From Euryarchaeota archaeon UBA4 (GTDB taxonomy: Archaea > Thermoplasmatota > Poseidoniia > Poseidoniales > Thalassarchaeaceae), in the NCBI GenBank assembly GCA_002497985.1, contig DAFQ01000001.1, forward strand, positions 8,600-61,721: a stretch of DNA of 53,122 nt. The letters are read 5' to 3'. A program made the position numbers and the translations under genes. Position 1 is the stretch's first letter, and the number at the start of each line of letters is the position of its first letter. The notes under the pieces are model-generated. The model worked only from the letters and a program-made list of their open reading frames with translations. It did not search any database and was not told the origin of the DNA. Below are positions 1 to 53,122 of the stretch, one piece after another.

Positions 1-132
1 CCCTTCAGAAGGCCAACGGAGCCAAGCAGACGCCTCTTCAGCCCGTCCAGCGCCATGCTATCGGGTTCACATCGGGTGGTTTGAACGTTATCTGAGGCAG
101 ATGCCCTCAAATGGCGGGTGCCATGCCATAAC

Positions 133-924
133 ATGGTCGCAGGACTCTGGCAAACCCAAGCCGCATTCGCCATTGGCCTGCTAGGCGTATTCATTGGCTG
201 GAGGGGCTCAATCGCCAAGATGACCGGCTTTTTCGATTTAGCAGGCTCAGTCAGATACCTGCTGTATGGAATCGTCTCCGGGATGATTCTAGCTTCGGCG
301 GTTGACAGGCTGATACTGGCAGGAATAGTCGAGAGCTCGCTAAACATAGCGTCCGCAAGCGTACTCGCGCTGCTCATCGCATTTGCTGAGTCCGCTCTGG
401 TAATGTTCCTAATGGGGAGGCCGAGAAACGTAGCATTGCGCACATCTCCCCCATTTGGATGGACCCTAGGCCTAGGGATCGGCGCCATGCAAGCCTCAGT
501 CCTTGCTTGGAGGCTATTTGGCGAGGAGTTGGCAAACTCGGATTACTCCGGCTTCTCAGTGATCTCCGTGGCGATAGCATTGGCCATAGCAGCCGCTTCA
601 TGCACTGGCCACGCCATTCCAGCTGCATTCCAAGGATCGATGATCCTCGAATCCAAGAGATTCTCCCCATTCTTGCTAGCGGCGCTGGGTCGCGCATTTC
701 TGACTATGTCCCTTGTCCTGTCCTTGTATATGCCCCTCATACTCATAGCACCACTGGTTGCAGTGGCCGCCTTCTGGTCACCTGCACACAACCACTGGCT
801 CCCATCCGGACTCACTCCAGCGGCAAGGCAGGTATTCAGGCGGACAACCAGGCAATCCGAGAGGCACAGGGCGGCATCCGAGTCCAGAACAAGGGGCTCA
901 CCTGTAAACGATGAGAGTGAATAG
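133..924 (+). CDS. hypothetical polytopic membrane protein
   Basis: The ORF opens at GTG 118 and the first ATG is at 133. The translation is dominated by helix-length hydrophobic segments (AAFAIGLLGVFIGW, VLALLIAFAESALVMFLM, LVLSLYMPLILIAPLVAVAAFW) and ends in a charged soluble tail. I recognised no family motif. Confidence 0.5.
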   Translation: MVAGLWQTQAAFAIGLLGVFIGWRGSIAKMTGFFDLAGSVRYLLYGIVSGMILASAVDRLILAGIVESSLNIASASVLALLIAFAESALVMFLMGRPRNVALRTSPPFGWTLGLGIGAMQASVLAWRLFGEELANSDYSGFSVISVAIALAIAAASCTGHAIPAAFQGSMILESKRFSPFLLAALGRAFLTMSLVLSLYMPLILIAPLVAVAAFWSPAHNHWLPSGLTPAARQVFRRTTRQSERHRAASESRTRGSPVNDESE

Positions 925-1005
925 CCACCGTACCCCCTCATAGATGCATTATCGGACATACGGATGGCGCAGTATTATATTCGTGCCGCCGAGGCAACAA
1001 GACAG

Positions 1006-2424
1006 ATGAGAGTAATCATTGCTGGCGCTGGCGAGGTCGGCCGTGGTGTCGCAGCCGCCCTGAGGCAGGAAAAAAGAAGCGTGGCGCTCATTGACACTGA
1101 TCCAACAGCAATCATCGAGTCACAGTATCTTGATTGTTTACTTGTTACAGGCAGCGTTCTTTCGAGAGACTCACTGCTCAGAGCCGGGATTTCCGATGCA
1201 GAGATGATAGTGATGGCCACAAATGACGATATGGTCAACCTCCTAGCATGCTCATTCGCGAAAAAGGTCTACAGTGAGCAGATAGGGGACCGGAACGCCA
1301 GCGGGCTAAAGGCGATAGCCAGGATTAGGAACCCGAACATGGAGGATCCAGTTAGAGGCGCAGGACCAATCAACAATTGGTCCCGTGCTGACCACATCGT
1401 TTGTGCCTCGGACGAGATAGTCGAGCAGCTGGCAGCAGGACTTCTGGCCCCCTCGATCGATGAGATTCTACCTTTGGGGGACTCATCTTGGATAGTGGCC
1501 ACAGAGGTGACCACTTCTTCCGCACTAATAGGAACAAAGACAGGCGAGGTAGGCGACATTTTCAGGGGAATGCCATCGGTTTACGCAATTAGCCCAAACG
1601 GGGATTCGGGAAGGCTATCGAATGGCGACGAGGTAATACAGCCGGGCGATACACTGGTTTTCGTCTCAAACTCGACAGACCAGTTCGCGCAAGTGACAAG
1701 AGGAGTTGGGAAATCAGATCCAGACCTGAAGGAAAGGGCGCAGATAGCCGTATTCGGAGCAAGCCAGTTCGGAATGAGGCTAACTAGCTACTACCTCTCA
1801 AGAGGGCACAATGTGGTGGTCATAGAACCGGATCTAGACACTGCGAACGAACTTGTCGGGTCTTCTATTGGTAATAGCAAGAGGTTAGACGTAATACACG
1901 GGGACCCTCAGGACGAGGAATTGCTGAAAGAACTTGGAATAGACACCCATGACATCGCCGTAGCCGCATTGAATGATGACAATCTAAACATCGCCATTTC
2001 GATGAGGGCCAAAGACAAGGGAGTGCAAAGGACCGGACTCGTCCTCAAAGACAGGGCACTCGTTGAGGCGGTGCAGAGGATAGGTTCAATCAAACCAGTC
2101 AGTAGAAGGCAGGTTACAGTAACCTCAATTCTAAAATCGATTCACATGAACGTACCCGGCACATTCCAGGTCATCCCCACAGTTCCTGAAGTGATATCCA
2201 TTTCCGCAGAGGTTAGGTCCGACCACAACTTCGTCGATAAAGAAGTACCGAAAATTGAATCCAAGCTAGGCGTCCGAGTTGCAATGGTGGACAGGGTGGA
2301 TGAACACGGAGTGACCAATATCGTAGATCCGGCCACTATTGAGACGATCAAAGCCGGCGACAGGATATACCTTCTGCTTCCCAAGGAGGACCTGAAGAAG
2401 CTAGAGAAAGCTCTCGGGAGTTGA
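1006..2424 (+). CDS. trkA: Trk potassium uptake system NAD-binding subunit TrkA
   Basis: MRVIIAGAGEVGRGVAAAL is an N-terminal Rossmann GxGxxG, and a second KTN-like module follows (IAVFGASQFGMRL), giving the two-module TrkA architecture. The gene's stop overlaps the trkH start. The ORF opens at ATG 964, but the family-typical start is ATG 1006. Confidence 0.88.
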   Translation: MRVIIAGAGEVGRGVAAALRQEKRSVALIDTDPTAIIESQYLDCLLVTGSVLSRDSLLRAGISDAEMIVMATNDDMVNLLACSFAKKVYSEQIGDRNASGLKAIARIRNPNMEDPVRGAGPINNWSRADHIVCASDEIVEQLAAGLLAPSIDEILPLGDSSWIVATEVTTSSALIGTKTGEVGDIFRGMPSVYAISPNGDSGRLSNGDEVIQPGDTLVFVSNSTDQFAQVTRGVGKSDPDLKERAQIAVFGASQFGMRLTSYYLSRGHNVVVIEPDLDTANELVGSSIGNSKRLDVIHGDPQDEELLKELGIDTHDIAVAALNDDNLNIAISMRAKDKGVQRTGLVLKDRALVEAVQRIGSIKPVSRRQVTVTSILKSIHMNVPGTFQVIPTVPEVISISAEVRSDHNFVDKEVPKIESKLGVRVAMVDRVDEHGVTNIVDPATIETIKAGDRIYLLLPKEDLKKLEKALGS

Positions 2425-2426
2425 AA

Positions 2427-3995
2427 ATGCGTTGGGACGTTGTCGGGTTTGTACTCGGTTGGACTATCAGGCTAGTTGCCCTCCCACTCGTGATAGTCGC
2501 TGCCTACAGCTGCTACATGGTTGAAACCGAGGGGTACGAGTTTGCTGCTAGGACTTACCTAATACCACTGATCATCGCCGTTGCTGTCGGTCAAGGACTG
2601 GTTTCACTGGCAAAAGGCGCAGATACCGCCTCTAGGCTAAGGGACAGGGAGGCATATGCATGCGTCGCACTAGGATGGATACCCGTGGTAGTTGTAGGGG
2701 CACTGCCATATTGGCTGGGCGGAGTTTTCTACGGGCCATTCGATATGTCGGATCCCGGCGTCGGATTGTCCGACGTCCTATTGGGGGCAATCCACTCTTG
2801 GTTTGAGTCAATGTCGGGATTCACCACTACTGGTGCTACTGTGATAGATCCAGCAACAAGCCCACTTTGCCAAGCAGTAACCGAATGCATAGGATCTCAG
2901 CCCCAGAGCCTCATTCTTTGGCGCTCGGTATCACAGTGGCTGGGTGGCATGGGAGTTATTATGCTGGGACTGCTGATACTATCTCAGGCACTAGGCGGGG
3001 GAATGACCCTCGCTAGGGCCGAGTTGACTGGCCCCACTCTCTCTAGGCTAGGCCCTTCCTTGCAATGGACTGCGAGGAGGCTCTGGTCAATCTACATAGC
3101 TCTAACAGTTATTGAGATAACCCTCTTGAAATTCGTAGGGGAGATGTCCACATTCGATGCAGTGAATTACTCCCTAACCACGTTATCGTCAGGGGGATTC
3201 GGTACATCGGATGGTGGCATTATGTCATTCGACTCAGCCAGGATCGAGTCAATTGTCATGGTTTTCATGCTAATTACATGCATCAATTTCAGCCTGCTCC
3301 ACTTGGTACTCGCAGGACGCTCTCGTGAAGCACTCAAGGATGAAGAGTTCAGGGGATACATCATGATCATTCTCGTTGCATGGCTAGCCATGTCTTTCAA
3401 TCTACTACGTTCTGGGGCCGAGGGGCAAGGGATTCTCGAAACTATGAGGCACACCGCATTCCAGGCCATTTCAATATCCAGTACTGGGTACTCCTCTGCG
3501 GATTTCGCTTCGTGGCCGGTATTCAGTCAATTCGTCCTCTTGCTACTGATGATTATAGGGGCGTCCGCTGGTTCGACTGGTGGCGGGCTCAAGGTCCTCA
3601 GGATAAGGGTCGCTTTCGAACTTTCAAAGAGGGAGATTCTGAGGATCATCAGACCAAGGAAGGTCGTCGCAATAAGGCTGAACGGCGAAGTTCTGGATGA
3701 TAGGAGGATTTGGACCGTATTGGGTATGCTGAGCTCATGGACGGTTCTTGTAACGGCTTCGATGCTAGCTCTCGCACTTCTCGAACCTTCGTTGGAAATG
3801 ACTGATGTCCTCTCAATCTCAATCTCCCTTCTAGGCAATACAGGTCCGGCATTGGGCGCCTTCGGGCCCACAGCCACATGGGCCGCACTCAGCGAACCAT
3901 CAATGGTGGTGGCCAGCCTTCTGATGTGGCTCGGTAGGCTGGAGCTACTCACGGTCCTTGTTCTCCTTCACCCCAAAACATGGGGGAGCAACTAG
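2427..3995 (+). CDS. trkH: Trk/Ktr-type potassium transporter membrane subunit TrkH
   Basis: This is a polytopic membrane protein. It carries four selectivity-filter-like glycine motifs (SGFTTTGATV, LSSGGFGTS, SSTGYSSADF, LGNTGPALG), as in TrkH/KtrB. TTG 2421 overlaps the trkA stop, and ATG 2427 lies 2 nt after it. Confidence 0.9.
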   Translation: MRWDVVGFVLGWTIRLVALPLVIVAAYSCYMVETEGYEFAARTYLIPLIIAVAVGQGLVSLAKGADTASRLRDREAYACVALGWIPVVVVGALPYWLGGVFYGPFDMSDPGVGLSDVLLGAIHSWFESMSGFTTTGATVIDPATSPLCQAVTECIGSQPQSLILWRSVSQWLGGMGVIMLGLLILSQALGGGMTLARAELTGPTLSRLGPSLQWTARRLWSIYIALTVIEITLLKFVGEMSTFDAVNYSLTTLSSGGFGTSDGGIMSFDSARIESIVMVFMLITCINFSLLHLVLAGRSREALKDEEFRGYIMIILVAWLAMSFNLLRSGAEGQGILETMRHTAFQAISISSTGYSSADFASWPVFSQFVLLLLMIIGASAGSTGGGLKVLRIRVAFELSKREILRIIRPRKVVAIRLNGEVLDDRRIWTVLGMLSSWTVLVTASMLALALLEPSLEMTDVLSISISLLGNTGPALGAFGPTATWAALSEPSMVVASLLMWLGRLELLTVLVLLHPKTWGSN

Positions 3996-5494
3996 TACGA
4001 GTCCAAAGTGAACTGTGTGCCCGACTCTTCGCTAGGTGGAGGCTCCGCATCATCCAGTACAATTTCATCAATGACCGCTGCATTAGAGGACCGTTCCTCG
4101 AATAACTTGACTATCCTCTTGCCATCCCTGCTGCTTTTCGTTATTCCATGGAGTGATAGGTGGTCTTCTACTGCTAGGCCAAGCTTCACGGCAATAGAGA
4201 AGTCATCGGGATCGCCACCGAGTGACTCATCGTGGACCGCCATGAGGATGGGCCAAATCTCCTCTCGGAACGAGGACTTGCTGGTCGACATAATCTCCGA
4301 CATCTTCTCTACGACAGACTGCGACCTCCAGGCCTCACTTCCCCTCCGTAGGAAATCCGGATATCCGAGATATGGGTCAGAGGTTATCGGGTTCTGGGAG
4401 ACTGCAGATTGGGAAGTCAGGGTCGATCCCCAGTACCAAGACCTGAATGCCCTGTTAGTGAATTTCGTGGCTAGAGACCTATCTGCCATTTCCATGGCTG
4501 GGCTAATCTCCCTAAGGCTCTTTGAGTCAAACACAGACTGATTGTTCCAAGCAAACCAGGACAGCATTTGATCGGGGTCCTTGTCGCTATTCAGTAGGAC
4601 TGTATTCGCCTCCTTCCCCGTTTTGCTGGAGTAAACCTCACGCATCGCCTTGAAGACATCCACCTGGACGTCCCTAATGGCAACATTGGAAAGATCCCTG
4701 ACGTGTTCCATTGAGATATGCCCATCGCTCACCGTTGAGATGGCTTGCAAGTCTTTGACCAAAGCCCGGAGATCTCCTGGATTAGATGATAGGAGCTCCT
4801 CAAGTGCCCCGGGATCAATGGTGTATCCCTCGTGATCTAGGACCCTATGTGCAATCTTCCTCATGTCTATGTTTCCAGCCCTCTTGAAGTGAACTAGATC
4901 TGACAATGATAGCACCCTGTCCCTGTTCCTTCTCCACGAGCGTCCTGATCCCCAGAGCCTCATGGGGTCGTTACAGGTCATAATTACGGGTTGTTCCGAG
5001 ACGCTGAGGAGACGCATAAGCTCCGCCTTTCCGCCTGAGTCTCCTGCCAATACAGGACCATCGCCCTCGTTAGAAATTACCCTTTCCAAACGGTCTTCCG
5101 AGATTTCTGAGAAACCGCCTCCCAAATGATCAACTTCGTCTAGTAGTATGACGGTCCTCCCATCGCTATTGGAGCCGCCAGAGAATGCATCCAGGGAAAC
5201 ATGTTGAGATCCCCTGGTGGCCGATTTCCTAATCGCGGCAGCATTCCTCTCTTCCGATGCATTGAGCTCAATTATCATCCATCCTCGTTCCTGTGCAACG
5301 GCCTTTGCCAGTGTGGTCTTCCCAACTCCAGGGGGCCCGGAGAGGAGTATGCCTCTTTTCTTGGGCTTGCTACTCCCGTCCCACTGGTCCAACCATCTTC
5401 TGATGGACCTCATCTGACTGTCGTTCCCTTCCATTTGACGTAGGCTGGTAGGCCTGTGACGCTCGGTCCAGTCCTCGACGTCCGCGTCCATCAA
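3992..5494 (-). CDS. rfcL: replication factor C large subunit
   Basis: It has the N-terminal WTERHRP clamp-loader box, Walker A LLSGPPGVGKTTLAKAVA and Walker B ILLDEVDHL. At about 500 aa its length is typical of the archaeal RFC large subunit. Confidence 0.9.
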   Translation of the reverse strand: MMDADVEDWTERHRPTSLRQMEGNDSQMRSIRRWLDQWDGSSKPKKRGILLSGPPGVGKTTLAKAVAQERGWMIIELNASEERNAAAIRKSATRGSQHVSLDAFSGGSNSDGRTVILLDEVDHLGGGFSEISEDRLERVISNEGDGPVLAGDSGGKAELMRLLSVSEQPVIMTCNDPMRLWGSGRSWRRNRDRVLSLSDLVHFKRAGNIDMRKIAHRVLDHEGYTIDPGALEELLSSNPGDLRALVKDLQAISTVSDGHISMEHVRDLSNVAIRDVQVDVFKAMREVYSSKTGKEANTVLLNSDKDPDQMLSWFAWNNQSVFDSKSLREISPAMEMADRSLATKFTNRAFRSWYWGSTLTSQSAVSQNPITSDPYLGYPDFLRRGSEAWRSQSVVEKMSEIMSTSKSSFREEIWPILMAVHDESLGGDPDDFSIAVKLGLAVEDHLSLHGITKSSRDGKRIVKLFEERSSNAAVIDEIVLDDAEPPPSEESGTQFTLDSY

Positions 5495-5531
5495 CCTCCT
5501 TGTGGAGGTGAGGCTCCTTGAAGATTGGCCG

Positions 5532-7250
5532 TCAGAACAATCCGTTCAGAGTCCCCATGCGTAGGGAATCAATGGCTACGTCAATCGGCACTCGAATCTG
5601 CATTTGGTCATCCCTCCTGCGAATTGTCACTGTATTATCTTCCAGTGAGGAGTGATCGACTGTAATGGCCCATGGAACTCCAATTTCATCTGCCCTAGCG
5701 TACCTCCTTCCGATTGATCTGGATGTATCCAAATCCGCTCTAATTCCGGGAATTGAGTTAATTTCCGATGCTATACTTCGAGCTATTTGATCCATACCGT
5801 CCTTGTCGAAAAGGGGTAGTATGGATATGTCATAAGGGGTCACCGACTCATCTAGGGATAGGATTGTGTACTCCTCTCCCTCCTTTCCGCTTTCATCGAA
5901 TGCGTGATCGATGATATGCCAGATTATCCTGTCAATTCCAAATGCGGGCTCCACCACATGGGGGGTGAACCACTCTCCATGAACATTAACTTCCTCGTTT
6001 CTTCTATTCACCATTTCAGAAGTTATCTGTACACTGGTGCCATCCTCTAGCCCCAATTCAAAAGGCATCTCATCCGGAATGCCCTCCAATTGTGAAAGCG
6101 CCTCAGAGACCGCTGATGACTTGGACTTGAATATGGGCCCAATTACGGATCCGTTGGGAGATAGAACATCCCTCTTGACCAATACTGGATCGGGGTACTG
6201 CCTCCAACCTCTGAGGAGATTGGTTCCTGAGTGTTCTTCATGGGACTCTAGGTCGTGACACGTTCTATTCGCGATCCCGACACATTCCACCCATCCGTAC
6301 TCGCCGAAAATTTCGCAATCCCAGCAGTCCGAAGCGTAATGCGCCATTTCAGTACCAGTGTGCTGCCTAAACCTAATCTTCGTGCTGTCTATTCCGACAT
6401 TCACGAGGAATTCCCATGTCCTAGCTAGGAACCATGCTACGGTCGGGTGCCTGACAATCCCGCTATTCAGAGCGTCCGAGAAAGTAATATTGTGAATTCC
6501 TGGATGTTCTCCCTCAGGGTCAGATAACAACTCTACTGGGGAACCCCATCTACTCAAATCACCAACTGGGGGGTCCTCTGGATCAATGAAATACTCGAGT
6601 TCCGCCATGTTGAACTCTCTCAGTCTAATCATCCCCTGGCGAGGGCTAATCTCATTTCTGTAGCCCCTTCCAGTCTGCAAGGCACCGAACGGTAATTTCT
6701 GCTTGAAATGCCTGAAAAGAGATGGATACAACATGAACATGCCCTGTGCAGTCTCGGGTCTCATGTATGCTTCCCGACCACTCCTCATAGCTCCGATAGT
6801 TGTGGGGAACATCAGGTTCATCGGCCTGGCTGGACTCCAGTCATTCTCGCCACAATTTGGGCAGGTTACGTCATTTCCCGATATGACCTCATCAATTTCA
6901 GATCCAGATAGGGAATCGGGATTTGGATGCTTCTCGTCAATTAAGTGGTCACTCCTGAAAACTCCCTCGCAGGATCTGCACTCAGACATATGGTCATTGA
7001 ATTCACCGACGTGGCCACTGGCGACAAGCACCTCCTTCGGCGTGATTGAAGGGGAGTCGATCTCAACCACATCGCCTTGACTGGTCCAGTGATCCACCCA
7101 GGATTCAACCACCCTCCTCTTTATTCTAGCTCCAACAGGGCCGTAATCAATTAGACCCGAGACCCCCCCATAAATCTCGAACGAGGGGAGGACAATACCC
7201 CTCCTCCTCATCATGGATGTCAGGCGATCCAACCGGCCTTGATCTGTCAT
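5532..7250 (-). CDS. glyS: glycine--tRNA ligase (archaeal/eukaryotic alpha2 type)
   Basis: RRGIVLPSFEIYGGVSGLIDYGPVG lies near the N-terminus. The class II motifs GRGYRNEISPRQGMIRLREFNMAE and AFGIDRIIW are present, followed by a C-terminal anticodon-binding region. Confidence 0.95.
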   Translation of the reverse strand: MTDQGRLDRLTSMMRRRGIVLPSFEIYGGVSGLIDYGPVGARIKRRVVESWVDHWTSQGDVVEIDSPSITPKEVLVASGHVGEFNDHMSECRSCEGVFRSDHLIDEKHPNPDSLSGSEIDEVISGNDVTCPNCGENDWSPARPMNLMFPTTIGAMRSGREAYMRPETAQGMFMLYPSLFRHFKQKLPFGALQTGRGYRNEISPRQGMIRLREFNMAELEYFIDPEDPPVGDLSRWGSPVELLSDPEGEHPGIHNITFSDALNSGIVRHPTVAWFLARTWEFLVNVGIDSTKIRFRQHTGTEMAHYASDCWDCEIFGEYGWVECVGIANRTCHDLESHEEHSGTNLLRGWRQYPDPVLVKRDVLSPNGSVIGPIFKSKSSAVSEALSQLEGIPDEMPFELGLEDGTSVQITSEMVNRRNEEVNVHGEWFTPHVVEPAFGIDRIIWHIIDHAFDESGKEGEEYTILSLDESVTPYDISILPLFDKDGMDQIARSIASEINSIPGIRADLDTSRSIGRRYARADEIGVPWAITVDHSSLEDNTVTIRRRDDQMQIRVPIDVAIDSLRMGTLNGLF

Positions 7251-7420
7251 ATTCGAGTCTTCGACTCGCCCACCTAGATTTCAAGCCATCCTTGCATTCT
7301 TGCATTGGAAGGGCATACTGCATGTAATGACAATCTCCCACAGGGAACATTCACGTTTTCATCATTAGATAACATTGATGTACGTACACGAGGCCCGCCA
7401 ACCGATAGGTGCATGAAAAA

Positions 7421-10400
7421 ATGCCAATAATAGAGTACGTAGAAGACCGGATGGAGACCGAGGAACTCCTGGAAAACCTCAGTCAGCCGGTTAGGAACTG
7501 GTTCACGGATAAGTTCCCAGACTTCACTGAGCCCCAGAAGGTAGCAATCCCCAGAATTCTGAAGGGGGAACATTTGCTGCTTTGCTCACCTACTGGCTCT
7601 GGAAAAACACTCACGGCATTCTTGACAATAATCGACGATCTTGTCAGGAAGTCCCTGGATGGGTCACTTTCGGACTCGGTACAATGCGTCTACATCTCCC
7701 CAATCAAGGCACTAGCGAACGACATTCAGAAGAATCTGATAGGCCCACTAGAGGAAATTAAGGAGCGTTATCTCCCCAGTAGGGCAAAGGAAATCAAAGT
7801 GGGATTGAGAACCGGCGACACCCCTCAGAATGAGAGGGAGAAGATGCTCCGAAAACCCCCTCATATCCTAATCACAACCCCAGAATCACTCGCGCTTGGT
7901 CTAGCCTCCAAGAGATTCAGGCCAATATTGGATGAAATGAAGTGGCTAATTATCGATGAGATGCACTCATTGGTTCCAACAAAGAGGGGCACCCACCTAT
8001 CTTTGAGCATGGCCTTGATGGACTCGGTCGTTTCTTCCGAGGTTCAGAGGATAGGCATCAGTGCAACCATGGAGCCACTGGACGCAGTTGCCGAATTTCT
8101 TGTTGCCAGCGACTCGAGGGAAAGGGAAGAGGAAAAGCAGAAGGTCGCGATAGCGAAAATTTCTGGAGATAGAGAACTGGATCTGGACATCATACTCCCG
8201 ACCCCCAGATTCAGTTCAACTCCCGTGAAAGAGATTCTGGACCACAATATCGACAGAATCAAGGAATTGGTGGAGGCACATACCACAACTCTGGTTTTTG
8301 TGAATACCAGAAACATGACCGAGACATTCGTGCAGAAGCTGAAGATAGCGGGATTGGAAGGGGTCGAAGGACATCATGGTTCAATGGACAAAGCAATCAG
8401 GCTCGATGTCGAGAGACAGCTCAAGGACGGACTACTACGCTGTGTCGTATCATCGTCCAGCCTAGAAATGGGGATAGACATAGGTTCTGTTGACCTCGTC
8501 ATCCAAGTCGGCTCACCTGGATCAATTGCAACCGCCTTGCAGAGAATTGGAAGGGCCGGACACCAAGTCGACGGATTGCCCCGTGCCAGATTCCTACCAA
8601 CCTCATCACATGACCTCCTAGAGCTCGTCGCCCTGCAGACAGCAATACTCGAGGGCGAGATGGACCTGCTGAAATTTCCCGAGAATAGCCTTGATGTCCT
8701 CGCCCAGTTCCTAATCGGCCTTACAATAATCAAGGAATGGGACATAGATGACGCATACGATCTAGTCACATCTTCATGGCCCTATCGCGAGCTCCCCAAA
8801 GGGGACTACATCGAGGTTCTAGACATGCTCGACGAAGAGCGAAGACTGTGGCTAGACTGGGAGGAGGACAGATTCGGAAAGAGAGGCTTCGCCCAGATGA
8901 TCTACTACACAAACATAGGCACAATAGCACCGGACAACAACTATCTCGTATTCACTGGGGACGGTACACTAGTCGGCCAACTGTCTTCCTCATTCGTTTC
9001 TAGCCTCAGGAATGGCGACGTCTTCCTGCTGGGAGGATCAACATACAGGGTTGCGAGCATAAGGGGAACTAGAGTAAATGTCACCCCGGCTACTGGATAT
9101 CGCCCCACCATCCCGTCATGGACAGGGGAGGCAAACAGTAGGACTCATGAGTTAAGCCAAGCAGTTCTGAACTTACTCGGTCACGTTTCGATAGGCATCA
9201 GGATGGGCGAGGACTCCGAACCCCTTCTCACCAATGCCCTGGGACTAAACAGGCCAGTCGCTCTGGCGTTGAAGCAGTTCCTAGATGAGCATTCTGCCAC
9301 CACCTTCCAAGTCCCCTCTAATGATAGAATCCTAGTCGAGCAAGTAGAGGCCCCACTACCGACATACGTAGTTACTACATGCAGAGGGAGAGCATTCAAT
9401 CTGGCCCTAGGATACCTCTTCGCGGGCATCGCCACTCAGGATAACGTCATAGTTCACGAATTGTCCTTCGACGAGAACGGATTCATGGCAAAACTGAGCC
9501 ATGAAGTGGAGATATCAAAAATTCCAGAAGTTTTCAGAAACGACACCAGTGAAGAAGTACTTCAGAGGTACATGATGGACTCCCAACTATTCGCCAAGAG
9601 ATTCAGGGAAGTATCATCCAGAAGCATGCTGAATCCACGTAGGATAGGTTCCGAGGAAGTAAGCCCGAAGCAATATCAGCAGAAGGCCGAGGCAATAATG
9701 ACCAAACACAGACAGATGGAAGAATCGGTGATTATCCGTGAGGCGATGAATGAGATACTCAACGGCGATCTTGACATGAAGCAACTGAGGAACTTCATTT
9801 CCAGAATGGATAGTGAGGACGTTAGGATAGTCCATCGTAGAGTCAAGATGCCATCTCCCCTTGGAATGACGCTCTTCATGTCGGCCTTCGAGGATCTCCT
9901 GAGCCTCAGAACCCGTGCTTATCTGATCAAGGACGTCGATCCAGAGATACTCAGGAGGCTATTGGGGGCCCGATCTCTTGCAACCGACTTGGATAAGGAG
10001 AAGATAGCCGAGTACTATCAATCAAAGGTGGCCAAACCAAACGATGCGATTAGCTTACTCAGGCTCATGGATATGGGCGGGGGACTGGAGAGGGAATTGA
10101 CCAACCCACTCTACAACAGTAAACTCAGTGATATAGAGATTCCAACAATCAGGTCATGGGTCCATGAATTAGCTGAGAGGGGCCTAATAACCAAGGTCAG
10201 GAATACGAATCACGAGCAGATTGACGACAAGTGGTTCTCAATGAGGATGGCTAGTGTTCATGGGACCCTAGGGTGCCTCGCTGTTGCCGGGGCATCCGAG
10301 ATGGATGACCTAAGATCGCTATACACAGGTGGAATGACCTATGAAATTGCAGAGGGCTTCGTTGGATCAGAACCTAAGTCATGGAACCAATCTAACCTTT

Positions 10401-12709
10401 CTGACCCTCTAGACTGCCTGAGACTCAAACTCCTCGACATGCTGGGGTCCGAGGGCCCCCAGACTCTAGAATCACTGAGTGACAGGCTCCCATTCCCCCT
10501 GGCCCAGGTCGAATCTGTCCTACAGGAATTGGAGATGAGGAATCTAGTGTCAATAGGATTCTTCACTCAAACGGAAGAAGGCGAGTTTATCCTCAGAGTC
10601 GATGAATATAGAATCACAGGGGGAAGTGTAGATGTCGTCGACTATAGGACCCTGCAAACACTCCTGTTGCAGAAGTCCTTCACAAGATTCAGTGAGCCGT
10701 CAGAAGCGATACGCTCCCTCGCGCTCATTCAGAGAAGGGATGAGTTACTTCACAGGGTCGAGAACTATAGGTTCAGGGACTGGAAGGACATCAAGCACGA
10801 TCCCGACGTTTTCAACGGCAGGCTACTGCACAATAGGGTCGGCTACACAACCGGTGATCAACTACCAATGCTACAGGGACTCAGGACAGAGCCATGGCTA
10901 GGTGCCCTTGAGAACGAACTCTTGGAAAAGATTCCAGATGAAGGAATAACTCGGACGGAACTGTTCTCACAATACCCCCGGGGAAAAGAGAATCAGCACA
11001 TTCAGAAGAGCCTCAAGAGGGCCCTGGCAAACTTGGAGAGGCAGTTAGTTGTCGCCAAGCAATTCCTCGACATGCCAAATAGGAGGAGATCCGTTGCAAT
11101 CTTCAGGAGGGTGCACGGCGTCATCGAGGCCATGCCATTCCCACAGGCACTTTCCACTCTCATAAGGAAAATCGGGCCTGTCAGGTTACACACTCTGAGA
11201 TTCTTCGTCAGCAGACCCGTTGAGGAATTGGCCGAGGTTCTGAGGGATCTGGAATCAGATGGAAGCATTTGTCGTGTTGTGGCCCTGCAACCTGATCCCA
11301 CTGACTACTACGCATCACACGAGGATGCTGAGAGACTGCTATCTCCCATGCCCGAGGATAGGAAGATGAGGATTCTCTCTCAATCCGACCCCTTCTGCAG
11401 CAGATTCATCCAAGAGGTCCGGATGATACTCAAGCAGGGATGGTACCATCCCGTATTCAAGGGAGTAGACCCAATAGGCAGGATCCTAATGTTCGTTGTC
11501 AATGACTATCTCGAAATCAAGGACATCAACATACCCCACTCCTATCTGGATGAGTTCAAGACTGCTTTCAGTGACTTACTAGACAATTACAGAGATAGGT
11601 TAGTCGACGTTTCGGTAATCCATGCCTTCAACGGAGTACCAGTGCATGACTGCGACGAGAATATACAATCGATACTTTCCGAATTGGGATTCTCATCCAT
11701 GGGCGACGAGGAGAGATACATCAGGGGGGGAGTCGTCGAACCACGCCCCCGTCAGGAGATCAACAGGAGGCTATTCCATAGGCACAATGTGCACCAGTCC
11801 AGTAGGTGGGAGAATGAGACGTTCGCACTGAAAGAAATCGACGAGCTCAGAGATGACTTCGCATTGAGAGGGAGGTGCGAGATGTTCAGAGTAGACCTCC
11901 AATCTATGGCTGCAACCGAGCAATTACACCAGGGGACTAATCTCAGAGGTCACCAAGTTTGGGCCAGGTTGCCACATTTCCAGAGATTGCTAACCATCAG
12001 GAACATGCAACCCGAAGAGGATGAGCTGGGAATTCTCGAATTCTTCAGCAACCACAACGATCCTTCGGTTTTCATGGAGAGACTCGCCATGAAAAGAGGA
12101 GAGTTCAGGAAACTGATTTCTCCCCTCGTTAGGAGTGGGCACCTTGTCCAAGACTATCGTGGCGGCTTCAAGACCGTGAAGTCCCTGAAAGGAGAGGATC
12201 TGTGGAAAGTAAAGAGCGACTACCTGAGAGACATGGTTGAGGAGTACCCAGTAATCACCATGAAGCAATTCGAGAGGCTTGCTGGGACTCCATTCGCTCC
12301 CGAGGAGATTAGCGACGTCCTGCATGAGTTTGAGGAGGATGGGACCTTGATCAAGGGATTCCTGGTCGATGACCAGCATGACATCTCTTGGGGTCGCAAG
12401 GACCTCCTCGAAGTCGAGGGAATTTCCCGAACCAGAGATCTTGTTATACCCCCTTCTGACTCACTAATACACTACTTCGGAGGGACGCTCAGAGAGAAAT
12501 TCGGTTTTGGCTCGGCTTACCTTGTGTTCCACAAGGAGGAACCCATTGCCGCATTCAAGGCCAACACAAGGAATGGCACGATCGACGTAACTGATTTCGT
12601 AGGCGACTCGGAGCTAGAAAAGGAAGCGCTCAGGGTGATGAAGGAGTTCGCATGGGAGCATCAGATGCCCCTGACTGGCGAGCTCTATGAGAAATTGAGG
12701 TCAAGATGA
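7421..12709 (+). CDS. lhr: Lhr-family superfamily-2 helicase with a very long C-terminal extension
   Basis: The N-terminal VRNWFTDKFPDFTEPQ matches the Lhr N-terminus. Motif I is CSPTGSGKTLTAF, motif II is IIDEMHSL, and motif VI-like is QRIGRAGH. About 850 further residues include winged-helix-like/AlkZ(YcaQ)-like stretches (MRILSQSDPF...GWYHPVFKGVDPIGRILMFV). The ORF opens at GTG 7409. ATG 7421 is preceded by AGGTG at 7407-7411. Confidence 0.85.
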   Translation: MPIIEYVEDRMETEELLENLSQPVRNWFTDKFPDFTEPQKVAIPRILKGEHLLLCSPTGSGKTLTAFLTIIDDLVRKSLDGSLSDSVQCVYISPIKALANDIQKNLIGPLEEIKERYLPSRAKEIKVGLRTGDTPQNEREKMLRKPPHILITTPESLALGLASKRFRPILDEMKWLIIDEMHSLVPTKRGTHLSLSMALMDSVVSSEVQRIGISATMEPLDAVAEFLVASDSREREEEKQKVAIAKISGDRELDLDIILPTPRFSSTPVKEILDHNIDRIKELVEAHTTTLVFVNTRNMTETFVQKLKIAGLEGVEGHHGSMDKAIRLDVERQLKDGLLRCVVSSSSLEMGIDIGSVDLVIQVGSPGSIATALQRIGRAGHQVDGLPRARFLPTSSHDLLELVALQTAILEGEMDLLKFPENSLDVLAQFLIGLTIIKEWDIDDAYDLVTSSWPYRELPKGDYIEVLDMLDEERRLWLDWEEDRFGKRGFAQMIYYTNIGTIAPDNNYLVFTGDGTLVGQLSSSFVSSLRNGDVFLLGGSTYRVASIRGTRVNVTPATGYRPTIPSWTGEANSRTHELSQAVLNLLGHVSIGIRMGEDSEPLLTNALGLNRPVALALKQFLDEHSATTFQVPSNDRILVEQVEAPLPTYVVTTCRGRAFNLALGYLFAGIATQDNVIVHELSFDENGFMAKLSHEVEISKIPEVFRNDTSEEVLQRYMMDSQLFAKRFREVSSRSMLNPRRIGSEEVSPKQYQQKAEAIMTKHRQMEESVIIREAMNEILNGDLDMKQLRNFISRMDSEDVRIVHRRVKMPSPLGMTLFMSAFEDLLSLRTRAYLIKDVDPEILRRLLGARSLATDLDKEKIAEYYQSKVAKPNDAISLLRLMDMGGGLERELTNPLYNSKLSDIEIPTIRSWVHELAERGLITKVRNTNHEQIDDKWFSMRMASVHGTLGCLAVAGASEMDDLRSLYTGGMTYEIAEGFVGSEPKSWNQSNLSDPLDCLRLKLLDMLGSEGPQTLESLSDRLPFPLAQVESVLQELEMRNLVSIGFFTQTEEGEFILRVDEYRITGGSVDVVDYRTLQTLLLQKSFTRFSEPSEAIRSLALIQRRDELLHRVENYRFRDWKDIKHDPDVFNGRLLHNRVGYTTGDQLPMLQGLRTEPWLGALENELLEKIPDEGITRTELFSQYPRGKENQHIQKSLKRALANLERQLVVAKQFLDMPNRRRSVAIFRRVHGVIEAMPFPQALSTLIRKIGPVRLHTLRFFVSRPVEELAEVLRDLESDGSICRVVALQPDPTDYYASHEDAERLLSPMPEDRKMRILSQSDPFCSRFIQEVRMILKQGWYHPVFKGVDPIGRILMFVVNDYLEIKDINIPHSYLDEFKTAFSDLLDNYRDRLVDVSVIHAFNGVPVHDCDENIQSILSELGFSSMGDEERYIRGGVVEPRPRQEINRRLFHRHNVHQSSRWENETFALKEIDELRDDFALRGRCEMFRVDLQSMAATEQLHQGTNLRGHQVWARLPHFQRLLTIRNMQPEEDELGILEFFSNHNDPSVFMERLAMKRGEFRKLISPLVRSGHLVQDYRGGFKTVKSLKGEDLWKVKSDYLRDMVEEYPVITMKQFERLAGTPFAPEEISDVLHEFEEDGTLIKGFLVDDQHDISWGRKDLLEVEGISRTRDLVIPPSDSLIHYFGGTLREKFGFGSAYLVFHKEEPIAAFKANTRNGTIDVTDFVGDSELEKEALRVMKEFAWEHQMPLTGELYEKLRSR

Positions 12710-13681
12710 GCTCTTTGCCCCTTTTCCACTCACAATGTCCATTATCGGTTTCAGAATCTTGAGGATGTGCTTATGTAGCTCAGGGAGAAGGTCGAATAGT
12801 GCTATTGCCATCAGAAACATCGCAAATAGGCTTGCGAACTTTGCAGCATAGCTATGGGTGAAGTCAAACATCCCTATTCCCAATAAGCTCCACTCCACAT
12901 ACGTGTCACTAAGCCAAACTATGCCCGCATTCCTGAAGACGTTTAGCACGTGAATTGTTGGTAGTACAATCAGCAAGGCCCTGGCTCGGCGCTTCCATGG
13001 TACGGAACCAAGGGCGAAAATAGCACCGACGAAGATTATCATCGATTGTAGACCAGAGCACGCGAGAATGAAACTTACACTGACTGGAGTTCCATCAGAA
13101 TGATTGAGTGGTACGAAGAAACCGTTTTCCCCTAGTGGCTCAGTCAGGAACCATTTGCTACCTTCCCATTGGGATGCAAGCACCTCGCCCTCTGGCAAGT
13201 CAACTCTCATCAGGCCAACTTCGTATGACCCCAGTCCTGCAAACTCTAGAAGCCACTCTGTACTATTAGCAGTGAAACTGACAAATGCCATGTTCAAAAC
13301 AGGGATGCTGTATACTGTGTAGTAAGGTATCACTGACCATACAACGGCACCTCTGAGCCAGACAAGTGACTCCGGCGCTGTTTCCCAGTTGCGAACCTCC
13401 CAAACCCCCAATGCTATTCCTGCCGGTAGGGCACCTGCCGTCATTGCCACTAAAATCGGATCAGAAATCTCTACGAAATGAGATGACTGTAAGTAAAAGA
13501 AGAGTCCCAAGAGGGACCACCCCACAGCTGAGCTATACGGCGCATAAGCTCGATCCCTTAGGTGAAAACCGACGCCTAGGAGAATCGCTCCGAACCAGCA
13601 GAATGAGAGTCCGAGTGTGAATTCTGTAACTCCGATGGCCCCTGCGATTGACCCCACTAGTGCCCCCACAGGCTCCTCCAT
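12701..13681 (-). CDS. archaeosortase-family transpeptidase (exosortase/archaeosortase superfamily)
   Basis: This is a polytopic membrane protein. It carries the family signature residues in the expected order: Cys in FILACSGLQSMIIF, Arg in NVFRNAGIVWL, and His in FDFTHSYAAK. The track ORF reaches 13744 and would overlap the divergent gmhA start, so ATG at 13681 (MEEPVGAL) is more plausible. Confidence 0.72.
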   Translation of the reverse strand: MEEPVGALVGSIAGAIGVTEFTLGLSFCWFGAILLGVGFHLRDRAYAPYSSAVGWSLLGLFFYLQSSHFVEISDPILVAMTAGALPAGIALGVWEVRNWETAPESLVWLRGAVVWSVIPYYTVYSIPVLNMAFVSFTANSTEWLLEFAGLGSYEVGLMRVDLPEGEVLASQWEGSKWFLTEPLGENGFFVPLNHSDGTPVSVSFILACSGLQSMIIFVGAIFALGSVPWKRRARALLIVLPTIHVLNVFRNAGIVWLSDTYVEWSLLGIGMFDFTHSYAAKFASLFAMFLMAIALFDLLPELHKHILKILKPIMDIVSGKGAKSSS

Positions 13682-13705
13682 ATGGGTCAATGAGTCATCA
13701 ACCCG

Positions 13706-13712
13706 TAAATAT
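13706..13712. promoter_or_regulatory. TATA-like element (TAAATAT) in the 61-nt divergent spacer between the archaeosortase gene and gmhA
   Basis: This is the only AT-rich heptamer in spacer 13682-13742. Its centre lies about 28 nt from the minus-strand ATG (13681) and about 34 nt from the plus-strand ATG (13743). That geometry is compatible with leaderless or short-leader archaeal transcripts in both directions. Confidence 0.3.
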
Positions 13713-13742
13713 GATGCCCTCGACGGATAGCCGGGCAAGCAC

Positions 13743-14312
13743 ATGTCGTTCGACTTCGAGGAGTTCGCGAATTCCTATATTTCAGACCTGAGGGAGACTC
13801 TTGGGAATCTCCCTATGGGCCCATTATTCGACTTCTGGAGAATGGTGGAGGAAACCCGATCATCAGATGGAAGTGTGCACTTCATCGGTAACGGGGGAAG
13901 CGCCGCTACTCCGTCCCACAGCGCAGGAGACTGGTCCAAGGAACTGTCTCTGAGGACCATCTCTCATTCAGACAATACCTCGTCCCTCACCGCATGGGCG
14001 AATGACACGGATTATTCCAATGTCTTCGTCGGCCAACTTTCGACTTTCATCAGAGAGGGGGACATGGTAGTAGCATACAGTGGCTCAGGTAACTCTGAAA
14101 ATGTGCTAAATGGCATATCATTTGCCAAGGAAAGTGGATGCTCCACTGCTGCCATCACTGGAAACTACGGAGGAAACTCCGGTGGCCCATTGGCTCAAAT
14201 GGTGGATATTGCAATTGTCGTCCCAACAACTTCTATGGAGAGAATTGAAGATGTGCAACTGGTGATAAACCACATCATCAAGGAAGCCGTGAAGTCGAAC
14301 AATGGGTTGTGA
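13743..14312 (+). CDS. gmhA: SIS-domain phosphoheptose isomerase (GmhA-like)
   Basis: FIGNGGSAATPSHSAGDW and AYSGSGNSENVLNGI match the GmhA/SIS signature. At about 190 aa the length is typical. Confidence 0.8.
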   Translation: MSFDFEEFANSYISDLRETLGNLPMGPLFDFWRMVEETRSSDGSVHFIGNGGSAATPSHSAGDWSKELSLRTISHSDNTSSLTAWANDTDYSNVFVGQLSTFIREGDMVVAYSGSGNSENVLNGISFAKESGCSTAAITGNYGGNSGGPLAQMVDIAIVVPTTSMERIEDVQLVINHIIKEAVKSNNGL

Positions 14313-14949
14313 TTCAATGCTCCCGCCTCAGAGGGACTCGGGCAAACTCACACAGCCCTTGGATTTACTCCCACTTCCTAATGGAATCGCGTGGGGAGGA
14401 AATATCGCTTACCTGGATAGGGATGGCGTGATTATCAGGGGTTTCGAGGACTACGTCAACACAGTAGACGAAATCGAGGTCCTACCCCTGGCTCCCTCGT
14501 CCATAGGGTCCCTTCGTAGATCCGGTTTCAGAGTTTGCGTGGTAACCAATCAGTCGCCAATCGGAAGGGGAATCTGGTCCAGGGAGAACCTCGCCTCGAT
14601 TCACGCCGAGACTAGAAGGCTTCTTCTTCTTGAGGATGCAGACGCTCACCTTGACCTCATATTGCACAGTCCATATGCACCTTGGGAGAACTCTTGGGCG
14701 AGGAAGCCAAATCCCGGGATGCTGGAAGCATCAAGGCAAATCATGGATTTTGCTCATAGAGACCCATCACTGTCAGAACTGAGGATCATGTTTGGTCACG
14801 AGTGGGATAACAGACCATCCGAGGAAGGCTCCATAATGGTGGGAGACAGGAATGTCGACATGAAAGCCGCGGATGCATTCGGAGTCAGGGGAATCAGGTG
14901 TGATCCAGATGAGGGAATTGGCGGGGTTTTCGACTCTATCGAGGGGTGA
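14302..14949 (+). CDS. gmhB: HAD-family D,D-heptose 1,7-bisphosphate phosphatase (GmhB-like)
   Basis: The HAD motifs appear in order: YLDRDGVII (motif I), VVTNQSPIGRG, ARKPNPGML, and VGDRNVDMKAADAFG. The gene overlaps the gmhA stop by 11 nt. An alternative ATG lies at 14317. Confidence 0.8.
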   Translation: MGCDSMLPPQRDSGKLTQPLDLLPLPNGIAWGGNIAYLDRDGVIIRGFEDYVNTVDEIEVLPLAPSSIGSLRRSGFRVCVVTNQSPIGRGIWSRENLASIHAETRRLLLLEDADAHLDLILHSPYAPWENSWARKPNPGMLEASRQIMDFAHRDPSLSELRIMFGHEWDNRPSEEGSIMVGDRNVDMKAADAFGVRGIRCDPDEGIGGVFDSIEG

Positions 14950-16211
14950 TTGGGTTGACAGATGGGCAACGCATTACAGCAATCATTGGACTCGACGACA
15001 CCGACCATCCCGAGACAGGTTGCACCACTCATTCCTTCGACTCACTATTGCAGAATATTTCTGACAGTAAAATGTTCGATGTTACTGAGCGAAGGCTTGT
15101 GAGACTCTGGCCATTCGCCTCTAGGAGGACTAGGGGCAATGGGGCTCTGTCTGCGATTGTGAAGATCGACGGCGATTCAGCAACTGAATTGGAGGATTTG
15201 TGTAGCGAGTGGTTCGATGAGTTGGCATTGTCCATTTCTAATCATCCCGATGAAGGCATACCCGCATCTCCATGTTTGGCAATTTCGTACAAGCATCCCC
15301 CTGAGTCGTGGTACTGGGATTCGGTAAGGGGACAGGTAGATTTGGAAAAGAGGAAATCAGAGGCTTCTGAATTCGGCCTCAAGATTTTCTCATTGGACGA
15401 GGGCTGGGGAATTATCGGTGCTAGTGCAGCAATATCATGGATTCCAGATCAAGACTCCTCATGGGAATTGGTAGCTTGGAGGGATGACGAAAAGGTAGGG
15501 ACAAATAGAGATGTCAGCCACGAGTCCGTCAGTGAGATGGCTAAGAAACACCCAGAGACCTTCCTAAACAGGGATCCCACCAAGGGAAAGGGAATGATAG
15601 CCCCTAGAACTCCATGTCCTGTATTGTATGGTATCAGGGGAAGCACATGCGAAGCAGTGTCTGAAGCACATAAGTGGATGCAGGAAAGAGGAGATGTGGA
15701 GAGCAGTTCGTCATGGGCCCCACATAGGACCAATCAGTTGTCAGACGATCACTTGACTGGAATATGCAGTGGGACCGTGCTCATGCCTCCATCAGAGGGA
15801 AGAGGGGCCCACACTCATCTGAGCGTCATATCCGGCGGAAGCACACGCCAACTGGTCGTATTCAAGGAAGGCGGCCACGTCAACAGGCTCGTCAGACAAT
15901 TGAATACGGGTGATAGAATCAACTGGCTCGGTCTCGAGTCACCCGATGGCTCCATACATCTGGAGAGGGTTTCAGTCAAATCTGCCGTCCCGAGAATCTC
16001 ATCTCGCCCATCATGCTGTGGCAGGACCATGAGGAGTGCTGGCAGGGGACAGCCTCTAAGATGCCTCGTTTGTGGTGAGAATTCAGAGAAATATTGGGTT
16101 TCCAAACCATGGTCTCCTTCTGGGGTCTCCTCAATTTCGGGATGGTACGAACCCACTCCATCTCAGAGGAGGCATCTCGCAAAGCCACTAAATCAAGGAA
16201 TTCCCTCATAG
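14946..16211 (+). CDS. tiaS: tRNA(Ile2) 2-agmatinylcytidine synthetase TiaS
   Basis: The N-terminal IIGLDDTDHPETGCTTH is the TiaS kinase-like domain signature. A C-terminal zinc ribbon is present (CCGRTMRSAGRGQPLRCLVCGE). The GTG start overlaps the gmhB stop (GTGA). Confidence 0.85.
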   Translation: MIGLTDGQRITAIIGLDDTDHPETGCTTHSFDSLLQNISDSKMFDVTERRLVRLWPFASRRTRGNGALSAIVKIDGDSATELEDLCSEWFDELALSISNHPDEGIPASPCLAISYKHPPESWYWDSVRGQVDLEKRKSEASEFGLKIFSLDEGWGIIGASAAISWIPDQDSSWELVAWRDDEKVGTNRDVSHESVSEMAKKHPETFLNRDPTKGKGMIAPRTPCPVLYGIRGSTCEAVSEAHKWMQERGDVESSSSWAPHRTNQLSDDHLTGICSGTVLMPPSEGRGAHTHLSVISGGSTRQLVVFKEGGHVNRLVRQLNTGDRINWLGLESPDGSIHLERVSVKSAVPRISSRPSCCGRTMRSAGRGQPLRCLVCGENSEKYWVSKPWSPSGVSSISGWYEPTPSQRRHLAKPLNQGIPS

Positions 16212-16227
16212 TGATCGGAGATATGTT

Positions 16228-16440
16228 ATGTCGACCACCACTGAAACAACTCTTCAGATAATTCTGAGTTTAACCGCATTGACTCTTTTTTACATGCTTC
16301 TGCGGAGCAGATCCAAGGATTCTCCAGAAGACGAAGAAGACTACTCGGGGTCGGCCAGGGATCCAGATTCCCTGTCTGACCCGACCCCCGAGGCACTATC
16401 GGAACTGGATAGACTGATTCAGAAAAGATCAGACAGGTGA
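16228..16440 (+). CDS. small hypothetical membrane protein (one TM helix plus acidic tail)
   Basis: The ATG lies 17 nt after the tiaS stop. LQIILSLTALTLFYMLL forms a TM helix, followed by an acidic, Pro/Ser-rich tail. There is no homology signal. Confidence 0.35.
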   Translation: MSTTTETTLQIILSLTALTLFYMLLRSRSKDSPEDEEDYSGSARDPDSLSDPTPEALSELDRLIQKRSDR

Positions 16441-17001
16441 GAGCCCCCGTTCCCCCATTGTAAGGAGACTCTCCCCTGACTCCTCGGAGAGAACTCTCAT
16501 TGATTCTCTGCGTGGGTGTCTATGGAGCATTACTGTACGAAAATTACGGGAAATTAAATCCCCTCCCCTGGCAATAAGTTTCGGACCGGATCCAGACGCA
16601 TTTCCCACGGCTGATGACGACACAATAACTCCACATTTCGAACTCTCAAGTATTCTGATCAAAGAACCCTTGACTTCCTTCTTTGGTCTGCCAACCGGTT
16701 CACACCAATCATCAATAACAAGTAAGTCCCCCTCCCCCATTAGTTTCAAATTGTCCAATATTACGTCTTCAACGACCGGCAGGTAGTCCCCGAACTCAAT
16801 TATCTTGAAGTTGACTAGTTGGGACCTATCTACTCCCTCGAAAATAATTGAGAATCTACCTGGGTCGGGAGCTCTCATGCAGGACCAGATAACAGAATTC
16901 CCACTTTCTATGGCGGTTCTAGCAATATTCATGCAAAAAGTGGACTTTCCTGCTCCCGGTTCGCATGAAAGATGCACATCCCCCTCATTCAGATCTATCA
17001 C
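16429..17001 (-). CDS. RecA/KaiC-superfamily P-loop ATPase (short, single domain)
   Basis: Walker A is SCEPGAGKSTFCMNIA and Walker B-like is DLLVIDDW, on a 190-aa protein with a GTG start. It resembles the KaiC/RadB-like ATPase core. I cannot assign a subfamily by eye. Confidence 0.6.
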   Translation of the reverse strand: MIDLNEGDVHLSCEPGAGKSTFCMNIARTAIESGNSVIWSCMRAPDPGRFSIIFEGVDRSQLVNFKIIEFGDYLPVVEDVILDNLKLMGEGDLLVIDDWCEPVGRPKKEVKGSLIRILESSKCGVIVSSSAVGNASGSGPKLIARGGDLISRNFRTVMLHRHPRRESMRVLSEESGESLLTMGERGLSPV

Positions 17002-17095
17002 ACTCTCCCCACCGTATCTTTACGAATGAGCATTACTGAGGATTATCGAGCATTTCCCTGCGAAGGATATAGTACGTCCACTCGTAGTCCGGTGC

Positions 17096-17317
17096 ATGAG
17101 CGGCACGTCACGAGGCAACGAGAGAATCCCACGAAGGCCACTCCCGCACTTTGAAGAGACAGAGTCTGGAATGATCGAAGGCATATCTGAGTCAGGATTC
17201 CTCAAAGTAGCCCTAGACGACGCCAATCAATACGGCCCCCACGCAATGATTGTGCTACTGGGAATCGTGGCTGCAGCAACGGCCGCAATCCTGATGATTG
17301 CAATGTTCGCATTCTGA
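17096..17317 (+). CDS. small hypothetical tail-anchored protein
   Basis: The ORF is 73 codons with an ATG start and a C-terminal hydrophobic helix (AMIVLLGIVAAATAAILMIAMFAF). Its stop abuts the purB stop. The evidence is weak. Confidence 0.25.
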   Translation: MSGTSRGNERIPRRPLPHFEETESGMIEGISESGFLKVALDDANQYGPHAMIVLLGIVAAATAAILMIAMFAF

Positions 17318-18664
17318 CTAAAGGATTCCTCGGGCGATTGAAACTGCATTGTCCACGAGTTCCCCCGAAACACCGAGATGACCACTCGGGTCGAACAGAT
17401 CATTCAGCTGTTCTTCGTCAAAGATTGAAGATATGGACTCTGAATTGGAGCACACGTCTTTCAGATGCATGCCCTTGTCCATTGCTTCCATAGACGCGCC
17501 TCGTAGAACTTCGTGAGCTTCGTCTCTGGGCATCCCCGAGTCAACCAGGGCCAGCATCAGCCTCTCTGCCATAACTAGCCCGTTCTGACTCTCGATGTTC
17601 TCCATCATTCTTTCACGGTTAACAGCCAACCTGGAAAGTACTCTGTTGCACTTGTCGAGGATATCGTCCAGTAGGATCATCGAGTGCGATAGGGTGAATC
17701 TTTCAGATGAGGAGTTGGCCAAGTCCCTCTCATGCCACAAAAGAGCATTTTCGTAGGAGGGGATGATCATCGACCTAACTATTCTGGCCAAACCGCAGGC
17801 GTTTTCCGCGGTTATCGGATTCTTCTTGTGTGCCATAGTGGAAGAACCGACCTGCTTCTTGACGTCAAAGGACTCTGCCACTTCCCCAATCTCGCTTCTC
17901 TGTAGATTCCTAACTTCCTGGAGGATCTTCTCAACACTCGTTGCGACATTTGACATCCAACCGACCCACTCGATATATCGGTCCCTACCGACAACCTGTG
18001 TCGTCGCTATGGGAATCCCCAGCCCTAGCTCAGTGAGGATGAGGCTCTGTAATTCGATAGCCCTCTCACCTTGAGCAGCTCCAGTTCCAACAGCACCCAG
18101 GAACTTTCCAGTGGTTGCTCTCGGTGAAAGCTCCTCGAGCCTCTCCATATGCCTCCTAAACTCATCTATCCATACTGCGACCTTGAGTCCGAATGTGATT
18201 GGCACGGCTGCCTGTCCATGAGTCCTTCCGAGCATTATCGTATCACGCTCTCTCTCAGCCATGTCGCACATTGTCGAGATGAGGGATCGAACCATCTCCT
18301 TCTGTAACTCTATGCTATGCTTAATCTGCAATGCGACGGCCGAGTCGACAATATCGTTACTTGTCGCCCCGAGGTGGATGCACCACCCAGCCTCCCCCGC
18401 AACCTCTGCCATTGCCTTCGTAAGCGCCATTATGTCGTGCCGTGTCTCAGCCTCAATCTCGTCTACTCTATCTGCTGTTACTATTCCGGGGTCAGAAATG
18501 TCAGCAATCATATCATAGTGCTCAGGGCTGACTCTCCCCATCTTGCTATGCGCCCAAACTAGGGCCCTCTCAACCTCCAGTTGCCTAGAGTGCCTCCCTT
18601 CTCGAGACCAAATCGACTTCGCTTCATCACGGCCATAACGATAGTCTAGAGGTGATACTGACAT
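17318..18664 (-). CDS. purB: adenylosuccinate lyase
   Basis: The N-terminal SPLDYRYG and the fumarate-lyase signature GSSTMAHKKNP are both present. At 448 aa the length fits. Confidence 0.95.
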   Translation of the reverse strand: MSVSPLDYRYGRDEAKSIWSREGRHSRQLEVERALVWAHSKMGRVSPEHYDMIADISDPGIVTADRVDEIEAETRHDIMALTKAMAEVAGEAGWCIHLGATSNDIVDSAVALQIKHSIELQKEMVRSLISTMCDMAERERDTIMLGRTHGQAAVPITFGLKVAVWIDEFRRHMERLEELSPRATTGKFLGAVGTGAAQGERAIELQSLILTELGLGIPIATTQVVGRDRYIEWVGWMSNVATSVEKILQEVRNLQRSEIGEVAESFDVKKQVGSSTMAHKKNPITAENACGLARIVRSMIIPSYENALLWHERDLANSSSERFTLSHSMILLDDILDKCNRVLSRLAVNRERMMENIESQNGLVMAERLMLALVDSGMPRDEAHEVLRGASMEAMDKGMHLKDVCSNSESISSIFDEEQLNDLFDPSGHLGVSGELVDNAVSIARGIL

Positions 18665-18704
18665 GATTCCCCGTGTCGTTCCGACCCCCGTCCCCTGTTT
18701 GAGT

Positions 18705-19457
18705 CTAGCGCACGGGTGTTAACACCGCGGATTTCACATTCAAGTGCCCTCTGGAACCATTCCACACAGGTTCCATGGTGATTTGTATGTCACGATTCAT
18801 GTGGGGCGCACCTAGTACAAGAGTCTCGAACTCACCACCTTCCCCATCTACATTGAACCTATATCTCTTCGACAGTTCTTCCAGTTCTCCTAAATTGTCC
18901 ATCCCCAACCTCTTGCCTAACCATTCCCTACCTAGTCCCTCTGAGGAGACAGAAGCGATCATCACGTCGAAGCCATGTTCGCAGAGGGAACTCATGTGAC
19001 TGTTTGGGGGATTGTGCCAGAGGGGCGAGAATGAGTGTATGCCAAGACGCTGGCACATCAACTCAATCCGTGTCTTCTGGAAATCCGAACGTAGAGCGCC
19101 AGAGACAATGCCATCTAGTGACAATCCGCCACTATGAATCACTATGGATGACGAGTCCCAACCCTCGGGCCATGAACTTTCCATGGCCTCATCGGGATTA
19201 GACAGGCCCCTGAGTCCATTCTCAAGATCCCCCATTTCCTCATCCATTTCGCCACTAGTGAGTATCGGTAACCAAGGAATTCCTGCAGATGCTGCTTGCA
19301 TCCCAGCAATTGCCACGCCCTGTGTTTGGAACATCATCGAATCTTCACCAGTGACACACATTGTAACAACGGCCTCCACATCCCATCCTCTCATCCGTGC
19401 CCACCAGGTGGCGTATGCCGAATCCTTCCCACCAGATCCGAGAATTGCCACCCTCAT
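18705..19457 (-). CDS. diphthine--ammonia ligase-type PP-loop ATPase (MJ0570/Dph6 family)
   Basis: MRVAILGSGGKDS is an N-terminal PP-loop (SGGKDS), and GEFETLVL lies near the C-terminus, as in the MJ0570-like family. The track ORF extends 20 codons upstream to 19517. Confidence 0.72.
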   Translation of the reverse strand: MRVAILGSGGKDSAYATWWARMRGWDVEAVVTMCVTGEDSMMFQTQGVAIAGMQAASAGIPWLPILTSGEMDEEMGDLENGLRGLSNPDEAMESSWPEGWDSSSIVIHSGGLSLDGIVSGALRSDFQKTRIELMCQRLGIHSFSPLWHNPPNSHMSSLCEHGFDVMIASVSSEGLGREWLGKRLGMDNLGELEELSKRYRFNVDGEGGEFETLVLGAPHMNRDIQITMEPVWNGSRGHLNVKSAVLTPVR

Positions 19458-19556
19458 GGCCCCGCCTACTGGCAGAAGCGCTTGAATGCCTCTATTGTCG
19501 AGCCTGCAAACAACCAACCTTGATAAGAGGCCGATGAGGCATGGGGTTCGATAACG

Positions 19557-20270
19557 ATGCAGCCAAGCGGACGTGGATACGACTCTTCAGTAGGAACTTT
19601 CTCACCAGACGGACGTCTTCATCAGGTTGAGTATGCTAGAGAGTCAGTAAAGAGAGGGTCTACAACAGTAGGCCTGAAATTCCGTGATGGAGTCATACTT
19701 ATTGTGGCTAAGAGAATACCAAGCAGGCTAGTAATACCCGACTCCATAGAAAAGATGTATCAGATAGACGACCACATTGGAATTACCACATCTGGGCTGG
19801 TCGCGGATGCCAGGCAACTCGTTGACAGAGCCAGGGTACAGTGCCAGATCAACAGGATGACATACGGCGCGCAAATTGACGTCACATCCCTGGTGAAGAA
19901 GATGTGCGACTACAAACAGTCATTCACCCAATACGGGGGAGCTAGACCGTTCGGAACCGCCTTGCTGATAGCAGGAGTCGATTCCGACGGCTCGCATCTA
20001 TTCGAAACCGACCCTTCCGGTGCGTACGGCTCATACCAGGCGGGCGCAATAGGAAGCGGACGCAGCGAAGTAATAGCGTACTTCGAGGAAAAGTGGAAGC
20101 CGGGCCTGACCTCGAATGCCGCAATAAAAATAGGCCTCGAGGCATTGTCTGATACACTCGAAGACGGGCTCACCGGTGAGTCGGTTGAGATTTGCGTGAT
20201 CGACGAGAACGGTTACAACGAACTCTCCTCAGAGGATACCGAGAAGCATTTGGCCAAGTTGAAGGCCTAA
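19557..20270 (+). CDS. psmA: proteasome subunit alpha
   Basis: YDSSVGTFSPDGRLHQVEYA is the canonical alpha-subunit N-terminal motif. At 237 aa the length fits. Confidence 0.95.
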   Translation: MQPSGRGYDSSVGTFSPDGRLHQVEYARESVKRGSTTVGLKFRDGVILIVAKRIPSRLVIPDSIEKMYQIDDHIGITTSGLVADARQLVDRARVQCQINRMTYGAQIDVTSLVKKMCDYKQSFTQYGGARPFGTALLIAGVDSDGSHLFETDPSGAYGSYQAGAIGSGRSEVIAYFEEKWKPGLTSNAAIKIGLEALSDTLEDGLTGESVEICVIDENGYNELSSEDTEKHLAKLKA

Positions 20271-20320
20271 TAGTGGTAAGCACTATCCCCGCCCACGCAC
20301 TCGCACCTACCGAGAGCTCC

Positions 20321-21010
20321 ATGGTCAGCTTAGATGATGCAGTCATAGCACGCCTAGAAAAGGGCGGTAGCAGATATGAGATTCTAGTGGATCCCGAACT
20401 TGTTGACGAATGGAAAAATGACCCGTCATCAGTAGATATGGATGACCTTCTCGCAATAGGCGAGGTTTGGACAGACTCCAAGAACGGAGAAAGGCCGACA
20501 TCGGATGCCCTGGAGAATGTTTTCGGCTCCAATGACCTCGAGCAATGTGTAATCAAGATACTCAGGGAAGGCAGCATACAACTCACTACCGCCCAAAGGA
20601 AGAAAATGGTCTCAGAGAAAAGGCTTCAGATCATAAGTGAGATAGCCAGTACTGCCACCGATCCCAAGACAAAAATGCCACATCCCAGAACTAGAATTGA
20701 AAATGCCCTGGACGAGGCAAGGTTCGCTGTTGACCCATTCAAGTCTATTGAAAGTCAGGTAAACGATGCGATAAACGTCCTGAAGCCGCTCATCCCCCTG
20801 CAATTTATCACAGTGAGACTCGCATTCAAGATTCCAGGAAGCTCGTACGGCTCAGTTAACCAGATGCTCAGAGACTCAGTAATGAGGGAAGAATGGCTCT
20901 CTGACGGCACTTGGGCCTGCGTCATCGAGGTTCCAGGTGGAATGAAAAACGAGATAATTAGCAGGGTCGCAAGTAGGGCTTCAGAGGCAGAAGTTAGAGA
21001 ACTCGACTGA
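20321..21010 (+). CDS. SBDS-family ribosome maturation protein
   Basis: DDAVIARLEKGGSRYEILVDPELVDEW is the FYSH-domain signature. The gene sits between psmA and rrp4, as in the archaeal exosome superoperon. ATG 20321 is preferred over the track start at 20192, which overlaps psmA. Confidence 0.88.
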   Translation: MVSLDDAVIARLEKGGSRYEILVDPELVDEWKNDPSSVDMDDLLAIGEVWTDSKNGERPTSDALENVFGSNDLEQCVIKILREGSIQLTTAQRKKMVSEKRLQIISEIASTATDPKTKMPHPRTRIENALDEARFAVDPFKSIESQVNDAINVLKPLIPLQFITVRLAFKIPGSSYGSVNQMLRDSVMREEWLSDGTWACVIEVPGGMKNEIISRVASRASEAEVRELD

Positions 21011-21023
21011 TTATCCACCGTAG

Positions 21024-21743
21024 GTGGTAGCATCAACGGTTATGAAGGGCTGGCCGGTCGCGCGGCTCGATACTATGAGTAGAGAGAGCAGCGCGGACGG
21101 ACCGCGAGACTCACGACGAGCCCTCGTCGTCGTGCCCGGGGAAGACCTCGGTGTATCAGAGGGGTATGAGGCGGGACACGGGGTCCTAGTGGTCGACGGC
21201 CGCCTCAAATCAACGAAACAAGGACGAATGAACACGAAGGGTAGCACTGTTTCAGTGGAACCACTTCACACAACATACATGCCTAGGCCGGGAGACCTAG
21301 TCATTGGGCACATAGAAGGCTGTACGAACAACATATGGTTCGTCGACATCGGTGCCCCTTTCAACTCCATTTTGCCCATGAGCCTAGGGCCGGCAAAGGT
21401 CGAGTTCGGAGGAACCAGAAAGATTCTGGACATCGGAGACTCAATTCTTTGCAGGGTACAAGAAGTCGAAGAGACTCACCAGAGCGTTGTCACAATGAAA
21501 GGACTGGGTCTCAGGAAGATTAAATCGGGCGCCCTAGATGACGTGGATCCGCACTTGCTGGGAAGACTAATCGGCAAGGGCGGAAACTTCCTCAGGGATC
21601 TGAAACTTGAATCAGAGTGCAGGATTGTGGTCGCCGAGAATGGGCGACTATGGATAGATGGCGACCTCGATGGAATATTCAAGGTCAGAAATTGCCTGAA
21701 GGAGATATCTCTTGAGGCAAGACAAGTTGGAGGTGTTAATTGA
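21024..21743 (+). CDS. rrp4: exosome complex RNA-binding protein Rrp4
   Basis: An S1 domain (PGDLVIGHIEGCTNNIWFVDIGAPF) is followed by a KH domain (LIGKGGNFLRDLKLESECRIVVAENGRLWI). The start is ambiguous among GTG 21024, ATG 21042 and ATG 21075. Confidence 0.85.
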   Translation: MVASTVMKGWPVARLDTMSRESSADGPRDSRRALVVVPGEDLGVSEGYEAGHGVLVVDGRLKSTKQGRMNTKGSTVSVEPLHTTYMPRPGDLVIGHIEGCTNNIWFVDIGAPFNSILPMSLGPAKVEFGGTRKILDIGDSILCRVQEVEETHQSVVTMKGLGLRKIKSGALDDVDPHLLGRLIGKGGNFLRDLKLESECRIVVAENGRLWIDGDLDGIFKVRNCLKEISLEARQVGGVN

Positions 21744-22459
21744 TGGGTGGATATGGAGACGTACAGATGATTGATGAAAATGGCCTGAGAATGGATGGCC
21801 GCAAACCAGGGGACGTACGACCAATAACAATCGAAACAGGAGTTGTACCAGTAGCGGACGGCTCTTGCAGGATGACATGGGGTACCAATGAAGCAATAGT
21901 TGCTGTTTACGGCCCCATGGAGGCACACCCCAGGAAGATCCAGAGGCAGGATAGGGCTGTGTTGGATGTAACATACAACATGGCGCCCTTCTCCACTACT
22001 GACAGAATTAGGCCAGGCTTCAATCGACGCAGCAGGGAGATCAGCAAGGTCACGGCAGACGCCCTAGAGAGCGTAGTCCTGCTGGAGCTCTACCCACGTT
22101 CAAAAATTAGAATCAGCATTGAAATTACCTCAGCTGAGGCCGGCACAAGGTGCGTTGGGCTCACAGCAGCATCTGTGGCACTGGCAGATGCCGGTATCCC
22201 AATGACCGATCTTGTCGTGAGCGTCGCTAGTGGGAAAATCAACGATGTTGTTGTCTGCGACCTGAATAAAGAGGAGGACAACTACGGCGAGGCAGACCTG
22301 CCAATGGGGGTACTTCCAAACAGTGGCGAGCTAGTATTCCTACAGATGGATGGCGACCTGTCTCCTGACGAGTTCAAGCAGGCATGGGACTACAACATAG
22401 ACGCTGCCATGGAGGTTCACAAATTGATGGTCGATGCACTGAAGGGAGGTGAGAACTGA
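21743..22459 (+). CDS. rrp41: exosome complex exonuclease Rrp41 (RNase PH-like)
   Basis: DGRKPGDVRPITIETGVVPVADGSCRMTWG is the RNase PH domain start. The ATG overlaps the rrp4 stop by 1 nt (TGATG). Confidence 0.9.
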   Translation: MGGYGDVQMIDENGLRMDGRKPGDVRPITIETGVVPVADGSCRMTWGTNEAIVAVYGPMEAHPRKIQRQDRAVLDVTYNMAPFSTTDRIRPGFNRRSREISKVTADALESVVLLELYPRSKIRISIEITSAEAGTRCVGLTAASVALADAGIPMTDLVVSVASGKINDVVVCDLNKEEDNYGEADLPMGVLPNSGELVFLQMDGDLSPDEFKQAWDYNIDAAMEVHKLMVDALKGGEN

Positions 22460-23235
22460 TGGCAGCTCCACTAGTTCCTAAGCTTCTCAGGGCACACCTC
22501 TCCGATTTAGCATCGAACGATGCAAGATTGGATGATAGAGGCCAGTGGGACGGCAGAGAGACCAAGTTAGAGATCGGCGTCCTCCCACGCGCAGAGGGCT
22601 CTGCCAGAGTCACCATGGGAAACACAATCGTTCTCGCTGGAGTCAAGTTCCAGATCATGACCCCCTACCCGGACCGCCCCAATCAGGGCGGCCTGATGTG
22701 TTCATGCGAGGTCAGGTCAATCGCCGGAAGGCATTGGGAGAATGGACCTCCAAGCCCACAATCAATCGAGCTCGGAAGAGTTGTCGACCGCGGAATCCGT
22801 GAGTCGGGATGCATAGATGTGGATGATCTATGCATCATCCCGGGCGAAAAGGCATGGCAGGTCATACTGGACTTACACGCAATATCGGATGACGGCAATC
22901 TGTTCGATGCTTTCGCATTGGCAGGGATCGCCGCTCTAAGAAACGCAACAATTCCGGCTGAGAGGTTCGAGATTGGAGAAGACACGCCCCTAAAGGTGTC
23001 CAAGACCCCAATTATGTGCTCATATCACAAGGTAGGGGGAAGGTTCGTTTACGACGCATCTTATCGCGAGGAACTAGGTGGGGACGAGAGGATCCACATC
23101 ACACTGGGTGATGACGATCACGTCCACTCCCTCCAGAAGGGTCTAAAGGGAATCTTCACGGCAGATGAGTTCGCAGAGATAATGGAACACGCTAAGTCAA
23201 GGTGTTCAGAACTTCGAGACATGGTCAACGGATAG
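22459..23235 (+). CDS. rrp42: exosome complex component Rrp42 (RNase PH-like, non-catalytic)
   Basis: This is the second RNase PH-fold protein (RLDDRGQWDGRETKLEIGVLPRAEGSARV). It lies immediately after rrp41 with the same 1-nt TGATG overlap. Confidence 0.9.
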   Translation: MAAPLVPKLLRAHLSDLASNDARLDDRGQWDGRETKLEIGVLPRAEGSARVTMGNTIVLAGVKFQIMTPYPDRPNQGGLMCSCEVRSIAGRHWENGPPSPQSIELGRVVDRGIRESGCIDVDDLCIIPGEKAWQVILDLHAISDDGNLFDAFALAGIAALRNATIPAERFEIGEDTPLKVSKTPIMCSYHKVGGRFVYDASYREELGGDERIHITLGDDDHVHSLQKGLKGIFTADEFAEIMEHAKSRCSELRDMVNG

Positions 23236-23245
23236 GTGGTCAATT

Positions 23246-23614
23246 ATGGCAAAGAGAACACAAAAAACAGGACTCACCGCACGCTATGGCCCCAGATATG
23301 GTGTCAGCGTCAGGAGGAGAGCTGGTTCAGCGCTCAAGAAGAAGTCCAGGGAGTACACATGCCCGTCGTGCCAATACCCCAAGGTAAGGAGAAAGGTCGC
23401 AGGTATCTGGGAATGCAAGAAGTGCGGCCACACATTCACCGGCGGTGTTTGGGAACCATTCACCAGGGCTTCGGAAGCAAACAATAGGGTAATTCGCAGG
23501 TCAATGGAAGGGGCAACGGCCACAGACATGACTGTAATCGCTCAGCAGGCAGCTATCGATTATGAGCGCAAGATGGCGGAGGCCGAGCGTAATGACGACT
23601 CAGAGGAAGAGTAA
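23246..23614 (+). CDS. rpl37ae: 50S ribosomal protein L37Ae (eL43)
   Basis: MAKRTQKTGLTARYGPRYG is followed by the zinc ribbon CPSCQ...CKKCGHTFTGG. AGGTGG lies about 8 nt upstream of the start. The protein carries an acidic C-terminal tail about 25 aa longer than usual. Confidence 0.95.
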   Translation: MAKRTQKTGLTARYGPRYGVSVRRRAGSALKKKSREYTCPSCQYPKVRRKVAGIWECKKCGHTFTGGVWEPFTRASEANNRVIRRSMEGATATDMTVIAQQAAIDYERKMAEAERNDDSEEE

Positions 23615-23828
23615 CAGAGCATCAATCCTCTTTCGTGCAACCCACCAAGACGCAGAGTCGATTTGTGCGGGCATGGTCACCGAATCAGAATTCAATTTGA
23701 CCGGCAATAGGATAGAATTTTCCATATCCTCTGGAAATATCTCCGATATTCGAGCTAGATGGAATTCTCTTATGAGGGGCATTATAGCTTCAGAGCAAGC
23801 ATTGAAGGCAATTAGGGACTCAAGGTGA
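23592..23828 (+). CDS. pcc1: KEOPS subunit Pcc1-like small protein
   Basis: This is a protein of about 78 aa. DIRARWNSLMRGIIASEQALKAI resembles the Pcc1 C-terminal helix (LRAslNswLRli). Its position between L37Ae and prefoldin beta matches the conserved archaeal neighbourhood. The start is uncertain and overlaps the L37Ae tail. Confidence 0.55.
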   Translation: MTTQRKSNRASILFRATHQDAESICAGMVTESEFNLTGNRIEFSISSGNISDIRARWNSLMRGIIASEQALKAIRDSR

Positions 23829-23832
23829 GGAT

Positions 23833-24156
23833 ATGCAAAGTAGCCAAGACGCCGGGGAGTCACTGAAATTAGTCGCCCAAGAACTACAGGCGGTTATGTC
23901 ACAGATCCAGACAGTCAACTCTCAGATTAGCGAGCTTACAATGACATTGGACGCCCTATCGACACAGGATCCCGACAAGCCAGTATACAGGGCGGTTGGA
24001 AGCCTCCTCCTAGAGGTCGCAGATAGGAATTCTCTGAATTCAGACATCGAGGCTTCGAAGAACTCATTCCAAACCCACCTTGAAAGGCTCTCTGAGAGAG
24101 AATCGGAACTTAGGGAGAGCTATGAGGAATTGGTCAAGTCATTCGAGTCGCAATGA
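23833..24156 (+). CDS. pfdB: prefoldin subunit beta
   Basis: This is a 107-aa coiled-coil/beta-hairpin/coiled-coil protein (QELQAVMSQIQ...VYRAVGSLLLEV...LRESYEELVKSF). GGTGAGG lies just upstream of the ATG. Confidence 0.85.
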   Translation: MQSSQDAGESLKLVAQELQAVMSQIQTVNSQISELTMTLDALSTQDPDKPVYRAVGSLLLEVADRNSLNSDIEASKNSFQTHLERLSERESELRESYEELVKSFESQ

Positions 24157-24216
24157 GGTGGGAAGATTCCTTCTGAGAGTGACACCCTGAATCAGAGCCT
24201 TTCCAGGCTTCTAGAA

Positions 24217-24987
24217 TTGATATCAGAGGGAGAAACCCTCGAAGCAATCAGTTTTTCCAATGACATACTTGATAGGTCTAGGAGCACCGAAGAGAGGGAC
24301 CATCTGATTGAAGCAAGGGTGAGGATGGAGAGAGCTCTGTTGGGCGCAATAGGGGAAGACAATGTCGGCACGGAATTGAGATGGTGCGTAGACAGACTAA
24401 ACGCGATATGCCCTGGCTCTCCACTACACGGTCTCGCCCTACTAAACCTAGCATTGTGGCATTCAAATAAGGGGGAATTAATGATGGCCATGGCAGTTCA
24501 CTCAGACATCTCTGCGAATTCGGGACACCCTGGTGACATCAGGGCCCTTTCCAGATTAGAGGTTGCGAGGATATTGGTTGGAATGGGCGACCTTGATCCG
24601 GCCATGAGACACCTTTGGTCGGCAAGAAACGGATTCATTGATTCTGAAATGTCCACCGAGGCACTAGTCGCATCACTAGAATGGCTGGATATAGCGCTCG
24701 ACGAGGTCTCTGCAAACTCCCCCACCATGGATGCGAGGATCGAAGAAGCATCTCCAAGGGAAGGGCCAGGAAATACATGGATACCCGCCAATCCAGATGA
24801 CATTACAAACGTCGTCGATTACCTTCTCCCGATTCTAACTACCGATATGTCTGGGCACAGCAGGAGTGACTTAGGACTCATTATCGACGCATCAGAAATT
24901 ATCGGAAGAGTTGATTGGACATCTGGGATGTCTGACAGGATTTCAGAGATTCAAGACCCGAGGGTTTCCGAGGCGCTCCAGTCGTGA
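24217..24987 (+). CDS. hypothetical helical-repeat (TPR-like) protein
   Basis: The reading frame stays open from the prefoldin stop onward. There is no ATG until codon 36 (24322), and the candidate starts are TTG 24217 and ATG 24322. The helical, Leu/Ala-rich sequence (LHGLALLNLALWHSNKGE, LSRLEVARILVGMGDLDPAMRHL) suggests TPR-like repeats. Confidence 0.45.
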   Translation: MISEGETLEAISFSNDILDRSRSTEERDHLIEARVRMERALLGAIGEDNVGTELRWCVDRLNAICPGSPLHGLALLNLALWHSNKGELMMAMAVHSDISANSGHPGDIRALSRLEVARILVGMGDLDPAMRHLWSARNGFIDSEMSTEALVASLEWLDIALDEVSANSPTMDARIEEASPREGPGNTWIPANPDDITNVVDYLLPILTTDMSGHSRSDLGLIIDASEIIGRVDWTSGMSDRISEIQDPRVSEALQS

Positions 24988-25355
24988 CTCCTGACTTTCT
25001 CAACTTCTGATGCATCCCAAGCAAGGTTCCCTGGGACTTCTATACACCACCCCACCTCGGCGATCTTGGGGTCATTGGATATCCATGGCTCAGGAACAGG
25101 CTCTTCGTCGACCTCTACCCACACTACTACGCCGCCCTCAACCAGGCACTCGTCATACGCCTTAGCAGTGCCTAGAAGGCCCGCTTCTTCGAAAAGCTCC
25201 CTGAGGGCCGTAACATCCCAGTCTTCGTCTTCTTCGGCAGAGCCGCCAGGAAACTCCCACCCCCTGTCCTCATGGAGCACCATTAACCAAGGATTGCCAA
25301 TTTCGGCCCCCTTGCTAGAAGTGACCCAAGAAATCACGAATCTTTCGCTAGTCAT
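24951..25355 (-). CDS. NUDIX hydrolase
   Basis: A Nudix box is present: GGSAEEDEDWDVTALRELFEEAGL (GX5EX7REUXEEXGU). ATG 25355 overlaps the upstream gene's stop by 8 nt. The track ORF extends to 25430. Confidence 0.8.
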   Translation of the reverse strand: MTSERFVISWVTSSKGAEIGNPWLMVLHEDRGWEFPGGSAEEDEDWDVTALRELFEEAGLLGTAKAYDECLVEGGVVVWVEVDEEPVPEPWISNDPKIAEVGWCIEVPGNLAWDASEVEKVRSHDWSASETLGS

Positions 25356-26334
25356 CCATCTCCCCTCTAATTTCTTCAGTGATTTCGATAGCTCCGGGCG
25401 TCCCTTCAGCTGCCAGACGCCTCGCAACAAAGAATGCTTCTGAGAAATTTCCCGAGGACATCAAGCCCCTTACTTCTGCTAGTGGGTCCATGTCAGCATC
25501 CTCATTGGGTTTTGGAAAGTCAATCTTCTCTGCCTCGGGTGTTGCCATATCTTCCATCTTTCTGAGGAAATCAAGTCTTTCATTTACTGCCGGGACCTTC
25601 CATGGAATACCTTCACTACCATCCAAGAGCGCCTCCATCCTCATTTTGAACTGATCACGTACATCCATTCTCGGGAACTGCGACTGCGCTTGGTCGTAGC
25701 ATATCCACGCATCGCTGTATTCGCCTCTCCTTTCATGCATCCTGCCTAATTCCGACCAAGCCTCGAAATTGGTCGGCCTCTGCGCGAGAATCAATCTGGC
25801 GAGTGATAAATATCCATCTTCATCACCGCTATCCCTGATTCTCTCTATTCTCCTGGAGAACAATACATTGGCACGCCTGTCCCTCAAATCCAGACCCGCT
25901 ACCCTTACCATGAAGTTGGAGATATCCTCATCGGAGATCGATATGGTTTCCCACCATTCGTCTGGGTCCAAAGGATCAGCAGCAAGGGTCCCCTCCAGAA
26001 TTATGCTGCCAGACTCCAGCATATTCACGTTATCTAGTTGATTTAGAAGTTCAGGGTCACGACCAAGAACGGTAAAAATATCATCAAGAACTGCTCGGAT
26101 TCCATTTTCATCTCCTGAAACAATCTTCACCTCTAGCAAAACCCTCCAGTTATCGGGGTGAGTGAAATCATGAAGGACGGACTGCCTGGCATTCTGCTCT
26201 GCCCAACCAAGGTTGGTGGCATCGGAATCTGTGCCGTTTACAATTTTCAGATATTTCTTGGCTTGACTTCTATGCCTGTTGCCAAGACTCCTCCTAGGGT
26301 GCTGTAACCTGTCGTCGATAGAATCTTCTGACAT
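25348..26334 (-). CDS. hypothetical TPR-containing protein
   Basis: A TPR-like segment is present (FEAWSELGRMHERRGEYSDAWICYDQAQSQFP). ATG 26334 is preceded by GAGGT. GTG 26346 would overlap the ubiD stop (GTGA). The gene sits between the UbiD and NUDIX genes on the same strand. Confidence 0.6.
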   Translation of the reverse strand: MSEDSIDDRLQHPRRSLGNRHRSQAKKYLKIVNGTDSDATNLGWAEQNARQSVLHDFTHPDNWRVLLEVKIVSGDENGIRAVLDDIFTVLGRDPELLNQLDNVNMLESGSIILEGTLAADPLDPDEWWETISISDEDISNFMVRVAGLDLRDRRANVLFSRRIERIRDSGDEDGYLSLARLILAQRPTNFEAWSELGRMHERRGEYSDAWICYDQAQSQFPRMDVRDQFKMRMEALLDGSEGIPWKVPAVNERLDFLRKMEDMATPEAEKIDFPKPNEDADMDPLAEVRGLMSSGNFSEAFFVARRLAAEGTPGAIEITEEIRGEMDD

Positions 26335-26342
26335 TGAATACC

Positions 26343-27680
26343 TCACAGAACCGACTCGTAAGGACTTCTGTCCTCTCCCGGATTAAGCGTAGCATCCATT
26401 CCTATCTTACTAGTCATTCCATCTTCTGATCTGCTCGGGTCCAAGCTAGAACCCTTCTGATTCGAGAGGATAATCGTATCACTATCGGGCTGCCACCTTG
26501 TCATCAGTGCCCATTCCACCCTCATCGGGTCAGCAATGTCAATGTCTTCGTCAACAACAATCACTTGCTTCATCGAAGGATGCCCTTCGAAAGCTGCTTG
26601 AATCGCCTTTTTACCGTCATTCGCATCTTCCGGCCTTATTTGAATTACCGAGGCAAGCCAACCACAACCCCCATCCGTCATGTGCACATCAGTACAGTTA
26701 ACAACTTCAGAAACAGCTGTTTTGATTGTCGGCGCCCTTGGCATCCCCATCAATGTCCTATGCTCCACTCCCGTTGGAATAATTGCATGGAATATCGGAT
26801 CCTTTCTGTGATGTACAGCATCATACGCGATAACGTGCTCCTGCCTTATGTCATCAACCGTACCGGTAATGTCGACGTATGGCCCCTCATCGTCTCTCTC
26901 TGGAGTTATCCTAGCCTGCATTGCATATTCGGCGTCTGCAGGCACAATTACACCGTTTGCCAACTTAACAACTCTTAGAGGACTCCCGTGCAACTTCTCA
27001 TGTAGTGCTGCTGCAACTGTCAACTCGTCCACATAATCGGTAAATGACATCGCAGCGGCCAATAGGACGGTGGGATCGGCACCATTCACTACTGCAATAG
27101 GAACATCATCACCATTCTCAGCCGCCATTGCGCTCAATGTTCTGAGATGCCTCGGAACGAGCCTGGCAACGGAATGCCCCCCGTCTCGTAGCAATTGTCT
27201 ATGGTATGAGACATTCCTCACCCCGTTATACTGCGCGATTATTATGGAGGCTGATTGATACCTCCCCCCATCCTCCCTGAAGTGCCAGGGAATTGGAAGC
27301 TTCTCCAGATCCACACTTTCCTGCCCCGATTCCATAACTTCGGCCTCTGAATGATCAACGATCAGTGGCTCGGAGGGATTTTCCATCGCCCAAGCGAGGA
27401 TATCTATGAGCTCACCGGGACCAACACTGAACATCTCGCATAGCCGCGAGCGTTCTAGGACATTTAGTGCGGCTCTGTGCCCCGGGGACTCAGCAATGCT
27501 GTCGAACACTAAAGGCACATTCCCCATCGAAACAGAGGAATCCAACATATCATGAATGACACTCACAGTATCGCTCACGCGATGGACACCACCGAGCATG
27601 TCGCGGAATGCCATGTAGCGGGGCGACGTCAGGTCGTGCTTCAATGTTAGTGAGACTATCTCACTCAGAGTGCCACTCAC
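26343..27680 (-). CDS. UbiD-family (prenylated-FMN dependent) decarboxylase
   Basis: At 445 aa it shows UbiD-like blocks (PLRVVKLANGVIVPADAEYAMQARI, GPYVDITG, HRTLMGMPRAPTI, MKQVIVVDEDIDIADPMRVEWAL). The substrate cannot be assigned; see the findings. Confidence 0.88.
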   Translation of the reverse strand: MSGTLSEIVSLTLKHDLTSPRYMAFRDMLGGVHRVSDTVSVIHDMLDSSVSMGNVPLVFDSIAESPGHRAALNVLERSRLCEMFSVGPGELIDILAWAMENPSEPLIVDHSEAEVMESGQESVDLEKLPIPWHFREDGGRYQSASIIIAQYNGVRNVSYHRQLLRDGGHSVARLVPRHLRTLSAMAAENGDDVPIAVVNGADPTVLLAAAMSFTDYVDELTVAAALHEKLHGSPLRVVKLANGVIVPADAEYAMQARITPERDDEGPYVDITGTVDDIRQEHVIAYDAVHHRKDPIFHAIIPTGVEHRTLMGMPRAPTIKTAVSEVVNCTDVHMTDGGCGWLASVIQIRPEDANDGKKAIQAAFEGHPSMKQVIVVDEDIDIADPMRVEWALMTRWQPDSDTIILSNQKGSSLDPSRSEDGMTSKIGMDATLNPGEDRSPYESVL

Positions 27681-27747
27681 CTACGGTGACCCCGTCACGC
27701 TCTTATACCCCATGAGGGTCGGCGAGGCGTCATTCTGAGGTGTCACT

Positions 27748-28188
27748 TTGGGTAGAGGACTATTCTCCGGCCAGAAGATGAAGACCGATAGGAAGAGATA
27801 CAGGTGGAAGGAACGCAAGTTTCGAGACCGCCAGCTGAAGCAACAGAGGGGAGGAACTCTCAAGCACGACCCCCTTCGAGGAAGCACACAGGCCAAGGGA
27901 ATAGTGATAGAAAAGGTCGGTTTTGAAGCGAAACAGCCCAATTCCGGGATTAGGAAGGCCGTCAAGATAAGCCTCATAAAGACAGGAAATCAACTTACCG
28001 CTTTCGCACCAGGTGATGGTGCGATATCTTTCATCGACGAACACGATGAAGTGCTCGTAGAGGGAATCGGAGGCAGCAAGGGCCGATCATATGGTGACCT
28101 GCCCGGTGTAAGATACAAGGTCATCAAGGTCAACGGCGTTTCCTTAGACGAAATGGTAAGGGGACGCAAGGAGAAGCCGATCAGGTAG
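27748..28188 (+). CDS. rps12: 30S ribosomal protein S12 (uS12)
   Basis: [15 protein letters not shown]...[18 protein letters not shown] is present. The TTG start is supported by the family-typical N-terminus (GLFSGQK...DRKRYRW) and by GAGGTG at 27737-27742, 5 nt upstream. Confidence 0.95.
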
Positions 28189-28193
28189 GTGAG

Positions 28194-28793
28194 ATGATGG
28201 CAGAAAACGCAGAATCTCCAATTGCTGGAATAGGAACCATGGTTTTTGGTAAGTGGGATGCAACCGAAGTTACATGCGCAGACCCCGGACTCGCTCCATA
28301 CATCAACCTGACAACCATCGGAACTCCTCACAGTGGTGGCAGACACGCTAACGCATGGTTCGGCAAGGCCAAACTATCAGTTGTTGAGAGATTCATCAAC
28401 AATCTGATGAGAACCGGGAAGTTCTCGGGGAAGAAACAGCACTGTGTCAAGGCGTTCGAGGCGGCACTCGACTCGATCAGTGAGAGATCGGGGAGCAACC
28501 CTTTGCAGTCATTTATTGACGCGATAGTTGAAGCCGCTCCCTGCGAGGAGATCACCAGAATCAAATTGGGTGCAGTTAGCACACCCAAGGCAGTCGACTC
28601 TTCACCCAGCCGACGCCTCGACATCGCACTCAGGAACCTTTCAGTCGGCTGTGCGGCCGCGACTGCTGGTAGCAAGAGGACTCTCACACAGGGTATTGTG
28701 AATGAAATTACTAAAGCGGCCGAGGGGGATGTCGGAGCATTCTCCATAGGCAAGAGAGAGGAAATCGAGAGAGTCGCAGCTTCGGCTAGATGA
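28194..28793 (+). CDS. rps7: 30S ribosomal protein S7 (uS7)
   Basis: It lies immediately after S12. FGKWDATEVTCADPGLAPYINL and the C-terminal KREEIERVAASAR are typical of archaeal S7. GGTGA lies just upstream of the tandem ATGs. Confidence 0.95.
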   Translation: MMAENAESPIAGIGTMVFGKWDATEVTCADPGLAPYINLTTIGTPHSGGRHANAWFGKAKLSVVERFINNLMRTGKFSGKKQHCVKAFEAALDSISERSGSNPLQSFIDAIVEAAPCEEITRIKLGAVSTPKAVDSSPSRRLDIALRNLSVGCAAATAGSKRTLTQGIVNEITKAAEGDVGAFSIGKREEIERVAASAR

Positions 28794-28849
28794 TTCCGTT
28801 AGAGCTGAAAATATGGCCACTGAGGCATATAATGTCGCCTCCGCAATCG

Positions 28850-28856
28850 TATTTAT
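28850..28856 (+). promoter_or_regulatory. TATA-like element (TATTTAT) and GAGG ribosome-binding site upstream of the EF-2 gene
   Basis: The 102-nt S7-EF2 spacer contains TATTTAT centred about 43 nt before ATG 28896. GAGG at 28885-28888 lies 7 nt before the ATG. This suggests an internal promoter. Confidence 0.3.
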
Positions 28857-28895
28857 GAACCAAAGTCAGGTCGCCGCATCAATTGAGGAATAGAG

Positions 28896-31103
28896 ATGGG
28901 TCGTAAGGAAGACAACATCAAGCGCGCTACAGAGATAATGCACGACCGAGAGCACATCAGAAACATCGCTATTGCTGCTCACATAGACCATGGTAAGACT
29001 ACTCTTTCCGACAACCTGATTGCAGGTGCCGGAATGATGTCAGAGGATCTCGCTGGCAAGTCACGAGTTCTGGATTTCGACGAGCAGGAGAGTGCCCGTG
29101 GTATTACGATTAATGCTGCAAGCGCTTCAATGGTGCACGGTGTAGATGGTAGGGATTACCTGATCAACCTGATTGATACACCAGGACACGTCGATTTCGG
29201 CGGTGACGTTACCAGAGCCATGCGCGCGGTCGATGGTTGCATCATCCTAGCCTGTGCAGTGGAAGGGACAATGCCACAGACTGAGACAGTAGTACGCCAG
29301 GCACTCAAGGAGAAAGTCCGCCCAGTCCTGTTCATCAACAAGGTGGATCGATTGATCAATGAGCTGCAGATTGATGGTCCGGAGATGATGGCCAGATTCG
29401 AGAAAATCATCACCAAGGTCAACAAATTGATCACTACCTATGCTCCAGAGGACCTGAAGAAAGAATGGCAGGTCTCCGTTCAGAAGGGTACCGTTGCCTT
29501 CGGCTCGGCTTACTACAATTGGGGGATGTCAATCCCTTACATGCAGAAGAGCGGCCTCAATTTCACTCAGATATTCGAGTTTTGCCACAATGACAACCAA
29601 AAGGAGCTTGCTAAACTTGCACCAGTTCACACCGTCCTCCTTGACATGACTGTCGAGAAGCACCCATCACCGGTTATTGCTCAGAGGTATAGGATTCCGA
29701 ATATATGGCAGGGAGATCTAGATTCAGGCGTAGGCAAGGCGATGATCGAATGTGATTCAGATGGCCCCCTCTCACTAATGATTACAAAGATATGGATGGA
29801 CCCCCATGCTGGTGAAGTAGCAGTTGGCAGGGTCTATTCAGGCAGTATCAAACATGGTGAGTCCGTATGGGCCATCGGTGCTGCTAAGGCTGAAAGGGTC
29901 CAGCAAGTCGGGATGATGGTTGGCGGTGACAGGATCGCTACCTCAGAAGTAACATCAGGCAATATTGCCGCAATAACAGGTATCCGCAGTGCTGCTGCGG
30001 GTGTAACAATCGCTAGGGAGAAGGACGCGGTACCATTCGAGGCAATTAGGCATATTTCAGAGCCCGTTGTCACGGTCGCAGTTGAACCAAAATCAATGAA
30101 GGACCTGCCTAAGTTCATCGATGCCCTCAGAGGACTTGCAAAAGCCGACGCATCTTTGGAAGTCTCGACAAACCAAGAGACTGGAGAGGCTCTTCTCGCT
30201 GGGATGGGCGAACTCCATTTGGAAATTACAGTATACAGACTCGAAGAGGAACAAGGCATCAAAGTCAAGGTAAGTGAGCCGATTGTAGTATACAGGGAAT
30301 CTGTACAGAGTACCAATACCGGAAGCCCGTTTGAAGGCAAGTCCCCAAATAGGCACAATCGATTCTATATTGAAATTGAGCCTCTACCAGATGTAGTCGT
30401 TGATAATCTGAGGGCCGGGGAATTCAGAGAAGGCGCAGTTAGGGCCAAGGACGCAAAGGAAATTGGAGACAAGTTCGCAGAGCTGGGAATGAATAAGGAT
30501 CTGATGAGGAAGATTTACGCAATTAATGGGACCAATGTCCTAGTCAATGATACAAAGGGAATACAGAACCTCCACGAAACTAGGGAGTTGATTATTGAGG
30601 GATTCAATGATGTGTGCAAGAAGGGGCCCGTTGCCGACGAGCCTCTGATGGGAGTCATGGTCAGGCTAGTTGACGCAAAGCTCCACGAGGATGCGATCCA
30701 CAGGGGTCCCGCACAGACAATTCCCGCAGTTAGGAATGCTGTGAAGGGAGCCTTCATGAGGTCAAGACCGGTGATATTTGAGCCAATCCAGAAAATTCAG
30801 ATAGACTCTCCTAACGATGTAATTGGGGGGGTCACCAGGGAGGTCTCAACTAGAAGGGGAATAATTGAGGACATGCCTGTAGAGGATGGCGTGACAAAGG
30901 TGATCGGCACAATCCCCGTTGCTGAGACATTCGGTTTCTCAAATGATATTCGTGCAGCAAGTCAAGGAAGGGCGATTTGGAATACGGAGAACGCGGGCTT
31001 CGTGCACCTACCTCCAAACCTATTCGAGAAGGTCACAGGTGAGATTAGGGAGAGGAAGGGACTCAACCCAGATATTCCCGGCGAAGCCCACTACCAAGAC
31101 TGA
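28896..31103 (+). CDS. fusA: translation elongation factor 2 (aEF-2)
   Basis: The G domain is present (IRNIAIAAHIDHGKTTLSD, DTPGHVDF, NKVDR). The diphthamide-site motif HEDAIHRGPAQ is also present. At 735 aa the length fits. Confidence 0.97.
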   Translation: MGRKEDNIKRATEIMHDREHIRNIAIAAHIDHGKTTLSDNLIAGAGMMSEDLAGKSRVLDFDEQESARGITINAASASMVHGVDGRDYLINLIDTPGHVDFGGDVTRAMRAVDGCIILACAVEGTMPQTETVVRQALKEKVRPVLFINKVDRLINELQIDGPEMMARFEKIITKVNKLITTYAPEDLKKEWQVSVQKGTVAFGSAYYNWGMSIPYMQKSGLNFTQIFEFCHNDNQKELAKLAPVHTVLLDMTVEKHPSPVIAQRYRIPNIWQGDLDSGVGKAMIECDSDGPLSLMITKIWMDPHAGEVAVGRVYSGSIKHGESVWAIGAAKAERVQQVGMMVGGDRIATSEVTSGNIAAITGIRSAAAGVTIAREKDAVPFEAIRHISEPVVTVAVEPKSMKDLPKFIDALRGLAKADASLEVSTNQETGEALLAGMGELHLEITVYRLEEEQGIKVKVSEPIVVYRESVQSTNTGSPFEGKSPNRHNRFYIEIEPLPDVVVDNLRAGEFREGAVRAKDAKEIGDKFAELGMNKDLMRKIYAINGTNVLVNDTKGIQNLHETRELIIEGFNDVCKKGPVADEPLMGVMVRLVDAKLHEDAIHRGPAQTIPAVRNAVKGAFMRSRPVIFEPIQKIQIDSPNDVIGGVTREVSTRRGIIEDMPVEDGVTKVIGTIPVAETFGFSNDIRAASQGRAIWNTENAGFVHLPPNLFEKVTGEIRERKGLNPDIPGEAHYQD

Positions 31104-32795
31104 TCAGTTGATCCTAATCAGCTGGAAATCAGTTAATTCCCTTAGGATGTCCAATGCAGGTCCATCCTCAATATTGTCAAGGCACTGGTGGGCTAAAGAG
31201 TGGTGATGCATCGCCCTTTCCTTTGCATAACCAATCGATCCACTGTCATGCAATTCCTTTACGGCATTCGAAAGAGTGTCTTCCGAACACTCCCCAGACC
31301 CATATGCTTCAGTGAATGCAGGCATGTCATCATCACAATTCAATGCGTGAATCGCTATGAGCGTCTTCTTTCCCTGAACAATGTCCGAACCCGCCGGTTT
31401 CCCAAGTGTTTCGGTGTCTCCAGTGATATCGATTAAATCGTCCATCAACTGGAAGCATAGGCCGAGATTTAGCCCCCAATTTTTCATATTGTCAACAACA
31501 CCGTCAGAAGCACCCGCTAAAATCGCTCCAGTTCCAGCACAGGTTTCGAACATTACACTAGTCTTACCTTTTATCATCTCAATGTATTCATCCTCGGATA
31601 CAGATTCCCTGGTCTCGAATGAGATGTCTTCCTGCTGGCCACTAGCAACATTCCTTACCATTTCTCCAATTGATCTGACTAGGAATGCAAGCTTATCTTG
31701 TTCAATATGTGGAGATTCAGCCAATATCTCAAATGCAACAGCAAGCATCGCATCTCCAGCGTTAATCGCAGTAGAATCATCATAAGCGACATGAACTGCG
31801 TCCAATCCCCTTCTAATGGGATCTTGATCCATTAAATCGTCATGTACTAGGGTGAAATTGTGGATAATTTCGATAGAGGCACCGAGTGTATAATGACCCT
31901 CATGAGCCGTTCCTACAGCCTCTCCAACTAACCTAGGCAGGGTCGCCCTGAGCCTTTTCCCACCTCCTGTGAAAAGGTGTTTCATCGCCCCATGAAGCCT
32001 TTCTTGCTTCATCTTACTGAGACTTCCCATAATGACACTCTCGACATACTCTCTGTGAGTGCCAATAGCCGTCATCAGTTTCTCCCCAGGAATAACCGCC
32101 TGACCACCCATGCTAACTTCCCCGAAATTCACGACGCCTTCCACTATGGGGGCCTTGTCGACATTAGGATAATGATCGGCAATGAACTCGCCCCACAATA
32201 GGCGGAACCATGGTGCGATAACCTCACCTTCCCAAATCCCAGAACCAGAAAACATCTCATCTATCTCATGCCCGGCGATCCACCTTACATCAGAAATCTC
32301 GTTTGGGTTCGGATTCACATCAATAGAATCTGTGATGCCCACAATTACATGATCAACTTCTCTTTCGACCCAATCCTCATCCCACCTACATTCATACAGA
32401 AATGATCCTAGGTGCCTGAATTCTATGTTTGAAATATCAATATCAGAAACTCCCAATTCTTGTGATAGCTTCCTTTTCGCGGCATTAATGGCGCCCTTCG
32501 AGGGATGCTCATTCTCACTGGGAATGTCCAGTGGGTGGCTGCAACAGGAATTAGCCCAAATCGAGGGGAAAGTAATCTTGTCATGGGACCTCTGCTGGAC
32601 TAGCATTTTTCCATCGCCATCGAACAGAAGTACGCTGAACGCACGATGCAACTTTCCTTCTGCATAATGACAGTTCAACTTAGAATCCGAGCCAATCCTT
32701 GAATCAGAGCTATCCACTAGAATGCACATTTCAGACATCATTTCGGCCTGTGAACTGTCTTGCCCACTTAGAGCCCCATCTTGACCCGTCATCAT
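31104..32795 (-). CDS. fusion protein: type-1 isopentenyl-diphosphate isomerase (N-terminal) plus (E)-polyprenyl/GGPP synthase (C-terminal)
   Basis: The N-terminal half carries LHRAFSVLLFDGDGKMLVQQRSHDKITFPSIWANSCCSHPL (IDI type 1, Nudix fold). The C-terminal half carries the first Asp-rich motif LVHDDLMDQDPIRRG and the second, FQLMDDLIDITGD. Both halves lie in one uninterrupted 563-codon ORF. Confidence 0.85.
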   Translation of the reverse strand: MMTGQDGALSGQDSSQAEMMSEMCILVDSSDSRIGSDSKLNCHYAEGKLHRAFSVLLFDGDGKMLVQQRSHDKITFPSIWANSCCSHPLDIPSENEHPSKGAINAAKRKLSQELGVSDIDISNIEFRHLGSFLYECRWDEDWVEREVDHVIVGITDSIDVNPNPNEISDVRWIAGHEIDEMFSGSGIWEGEVIAPWFRLLWGEFIADHYPNVDKAPIVEGVVNFGEVSMGGQAVIPGEKLMTAIGTHREYVESVIMGSLSKMKQERLHGAMKHLFTGGGKRLRATLPRLVGEAVGTAHEGHYTLGASIEIIHNFTLVHDDLMDQDPIRRGLDAVHVAYDDSTAINAGDAMLAVAFEILAESPHIEQDKLAFLVRSIGEMVRNVASGQQEDISFETRESVSEDEYIEMIKGKTSVMFETCAGTGAILAGASDGVVDNMKNWGLNLGLCFQLMDDLIDITGDTETLGKPAGSDIVQGKKTLIAIHALNCDDDMPAFTEAYGSGECSEDTLSNAVKELHDSGSIGYAKERAMHHHSLAHQCLDNIEDGPALDILRELTDFQLIRIN

Positions 32796-32834
32796 TACTC
32801 CGAGGAATCGGCACCATATAATCGAAATCCAGTA

Positions 32835-33632
32835 TTATGGCAATATCCTCGTACCTACGGGCAATACATCGTCAACTACCAGCTCAATCACCCTGCTCGG
32901 CTCCCTGCCATCGATGAACCATACATTTGGCACGTGTACGGCAATTTGAGCTGCCCTCACCGATTTCAGCTCAATTCCCCCTGTGACATCCTCAATTGTA
33001 TTGTGGGATGTTTCAGTTGCTACTCCAGGCGACCAAACTTCTAGTAAATTGGCCCCCTCTTTACTCGGGGGCCTATCTAGCATCCCCGGTGAATCTCCTA
33101 GGAGGAAAATTGAATGTGTTACATTTGGAATCTCGATCGAGAGCCTGGCCATCAAATCATCACCTGAGAGTATGCCAAACTCCGATGAGTCTCCAGTATT
33201 GACTACATCACCGAATGTCACCATCACAACCTCCTGGGGCGAGTTGCTGAATGGTTCTAAATCGCCCTTGAATCCAGAGCCGGTACCAATAGCCCATTTA
33301 GATGGGGCCAGTGAGGCACACTCAACGCCAATGCCATTCAGGCTATTTGTAACGTGGCTGTTCAATTCAGCCATGTCTTCACGTACCTGCTCCACAGCTT
33401 CCCTTTGCCCCTCTGCAATATCGGAATCTAGACCTCCAGAAAGATCCCATTTCTTAGCAGTCAGATGTCCGAATGAACCAGCCCCATGAACTAGGACTAC
33501 TCTATGCCCATGACCGACTAATTCTGAGGCCATTGCAGCCAATGAATCAATCACGTCAAGCTTAACGGATTTATGACTGGATTTGTCTGTGATAAGTCCC
33601 CCGCCCATTTTGATTACTACGGTACTGAGCAT
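32835..33632 (-). CDS. isopentenyl phosphate kinase (amino-acid-kinase fold)
   Basis: VVIKMGGGLITDK and VLVHGAGSFGH are the IPK/AAK signatures. ATG 33632 (MLSTVVIKMGGG) is preferred over the track start at 33701. Confidence 0.82.
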   Translation of the reverse strand: MLSTVVIKMGGGLITDKSSHKSVKLDVIDSLAAMASELVGHGHRVVLVHGAGSFGHLTAKKWDLSGGLDSDIAEGQREAVEQVREDMAELNSHVTNSLNGIGVECASLAPSKWAIGTGSGFKGDLEPFSNSPQEVVMVTFGDVVNTGDSSEFGILSGDDLMARLSIEIPNVTHSIFLLGDSPGMLDRPPSKEGANLLEVWSPGVATETSHNTIEDVTGGIELKSVRAAQIAVHVPNVWFIDGREPSRVIELVVDDVLPVGTRILP

Positions 33633-33704
33633 AATATCCAGTGCTCCGAAGCGGACTAGTGATTTGGGTTCTCCTACTGACTCATTGCACATAGGGTTCA
33701 TTTC

Positions 33705-34055
33705 ATGGGGTCATTTCGGACGTTCATGTCCGACACTGGCGAAATGGAGAATTTTCAAAGATGGCTCCAGACTCAACTGTCTCTGACCACTTCCATTGAT
33801 GACCCAAGTGAGAGGGAACGTAGAAGATTGCAGATTGAATCTGCTATACGTGAGGCTATCTCCTTTAGGGAATCTCTGGAATTGTTGGCAGATTTACAAG
33901 TATCGCCCCCGTTTGTCAATGCGGAATCATCGGTAAGAAAAATTTCAGAGCCCATTATATCTGATACAGAGAACAATAGCTCAAGATGCCCTAAGTGCGA
34001 CTCTGAAGTAGAGCATGAGCTAGGTTTCTGCACCATGTGCGGGGAGAAGAGTTAG
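33705..34055 (+). CDS. small hypothetical protein with a C-terminal zinc ribbon
   Basis: The ORF is 116 codons and ends in CPKCDSEVEHELGFCTMCGEKS (CxxC...CxxC). It is divergent from the IPK gene. I recognised no family. Confidence 0.4.
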   Translation: MGSFRTFMSDTGEMENFQRWLQTQLSLTTSIDDPSERERRRLQIESAIREAISFRESLELLADLQVSPPFVNAESSVRKISEPIISDTENNSSRCPKCDSEVEHELGFCTMCGEKS

Positions 34056-34742
34056 CTACTCTTCTTCCCACCTAGCTCTTGCCGCCTCAAACTCAGGGTC
34101 ATCATCCGGAAGGATACTCAGGAAGCCCCCCGAAACTGCATCGGTTAGGTATACTGTAACCCCTGCGTGCCAGATAGTATCTCCGGAGGCCACCATCCTA
34201 GCTGTATCGACTTCCAGAAGTGTCGGCCTCGCATGATGGACATGACCTGCCTCCGCCGCTGCTCTGATTGTAGCTGAAAGATGAACATGCGATCTCCCGC
34301 TCGGTGATATTCCTACTTCGATCAGGTTTTCTGCTTCATCAGGTGAGCATGGGAAGTACAGAAGGGGAGGGATGTTTTCAGTCGGTAGGTCCAACTCAAT
34401 TTCGAGGCTATGTCCATATGTCGCCCTCATCATGTTCCCCCTAACTTCGTATCTGCCCTTAGGATCAGTCTCAGAAATGGCTCTGAAATGATGGGGTCTC
34501 AGCCAGTGAAACCTCCTCTCGTTCGACTTCTTAAATTGGAAAACTATGTCCTTAACATCAATCCAACCATTGATGTCCATCTCTAGATCGAACTTCTCTG
34601 GTGCGTGTCTAAGGACTAATGCCAGCCTTCTTGCTATCGTATCTCTTTCATTCCCCCTCATAATGAACTTGCCCTCTGAATTGCATGCAGGACATAGGTC
34701 GTCATCAGAGAAATATCCGTGTGTGTTGCACTCTCTAATCAT
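34056..34742 (-). CDS. kptA: RNA 2'-phosphotransferase Tpt1/KptA
   Basis: LALVLRHAPEKFDL, MRATYGHS and RSHVHLS match the Tpt1 R-H-R-R catalytic motifs. It also has a short N-terminal zinc-knuckle (CNTHGYFSDDDLCPACN), which I recall from some archaeal KptA proteins. Confidence 0.85.
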   Translation of the reverse strand: MIRECNTHGYFSDDDLCPACNSEGKFIMRGNERDTIARRLALVLRHAPEKFDLEMDINGWIDVKDIVFQFKKSNERRFHWLRPHHFRAISETDPKGRYEVRGNMMRATYGHSLEIELDLPTENIPPLLYFPCSPDEAENLIEVGISPSGRSHVHLSATIRAAAEAGHVHHARPTLLEVDTARMVASGDTIWHAGVTVYLTDAVSGGFLSILPDDDPEFEAARARWEEE

Positions 34743-34772
34743 TGTATCAGTCTATCGAGAAGCAGTTATTTC

Positions 34773-35978
34773 ATGAACCCCTCGGTCGATATTGGATTAT
34801 TCGACCTACTCAACGGTTATGTCCCACCAACTGTTCGCAATATTGTGAAGGCAGTTATTGTTGACTGGGTCAGGAGCCCGTTTCATCGTGCCCACAAAGG
34901 GGCGATGTCAACATTTAGGCCCGATGAGATACTCGGCCAGGTTACGAAATCACTCCTATCTAGAAACTCAATCCCTCTCGATTCGGTAGACGATATTCTT
35001 GTTGGATGTGCATATCCCGAGGGCGAACAGGGCTACAATATTGGAAGACTATCTGTTTTCCTAGGTGGACTTCCAAACAGTGTTCCCGGTGCGACATTTA
35101 ACAGACTATGCGGATCATCCATGCAGGCAATTCTTACTGCCGCGGCCCACATAGAGGTCGGATGGGGAGCATGCTTCATTTGCTCTGGCGTGGAGTCTAT
35201 GAGTAGGGTCCAGAGGAGGGGCTTCAACTGGAGCCCGCATCCTGAATTAGAGCAGAACTATCCCGATGCATATGTCAATATGGGAATCACCGCAGAAAAC
35301 GTCGCCGAGAAATGGGCCATTTCAAGAGAGGAGCAGGAGCAGTTCGCTTTGGAGTCCCATCACAAAGCGAGCACCGCCTCCAAGTCCGGCTTCTTTAATG
35401 ACGAGTTATGTGCCATTGTTGGGGCGGACTCAGTGGTCGACTCCGATGGCTGCGTTCGTCCGGAAACAAATATTGAGTCAATGTCCAAACTCAAACCAGC
35501 ATTTATCGAGGAGGGCAGTGTAACGGCAGCAACATCATCCCCACTTACGGACGGAGCCGTGTCCATGCTGGTGTGTAGTGAGGAATTTGCAAAGTCACAC
35601 GGACTCGAACCGATCGCCAGAATAGTTTCTGGAGCCGTTGTTGGGTGCCCTCCCGAGTTAATGGGAATAGGGCCGATAGAAGCGTCAAATATGGCTATAT
35701 CGAGGGCTAATTGGGAAATCGACTCTATTGACATCTTTGAGATTAATGAGGCATTCTCTTCACAGAGCTTAGCTGTGATAAGGGAATTGAAGATAGACCC
35801 CAACAAGGTCAATATCGATGGCGGTGCTTTGGCATTGGGTCACCCTCTAGGTGCCTCTGGAGCAAGGATTACTGGAAAGGCCGCCTCACTCATCAGAAGA
35901 ACTGGTTCTCAGCGTGCCCTGGCAACGATGTGCATCGGTGGAGGGATGGGGATCGCTATTGCCCTGGAGAGTCCCTAA
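34773..35978 (+). CDS. acetyl-CoA C-acetyltransferase (thiolase II, bacterial/eukaryotic type)
   Basis: The active-site Cys block NRLCGSSMQAI is present, as are NIDGGALALGHPLGASGARI and the C-terminal CIGGGMGIA. ATG 34773 is preferred over the track start at 34719, which overlaps kptA. Confidence 0.9.
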   Translation: MNPSVDIGLFDLLNGYVPPTVRNIVKAVIVDWVRSPFHRAHKGAMSTFRPDEILGQVTKSLLSRNSIPLDSVDDILVGCAYPEGEQGYNIGRLSVFLGGLPNSVPGATFNRLCGSSMQAILTAAAHIEVGWGACFICSGVESMSRVQRRGFNWSPHPELEQNYPDAYVNMGITAENVAEKWAISREEQEQFALESHHKASTASKSGFFNDELCAIVGADSVVDSDGCVRPETNIESMSKLKPAFIEEGSVTAATSSPLTDGAVSMLVCSEEFAKSHGLEPIARIVSGAVVGCPPELMGIGPIEASNMAISRANWEIDSIDIFEINEAFSSQSLAVIRELKIDPNKVNIDGGALALGHPLGASGARITGKAASLIRRTGSQRALATMCIGGGMGIAIALESP

Positions 35979-36534
35979 TTAGGCTTCCAGAACAGCTCGG
36001 GCACTTGTCTTGAATGCCGAGCTTAGAAGGAATGACTGCAAGAATACTGTGGCAACTGGGGCACGTTGCAAGCACCTCATCTTGACTCAGGACAATTCCG
36101 CTATCAGATCCGGAACTACCTGAATACCATTGAGTAAACGCCCTGCTCCTTAGCACCCTGACCCTCCGGATCGAGCTGATTCCGAGAATAGCGTATAGAG
36201 CACCCTGAAAACCATGCCCCATCGAAAAAATTGTTATTCCGGAGATAAGCAATGAGAAACTACTGATGGAGAGGAATGAAACTCCGAACCAGGGTCCGGA
36301 AGTACTCCTTGATCTAAGGGTGAATATCGCTGCAATTCCCATTGGTACTGATAGTAATGAAGCTAGTATGGAAGCAGAAACGGATATGGAAACACGATAC
36401 TGGAGAAGTGATATTGAAAGGAGAAGTATCAGTACAGTCATCACTGAGATGAATACAATAAGGTGTCTGAGGAGCCTGTCCATGCCTCTTGAATCGGATA
36501 GGCCCATGGGTCTGCACGCAGGCGACGCACTCAT
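35956..36534 (-). CDS. hypothetical membrane protein with a C-terminal zinc ribbon
   Basis: It has several hydrophobic helices (LIVFISVMTVLILLLSISLL, PMGIAAIFTL, FSLLISGITIFSMG), followed by CPSCHSILAVIPSKLGIQDKCPSCSG. Confidence 0.5.
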   Translation of the reverse strand: MSASPACRPMGLSDSRGMDRLLRHLIVFISVMTVLILLLSISLLQYRVSISVSASILASLLSVPMGIAAIFTLRSRSTSGPWFGVSFLSISSFSLLISGITIFSMGHGFQGALYAILGISSIRRVRVLRSRAFTQWYSGSSGSDSGIVLSQDEVLATCPSCHSILAVIPSKLGIQDKCPSCSGSLIRDSPGQ

Positions 36535-36558
36535 GAATCACTCGGCACTCCGCAGTAC

Positions 36559-37761
36559 GTGAGCAGAGACACGGGCGTAACTATCGCGAGCCGTTCCCTC
36601 CGGGGTCGCCGCATACTCCTGGCAGTCACAGGGGGCATCGCTGCAGTTGAATCAGTCAAACTCTCCAGGGAGCTACGAAGGCACGGCGCCGAAATCACCC
36701 CCTTGATGTCCTCAGATGCAACCAGGGTAATTTCACCACTGGCACTGTCATGGGGCTCTGGTGCCGAAGTAATCACGTCTTGGGAACCATCTATGGCCCA
36801 ACTTAGTGACTTTGACGCTGTACTCGTTGCTCCTGCAACCAGAAACACCATCGCAAAGCACCTCCATGGAATAATGGACTCTCCAATTCTAATGGCACTA
36901 TCTGCATCACGTGGAAATGGCACCCCTATTCTCTTCGTGCCATCGATGCACAAGGACCTCTTCGACGATCCTGTAACCGAGGAATTACTATCATCAATAA
37001 TTGAATCAGGAGGATTGGTATTGCACGACTCAGAGAGCGAGGGGAAGAGGAAGCAGCCAGACCCCGTATCAATTGTGGCGGAATTATGCCATATTTGCAA
37101 CTCGACTCTTCCAAATAGGAGAAGGGTGGCAATCACCCTAGGTGCAAATAGGGCACCCATCGACTCTGTCAGAGCTATCCAGAACGCATCATCGGGAAGA
37201 ACCGGTTGGGCCATTGCTGAGCACCTGCATAGAATGGGCCACGAAGTCACTTGTATTGCTGGAAAGACATCTGTACGTTCTACGTTCACCATGCCCGATG
37301 TCAGGGTGGATGGATCACCTGGTGGAATGCTCACATTGGCCAAAGAATTAGCGTCATCGAGTCCCGAACCCGAGGTATGGATACATGCAGCCGCAGTTCT
37401 AGACTATTTTCAAGACCCTATCGATGGAAAGAAACCCAGTGGAGAAGGGGACTGGAAGCTAACCCTCAGTCAGGGGCCGAAGCACATTTCTGAATTATCC
37501 GAGTTCACAGAGGGGGCGTATCGCATAGGGTTCAAACTAGAAGTCGACTCATCTGAGGACGATCTGATCAAGCGCTCACTGGAACAGATTTCTAGATATG
37601 GCGTAGATGCTGTTATTGCCAATAATCTCAACGACCTAAAAGATAGAAACTCACCTAGATGCAGAATTGTCATGCCTGATGGTAATTTCTCAGTAATTCG
37701 AGACCAGATATCAATGTGCGAGGCCATCGAGTCGCTAGTTTCGCTTCATGGACCCAAATAG
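36559..37761 (+). CDS. coaBC: bifunctional phosphopantothenoylcysteine decarboxylase / phosphopantothenate--cysteine ligase
   Basis: The N-terminal flavoprotein domain is present (RILLAVTGGIAAVESVKLSRELRRHG, APATRNTIAKHLHG), followed by a C-terminal DFP ligase domain (ITLGANRAPIDSVRAIQNASSGRTG). The start is GTG. Confidence 0.9.
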   Translation: MSRDTGVTIASRSLRGRRILLAVTGGIAAVESVKLSRELRRHGAEITPLMSSDATRVISPLALSWGSGAEVITSWEPSMAQLSDFDAVLVAPATRNTIAKHLHGIMDSPILMALSASRGNGTPILFVPSMHKDLFDDPVTEELLSSIIESGGLVLHDSESEGKRKQPDPVSIVAELCHICNSTLPNRRRVAITLGANRAPIDSVRAIQNASSGRTGWAIAEHLHRMGHEVTCIAGKTSVRSTFTMPDVRVDGSPGGMLTLAKELASSSPEPEVWIHAAAVLDYFQDPIDGKKPSGEGDWKLTLSQGPKHISELSEFTEGAYRIGFKLEVDSSEDDLIKRSLEQISRYGVDAVIANNLNDLKDRNSPRCRIVMPDGNFSVIRDQISMCEAIESLVSLHGPK

Positions 37762-37801
37762 ATGCGAATAATTCAAGCCACGGTTATTCCGGGTTAACAT
37801 C

Positions 37802-39322
37802 ATGACAGGTCATGGCAAGGCCAAGAGGGGGATACCTCCGAAGTCCGACTTCAATTCTTGGTATCCATCTATTGTTGAGATTGCTGACTTGGTTGACAAG
37901 AGGTACCCAATCAAGGGAATGGACGTTTGGAAGCCTTATGGATTGACTGCAATGTCCTTGATTGATGGCTTAGCCCGTAAACAGATGTCTAGGACTGGAC
38001 ACTCTGAATACAGGTTCCCTTTATTGGTCCCGGAGGATCTTCTGGAGAAGGAGAATAAACTCGTCTCTCGTCTAAAAGCGGCTAGAGACGCAGGCGTAGA
38101 CCCATCAGAATTGAGGATGGACGAGGAGGACTCCGGATTCAAGAAGGAGGTATATTGGGTAACTCATGGGGGAGAGAATGAGCTAGACATACCCATGTTT
38201 CTCAGACCTACCTCAGAGACGCCCATGTACTCCATGTTTTCATTATGGGTGAGGAGCCATGCGGACCTGCCTCTGAAGACCTTCCAGATTGTCAATACGT
38301 TCAGGTACGAGACCAAGCAAACTAGGTCCTTCATTAGAGTCAGAGAGATACACTTCTTCGAGGCTCACACGGTTCACGCAACAGAGGAGGATGCAACCGA
38401 GCAGATACATGAGGATGCTGAGATGGTTCAGAATATCCTACATGATCTGTGCTTGCCCAGCATAGTTTCGAAGAGGCCTGTTTGGGACACATTCCCCGGT
38501 GCCTGGTATACCGTGGCTGCAGACGTTGTAATGCCAAACGGTAGGTCACTACAAGTTGCAACATACCATCACTACAGGGATCAATGGGCAGGAGCATTCG
38601 ACCTCTCATACGAGGATTCCGAGGGTAAGTCAAGACTATGCCATCAGACCACATTTGGCATGTCCGAGAGGCTTCTAGGTGCAGTTGTAGGTATGCATGG
38701 GGACGATCAGGGGTTGATTATGCCGCCTGCAATCGCACCCTACCAAGTAGTCCTGTTTCCCGTTGCAGCCCATGCAAATGAAGACGTCCTGCCCGCCATT
38801 GAGGGGCTAGCATCCTCGTTGAGCGATTGCGGCTTCAGAGTAAAATTAGACCTTCGCGATGTCAGACCTGGCGTCAAGCACTACGACTGGGAGATCAAGG
38901 GGGCCCCCATAAGGCTGGAGCTAGGGCCTCGTGACCTCGCGTCCGGAAACTGTATCTTGTCTCTAAGGACTGGCGGAAAGAATGAGGTATCTCTCGATGG
39001 AATCGCTGAAACAATTTCGGAGGCACTGGATTCCATATCCGACGAATTACGTTCTAGATCTTCGGTGCACATCGAGTCTCTAATCAGGCCGTTTCCAGGC
39101 ATAGTCATGCAGGGTGGCAAATGGGAACTCGCTGGAGAAATTGAAGATGGAATAATCTACGAGATCGCATTCGATGGAAACGACTCAGATGCCGAGGTTC
39201 TTGAGAAGTTAACCGGACTCGCAATACTCGGTGACTGTGATAGTCAGTTCTCCGAGCCAAGACCCTGCGTGGTAACAGGGAGAATGACATCAAGAAGGCA
39301 GTACCTAGCTAGGATGTATTGA
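37802..39322 (+). CDS. proS: proline--tRNA ligase (archaeal/eukaryotic type)
   Basis: FNSWYPSIVEIADLVD and the class II motifs (FRYETKQTRSFIRVREIHFFEAHT, TFGMSERLLG) are present. The protein ends in a C-terminal Tyr (ARMY), as in archaeal-type ProRS. Confidence 0.95.
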   Translation: MTGHGKAKRGIPPKSDFNSWYPSIVEIADLVDKRYPIKGMDVWKPYGLTAMSLIDGLARKQMSRTGHSEYRFPLLVPEDLLEKENKLVSRLKAARDAGVDPSELRMDEEDSGFKKEVYWVTHGGENELDIPMFLRPTSETPMYSMFSLWVRSHADLPLKTFQIVNTFRYETKQTRSFIRVREIHFFEAHTVHATEEDATEQIHEDAEMVQNILHDLCLPSIVSKRPVWDTFPGAWYTVAADVVMPNGRSLQVATYHHYRDQWAGAFDLSYEDSEGKSRLCHQTTFGMSERLLGAVVGMHGDDQGLIMPPAIAPYQVVLFPVAAHANEDVLPAIEGLASSLSDCGFRVKLDLRDVRPGVKHYDWEIKGAPIRLELGPRDLASGNCILSLRTGGKNEVSLDGIAETISEALDSISDELRSRSSVHIESLIRPFPGIVMQGGKWELAGEIEDGIIYEIAFDGNDSDAEVLEKLTGLAILGDCDSQFSEPRPCVVTGRMTSRRQYLARMY

Positions 39323-40165
39323 TCATCTCTTTCTCAAAAATAGAAGTATTGTTGTCAGGCCAAAGAGCATCATTAGTGCTCCATCGATGATCCCACCAGT
39401 ACCGGCTGATTCCCACGAGCCAATGTCGTTATATTCGGGCAGTTCGGTCCACAGAAGCCTCGTGTTATCCTCACATTTAGGTGTCAGCTGCTGGATATTC
39501 GCCAATGCTTGAACCGAGTCCCCGACAGTGCCATTGCTGTATGCCACTGCAACTCCTTCAAGATGCAGTACCGAGAGATAGGTATAGGGTGGCTTTGTGA
39601 CCATCCAGTTCTCCGTCTGAATCCTCACGGTCTCTCCAGCCGTCCAACTAGAACCTCCTTCATCGACGACCTCATTCGATCCATCCTCAGAAATGACCCA
39701 TGTAATGCTGTAGTTTGATGAGATATTCATACCTGTCACCGTCCATGAAATTAGGAGGCTCCCATCAATCTCAGTAGCCGAAGAAGTGTACGTCAGAACT
39801 TTCGGTCCTACCTCATCTTCGCATAGTGGGACGTAAGCGCCAATTCCTACTGCAACGTTCGATGCAACAATGCACAGACAGATTACGCTTGCAGTAATCA
39901 GTATCTTCGACCTCCTGGGCTTCCTTGCCTCATCCATTCCCTCTTCAGGATCTATATCTGCCTCAGGTAACTCTACACCACCATTGCCATTCGATGCCGC
40001 TATTCCATGGGCCTTCGGCTTAACAGGGGGACTTACTCCCATCTCCTCCAGTGCATCTCTGCCGTATATTCTCTCAGCCATCGAATAAAGCTCCGGATCA
40101 TCCTCGATTACCGAGGGATCTATGGAACCATCAAGCAGTCCCTTCAGCCTCTCCGAGTCACCCAT
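39323..40165 (-). CDS. hypothetical bitopic/two-TM surface protein
   Basis: The order is an acidic cytoplasmic N-terminus, a TM helix (ILITASVICLCIVASNVAVGIGAY), and a Ser/Thr-rich, probably extracellular domain of about 150 aa. It ends in a C-terminal TM helix followed by basic residues (GALMMLFGLTTILLFLRKR). Confidence 0.55.
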   Translation of the reverse strand: MGDSERLKGLLDGSIDPSVIEDDPELYSMAERIYGRDALEEMGVSPPVKPKAHGIAASNGNGGVELPEADIDPEEGMDEARKPRRSKILITASVICLCIVASNVAVGIGAYVPLCEDEVGPKVLTYTSSATEIDGSLLISWTVTGMNISSNYSITWVISEDGSNEVVDEGGSSWTAGETVRIQTENWMVTKPPYTYLSVLHLEGVAVAYSNGTVGDSVQALANIQQLTPKCEDNTRLLWTELPEYNDIGSWESAGTGGIIDGALMMLFGLTTILLFLRKR

Positions 40166-40228
40166 ATTGCTATCTCGTCAATGCATACTTCATCAATCAA
40201 ACGCAAGCATGAACAGAATTGAGTCATT

Positions 40229-41176
40229 TCATCGACTGTTGAGCAATTCTCGGGCCCTTTTCACGATTTCATCTCTGGTTAGTCCAAGAGACTCCATGAG
40301 ATCAGAGGACGAGCCACTTTCACCGAACCTGTCGTCAACACCCACCATCTGAACGGGAAATCCCCCCGCAGACGACATATACTCTGCTACAGCACTGCCT
40401 AGTCCGCCTATTACAGAATGGTCTTCAGCCGTTACTATTCCCTCACACTTCATCCTAATTTCATCTAATAGTTCGGTATCAAGAGGTTTTATCGTATGCA
40501 TGTCAATAACGCATGCATCAACGCCTGAATCAGCTAATGTTGAAGCTGCCTCCATTGCCTCAGATACCATGACCCCACAAGCGATAATTGCCACATCATC
40601 ACCCTCCTTGAGTATCGATCCCTTTCCAATTTTCAGTTCTTTAACGGATTCCGTGTCGTACATTCTAGGCGTTTTGTTCCTAGCAGTTCTGGTGTATGAC
40701 GCATTGCCGTGATCCAGGAGTTGGATAGTCAACTCTTCTGCGGATATATCATCCGATGGCGTAATGACGGTTAGTCCGGGGATTGTCCTGTAGATTGCTA
40801 GATCCTCGATTGACTGTGCGCTGCTTCCATCGGTTCCAGTGTGTATGCCCCCATGACTGCCACATATATGCACAGGTAGACCTGGCCGAGCGATACCGTT
40901 CCTCACTTGTTCGAATGCACGTTCGGTAAAGATCGCAAAGGTGCTAGCAAAGGGAATTTTACCAGATGATGCCATGCCCGCAGCTACTAGCATCATATTC
41001 TGCTCAGCTATGCCTAGTGACACTGTCCTTTCGGGAAACTCAGCTCTGAAAAGACATGACTTGGTAGACTTCCCCAGATCTGCCTCTAGGACAACAACTC
41101 GGTGGTCCGATGATAGCTTCAGCAGTGCTGAACCATATCCATCTCTGGATGCACCACCAGCAGAGGGGGCACTCAT
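40229..41176 (-). CDS. transketolase, C-terminal (pyrimidine-binding) subunit
   Basis: RDGYGSALLKLSSDHRVVVLEADLGKST, GIAEQNMMLVAAGMA and the C-terminal domain are present. The gene lies immediately downstream of the N-terminal subunit gene with a 4-nt overlap. Confidence 0.9.
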   Translation of the reverse strand: MSAPSAGGASRDGYGSALLKLSSDHRVVVLEADLGKSTKSCLFRAEFPERTVSLGIAEQNMMLVAAGMASSGKIPFASTFAIFTERAFEQVRNGIARPGLPVHICGSHGGIHTGTDGSSAQSIEDLAIYRTIPGLTVITPSDDISAEELTIQLLDHGNASYTRTARNKTPRMYDTESVKELKIGKGSILKEGDDVAIIACGVMVSEAMEAASTLADSGVDACVIDMHTIKPLDTELLDEIRMKCEGIVTAEDHSVIGGLGSAVAEYMSSAGGFPVQMVGVDDRFGESGSSSDLMESLGLTRDEIVKRARELLNSR

Positions 41177-42009
41177 GATAACTCCTCCAATGCTAGAGAC
41201 AATTCCTCATCACTAGGTGCCTTTCCATGGAATGATGGGTTATCTTCCATGAATGATATTCCTTTTCCTTTAGTGGTATGTGCAACGATTGCCGAGGGGG
41301 CACTGTCCTGCTCAGATGCCCATTTCAGAGCACCAACAATTTCGCTCATGTCATGTCCATCGATTTCCTTAACGTTCCAACCAAAGGAGGAGATTTTTGA
41401 TGCAACATCGCCGACCTCCATCTGAACGTTTACGAAGTCATCGTTCTGAATTCTATTCCTATCTACAATCATCTTCAGTCCACTGACCTCGTGAAAGTTA
41501 GCAGCCATCATGGCTTCCCACACCTGTCCCTCTTGGAGCTCCCCATCTCCCACCATAACCCATGTCTCTCTTGAACTAGAGTCCATCCTTGCTGCTATGG
41601 CGCATCCGAGCCCGAACGAGAGACCCATGCCCAGACTCCCAGCAGAGAAGTCCACGCCATCAGTCCACTTCATGTCGACGTGCCCCTGGCATACTGATCC
41701 AAGTGTGCGGAATGTGGACAAATCAGACTCGCTAAGGAAACCCATTTCATGAAGAATTGAATATACTGCTGGACTGGCGTGACCCTTGCTCATAACGAAC
41801 CGGTCCCGATCGGACCAATCTGGATTGTTTCTATCGAACCTAAGCCTAGTCCCATAGAGTGCTACAATAATATCGATAGCAGAAAGAGAACCTCCCGGGT
41901 GGCCAGCTCCTGCCTTGTGGATCATTCTTACTATATGCTTCCTGCAATCATTCGACAGATTCTCAAGCTCAGAGATAGACAGGTTCTGATGTCCGACATC
42001 CCCATCCAT
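41173..42009 (-). CDS. transketolase, N-terminal (thiamine-diphosphate-binding) subunit
   Basis: KAGAGHPGGSLSAIDIIVALY, MSKGHASPAVYS and VMVGDGELQEGQVWEA are present. ATG 42009 (MDGDVGHQ...) is preceded by AGGAG 4-5 nt upstream and gives the usual length of about 278 aa. The track ORF's extra 113 codons overlap the divergent mqn gene. Confidence 0.88.
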   Translation of the reverse strand: MDGDVGHQNLSISELENLSNDCRKHIVRMIHKAGAGHPGGSLSAIDIIVALYGTRLRFDRNNPDWSDRDRFVMSKGHASPAVYSILHEMGFLSESDLSTFRTLGSVCQGHVDMKWTDGVDFSAGSLGMGLSFGLGCAIAARMDSSSRETWVMVGDGELQEGQVWEAMMAANFHEVSGLKMIVDRNRIQNDDFVNVQMEVGDVASKISSFGWNVKEIDGHDMSEIVGALKWASEQDSAPSAIVAHTTKGKGISFMEDNPSFHGKAPSDEELSLALEELS

Positions 42010-42052
42010 GACACTCCTACAGAATCTAACTAATGATGATTTCCGGGCACCG

Positions 42053-42060
42053 TATATATT
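42053..42060. promoter_or_regulatory. TATA-like element (TATATATT) in the divergent transketolase/mqn spacer
   Basis: This is the only strong AT-rich octamer in spacer 42010-42103. It lies about 47 nt from the minus-strand ATG (42009) and about 48 nt from the plus-strand ATG (42104). Confidence 0.35.
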
Positions 42061-42103
42061 CATCAGACGAATTCTTATCACATACTGCGGGGGGCCGAAT
42101 ATC

Positions 42104-43321
42104 ATGGCGTTAGTGGATGCCCCGTTGTCAGGCAACGACAATTGGCGTGAGACCCTCTCATCGATGCCTGTGCCCCTGTCAGTATCCTCGGATCCAATTT
42201 CCAATTCATGCCTCGAATCATTGATTCGGGATGGCAGAATTTCTGAGGAGCAGGGGATGTCATTGTTTGAAAATCCATCACTATTATCTGTCACATCTCT
42301 AGCTGACATGGTGAAGCGATCACGATACTCAAATAACGTATTCTTCAATGAGAATCTCCATGTAAATACAACAAATATTTGCGTACTCGCATGCCGCTTC
42401 TGCGCATTCAGAAAGGGCCCTAGACACCCCGACGCCTATGCCCTTGATGTTGACGAATACATCAGCAGAATACGCCCCATGTCGACAAGCATAGATGAGG
42501 TCCACACTGTTGGAGGGCTTCATCCAACATGGGACGTTGATGACTATTGCAAATTATTTACAGCATGTAAATCGGAATTCCCAGATATACACATCAAAGC
42601 ACTTACTGCTGTAGAGATCAAACATCTCTCCAAGAGATCATCCATAACTGTAGAGGCCACACTCTCGAGACTATTGGATGCTGGACTCGACTCACTGCCC
42701 GGAGGCGGCGCCGAAATCCTCGTCGACAACATCAGGGACAGGATATGCATGGGCAAGGAGTCATCCGATGAATATCTGGAAATCCACTCCATAGCCCACT
42801 CTCTGGGAATGCCAACAAATTGTACAATGCTATTCGGGACCATTGAGTCAATTCAAGACAGGGTGACTCACCTTTCGAGAATCAGAAACCAGCAGGACAT
42901 TAGTGGGGGATTCCAGTGCTTCGTACCATACCCATTCCTTCCTGATAAATCTAGGTTACCAGAGGCGCAACTAGCTACTGGAAGCGAGATAATTAGAGTC
43001 ATTTCTGTTTCTCGATTAATGCTTGATAATGTCCCCCACATCAAGGCATATAGGATGAATATAGGGGACAAACTTGCCTCATTAGCTCTAACATGCGGGG
43101 CTGATGATATCGATGGGACCGTTGGTCATGAGGAGATAATGCATGTGGCCGGAAGCTCCACTAGTTTGGACACAAGTTCGAACCAATTAGCAATTCTGGT
43201 AGAGTCAACAGGCTCCTTACCAATTAAGAGGGACTCGAAGTACTCAGTATTCTCCCCCTACGAAACAAATTCTATCACCCATTCAATTCCATTACCGCAG
43301 ATTAGTACAGAATTGGTGTAG
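42104..43321 (+). CDS. radical SAM enzyme of the futalosine pathway (MqnE/MqnC family)
   Basis: NTTNICVLACRFCAFRKGP carries the CxxxCxxC radical SAM cluster in the MqnC/MqnE context. GGGAEIL and HIKAYRM blocks are also present. The gene lies directly upstream of mqnA. I cannot separate MqnE from MqnC by eye. The start could be ATG 42104 or ATG 42164. Confidence 0.78.
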   Translation: MALVDAPLSGNDNWRETLSSMPVPLSVSSDPISNSCLESLIRDGRISEEQGMSLFENPSLLSVTSLADMVKRSRYSNNVFFNENLHVNTTNICVLACRFCAFRKGPRHPDAYALDVDEYISRIRPMSTSIDEVHTVGGLHPTWDVDDYCKLFTACKSEFPDIHIKALTAVEIKHLSKRSSITVEATLSRLLDAGLDSLPGGGAEILVDNIRDRICMGKESSDEYLEIHSIAHSLGMPTNCTMLFGTIESIQDRVTHLSRIRNQQDISGGFQCFVPYPFLPDKSRLPEAQLATGSEIIRVISVSRLMLDNVPHIKAYRMNIGDKLASLALTCGADDIDGTVGHEEIMHVAGSSTSLDTSSNQLAILVESTGSLPIKRDSKYSVFSPYETNSITHSIPLPQISTELV

Positions 43322-43323
43322 AG

Positions 43324-44124
43324 ATGAGTTGGAACGGGGTAATTGGCAGGGTTTCATTCTCAAATTGCGATCCAATTTTTGATGGCATCGATGAAAACTG
43401 GTCGATCCTGCCTGCACCCCCAGCTTGGCTAACTGGCCATGTCATGAGGAGGGATTGCCTAACTGCCCCAATTCCTGCAGCCGACTATGCACTCAATCAC
43501 GAGGAGCTTTTCCTCTTGCCCGATTTGGGAATAGTAAGCAGTGGCGATGTCGGATCAGTTCTACTATTCGGCTCCCGGCCACTAGAGAATATGAGGGATA
43601 TCGCACTCCCCTCTGACTCCTCCACATCAAAGGTCCTGCTGAGGTGGGCACTAAAGAATCGTGGTTTGGATCCTAAATTTATTGAGTCCGGGCCAGATAT
43701 TGATACTATGCTGTCCAAGTGCGATGGGGCATTGCTTATCGGCGACAGGTCATTGATGGCTTCTATGGAGCGCCCTGACCTTGTAAGATTGGATCTAGGC
43801 AGTGAATGGAGTAATGCTACAGGTCTGCCAATGGTTTTCGGTGTGTTCGCAGCTAGGAGGGACTCGCCCCTGGAGGATCTAAGAGCGGCATATTCCGATA
43901 TGATGTCCCAATTGCATAAATTCGAGTTCGATGAGGAATGGCGGTCCCAAGTAATCACAAGGTCTTCGCACAAACTGGGATTCCCATATGAAAGGATGGA
44001 TGACTATTTCAGAAGAGAGGTCAGAAACAGGATGACGGATATTGATGTCAACGGACTTACAACTTTCCTAAGAGTCGCATGTGGGATGGAAGAAGATCCG
44101 ACATGGGCATTTCATTCGGAGTAA
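43324..44124 (+). CDS. mqnA: chorismate dehydratase MqnA (futalosine pathway)
   Basis: IGRVSFSNCDPIF, DGALLIGDRSL and LDLGSEWSNATGLPMVFGVFAARRD match the MqnA (periplasmic-binding-protein-like) pattern. Confidence 0.8.
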   Translation: MSWNGVIGRVSFSNCDPIFDGIDENWSILPAPPAWLTGHVMRRDCLTAPIPAADYALNHEELFLLPDLGIVSSGDVGSVLLFGSRPLENMRDIALPSDSSTSKVLLRWALKNRGLDPKFIESGPDIDTMLSKCDGALLIGDRSLMASMERPDLVRLDLGSEWSNATGLPMVFGVFAARRDSPLEDLRAAYSDMMSQLHKFEFDEEWRSQVITRSSHKLGFPYERMDDYFRREVRNRMTDIDVNGLTTFLRVACGMEEDPTWAFHSE

Positions 44125-44591
44125 TTGAGTTTCTTGCTCGAAACCCACTCAAGTAGGTCCAACGCCACCTCACATGACTCGGCGACGACTACATCCCTGT
44201 CGTTCTTGAATTCCTCGAGGACGCCAAGAGCGGTTCTGTCACCTATTGCACCTAGGGCCTCAGCAGCCTCATGCCTAACCATGACATCCTCGTCCATATC
44301 CCTCAACCTGTCGATTAAGTGAGGGACGGCACTAGGGTCTTGCATCTGACCCATTACATACGCGATCTCATGTTTGAGCAGAGCTGATTCCGAAGAGAAT
44401 GCAGCAGCCAGGGCCTCTACGGAGTCTCTCCCTCCAATATTCCTCAAAGCAAAAAGTGCCCTCATTCTTTGGAACATCCGCTCATCCTCATCACAGATGC
44501 TGGCCCTCAATCTGGGAACATCCGAATCTTGGCTTGGGGGGGCTGGATCAACAGATTCAAACTCGCTAACTTCGGGTTTATCATCAGTCAT
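44112..44591 (-). CDS. HEAT-repeat protein resembling one half of eukaryotic deoxyhypusine hydroxylase (DOHH)
   Basis: Two His-Glu motifs occur in DOHH-like context, 33 residues apart: SALLKHEIAYVMGQMQD and VMVRHEAAEALGAIGD. SVDPAPP lies near the N-terminus and ESCEVALDLLEW near the C-terminus. The ATG directly follows the mqnD stop (TAG|ATG). Confidence 0.7.
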   Translation of the reverse strand: MTDDKPEVSEFESVDPAPPSQDSDVPRLRASICDEDERMFQRMRALFALRNIGGRDSVEALAAAFSSESALLKHEIAYVMGQMQDPSAVPHLIDRLRDMDEDVMVRHEAAEALGAIGDRTALGVLEEFKNDRDVVVAESCEVALDLLEWVSSKKLNYSE

Positions 44592-45443
44592 CTATTCACC
44601 CGAACCTATGAAATTAATCGAATCGACATCCAGTGTTTCCCTCACCATTCCAATTCTTTGCCCCTCCTTGAGGAATAGGCGTATCGCATCCCTGCCGTCG
44701 TCCCCGTAGTCTAGAGTTCTTTCGTTTACGTACATTCCAACGAACTCCTCATTAGTTTCGTCATCAATGCCCCTTCCCCACTTCTTGGCAAACTCTAGTG
44801 CCGCCCCTGGGTCTGAGAGGGAGTGTTCGATGCTGTTCTTTACATCGTTCGTAAGCATCTCACAAAGGTCCATCCCCAGATCCTTTCTGACTACATTACC
44901 ACCAAGTGGTAGGGGTAATCCTGTTTTATCATTCCACCAAATTCCGAGGTCAAGTACCAAGTAAACCCCCTCTGATTCCCATGTCAATTGACCCTCGTGA
45001 ATTATCAAACCAACATCGTACTCCCCCCTCAATACGGCAGGCAGGATATCATCGAATGGAACGACCTCGACCTCGACCTCGCCCCATGCCAGCCTTAGAG
45101 CCAGATAGGCACTAGTACCTAGTCCCGGAATTGCAATTTTGCTGTTCATCGCCTCTTCTTCTGTCATCACTCTGTTCGTGATTAACATGGGGCCATAGCC
45201 CTCGCCCATTGATGCTCCACAATTCATCAAGTGATACCTGTCAGAGATTTCTGGGAATGAGTGTATACTTACGGCAGAAACTTCGTATTCACCATTCATG
45301 GCGTGCTTGTTCAAAGTCTCAATATCTAACAGGACGTGTTCGTATCTCCTTTCTCCCGTGTCAATTGCCCCTGTAGTCATAGCATGGAACATAAACGCGT
45401 CATCTGGGTCCGGAGAATGGCCTACTCTGAATGCTCCCATCAT
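44592..45443 (-). CDS. mqnD: 1,4-dihydroxy-6-naphthoate synthase MqnD (futalosine pathway)
   Basis: FRVGHSPDPDDAFMFHAM (family pattern SPCPNDTFxF), LDIETLNKHAMNGEYEVSAVS and IAIPGLGTSAYLALRL are present. ATG 45443 is preferred, because the track ORF adds 55 non-homologous codons. Confidence 0.82.
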   Translation of the reverse strand: MMGAFRVGHSPDPDDAFMFHAMTTGAIDTGERRYEHVLLDIETLNKHAMNGEYEVSAVSIHSFPEISDRYHLMNCGASMGEGYGPMLITNRVMTEEEAMNSKIAIPGLGTSAYLALRLAWGEVEVEVVPFDDILPAVLRGEYDVGLIIHEGQLTWESEGVYLVLDLGIWWNDKTGLPLPLGGNVVRKDLGMDLCEMLTNDVKNSIEHSLSDPGAALEFAKKWGRGIDDETNEEFVGMYVNERTLDYGDDGRDAIRLFLKEGQRIGMVRETLDVDSINFIGSGE

Positions 45444-45540
45444 GTCACCTATGTTCCCTCGGTAGAGGACGCATAGAAAATTCCTTGTATGCACAATTAT
45501 CGATGGTAACAGTGAATAGCCAACGCTAGGTCCACGGTTT

Positions 45541-45738
45541 GTGCCTGACCCATCCAAACTGTCCACGGCAACGGGACAGCTAGGTCCAATATGCGCAGTG
45601 ACTGGCAAGGCACTAACATTCTCAGAGGCTATTGTAGTCGATGATCGCTTTGTTTGCTATGAGGCCTACCTGGAGATGACTGGCACTGAATCAGCAACCG
45701 ACTCAAGAGAAGTCCCTACCAGCCTAGTTCTGGAATAG
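45541..45738 (+). CDS. possible small protein with a degenerate YHS/TRASH-like pattern
   Basis: This is a GTG-initiated 65-codon ORF in the largest non-coding gap of the window. GPICAVTGKALTFSEAIVVDDRFVCYEAY loosely resembles the YHS/TRASH layout (DPVCGM...A...G..YFCS..C), but only two of the Cys are retained. I saw no SD. The evidence is weak. Confidence 0.2.
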   Translation: MPDPSKLSTATGQLGPICAVTGKALTFSEAIVVDDRFVCYEAYLEMTGTESATDSREVPTSLVLE

Positions 45739-45777
45739 TATGCGCATGTTCATGTGCCGAACTCCCTCCAATGGCTC

Positions 45778-46956
45778 ATGGCATCCGGATGGAGTAGGTT
45801 CGCTCTGAGATTCAGCGAATACTACCAATCTCTCGATGTTTCAGATTTATGGGCTCCACCAAGACTCAGATCAAGGGAATGGATGTTTATTCCCTGGGGC
45901 AGCAAACCCCCCGACAGGCACAGGGCACTTCCCACTAAGCGAATATTGCTAGACTATCTTCAACAGAGGGGGCCACACTCTTGTTTCCATAGTACTGCTT
46001 ACTATCAGGATCCCAGCCAGAGAAAGATGTCCGATAAAGGGTGGCTTGGTGCGGACCTCATCTTCGATCTTGATGGCGATCATTTGCCCGGGGTATCGGA
46101 TAATGACTTCCCAGGAATGATGGAGAAAATACAGGAGCAGGCATGGAGCCTCTGGGACGACTTCCTTCAACCCGAATTCGGATTCAAAGAAGAGTACGTG
46201 CAGACTTCATTCTCGGGTCACAGGGGATTTCACATACACGTCCGTGATCCCGCATACTTACACTTGGACTCAAATGCGAGAAGAGAATTGGTCAACTACA
46301 TCACTGGCGTGGGAATTGATGTAAAATCAATCATGTCCGGCCCAGATATTGGCTGGTCGGAAAGAATTGACATCGGATTCGAGAAAGTCGTTTCAGATTT
46401 GTTCACGATTTCATCCAACGATGCCGACTCCAATGAGTTGGCTAGAGGGATGGATAGTACCCTGAAATCCAAAGGCATCCCCTCTTCAACAGCTTCCATT
46501 AAGAAATTGGCTACTGAGGCATCGGCTGGAAATAGAATTGAAAGACTAAGGGAGGACAACAGTAGATCAGTTTTCACTAGCAAGAAACTCAACGAGGCGT
46601 TCTGGGAGCTTGTCAAGGGTGCACCCTTAGCAGTGGGAGAAACGGATGAGAATGTCACTGTAGATGTGAAGAGGGTGATTAGATGGATTGGAAGCCTGCA
46701 TGGCAAATCAGGCCTCAGAGTGACCGAGTTCCCTCTTGAACAGCTTCAACCGGGCACATCAAAGACCTTTGACGCATTATCATGTACCCATGTTTTCAAT
46801 ACACACACTTCGAGTAAGGTGGAGCTCACTACAGATGATGTGACAGCGAGAATCGCCGGCCAGGACGTCTCAGGATCTATGGGGGACGTTTTCGATGTTC
46901 ACGAGGCAATGTACACATTTTTGTCACTCAAGGGATGGGCTAGGAGCGTGGAATGA
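45778..46956 (+). CDS. priS: DNA primase small (catalytic) subunit PriS
   Basis: The catalytic LIFDLDGDH (DxD) and SFSGHRGFHIHV motifs of archaeo-eukaryotic primases are present. The ORF opens at GTG 45754 and the first ATG is at 45778. Confidence 0.9.
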   Translation: MASGWSRFALRFSEYYQSLDVSDLWAPPRLRSREWMFIPWGSKPPDRHRALPTKRILLDYLQQRGPHSCFHSTAYYQDPSQRKMSDKGWLGADLIFDLDGDHLPGVSDNDFPGMMEKIQEQAWSLWDDFLQPEFGFKEEYVQTSFSGHRGFHIHVRDPAYLHLDSNARRELVNYITGVGIDVKSIMSGPDIGWSERIDIGFEKVVSDLFTISSNDADSNELARGMDSTLKSKGIPSSTASIKKLATEASAGNRIERLREDNSRSVFTSKKLNEAFWELVKGAPLAVGETDENVTVDVKRVIRWIGSLHGKSGLRVTEFPLEQLQPGTSKTFDALSCTHVFNTHTSSKVELTTDDVTARIAGQDVSGSMGDVFDVHEAMYTFLSLKGWARSVE

Positions 46957-47025
46957 CCGTTACACGCTAACCTATCCACAGAATATTGAATAGTGTAGAG
47001 TTCCGGATTCGGTACGGTGGGGCAT

Positions 47026-47754
47026 ATGCCAGACGATGAAGAATCCGAGGAACAAGCATTCGGTATGCCCCTGCCACCACTTCCACCAGGCATTTCCATG
47101 CCCCCTCCACCGCCACCACCACCACTCCCCGATGATGTGATTGAGTCGGCTATGGGAGAGGGTCCACCCATCCCTTCTCCCCCGGTTGAACCAGAATCAT
47201 CAGAACCTAACGATTTCCAAGCCCACTGGGAGAAAAGGAAGCACGATGATCCAGAACACCAATCAGGAAACAGAGATAGCATGTATGGCCACATTGACAG
47301 GATATCATCTGGCCAGGTTGGGACACTAATAGACCGGTTTTCTGATAGGTTCGGCTCTGAATTAGATAGGGAGATAATTGTTCTAAGGAAGAAGCAGCAA
47401 CAAGAAATGCTGGCGATCAAGCCCATAGTTGAGTTGATTTCCGCCCCTGATTCCGATGACGATGATTTTGAAGAAGATTCAGCTGACGAATTCCCCGAGT
47501 TCTTCTCCATCGTCAACGAGTTACTAGGTAATATGCCAGAGGATTTCGTGCAGAGTTTCATCGAATCCGACTCATTTGAGCTATTCCAGACAGTGGGCGA
47601 GGATCCAGCTAGCTGTGACTCCGAGACAAGGAGCGACTTTTTCGTGATGATAAATTCAGTGCTAGGGGATCTCCCGGAAGAGGAAATCAATGATTTTGTT
47701 GAATCCAGCGGATTCCAGGTGTTTCAAAGAATGAGCGAGCTATACGGAGAGTGA
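47026..47754 (+). CDS. hypothetical acidic protein with a polyproline tract and an internal C-terminal duplication
   Basis: ATG 47026 is preceded by GGTGG 5 nt upstream. LPPLPPGISMPPPPPPPPLP lies near the N-terminus. A conserved-looking central block is present (YGHIDRISSGQVGTLIDRFSDRFGSELDREIIVLRK). Two C-terminal repeats follow (EFFSIVNELLGNMPEDFVQSFIESDSFELFQ / DFFVMINSVLGDLPEEEINDFVESSGFQVFQ). Confidence 0.6.
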   Translation: MPDDEESEEQAFGMPLPPLPPGISMPPPPPPPPLPDDVIESAMGEGPPIPSPPVEPESSEPNDFQAHWEKRKHDDPEHQSGNRDSMYGHIDRISSGQVGTLIDRFSDRFGSELDREIIVLRKKQQQEMLAIKPIVELISAPDSDDDDFEEDSADEFPEFFSIVNELLGNMPEDFVQSFIESDSFELFQTVGEDPASCDSETRSDFFVMINSVLGDLPEEEINDFVESSGFQVFQRMSELYGE

Positions 47755-47758
47755 ATAT

Positions 47759-48562
47759 ATGGGTCTATTGGAGAAGGCAGGAAAGATTGCAGATGATGAA
47801 AAGGAAGAGAAGAAGGCTCCGGCAGCCGTACCTGCAGCTGTAGTTCTTGATACTCCTGAGCCTGTGGCTGCTAAACCCAAAAAGAAGGAGAAGAAGCGCC
47901 GTGCGAAGAAGGAGAAGAAGCCACGCGTAAAGAAGGAGAAGAAGCCAAGATCATCCGTCAAGGAGCTTCCTGATGGTTTTGAACTGGCAGGTCGTGGTAG
48001 AAGTTCTCTCAGGTTCATAGTTGACTTCACTGTAAACTTCGGCCTAATTATTGGGCTGGTAATTTTTGGATTAGTGCTAACATACACAGACATTACGTGG
48101 CCACTAGTCTTGGTCCTAATCCTATCCGTTTTCAATATGGCCGTTATGCCAATCCAGTACAAGAGCTCAATGGGTAATGTAATCTCACGAACCAAGTTCA
48201 TCAACTCTAGGGGAGACTCAGCGATTTTCCTTTATCATATGTTGAAGAATATCAATATCCCTGCTTACCTCATCTTCTTCGGTGGACTGCTGATTGCAAT
48301 TTCCGCTGGTACTGTATGGACTACAGCGACTAAAGTTACTGTGGGATTATCGATTGCCATAATCATAATTCCATTCCTGGATTGGGTGTTTCGCAGAACG
48401 AGGAAGGACAACCTCGGCCTGTGGGAGGTTGCATTCGGCGGTGTTTGGCTTGTCAGATCAACAGAATCATCCAGTGACGGCTCGAAGTTCATGAAGAGAC
48501 TAGAGTCAATGGCCCAGTATGCAGAGACAAAGGGATTCGTTGATGACGAAGACGAGGGATGA
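47759..48562 (+). CDS. RDD-like membrane protein with a lysine-rich repeat N-terminal tail
   Basis: The ATG lies 4 nt after the previous stop. The N-terminal tail is KKKEKKRRAKKEKKPRVKKEKKPR. It is followed by RFIVDFTVNFGL, TM helices and a GNVISRTKFINSRGD loop, reminiscent of RDD-family proteins. Confidence 0.6.
   Translation: MGLLEKAGKIADDEKEEKKAPAAVPAAVVLDTPEPVAAKPKKKEKKRRAKKEKKPRVKKEKKPRSSVKELPDGFELAGRGRSSLRFIVDFTVNFGLIIGLVIFGLVLTYTDITWPLVLVLILSVFNMAVMPIQYKSSMGNVISRTKFINSRGDSAIFLYHMLKNINIPAYLIFFGGLLIAISAGTVWTTATKVTVGLSIAIIIIPFLDWVFRRTRKDNLGLWEVAFGGVWLVRSTESSSDGSKFMKRLESMAQYAETKGFVDDEDEG
47882..47953. repeat. 3 x 24-nt in-frame tandem repeat (AAGAAGGAGAAGAAGC + 8 variable nt)
   Basis: Units lie at 47882-47905, 47906-47929 and 47930-47953. 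They share an identical 16-nt core and encode KKEKKRRA / KKEKKPRV / KKEKKPRS. Confidence 0.9.
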
Positions 48563-49621
48563 TCACTCACTCTCTTCGATTCTCTGCTTGGCCAGCTCTC
48601 TCATATCCTCGTGATGGACTCCGTCATCAATGCCTTCTTGGTCCGACTCGTCAACGATTTCAACACCCAATAGCGTCTCGATGACATCCTCCATTGTAAC
48701 CAGTCCCTCCATTCCCCCAAACTCGTCCTTCACAATTAGAATCTGGGTTTTGTTTTCCAGTAGCATATCTAGGGCGTGATCTACGGAATCGCCATCATTA
48801 CATGCGATTACATCCCTGGATATTTCAGACATTTTCTTGTCGTACTCATCGACAGCAGCCCTCTTGAGAATCTCACTCCTTAGGACAACGCCCTTGACGT
48901 CATCCATAGTTTCACCAGTTACTGGCATCCTGCCGTGAATCATTATTGGAATATTCTCCAGAACATCGGAAACAGTGTCGTTGACATTAACTGATGTGAC
49001 AACAACTCGTGGGGTCATGATGTCACTGACAAGAATCTCCCGTAGCCTGAGTAGGTTGTGAATCACTGTCTCTTCGTCTTCCTCGATTACGTCAGTCTCC
49101 TCAGCTATGTCAGCAAGAACTGACAACTCGTTTCTTGTCACAGTCTCAGTTTCGACATCTGGGAGGAGCGATCTGGTGATCTGGATGGGTTTTACAATAA
49201 TCCACAAAAGGAACATCATCGAACTCATCGCTCTAGCTGAGGGTACAGTCAGCTTTCTCCAGTAAAGAGCGCCGATTGTCTTAGGCAGGATCTCACTCAG
49301 TAGTAGAATCGCCAGAGTCAGGACTGCTGCCGCGATATGCACGATTGTGCCACCGCCAAATTGAGTCTGAACTTCGGCCCCAACACCGAGTGCACCTACA
49401 GTGTGTGCAATGGTATTGAGAGTTAGAATAGCTGTAAGTGGTCTTTCTGGGTCTTCCTTCCATTCACTCCACTTTTCACTTATCGCGGGATGCGTGTCCT
49501 TTAGTGCAGCAATATGGCCATGCGTGGTAGACAAAAGAACCGCCTCAAGAATACTGCATAAGAAGGAGGCCCCTAGTGCCAATGAGGCATAGGCTATGAT
49601 CAATGTATAGTCTACTACCAA
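48563..49621 (-). CDS. CNNM/CorC-HlyC family transporter (DUF21 membrane domain plus CBS pair)
   Basis: The N-terminal DUF21-like TM region is present (LLSEILPKTIGALYW). It is followed by the CBS pair (VSDIMTPRVVVTSV..., MEGLVTMEDVIETLLG). I saw no obvious CorC_HlyC C-terminal domain. Confidence 0.85.
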   Translation of the reverse strand: MVVDYTLIIAYASLALGASFLCSILEAVLLSTTHGHIAALKDTHPAISEKWSEWKEDPERPLTAILTLNTIAHTVGALGVGAEVQTQFGGGTIVHIAAAVLTLAILLLSEILPKTIGALYWRKLTVPSARAMSSMMFLLWIIVKPIQITRSLLPDVETETVTRNELSVLADIAEETDVIEEDEETVIHNLLRLREILVSDIMTPRVVVTSVNVNDTVSDVLENIPIMIHGRMPVTGETMDDVKGVVLRSEILKRAAVDEYDKKMSEISRDVIACNDGDSVDHALDMLLENKTQILIVKDEFGGMEGLVTMEDVIETLLGVEIVDESDQEGIDDGVHHEDMRELAKQRIEESE

Positions 49622-49675
49622 CTAGTTTGCCTCACAGTATTTTGGGCGCGAATAGAACGTCACTGTGCGTCACGA

Positions 49676-51943
49676 ATGGCTGCTCCCGGAGTACTTACGA
49701 CCGATTGCGACATAAATAGGTGTCTGACCGCTAGAGTCGTGCCCGAGCCTAGTTATGTCACTATTTTCATGGCTTGGCCGTACGTCAATGCCCCATTACA
49801 CCTAGGCCACGTTGCAGGTAACTGCTTGCCAGCAGACATTCAATACAGGTATGAGAGGGCCAGGGGCAGGAAGGTTCTGATGTGCAGTGGCTCGGATGAG
49901 CATGGTACACCAATTACCCTAACTGCAGAACAGCTTGGAGTCACGCCACAGGAGGTTGTTGACGAATATCATGAGATGGCTCTGAAGTCTCTAACTGATC
50001 TTGGCTGCTCTTGGCATATTAACGTAGATTCCAGAGGGGTTGAATATGGTGGAGCCCTATACAACAGAACCTCTGACCATAGGCACAAGGAACTTGTCAG
50101 GGAGGTGTTCTCAAACCTGCTCGCAAGCAACATGCTTACCAAGCAGACAATGGAGCAATACTGCTCCATATCTGGGGATTCGGTCAGATTCCTTCCTGAT
50201 CGGTACGTCGAAGGAACATGCCCCGTTTGTGGCGCTGCAGAGGCAAGGGGGGACCAGTGCGATGAGTGTGGCTCAACATATGAGGCACACGAGCTCCTAA
50301 ATCCCGTATCAAAACTCAATCCGGATGCAGAAATTGAGGTTAGGGAAACCGACCATCTATTCTACAGGCTAGATCTATTCCAGGAAAGCCTCGAAGAACA
50401 CGCTGCAACGAGGAATGTTGTATGGAAGCCAAATGTACGCTCTATGACGAAGAATTGGCTTGATATGGGCCTGCGTCCAAGAGCTGTGACAAGGGATATT
50501 GATTGGGGAATAGAGCTACCTCTCGATGGCGATGAGTGGTCATCAAAGAGGGTTTATGTGTGGTTCGAAGCTGTTCAAGGCTACTATACATGCGCAAGAA
50601 TATGGTCTGAACGCTTCGCCAATTCGAACGGCCACCCAGACGGAGACTCCGCATGGGAAAACTGGTGGAAGGTATCCGATGACGGAACGATCCCCAAGCA
50701 CATCTACTTCATGGGCAAGGACAACATCCCATTCCATACGGTAATTTGGCCTGCGATTATTATGGGGATGAACTCAACAGCATCAGGGAATCCAGTCTCA
50801 TCTATCCCAGCACCCGGCGATCTAGCACTGGAGTATAATGTATCATCGAATGAATATTTGATGCTCCAAGGGGGTCAATTTAGCAAGAGTCGTAAACATG
50901 CCGTCTGGCTGCCATCCTTCCTCGAGAAATATGATGCAGACTCATTGAGATACTATCTCTCGATAAACATGCCAGAGACACATGACACCGATTTCAGGTG
51001 GAATGAATTCGTTGACCGTGTTAACAACGAATTGATTGGCACCTATGGAAACTTCGTTCACAGGGTGATGACCCTCACCCATAGATTGCCCGAATCAGGA
51101 TCCAATCCCCTGGTGGATTATGATGATCCTGAATTCCACGCAGATATTATTGACGAGTCGATGAAGATTCTTGAGTCCGCAATTTCGTCAATGGAGAGGC
51201 AGAGGTTCAAGGAGGCCCTGAGATCAATTATGGGCATTGCACAAATAGGTAATGTGCTGCTTCAAAATGCAGCACCGTGGAAGTACATCAACTCTGATGA
51301 TTCTGAAGAACGACGCGAGTCATTATCTTCCTTAGCTATGGCATGGAGGTTATGCAGGACTCTTTCAGTTCTCACAAGGCCATTCATGCCATTCCAGTCC
51401 GATAGGCTATGGGGGATGTTGGGGGAGGACTCGGACATCGACTCCGTACTATGGGACGAGTCGTTAGCTACCGATAATGCCCTAAATTGGTGCCCCGACT
51501 CGCCACAACCGCTGTTTTCAAGGCTTGATTTGGATGAAATTATTGCCGATGAGATGTCCCTTGTTGAAGACGGTAATATCAATGACCCCGACCACTCCCC
51601 GGGAGATGGAGCTGATTACATAGAGTTCGAAGATTTTCTCAAGGTCCAGATGAAGACAGGCAAGATTACTTCCGTAGATGATCATCCCAATGCAGACAAA
51701 CTACTGGTGATCAAGATTGAGGATGGCCCAGGAACAACACGTACGGTATGTGCTGGCCTAAAGGGAATTTATGATGAGTCGGACTTGCTTGGGTTAAACG
51801 TTGTCTATGTCGCAAACCTAGAGCCCAGAAAGCTCAGAGGAGTCCTCTCTGAAGGTATGATACTAGCCGCAGATGACGGTGATGGTATCGTCAGGCTCCT
51901 CACACCCGATGGCGAAATCACTCCAGGCTCTACGGTTCGCTGA
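49676..51943 (+). CDS. metG: methionine--tRNA ligase with a C-terminal tRNA-binding (Trbp111/EMAP-like) domain
   Basis: The HIGH motif (PYVNAPLHLGH), a zinc knuckle (CPVCGAAEARGDQCDECG) and the KMSKS motif (QFSKSRKH) are present. The C-terminal OB-fold is FLKVQMKTGKITSVDDHPNADKLLVIKIEDG. The N-terminus may be shorter, with a GTG about 20 codons in. Confidence 0.95.
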   Translation: MAAPGVLTTDCDINRCLTARVVPEPSYVTIFMAWPYVNAPLHLGHVAGNCLPADIQYRYERARGRKVLMCSGSDEHGTPITLTAEQLGVTPQEVVDEYHEMALKSLTDLGCSWHINVDSRGVEYGGALYNRTSDHRHKELVREVFSNLLASNMLTKQTMEQYCSISGDSVRFLPDRYVEGTCPVCGAAEARGDQCDECGSTYEAHELLNPVSKLNPDAEIEVRETDHLFYRLDLFQESLEEHAATRNVVWKPNVRSMTKNWLDMGLRPRAVTRDIDWGIELPLDGDEWSSKRVYVWFEAVQGYYTCARIWSERFANSNGHPDGDSAWENWWKVSDDGTIPKHIYFMGKDNIPFHTVIWPAIIMGMNSTASGNPVSSIPAPGDLALEYNVSSNEYLMLQGGQFSKSRKHAVWLPSFLEKYDADSLRYYLSINMPETHDTDFRWNEFVDRVNNELIGTYGNFVHRVMTLTHRLPESGSNPLVDYDDPEFHADIIDESMKILESAISSMERQRFKEALRSIMGIAQIGNVLLQNAAPWKYINSDDSEERRESLSSLAMAWRLCRTLSVLTRPFMPFQSDRLWGMLGEDSDIDSVLWDESLATDNALNWCPDSPQPLFSRLDLDEIIADEMSLVEDGNINDPDHSPGDGADYIEFEDFLKVQMKTGKITSVDDHPNADKLLVIKIEDGPGTTRTVCAGLKGIYDESDLLGLNVVYVANLEPRKLRGVLSEGMILAADDGDGIVRLLTPDGEITPGSTVR

Positions 51944-52505
51944 TTGGCCTGTCGAAAAACTCCCACTGTATCTCCGACAGCTCAACATTTGTTTTCGCAT
52001 CGTGGTATGCCTCCAGAGGCTCCATATTCAATTTGAAGAATTGGTCGGAGTATGGGAACGAAGAAAGTACGGTTCTCGCCTGCTCCTTCCTACCAAGAAT
52101 GTATAGTGAAGCGGCAAACGCCTCGGATGTCGACAACCTGCCTGGCTTCCCCCAGGATATCGGATTAGCGGCAAGTAATACAGGAAGGGTCCTCCCCTCT
52201 AGCCTTGTGTGTCTGCTAATGGCGTCCAATGACTCTTCGACTCTTTTCCATGAGCAATCCAATGCTACTATCGAGCCTCCCCTGTCAATGGTAATCTTGT
52301 CATCTGGACCCATTAATACGCCACTACTAGGATCTAGCAGGAAACCCCTCTTTGGGGCTCTCCGTGCATCGAAGTGAAGTATCGCATTTCCGGCCTTGGC
52401 CATTCTTCGTGCGCTGCATTTTCTCGGATCGTCCTGATCAAGATGGACTACATGTAGAGGTACGTGGTAGTCATTCTCCCTTACTGAGGAACTCATCCAA
52501 TGCAT
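51930..52505 (-). CDS. tsr3: 16S rRNA aminocarboxypropyltransferase Tsr3
   Basis: LHVVHLDQDDPRKCSARRM and VALDCSWKRVEE match the Tsr3 (DUF367/RLI-associated) family. Confidence 0.82.
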   Translation of the reverse strand: MHWMSSSVRENDYHVPLHVVHLDQDDPRKCSARRMAKAGNAILHFDARRAPKRGFLLDPSSGVLMGPDDKITIDRGGSIVALDCSWKRVEESLDAISRHTRLEGRTLPVLLAANPISWGKPGRLSTSEAFAASLYILGRKEQARTVLSSFPYSDQFFKLNMEPLEAYHDAKTNVELSEIQWEFFDRPISEP

Positions 52506-52962
52506 CTCCTATGGTCAGACCACGACCACTCGGCACATTAACGGAACGCTCGTGATCTTCCTCTGGCTCAACTAGGAGGATGATGCCAAGGGCTTTCTCA
52601 ATCTTTAGTGCAAGTGAATCGGATGGAACAATTCCGCCCTCTATCTTCTGAATGTCGTTCAGCCTCACATTGATTCTCTTGGCCAGTTCTCTTTGTTCCC
52701 ATCCTCTCGACTCTCTGGATTTCCTTACTCTGAGATGAAAGTCAGGAGCAATCTCCTTTTCTGGCTTTGGAGATTTGGTACTCATTCTAGACCTCGGTTC
52801 TTGTGGGGATATACTTGTTGGGGTCTGCTTTGGCATGTATCTTTCAATTACGAGTAAATTATTGGACTCTATACACCTAGAACAGCACCTCAATTTAGCC
52901 CCTGAGATCTCTGAAAGTAGGGTGGAGACACGCTCTGTCCCGCACATCTCACATGTTCCCAT
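52471..52962 (-). CDS. mbf1: archaeal multiprotein-bridging factor 1 (MBF1) HTH transcription factor
   Basis: An N-terminal zinc ribbon is present (CEMCG...CCSRC). A C-terminal Cro/C1-type HTH follows (RESRGWEQRELAKRINVRLNDIQKIEGG). ATG 52962 (MGTCEMCG) is preferred over GTG 52986. Confidence 0.85.
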   Translation of the reverse strand: MGTCEMCGTERVSTLLSEISGAKLRCCSRCIESNNLLVIERYMPKQTPTSISPQEPRSRMSTKSPKPEKEIAPDFHLRVRKSRESRGWEQRELAKRINVRLNDIQKIEGGIVPSDSLALKIEKALGIILLVEPEEDHERSVNVPSGRGLTIGDALDEFLSKGE

Positions 52963-53122
52963 GGCACAGACTGGGGCACATACCACATATGGATTGGGGT
53001 GACAAGTTGAAATCTACGTGCCCTTCCACATGTACATGGCTTCTGAGTCGGACTCCCACTCAAATGATACACAAGAGTCACTCAAGTCATCAGTCAGAAG
53101 GCTTCAATCAGAAATGAGGGAT

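What the first reader, a model, noticed from the sequence alone, without database searches (positions are those of the whole stretch)
44112..44591. Half-size, eukaryote-like deoxyhypusine hydroxylase (DOHH) homolog directly abutting mqnD: candidate missing archaeal hypusine hydroxylase or a new di-iron HEAT hydroxylase
**Similarity to DOHH.** The 159-aa ORF is built of HEAT repeats. It carries two His-Glu motifs in what I recognise as the DOHH sequence context: SALLKHEIAYVMGQMQDPSAVPHLIDRL (H74-E75) and EDVMVRHEAAEALGAIGD (H107-E108). VVAESCEVALDLLEW follows them and SVDPAPP precedes them. From memory, animal and yeast DOHH contain near-identical strings (SALLKHELAYCLGQMQD, MVRHEAGEALGAIG, ESCEVALD), with SVDPAPP in the linker between the two halves. 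Their four HE motifs, two per pseudo-symmetric half, ligate the di-iron centre. The 33-residue spacing between paired HE motifs is the same here.

**Half length.** Eukaryotic DOHH is about 300 aa and has two such halves. This ORF is a single half, so a homodimer would be needed to assemble a di-iron site. That is also what one would expect of an ancestor before the internal duplication.

**Why it matters.** To my knowledge no DOHH has been identified in archaea, although some archaea carry fully hydroxylated hypusine on aIF5A.

**Context.** The start codon directly follows the mqnD stop (minus strand TAG|ATG, 44594-44589), so the gene is co-transcribed with menaquinone genes. It might alternatively hydroxylate a quinone-pathway intermediate. 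A protein with an 8-proline run, the classic aIF5A/eIF5A-dependent substrate type, is encoded 2.4 kb away.
Basis: partly seen in the sequence, partly recalled or inferred. Interest (0 to 1): 0.85.

Follow-up and report, generated by a model that had tools for sequence, protein, structure and literature searches.

The report
Half-size deoxyhypusine hydroxylase in marine archaea
This gene of a Marine Group II archaeon encodes exactly one half of the eukaryotic enzyme that finishes the hypusine modification of translation factor 5A; two copies probably pair to rebuild the two-iron active site, so it is an archaeal relative of an enzyme that the hypusine papers read here (2016-2021) say archaea lack.

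Summary
The 159-aa ORF at 44112-44591 (-) is real. It is under strong purifying selection (dN/dS about 0.06) and is specifically related to deoxyhypusine hydroxylase (DOHH). It matches both halves of human DOHH without gaps (E 1.8e-73), whereas generic HEAT proteins score at most 55 bits per domain. All published iron ligands and substrate-binding residues are conserved in 248 half-size homologues.

Every half-size copy found is from Poseidoniales. A published pangenome table lists the gene as core to both MGIIa and MGIIb. It always follows mqnD, but the whole neighbourhood is syntenic, so a quinone role has little support.

The protein scores equally on profiles of eukaryotic N-halves and C-halves (164 bits each). 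It joins the middle of the branch between them and keeps the eukaryotic inter-domain motif VDPAP at its N-terminus. A tandem copy models as human DOHH (TM 0.94), although eukaryotic sequences guided that model.

Best reading: a homodimeric di-iron DOHH acting on aIF5A, resembling the form before the internal duplication. Automated pipelines already call it DOHH. The hypusine papers read here say archaea have none.

It does not explain hypusine in Crenarchaeota. No activity, iron binding or dimer formation has been shown.

The parts
44112..44591 (-). Half-size DOHH homologue: 159 aa, 17.7 kDa, pI 4.45, four HEAT-like hairpins plus an N-terminal arm.
   Evidence: ORF. PDB phmmer E 1.8e-73 to human DOHH. 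Pfam HEAT_2 and HEAT_PBS. dN/dS about 0.056 over 41 orthologous CDS. GC and GC3 match the neighbouring genes.
44535..44561 (-). N-terminal arm FESVDPAPP (residues 11-19). It is the equivalent of the eukaryotic inter-domain linker motif SVDPAP.
   Evidence: It aligns to the human linker. D15, P16 and A17 are invariant in 248 half-size homologues, and P18 is present in 247 of 248. D and P are also invariant across 78 eukaryotic DOHHs. The motif is never found upstream of a eukaryotic N-half (0 of 98) and is in the linker in 71 of 98.
44337..44387 (-). First His-Glu motif, SALLKHEIAYVMGQMQD (H74-E75 at 44372-44367; G81). It corresponds to human H56/E57/G63 and also to H207/E208/G214.
   Evidence: Gap-free alignment. 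H74 and E75 are each present in 247 of 248 homologues, and G81 and Q82 in 248 of 248. The roles of the human residues are taken from PMC9117371.
44238..44285 (-). Second His-Glu motif, VMVRHEAAEALGAIGD (H107-E108 at 44273-44268). It corresponds to human H89/E90 and also to H240/E241.
   Evidence: Alignment. H107, E108 and G114 are present in 248 of 248 homologues.
44145..44180 (-). C-terminal helix ESCEVALDLLEW, which resembles the ESCEVALD of eukaryotic C-halves.
   Evidence: S139 and C140 are invariant in 248 homologues.
44592..45443 (-). mqnD-like gene (PF02621). Its likely start is the ATG at 45443 (283 aa). The mechanical ORF extends to 45608.
   Evidence: Pfam E 5.8e-67 with the domain at residues 61-315 of the long ORF. 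Orthologues are called at 285-303 aa. It sits immediately upstream of the DOHH half in every locus that extends far enough upstream.
44589..44600 (-). Coupling junction GGTGAATAG|ATG. A Shine-Dalgarno-like GGTGA lies inside the last mqnD codons, followed by the stop TAG and then the start ATG.
   Evidence: The same or a similar junction (0-25 nt gap, GGTGA in most) is seen in related loci. That GGTGA matches the archaeal anti-SD sequence is from general knowledge and was not tested.
43324..44124 (+). mqnA-like gene (PF02621), convergent with the DOHH half. The two 3' ends overlap by 13 nt.
   Evidence: The arrangement is conserved downstream, and some lineages have a WD40 gene inserted in between.
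42008..43321 (+). Radical-SAM gene of the MqnC/MqnE type (context only; the true start is probably later than the ORF start).
   Evidence: Pfam Radical_SAM plus CofH_C.

Best explanation
The ORF encodes a single-half member of the deoxyhypusine hydroxylase (DOHH) family and is a core gene of Poseidoniales (Marine Group II archaea).

Proposed mechanism:
- Each 159-aa chain supplies one iron site (H74, H107, E108) and one substrate-contacting Glu/Gly pair (E75, G81).
- Two chains associate head-to-head, like the N- and C-halves of eukaryotic DOHH.
- Together they form a symmetric non-haem di-iron centre that activates O2.
- That centre hydroxylates the deoxyhypusine side chain that deoxyhypusine synthase places on aIF5A, giving hypusine.
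- The invariant N-terminal VDPAP arm, which is the inter-domain linker in eukaryotes, probably packs at the subunit interface or over the active site.

The gene is transcribed with mqnD and translationally coupled to it. I read this as genome compaction rather than a shared pathway.

In evolutionary terms the protein is undifferentiated. It behaves like the form before the internal duplication, or a lineage that branched close to that duplication, and not like a recently truncated eukaryotic gene.

Shown: homology, conservation, distribution and synteny.
Inferred: the dimer, iron binding, the substrate and the evolutionary polarity.
For: Homology and specificity:
- Human DOHH is matched at E 1.8e-73, gap-free to both halves.
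- Per-domain scores are 94-145 bits against eukaryotic DOHH and at most 55 bits against generic HEAT proteins without HE motifs.
- NCBIfam bilin-lyase and NblB models score far below their cut-offs.

Catalytic residues:
- The six published iron ligands (H56, H89, E90, H207, H240, E241) and the substrate-binding residues (E57, E90, E208, E241 and two conserved glycines) are listed in PMC9117371.
- They all map onto H74, E75, G81, H107 and E108.
- Those positions are conserved in 247-248 of 248 half-size homologues.

Selection and nativeness: dN/dS is about 0.056, and GC and GC3 equal those of the neighbours.

Dual-role sequence:
- It scores 163.7 bits on a eukaryotic N-half profile and 164.5 bits on a C-half profile.
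- True N-halves have a median of 147 bits on their own profile and true C-halves 168. Cross scores are only 130 and 116.
- Identity is 46% to N-halves and 47% to C-halves, while N and C halves of one protein share 39.5%.
- It carries a mosaic of N-type and C-type residues.

Dimer plausibility:
- No second half lies in the window. There is one locus per genome in the GTDB scan (the two exceptions are discussed in the full report), and a single pangenome cluster.
- A tandem copy modelled with a eukaryotic alignment gives pLDDT 92 and pTM 0.89. It superposes on 4d4z with TM 0.94 and rmsd 1.3 A over 287 columns.
Against: - No biochemical data exist. Poseidoniales are uncultured, and the modification state of their aIF5A is unknown.
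- The tandem model was guided by full-length eukaryotic sequences, so it shows compatibility and does not independently predict a dimer. The single-sequence model was poor (pLDDT 63). I could not inspect coordinates to measure the ligand geometry.
- The gene is invariably coupled to mqnD, which could point to a different substrate.
- Spermidine synthase and aIF5A were not found by name in the MGII core table. I did not retrieve an MGII aIF5A sequence.
- A divergent partner half elsewhere in the genome cannot be excluded.
Confidence: 0.6

Rival explanations
1. It is a DOHH-fold di-iron oxygenase recruited to another substrate. One candidate is a step or modification in menaquinone (futalosine-route) biosynthesis together with MqnD. 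Another is a different protein or polyamine substrate.
For: The mqnD-to-DOHH-half order is invariant, with a 0-25 nt gap or overlapping stop and start, across lineages down to about 60% protein identity. mqnA and an MqnC/E-type radical-SAM gene lie next to it.
Against: - The entire block (MetRS, CNNM, two unknowns, PriS, mqnD, DOHH half, mqnA, radical SAM) is conserved, including unrelated genes. The adjacency is therefore not specific.
- To my knowledge the futalosine pathway needs no O2-dependent hydroxylation and runs in many organisms without any DOHH-like gene. This is general knowledge and was not tested here.
- The residues that bind the deoxyhypusine side chain in human DOHH are invariant.
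- The sequence scores like a bona fide eukaryotic half, which is unexpected after a change of substrate.
Confidence: 0.17
2. It works as one subunit of a heterodimer with a second, divergent half-size HEAT protein encoded elsewhere in the genome, so the eukaryotic asymmetry is split over two genes.
For: Only 53 kb of this genome and about 12 kb per related genome were examined. Generic HEAT-repeat proteins are common (30,495 hits at E <= 0.001).
Against: - There is one locus per genome in the GTDB scan. The two MAGs with two copies carry both in identical synteny, which indicates strain mixing.
- There is a single DOHH gene cluster in the 250-genome pangenome.
- The protein scores equally as an N-half and as a C-half, which suits a self-pairing subunit.
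Confidence: 0.1
3. It is a recently acquired, truncated fragment of a eukaryotic DOHH gene (C-half plus linker). It would be non-functional or a non-catalytic HEAT scaffold, or a product of contamination in the assembly.
For: The closest full-length relatives are all eukaryotic. The N-terminal motif equals the eukaryotic linker that precedes the C-half.
Against: - It is found between archaeal genes in all 88 related loci retrieved, out of 134 species genomes with a hit.
- It is core to both families of the order.
- dN/dS is 0.056 and its composition is native.
- The ligand residues are invariant.
- It is as close to N-halves as to C-halves, and it attaches outside both eukaryotic crown groups in 300 of 300 bootstrap replicates of a crude distance analysis.
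Confidence: 0.03

Closest known systems
Eukaryotic deoxyhypusine hydroxylase (human DOHH, PDB 4D4Z/4D50; yeast Lia1)
   Same: - HEAT-repeat fold.
- HE motifs 33 residues apart.
- KHE-AY-GQ and VRHEAAEALG contexts.
- VDPAP motif and ESCEVALD helix.
- 45-59% identity to individual halves, with gap-free alignment.
- A tandem model superposes at TM 0.94.
   Different: - One half (159 aa, 4 repeats) instead of two fused halves (about 300 aa, 8 repeats).
- The site would have to form between two identical chains.
- VDPAP is an N-terminal arm rather than a linker.
- The sequence is not differentiated into N-type or C-type.
- The host is an archaeon and the gene sits in an operon with mqnD.
PBS-lyase-type HEAT-like repeat proteins (Pfam HEAT_PBS/HEAT_2; CpcE/F, NblB, E. 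coli YibA, MTH187, designed alphaRep proteins)
   Same: The same repeat type. Pfam HEAT_2 scores 73.8 bits and HEAT_PBS 60.5 bits. alphaRep designs match each repeat block at about 35-44 bits.
   Different: - These proteins lack the His-Glu pairs, the VDPAP arm and the ESCEVALD helix.
- NCBIfam NblB and CpcE score 39 and 23 bits against cut-offs of 300 and 330.
- Fold match TM is at most 0.57 against 0.94 for DOHH.
- They are not known to be metalloenzymes.
Archaeal hypusination systems described so far (Sulfolobus and Haloferax DHS/aIF5A)
   Same: The presumed substrate pathway is the same. DHS is core in MGII.
   Different: Those systems have no DOHH homologue. Hypusine formation in Sulfolobus is unexplained, and Haloferax stops at deoxyhypusine. 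The protein found here was seen only in Poseidoniales.

Membership tests
Deoxyhypusine hydroxylase (DOHH / Lia1; EC 1.14.99.29) | HEAT-like alpha-hairpin repeat fold. | tested here: met
   Pfam HEAT_2 and HEAT_PBS. The AF2 model is all helical hairpins, and the top Foldseek hit is 4d4z.
Deoxyhypusine hydroxylase (DOHH / Lia1; EC 1.14.99.29) | Specific sequence similarity to DOHH, above that to other HEAT families. | tested here: met
   E 1.8e-73 to human DOHH. Per-domain scores of 94-145 bits against at most 55 bits for generic HEAT proteins. About 164 bits on DOHH-half profiles against 73.8 bits on HEAT_2.
Deoxyhypusine hydroxylase (DOHH / Lia1; EC 1.14.99.29) | Strictly conserved His-Glu motifs, 33 residues apart, that supply the iron ligands (human H56, H89, E90, H207, H240, E241). 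| tested here: met
   H74-E75 and H107-E108 align to both human pairs. They are conserved in 247-248 of 248 homologues. There are two motifs per chain, so four would need a dimer.
Deoxyhypusine hydroxylase (DOHH / Lia1; EC 1.14.99.29) | Residues that bind the deoxyhypusine side chain (human E57, E208 and the conserved Gly of the GQ motif). | tested here: met
   E75 is present in 247 of 248 homologues, and G81 and Q82 in 248 of 248. The roles are taken from PMC9117371.
Deoxyhypusine hydroxylase (DOHH / Lia1; EC 1.14.99.29) | Single chain of about 300 aa with eight repeats in two pseudo-symmetric halves. | tested here: not met
   All 248 archaeal homologues are 154-168 aa and form one half. No second half lies in the window.
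Deoxyhypusine hydroxylase (DOHH / Lia1; EC 1.14.99.29) | Two halves close around a di-iron centre. | tested here: inconclusive
   A tandem of two copies models as DOHH (pLDDT 92, TM 0.94), but the eukaryotic alignment guided it. No multimer prediction or coordinates were available.
Deoxyhypusine hydroxylase (DOHH / Lia1; EC 1.14.99.29) | Fe(II)/O2-dependent hydroxylation of deoxyhypusine on (a/e)IF5A. | not testable with these tools
   This needs biochemistry or metaproteomics.
Deoxyhypusine hydroxylase (DOHH / Lia1; EC 1.14.99.29) | Co-occurrence with deoxyhypusine synthase and IF5A. | tested here: met
   [quoted passage not shown] I did not retrieve the MGII aIF5A itself, and it was absent by name from the core table.
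Bilin lyase / NblB type PBS-HEAT proteins | Score above the curated family cut-offs. | tested here: not met
   NblB scores 39.2 bits against a cut-off of 300. CpcE scores 23.4 against 330.

The most novel reading that the evidence does not exclude
Poseidoniales carry a living representative of DOHH as it was before the internal duplication: a homodimeric, fully symmetric di-iron HEAT enzyme that makes true hypusine on an archaeal aIF5A.

That would be the first archaeal deoxyhypusine hydroxylase. It would also show that the eukaryotic enzyme arose by tandem duplication and fusion of such a half. The gene would either have been inherited from, or exchanged with, an archaeal lineage before the last eukaryotic common ancestor.
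Probability: 0.4. Interest if true: 0.8.

Novelty: new variant of a known kind. Interest (0 to 1): 0.66.

Why it matters
- The hypusine papers read here state repeatedly that archaea have deoxyhypusine synthase but no DOHH orthologue. This family is a clear counter-example in one of the most abundant archaeal groups of the surface ocean. Simple experiments can test it: expression, iron content, the blue peroxo-di-iron chromophore, and a +16 Da shift on aIF5A.
- It offers a minimal, truly symmetric version of an unusual di-iron oxygenase. That would be useful for mechanistic and design work.
- It gives a concrete picture of how the eight-repeat eukaryotic enzyme could have arisen from a four-repeat homodimer.
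- It does not solve how Crenarchaeota make hypusine.

Tried and rejected
- Second half in the window: tblastn found none. Pfam scans of about 47 further ORFs found no aIF5A or DHS.
- aIF5A in held DNA: a regex search for the hypusine loop in 0.94 Mb of loci found nothing real.
- Single-sequence AF2 of a tandem copy: poor (pLDDT 63) and uninformative.
- Biopython NJ bootstrap: timed out. I replaced it with my own NJ and distance code. Bootstrap support for monophyly of the N- and C-half clades is weak with only 118 columns.
- Fusion with MqnD by stop-codon read-through: rejected. The two genes are in frame here, but spacing and frame vary among relatives.
- Paralogues: the two MAGs with two copies carry both in identical synteny, which indicates strain mixing.
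- Unnamed full-length relatives with the highest identity (P0141, P0147): P0141 lies beside eukaryote-type genes (PAC4, prenyltransferase alpha). The neighbours of P0147 had no Pfam hits, so its contig could not be assigned. No prokaryotic full-length DOHH was found.
- Literature: no paper held both DOHH and Asgard, or deoxyhypusine and MGII terms, or K06072. The single paper holding 'deoxyhypusine monooxygenase' and archaea was unrelated.
- Naming an MGIIa member directly: failed. The six hit MAGs I looked up are MGIIb. Presence in MGIIa rests on the published pangenome table.
- Distribution outside Poseidoniales: not exhaustively tested, because the result lists stop at 120-150 hits.
Full report
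**1. The observation**

The minus-strand ORF 44112-44591 starts with ATG and encodes 159 aa. It contains H74-E75 in SALLKHEIAYVMGQMQD and H107-E108 in VMVRHEAAEALGAIGD, 33 residues apart. SVDPAPP lies near the N-terminus and ESCEVALD near the C-terminus. The mqnD-like ORF ends with TAG at 44594-44592, directly before the ATG.

**2. It is DOHH-like, not merely HEAT-like**

- Pfam sees only HEAT_2 (73.8 bits) and HEAT_PBS (60.5 bits). No DOHH-specific Pfam model matched.
- NCBIfam bilin-lyase and NblB models score far below their cut-offs.
- Against PDB sequences the best hit is human DOHH at E 1.8e-73. Query residues 24-151 align without gaps to the N-half (116.5 bits). Residues 5-150 align without gaps to the linker plus C-half (133.1 bits). 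Designed alphaRep HEAT proteins reach only about 35-44 bits per block.
- In a search of 1.84 billion cluster representatives, the roughly 300-aa two-domain hits (eukaryotic DOHH where named: Geosiphon, a crustacean, Trichinella, EukProt) give 94-145 bits per domain. Giant generic HEAT proteins give at most 55 bits and lack HE motifs.
- Profiles I built from 74 eukaryotic N-halves and C-halves score the ORF at 163.7 and 164.5 bits.

**3. Catalytic residues**

A review from the laboratory that characterised the enzyme lists two sets of residues (PMC9117371). H56, H89, E90, H207, H240 and E241 anchor the di-iron centre. E57, E90, E208, E241 and two conserved glycines bind the deoxyhypusine side chain.

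In both alignment registers these map onto H74, E75, G81, H107 and E108. Across 248 half-size homologues, H107, E108, G81, Q82 and G114 are invariant, and H74 and E75 are each present in 247 of 248. dN/dS is about 0.056. GC and GC3 equal those of neighbouring genes.

**4. Who has it**

- The top 120 hits among 5.8 billion proteins are all 158-161 aa, apart from one 196-aa entry. Where named, they come from Poseidoniales or Thalassarchaeaceae. JGI already calls them 'deoxyhypusine monooxygenase', while NCBI calls them HEAT-repeat, PBS lyase or hypothetical.
- A scan of one genome per GTDB species found 134 genomes with a relative. The best 80 are all Poseidoniales-type MAGs. The six I looked up are MGIIb.
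- More divergent subfamilies (about 60% identity) are also half-size.
- Tully 2019, Supplementary Data 10, sheet 'MGII Core', lists one gene cluster as 'DOHH; deoxyhypusine monooxygenase' in 75% and 78% of the two clades. The criterion for that sheet is presence in at least 70% of both MGIIa and MGIIb genomes. The same sheet lists DHPS at 97% and 99%, and the mqn genes. The main text does not mention DOHH.
- Papers on archaeal hypusination from 2016, 2018 and 2021 state that no archaeal DOHH orthologue is known.
- Further searches found no paper that discusses an archaeal DOHH.
- Of the two unnamed full-length relatives I checked, one (P0141) sits beside eukaryote-type genes. The other contig (P0147) gave no assignable neighbours.

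**5. Context**

Wherever the contig extends far enough, the order is PriS (divergent), then mqnD followed by the DOHH half, then mqnA and a radical-SAM gene (convergent). This holds in the 80 GTDB loci and in the divergent lineages.

- The gap between mqnD and the DOHH half is 0-25 nt or a stop/start overlap.
- Most loci have a GGTGA inside the end of mqnD.
- Some lineages insert an approximately 800-aa WD40 gene directly after the DOHH half.

MetRS, CNNM, two unknown genes and PriS are equally syntenic. The adjacency therefore reflects a frozen, compact neighbourhood, and I give it little weight as evidence of a shared function. The window otherwise carries ordinary archaeal housekeeping genes and no aIF5A or DHS.

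**6. One half, two roles**

- There is no second half in the window. The GTDB scan finds one locus per genome, except for two MAGs that carry two syntenic copies, which indicates strain mixing. The pangenome has one cluster.
- Over 118 trimmed columns the archaeal protein is 46% identical to eukaryotic N-halves and 47% to C-halves. N and C halves of the same protein share only 39.5%. The best single matches include both kinds of half (59% to an N-half, 56% to a C-half).
- It carries N-type residues (RALF, LLKHE, GQMQD, GAIGD, terminal W) and C-type residues (LF-R, VV-ESCEVALD, the linker motif).
- On the N-half profile it scores 163.7 bits, above the median of true N-halves (147). On the C-half profile it scores 164.5 bits, within the range of true C-halves (143-190). 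Cross-scores of true halves are 130 and 116.
- In a neighbour-joining tree of the full data, the archaeal, N and C groups are each monophyletic, though bootstrap support is weak.
- Mean distances place the attachment point near the middle of the N-C path (0.61 from N tips, 0.57 from C tips), with a short own branch of 0.33. The point lies beyond both crude crown depths in 300 of 300 bootstrap replicates. It is nearer to C in 74% of them, which is not significant.
- The VDPAP motif is invariant in the archaeal proteins although there is nothing to link. It is invariant in the eukaryotic linker and never precedes a eukaryotic N-half.

Two readings fit. An ancestral N-terminal arm was lost from the first copy after fusion. 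Or an early C-half with its linker was captured close to the time of the duplication. The data do not fit a recent truncation of a modern eukaryotic gene.

**7. Structure**

A head-to-tail tandem of two copies folded poorly without an alignment (pLDDT 63). With 78 eukaryotic DOHHs as the alignment it gave pLDDT 92.2 and pTM 0.89. That model matched 4d4z with TM 0.94 (normalised by target length) and rmsd 1.3 A over 287 columns. The next hits, alphaRep proteins, had TM of at most 0.57. This shows that two copies can be threaded onto the closed DOHH architecture. It is homology-guided and does not prove a dimer.

**8. Conclusion**

The ORF is a bona fide, half-length DOHH family member that is core to Poseidoniales. 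The most likely mechanism is a homodimer whose two 2-His-1-Glu sites form the di-iron centre and hydroxylate deoxyhypusine on aIF5A (confidence about 0.6).

| Rival | Confidence |
|---|---|
| Another substrate, possibly quinone-related | about 0.17 |
| An unseen hetero-partner | about 0.1 |
| A non-functional or recently acquired fragment | about 0.03 |

It is a new variant of a known enzyme kind. Pipelines already label it, but no paper I could search describes it as a half-size archaeal DOHH. It does not account for hypusine in Crenarchaeota.

Noticed in passing
window 47017-47754 (+): A 245-aa acidic protein with no Pfam hit carries PLPPLPPG followed by a run of 8 prolines. Orthologues in most related loci keep 'LPLPPPPPG'-type runs of 5-8 prolines, reminiscent of eukaryotic FH1 or profilin-binding tracts.
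   Followed up: partly
L081 8542-10902; L084 7529-9913; L085 7492-9885; L086 7523-9928: In the DOHH-half lineages at about 60% identity, an approximately 800-aa WD40 protein matching many beta-propeller models is encoded directly after the DOHH half on the same strand. In L085 its start overlaps the DOHH stop. The gene is absent from this position in the window's lineage. Roughly a dozen loci show a gap of about 2.6 kb at the same position.
   Followed up: partly
window 44592-45608, 41173-42348, 42008-43321: The mechanical ORFs are over-extended at their 5' ends. mqnD most likely starts at the ATG at 45443 (283 aa, against 285-303 aa called in relatives). The transketolase-N ORF and the radical-SAM ORF overlap by about 340 nt only because of such extensions.
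   Followed up: partly
window 7409-12709 (+): A 1766-aa Lhr-type helicase (DEAD, Helicase_C, WH_Lhr, DEAD_assoc) has a weak AlkZ-like DNA-glycosylase region in its C-terminal part.
   Followed up: no
window 31104-32795 (-) and 26343-27680 (-): There is a NUDIX-polyprenyl synthase fusion (563 aa) and a UbiD-family decarboxylase. These are further candidate isoprenoid and quinone genes, 12-18 kb from the mqn cluster.
   Followed up: no
L008/L031 (MAG UBA105) and L053/L064 (MAG SAT218): Two species-representative MAGs each contain two different copies of the whole PriS-mqnD-DOHH-mqnA block. This points to mixed strains in the bins and not to paralogues.
   Followed up: yes
Tully 2019 Supplementary Data 10 (PMC6336850): Neither spermidine synthase nor EIF5A appears by name in the held supplementary files, including the MGII core table, although DHPS does. 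The polyamine donor for deoxyhypusine in Poseidoniales may therefore not be the canonical one. The table may also be incomplete.
   Followed up: no
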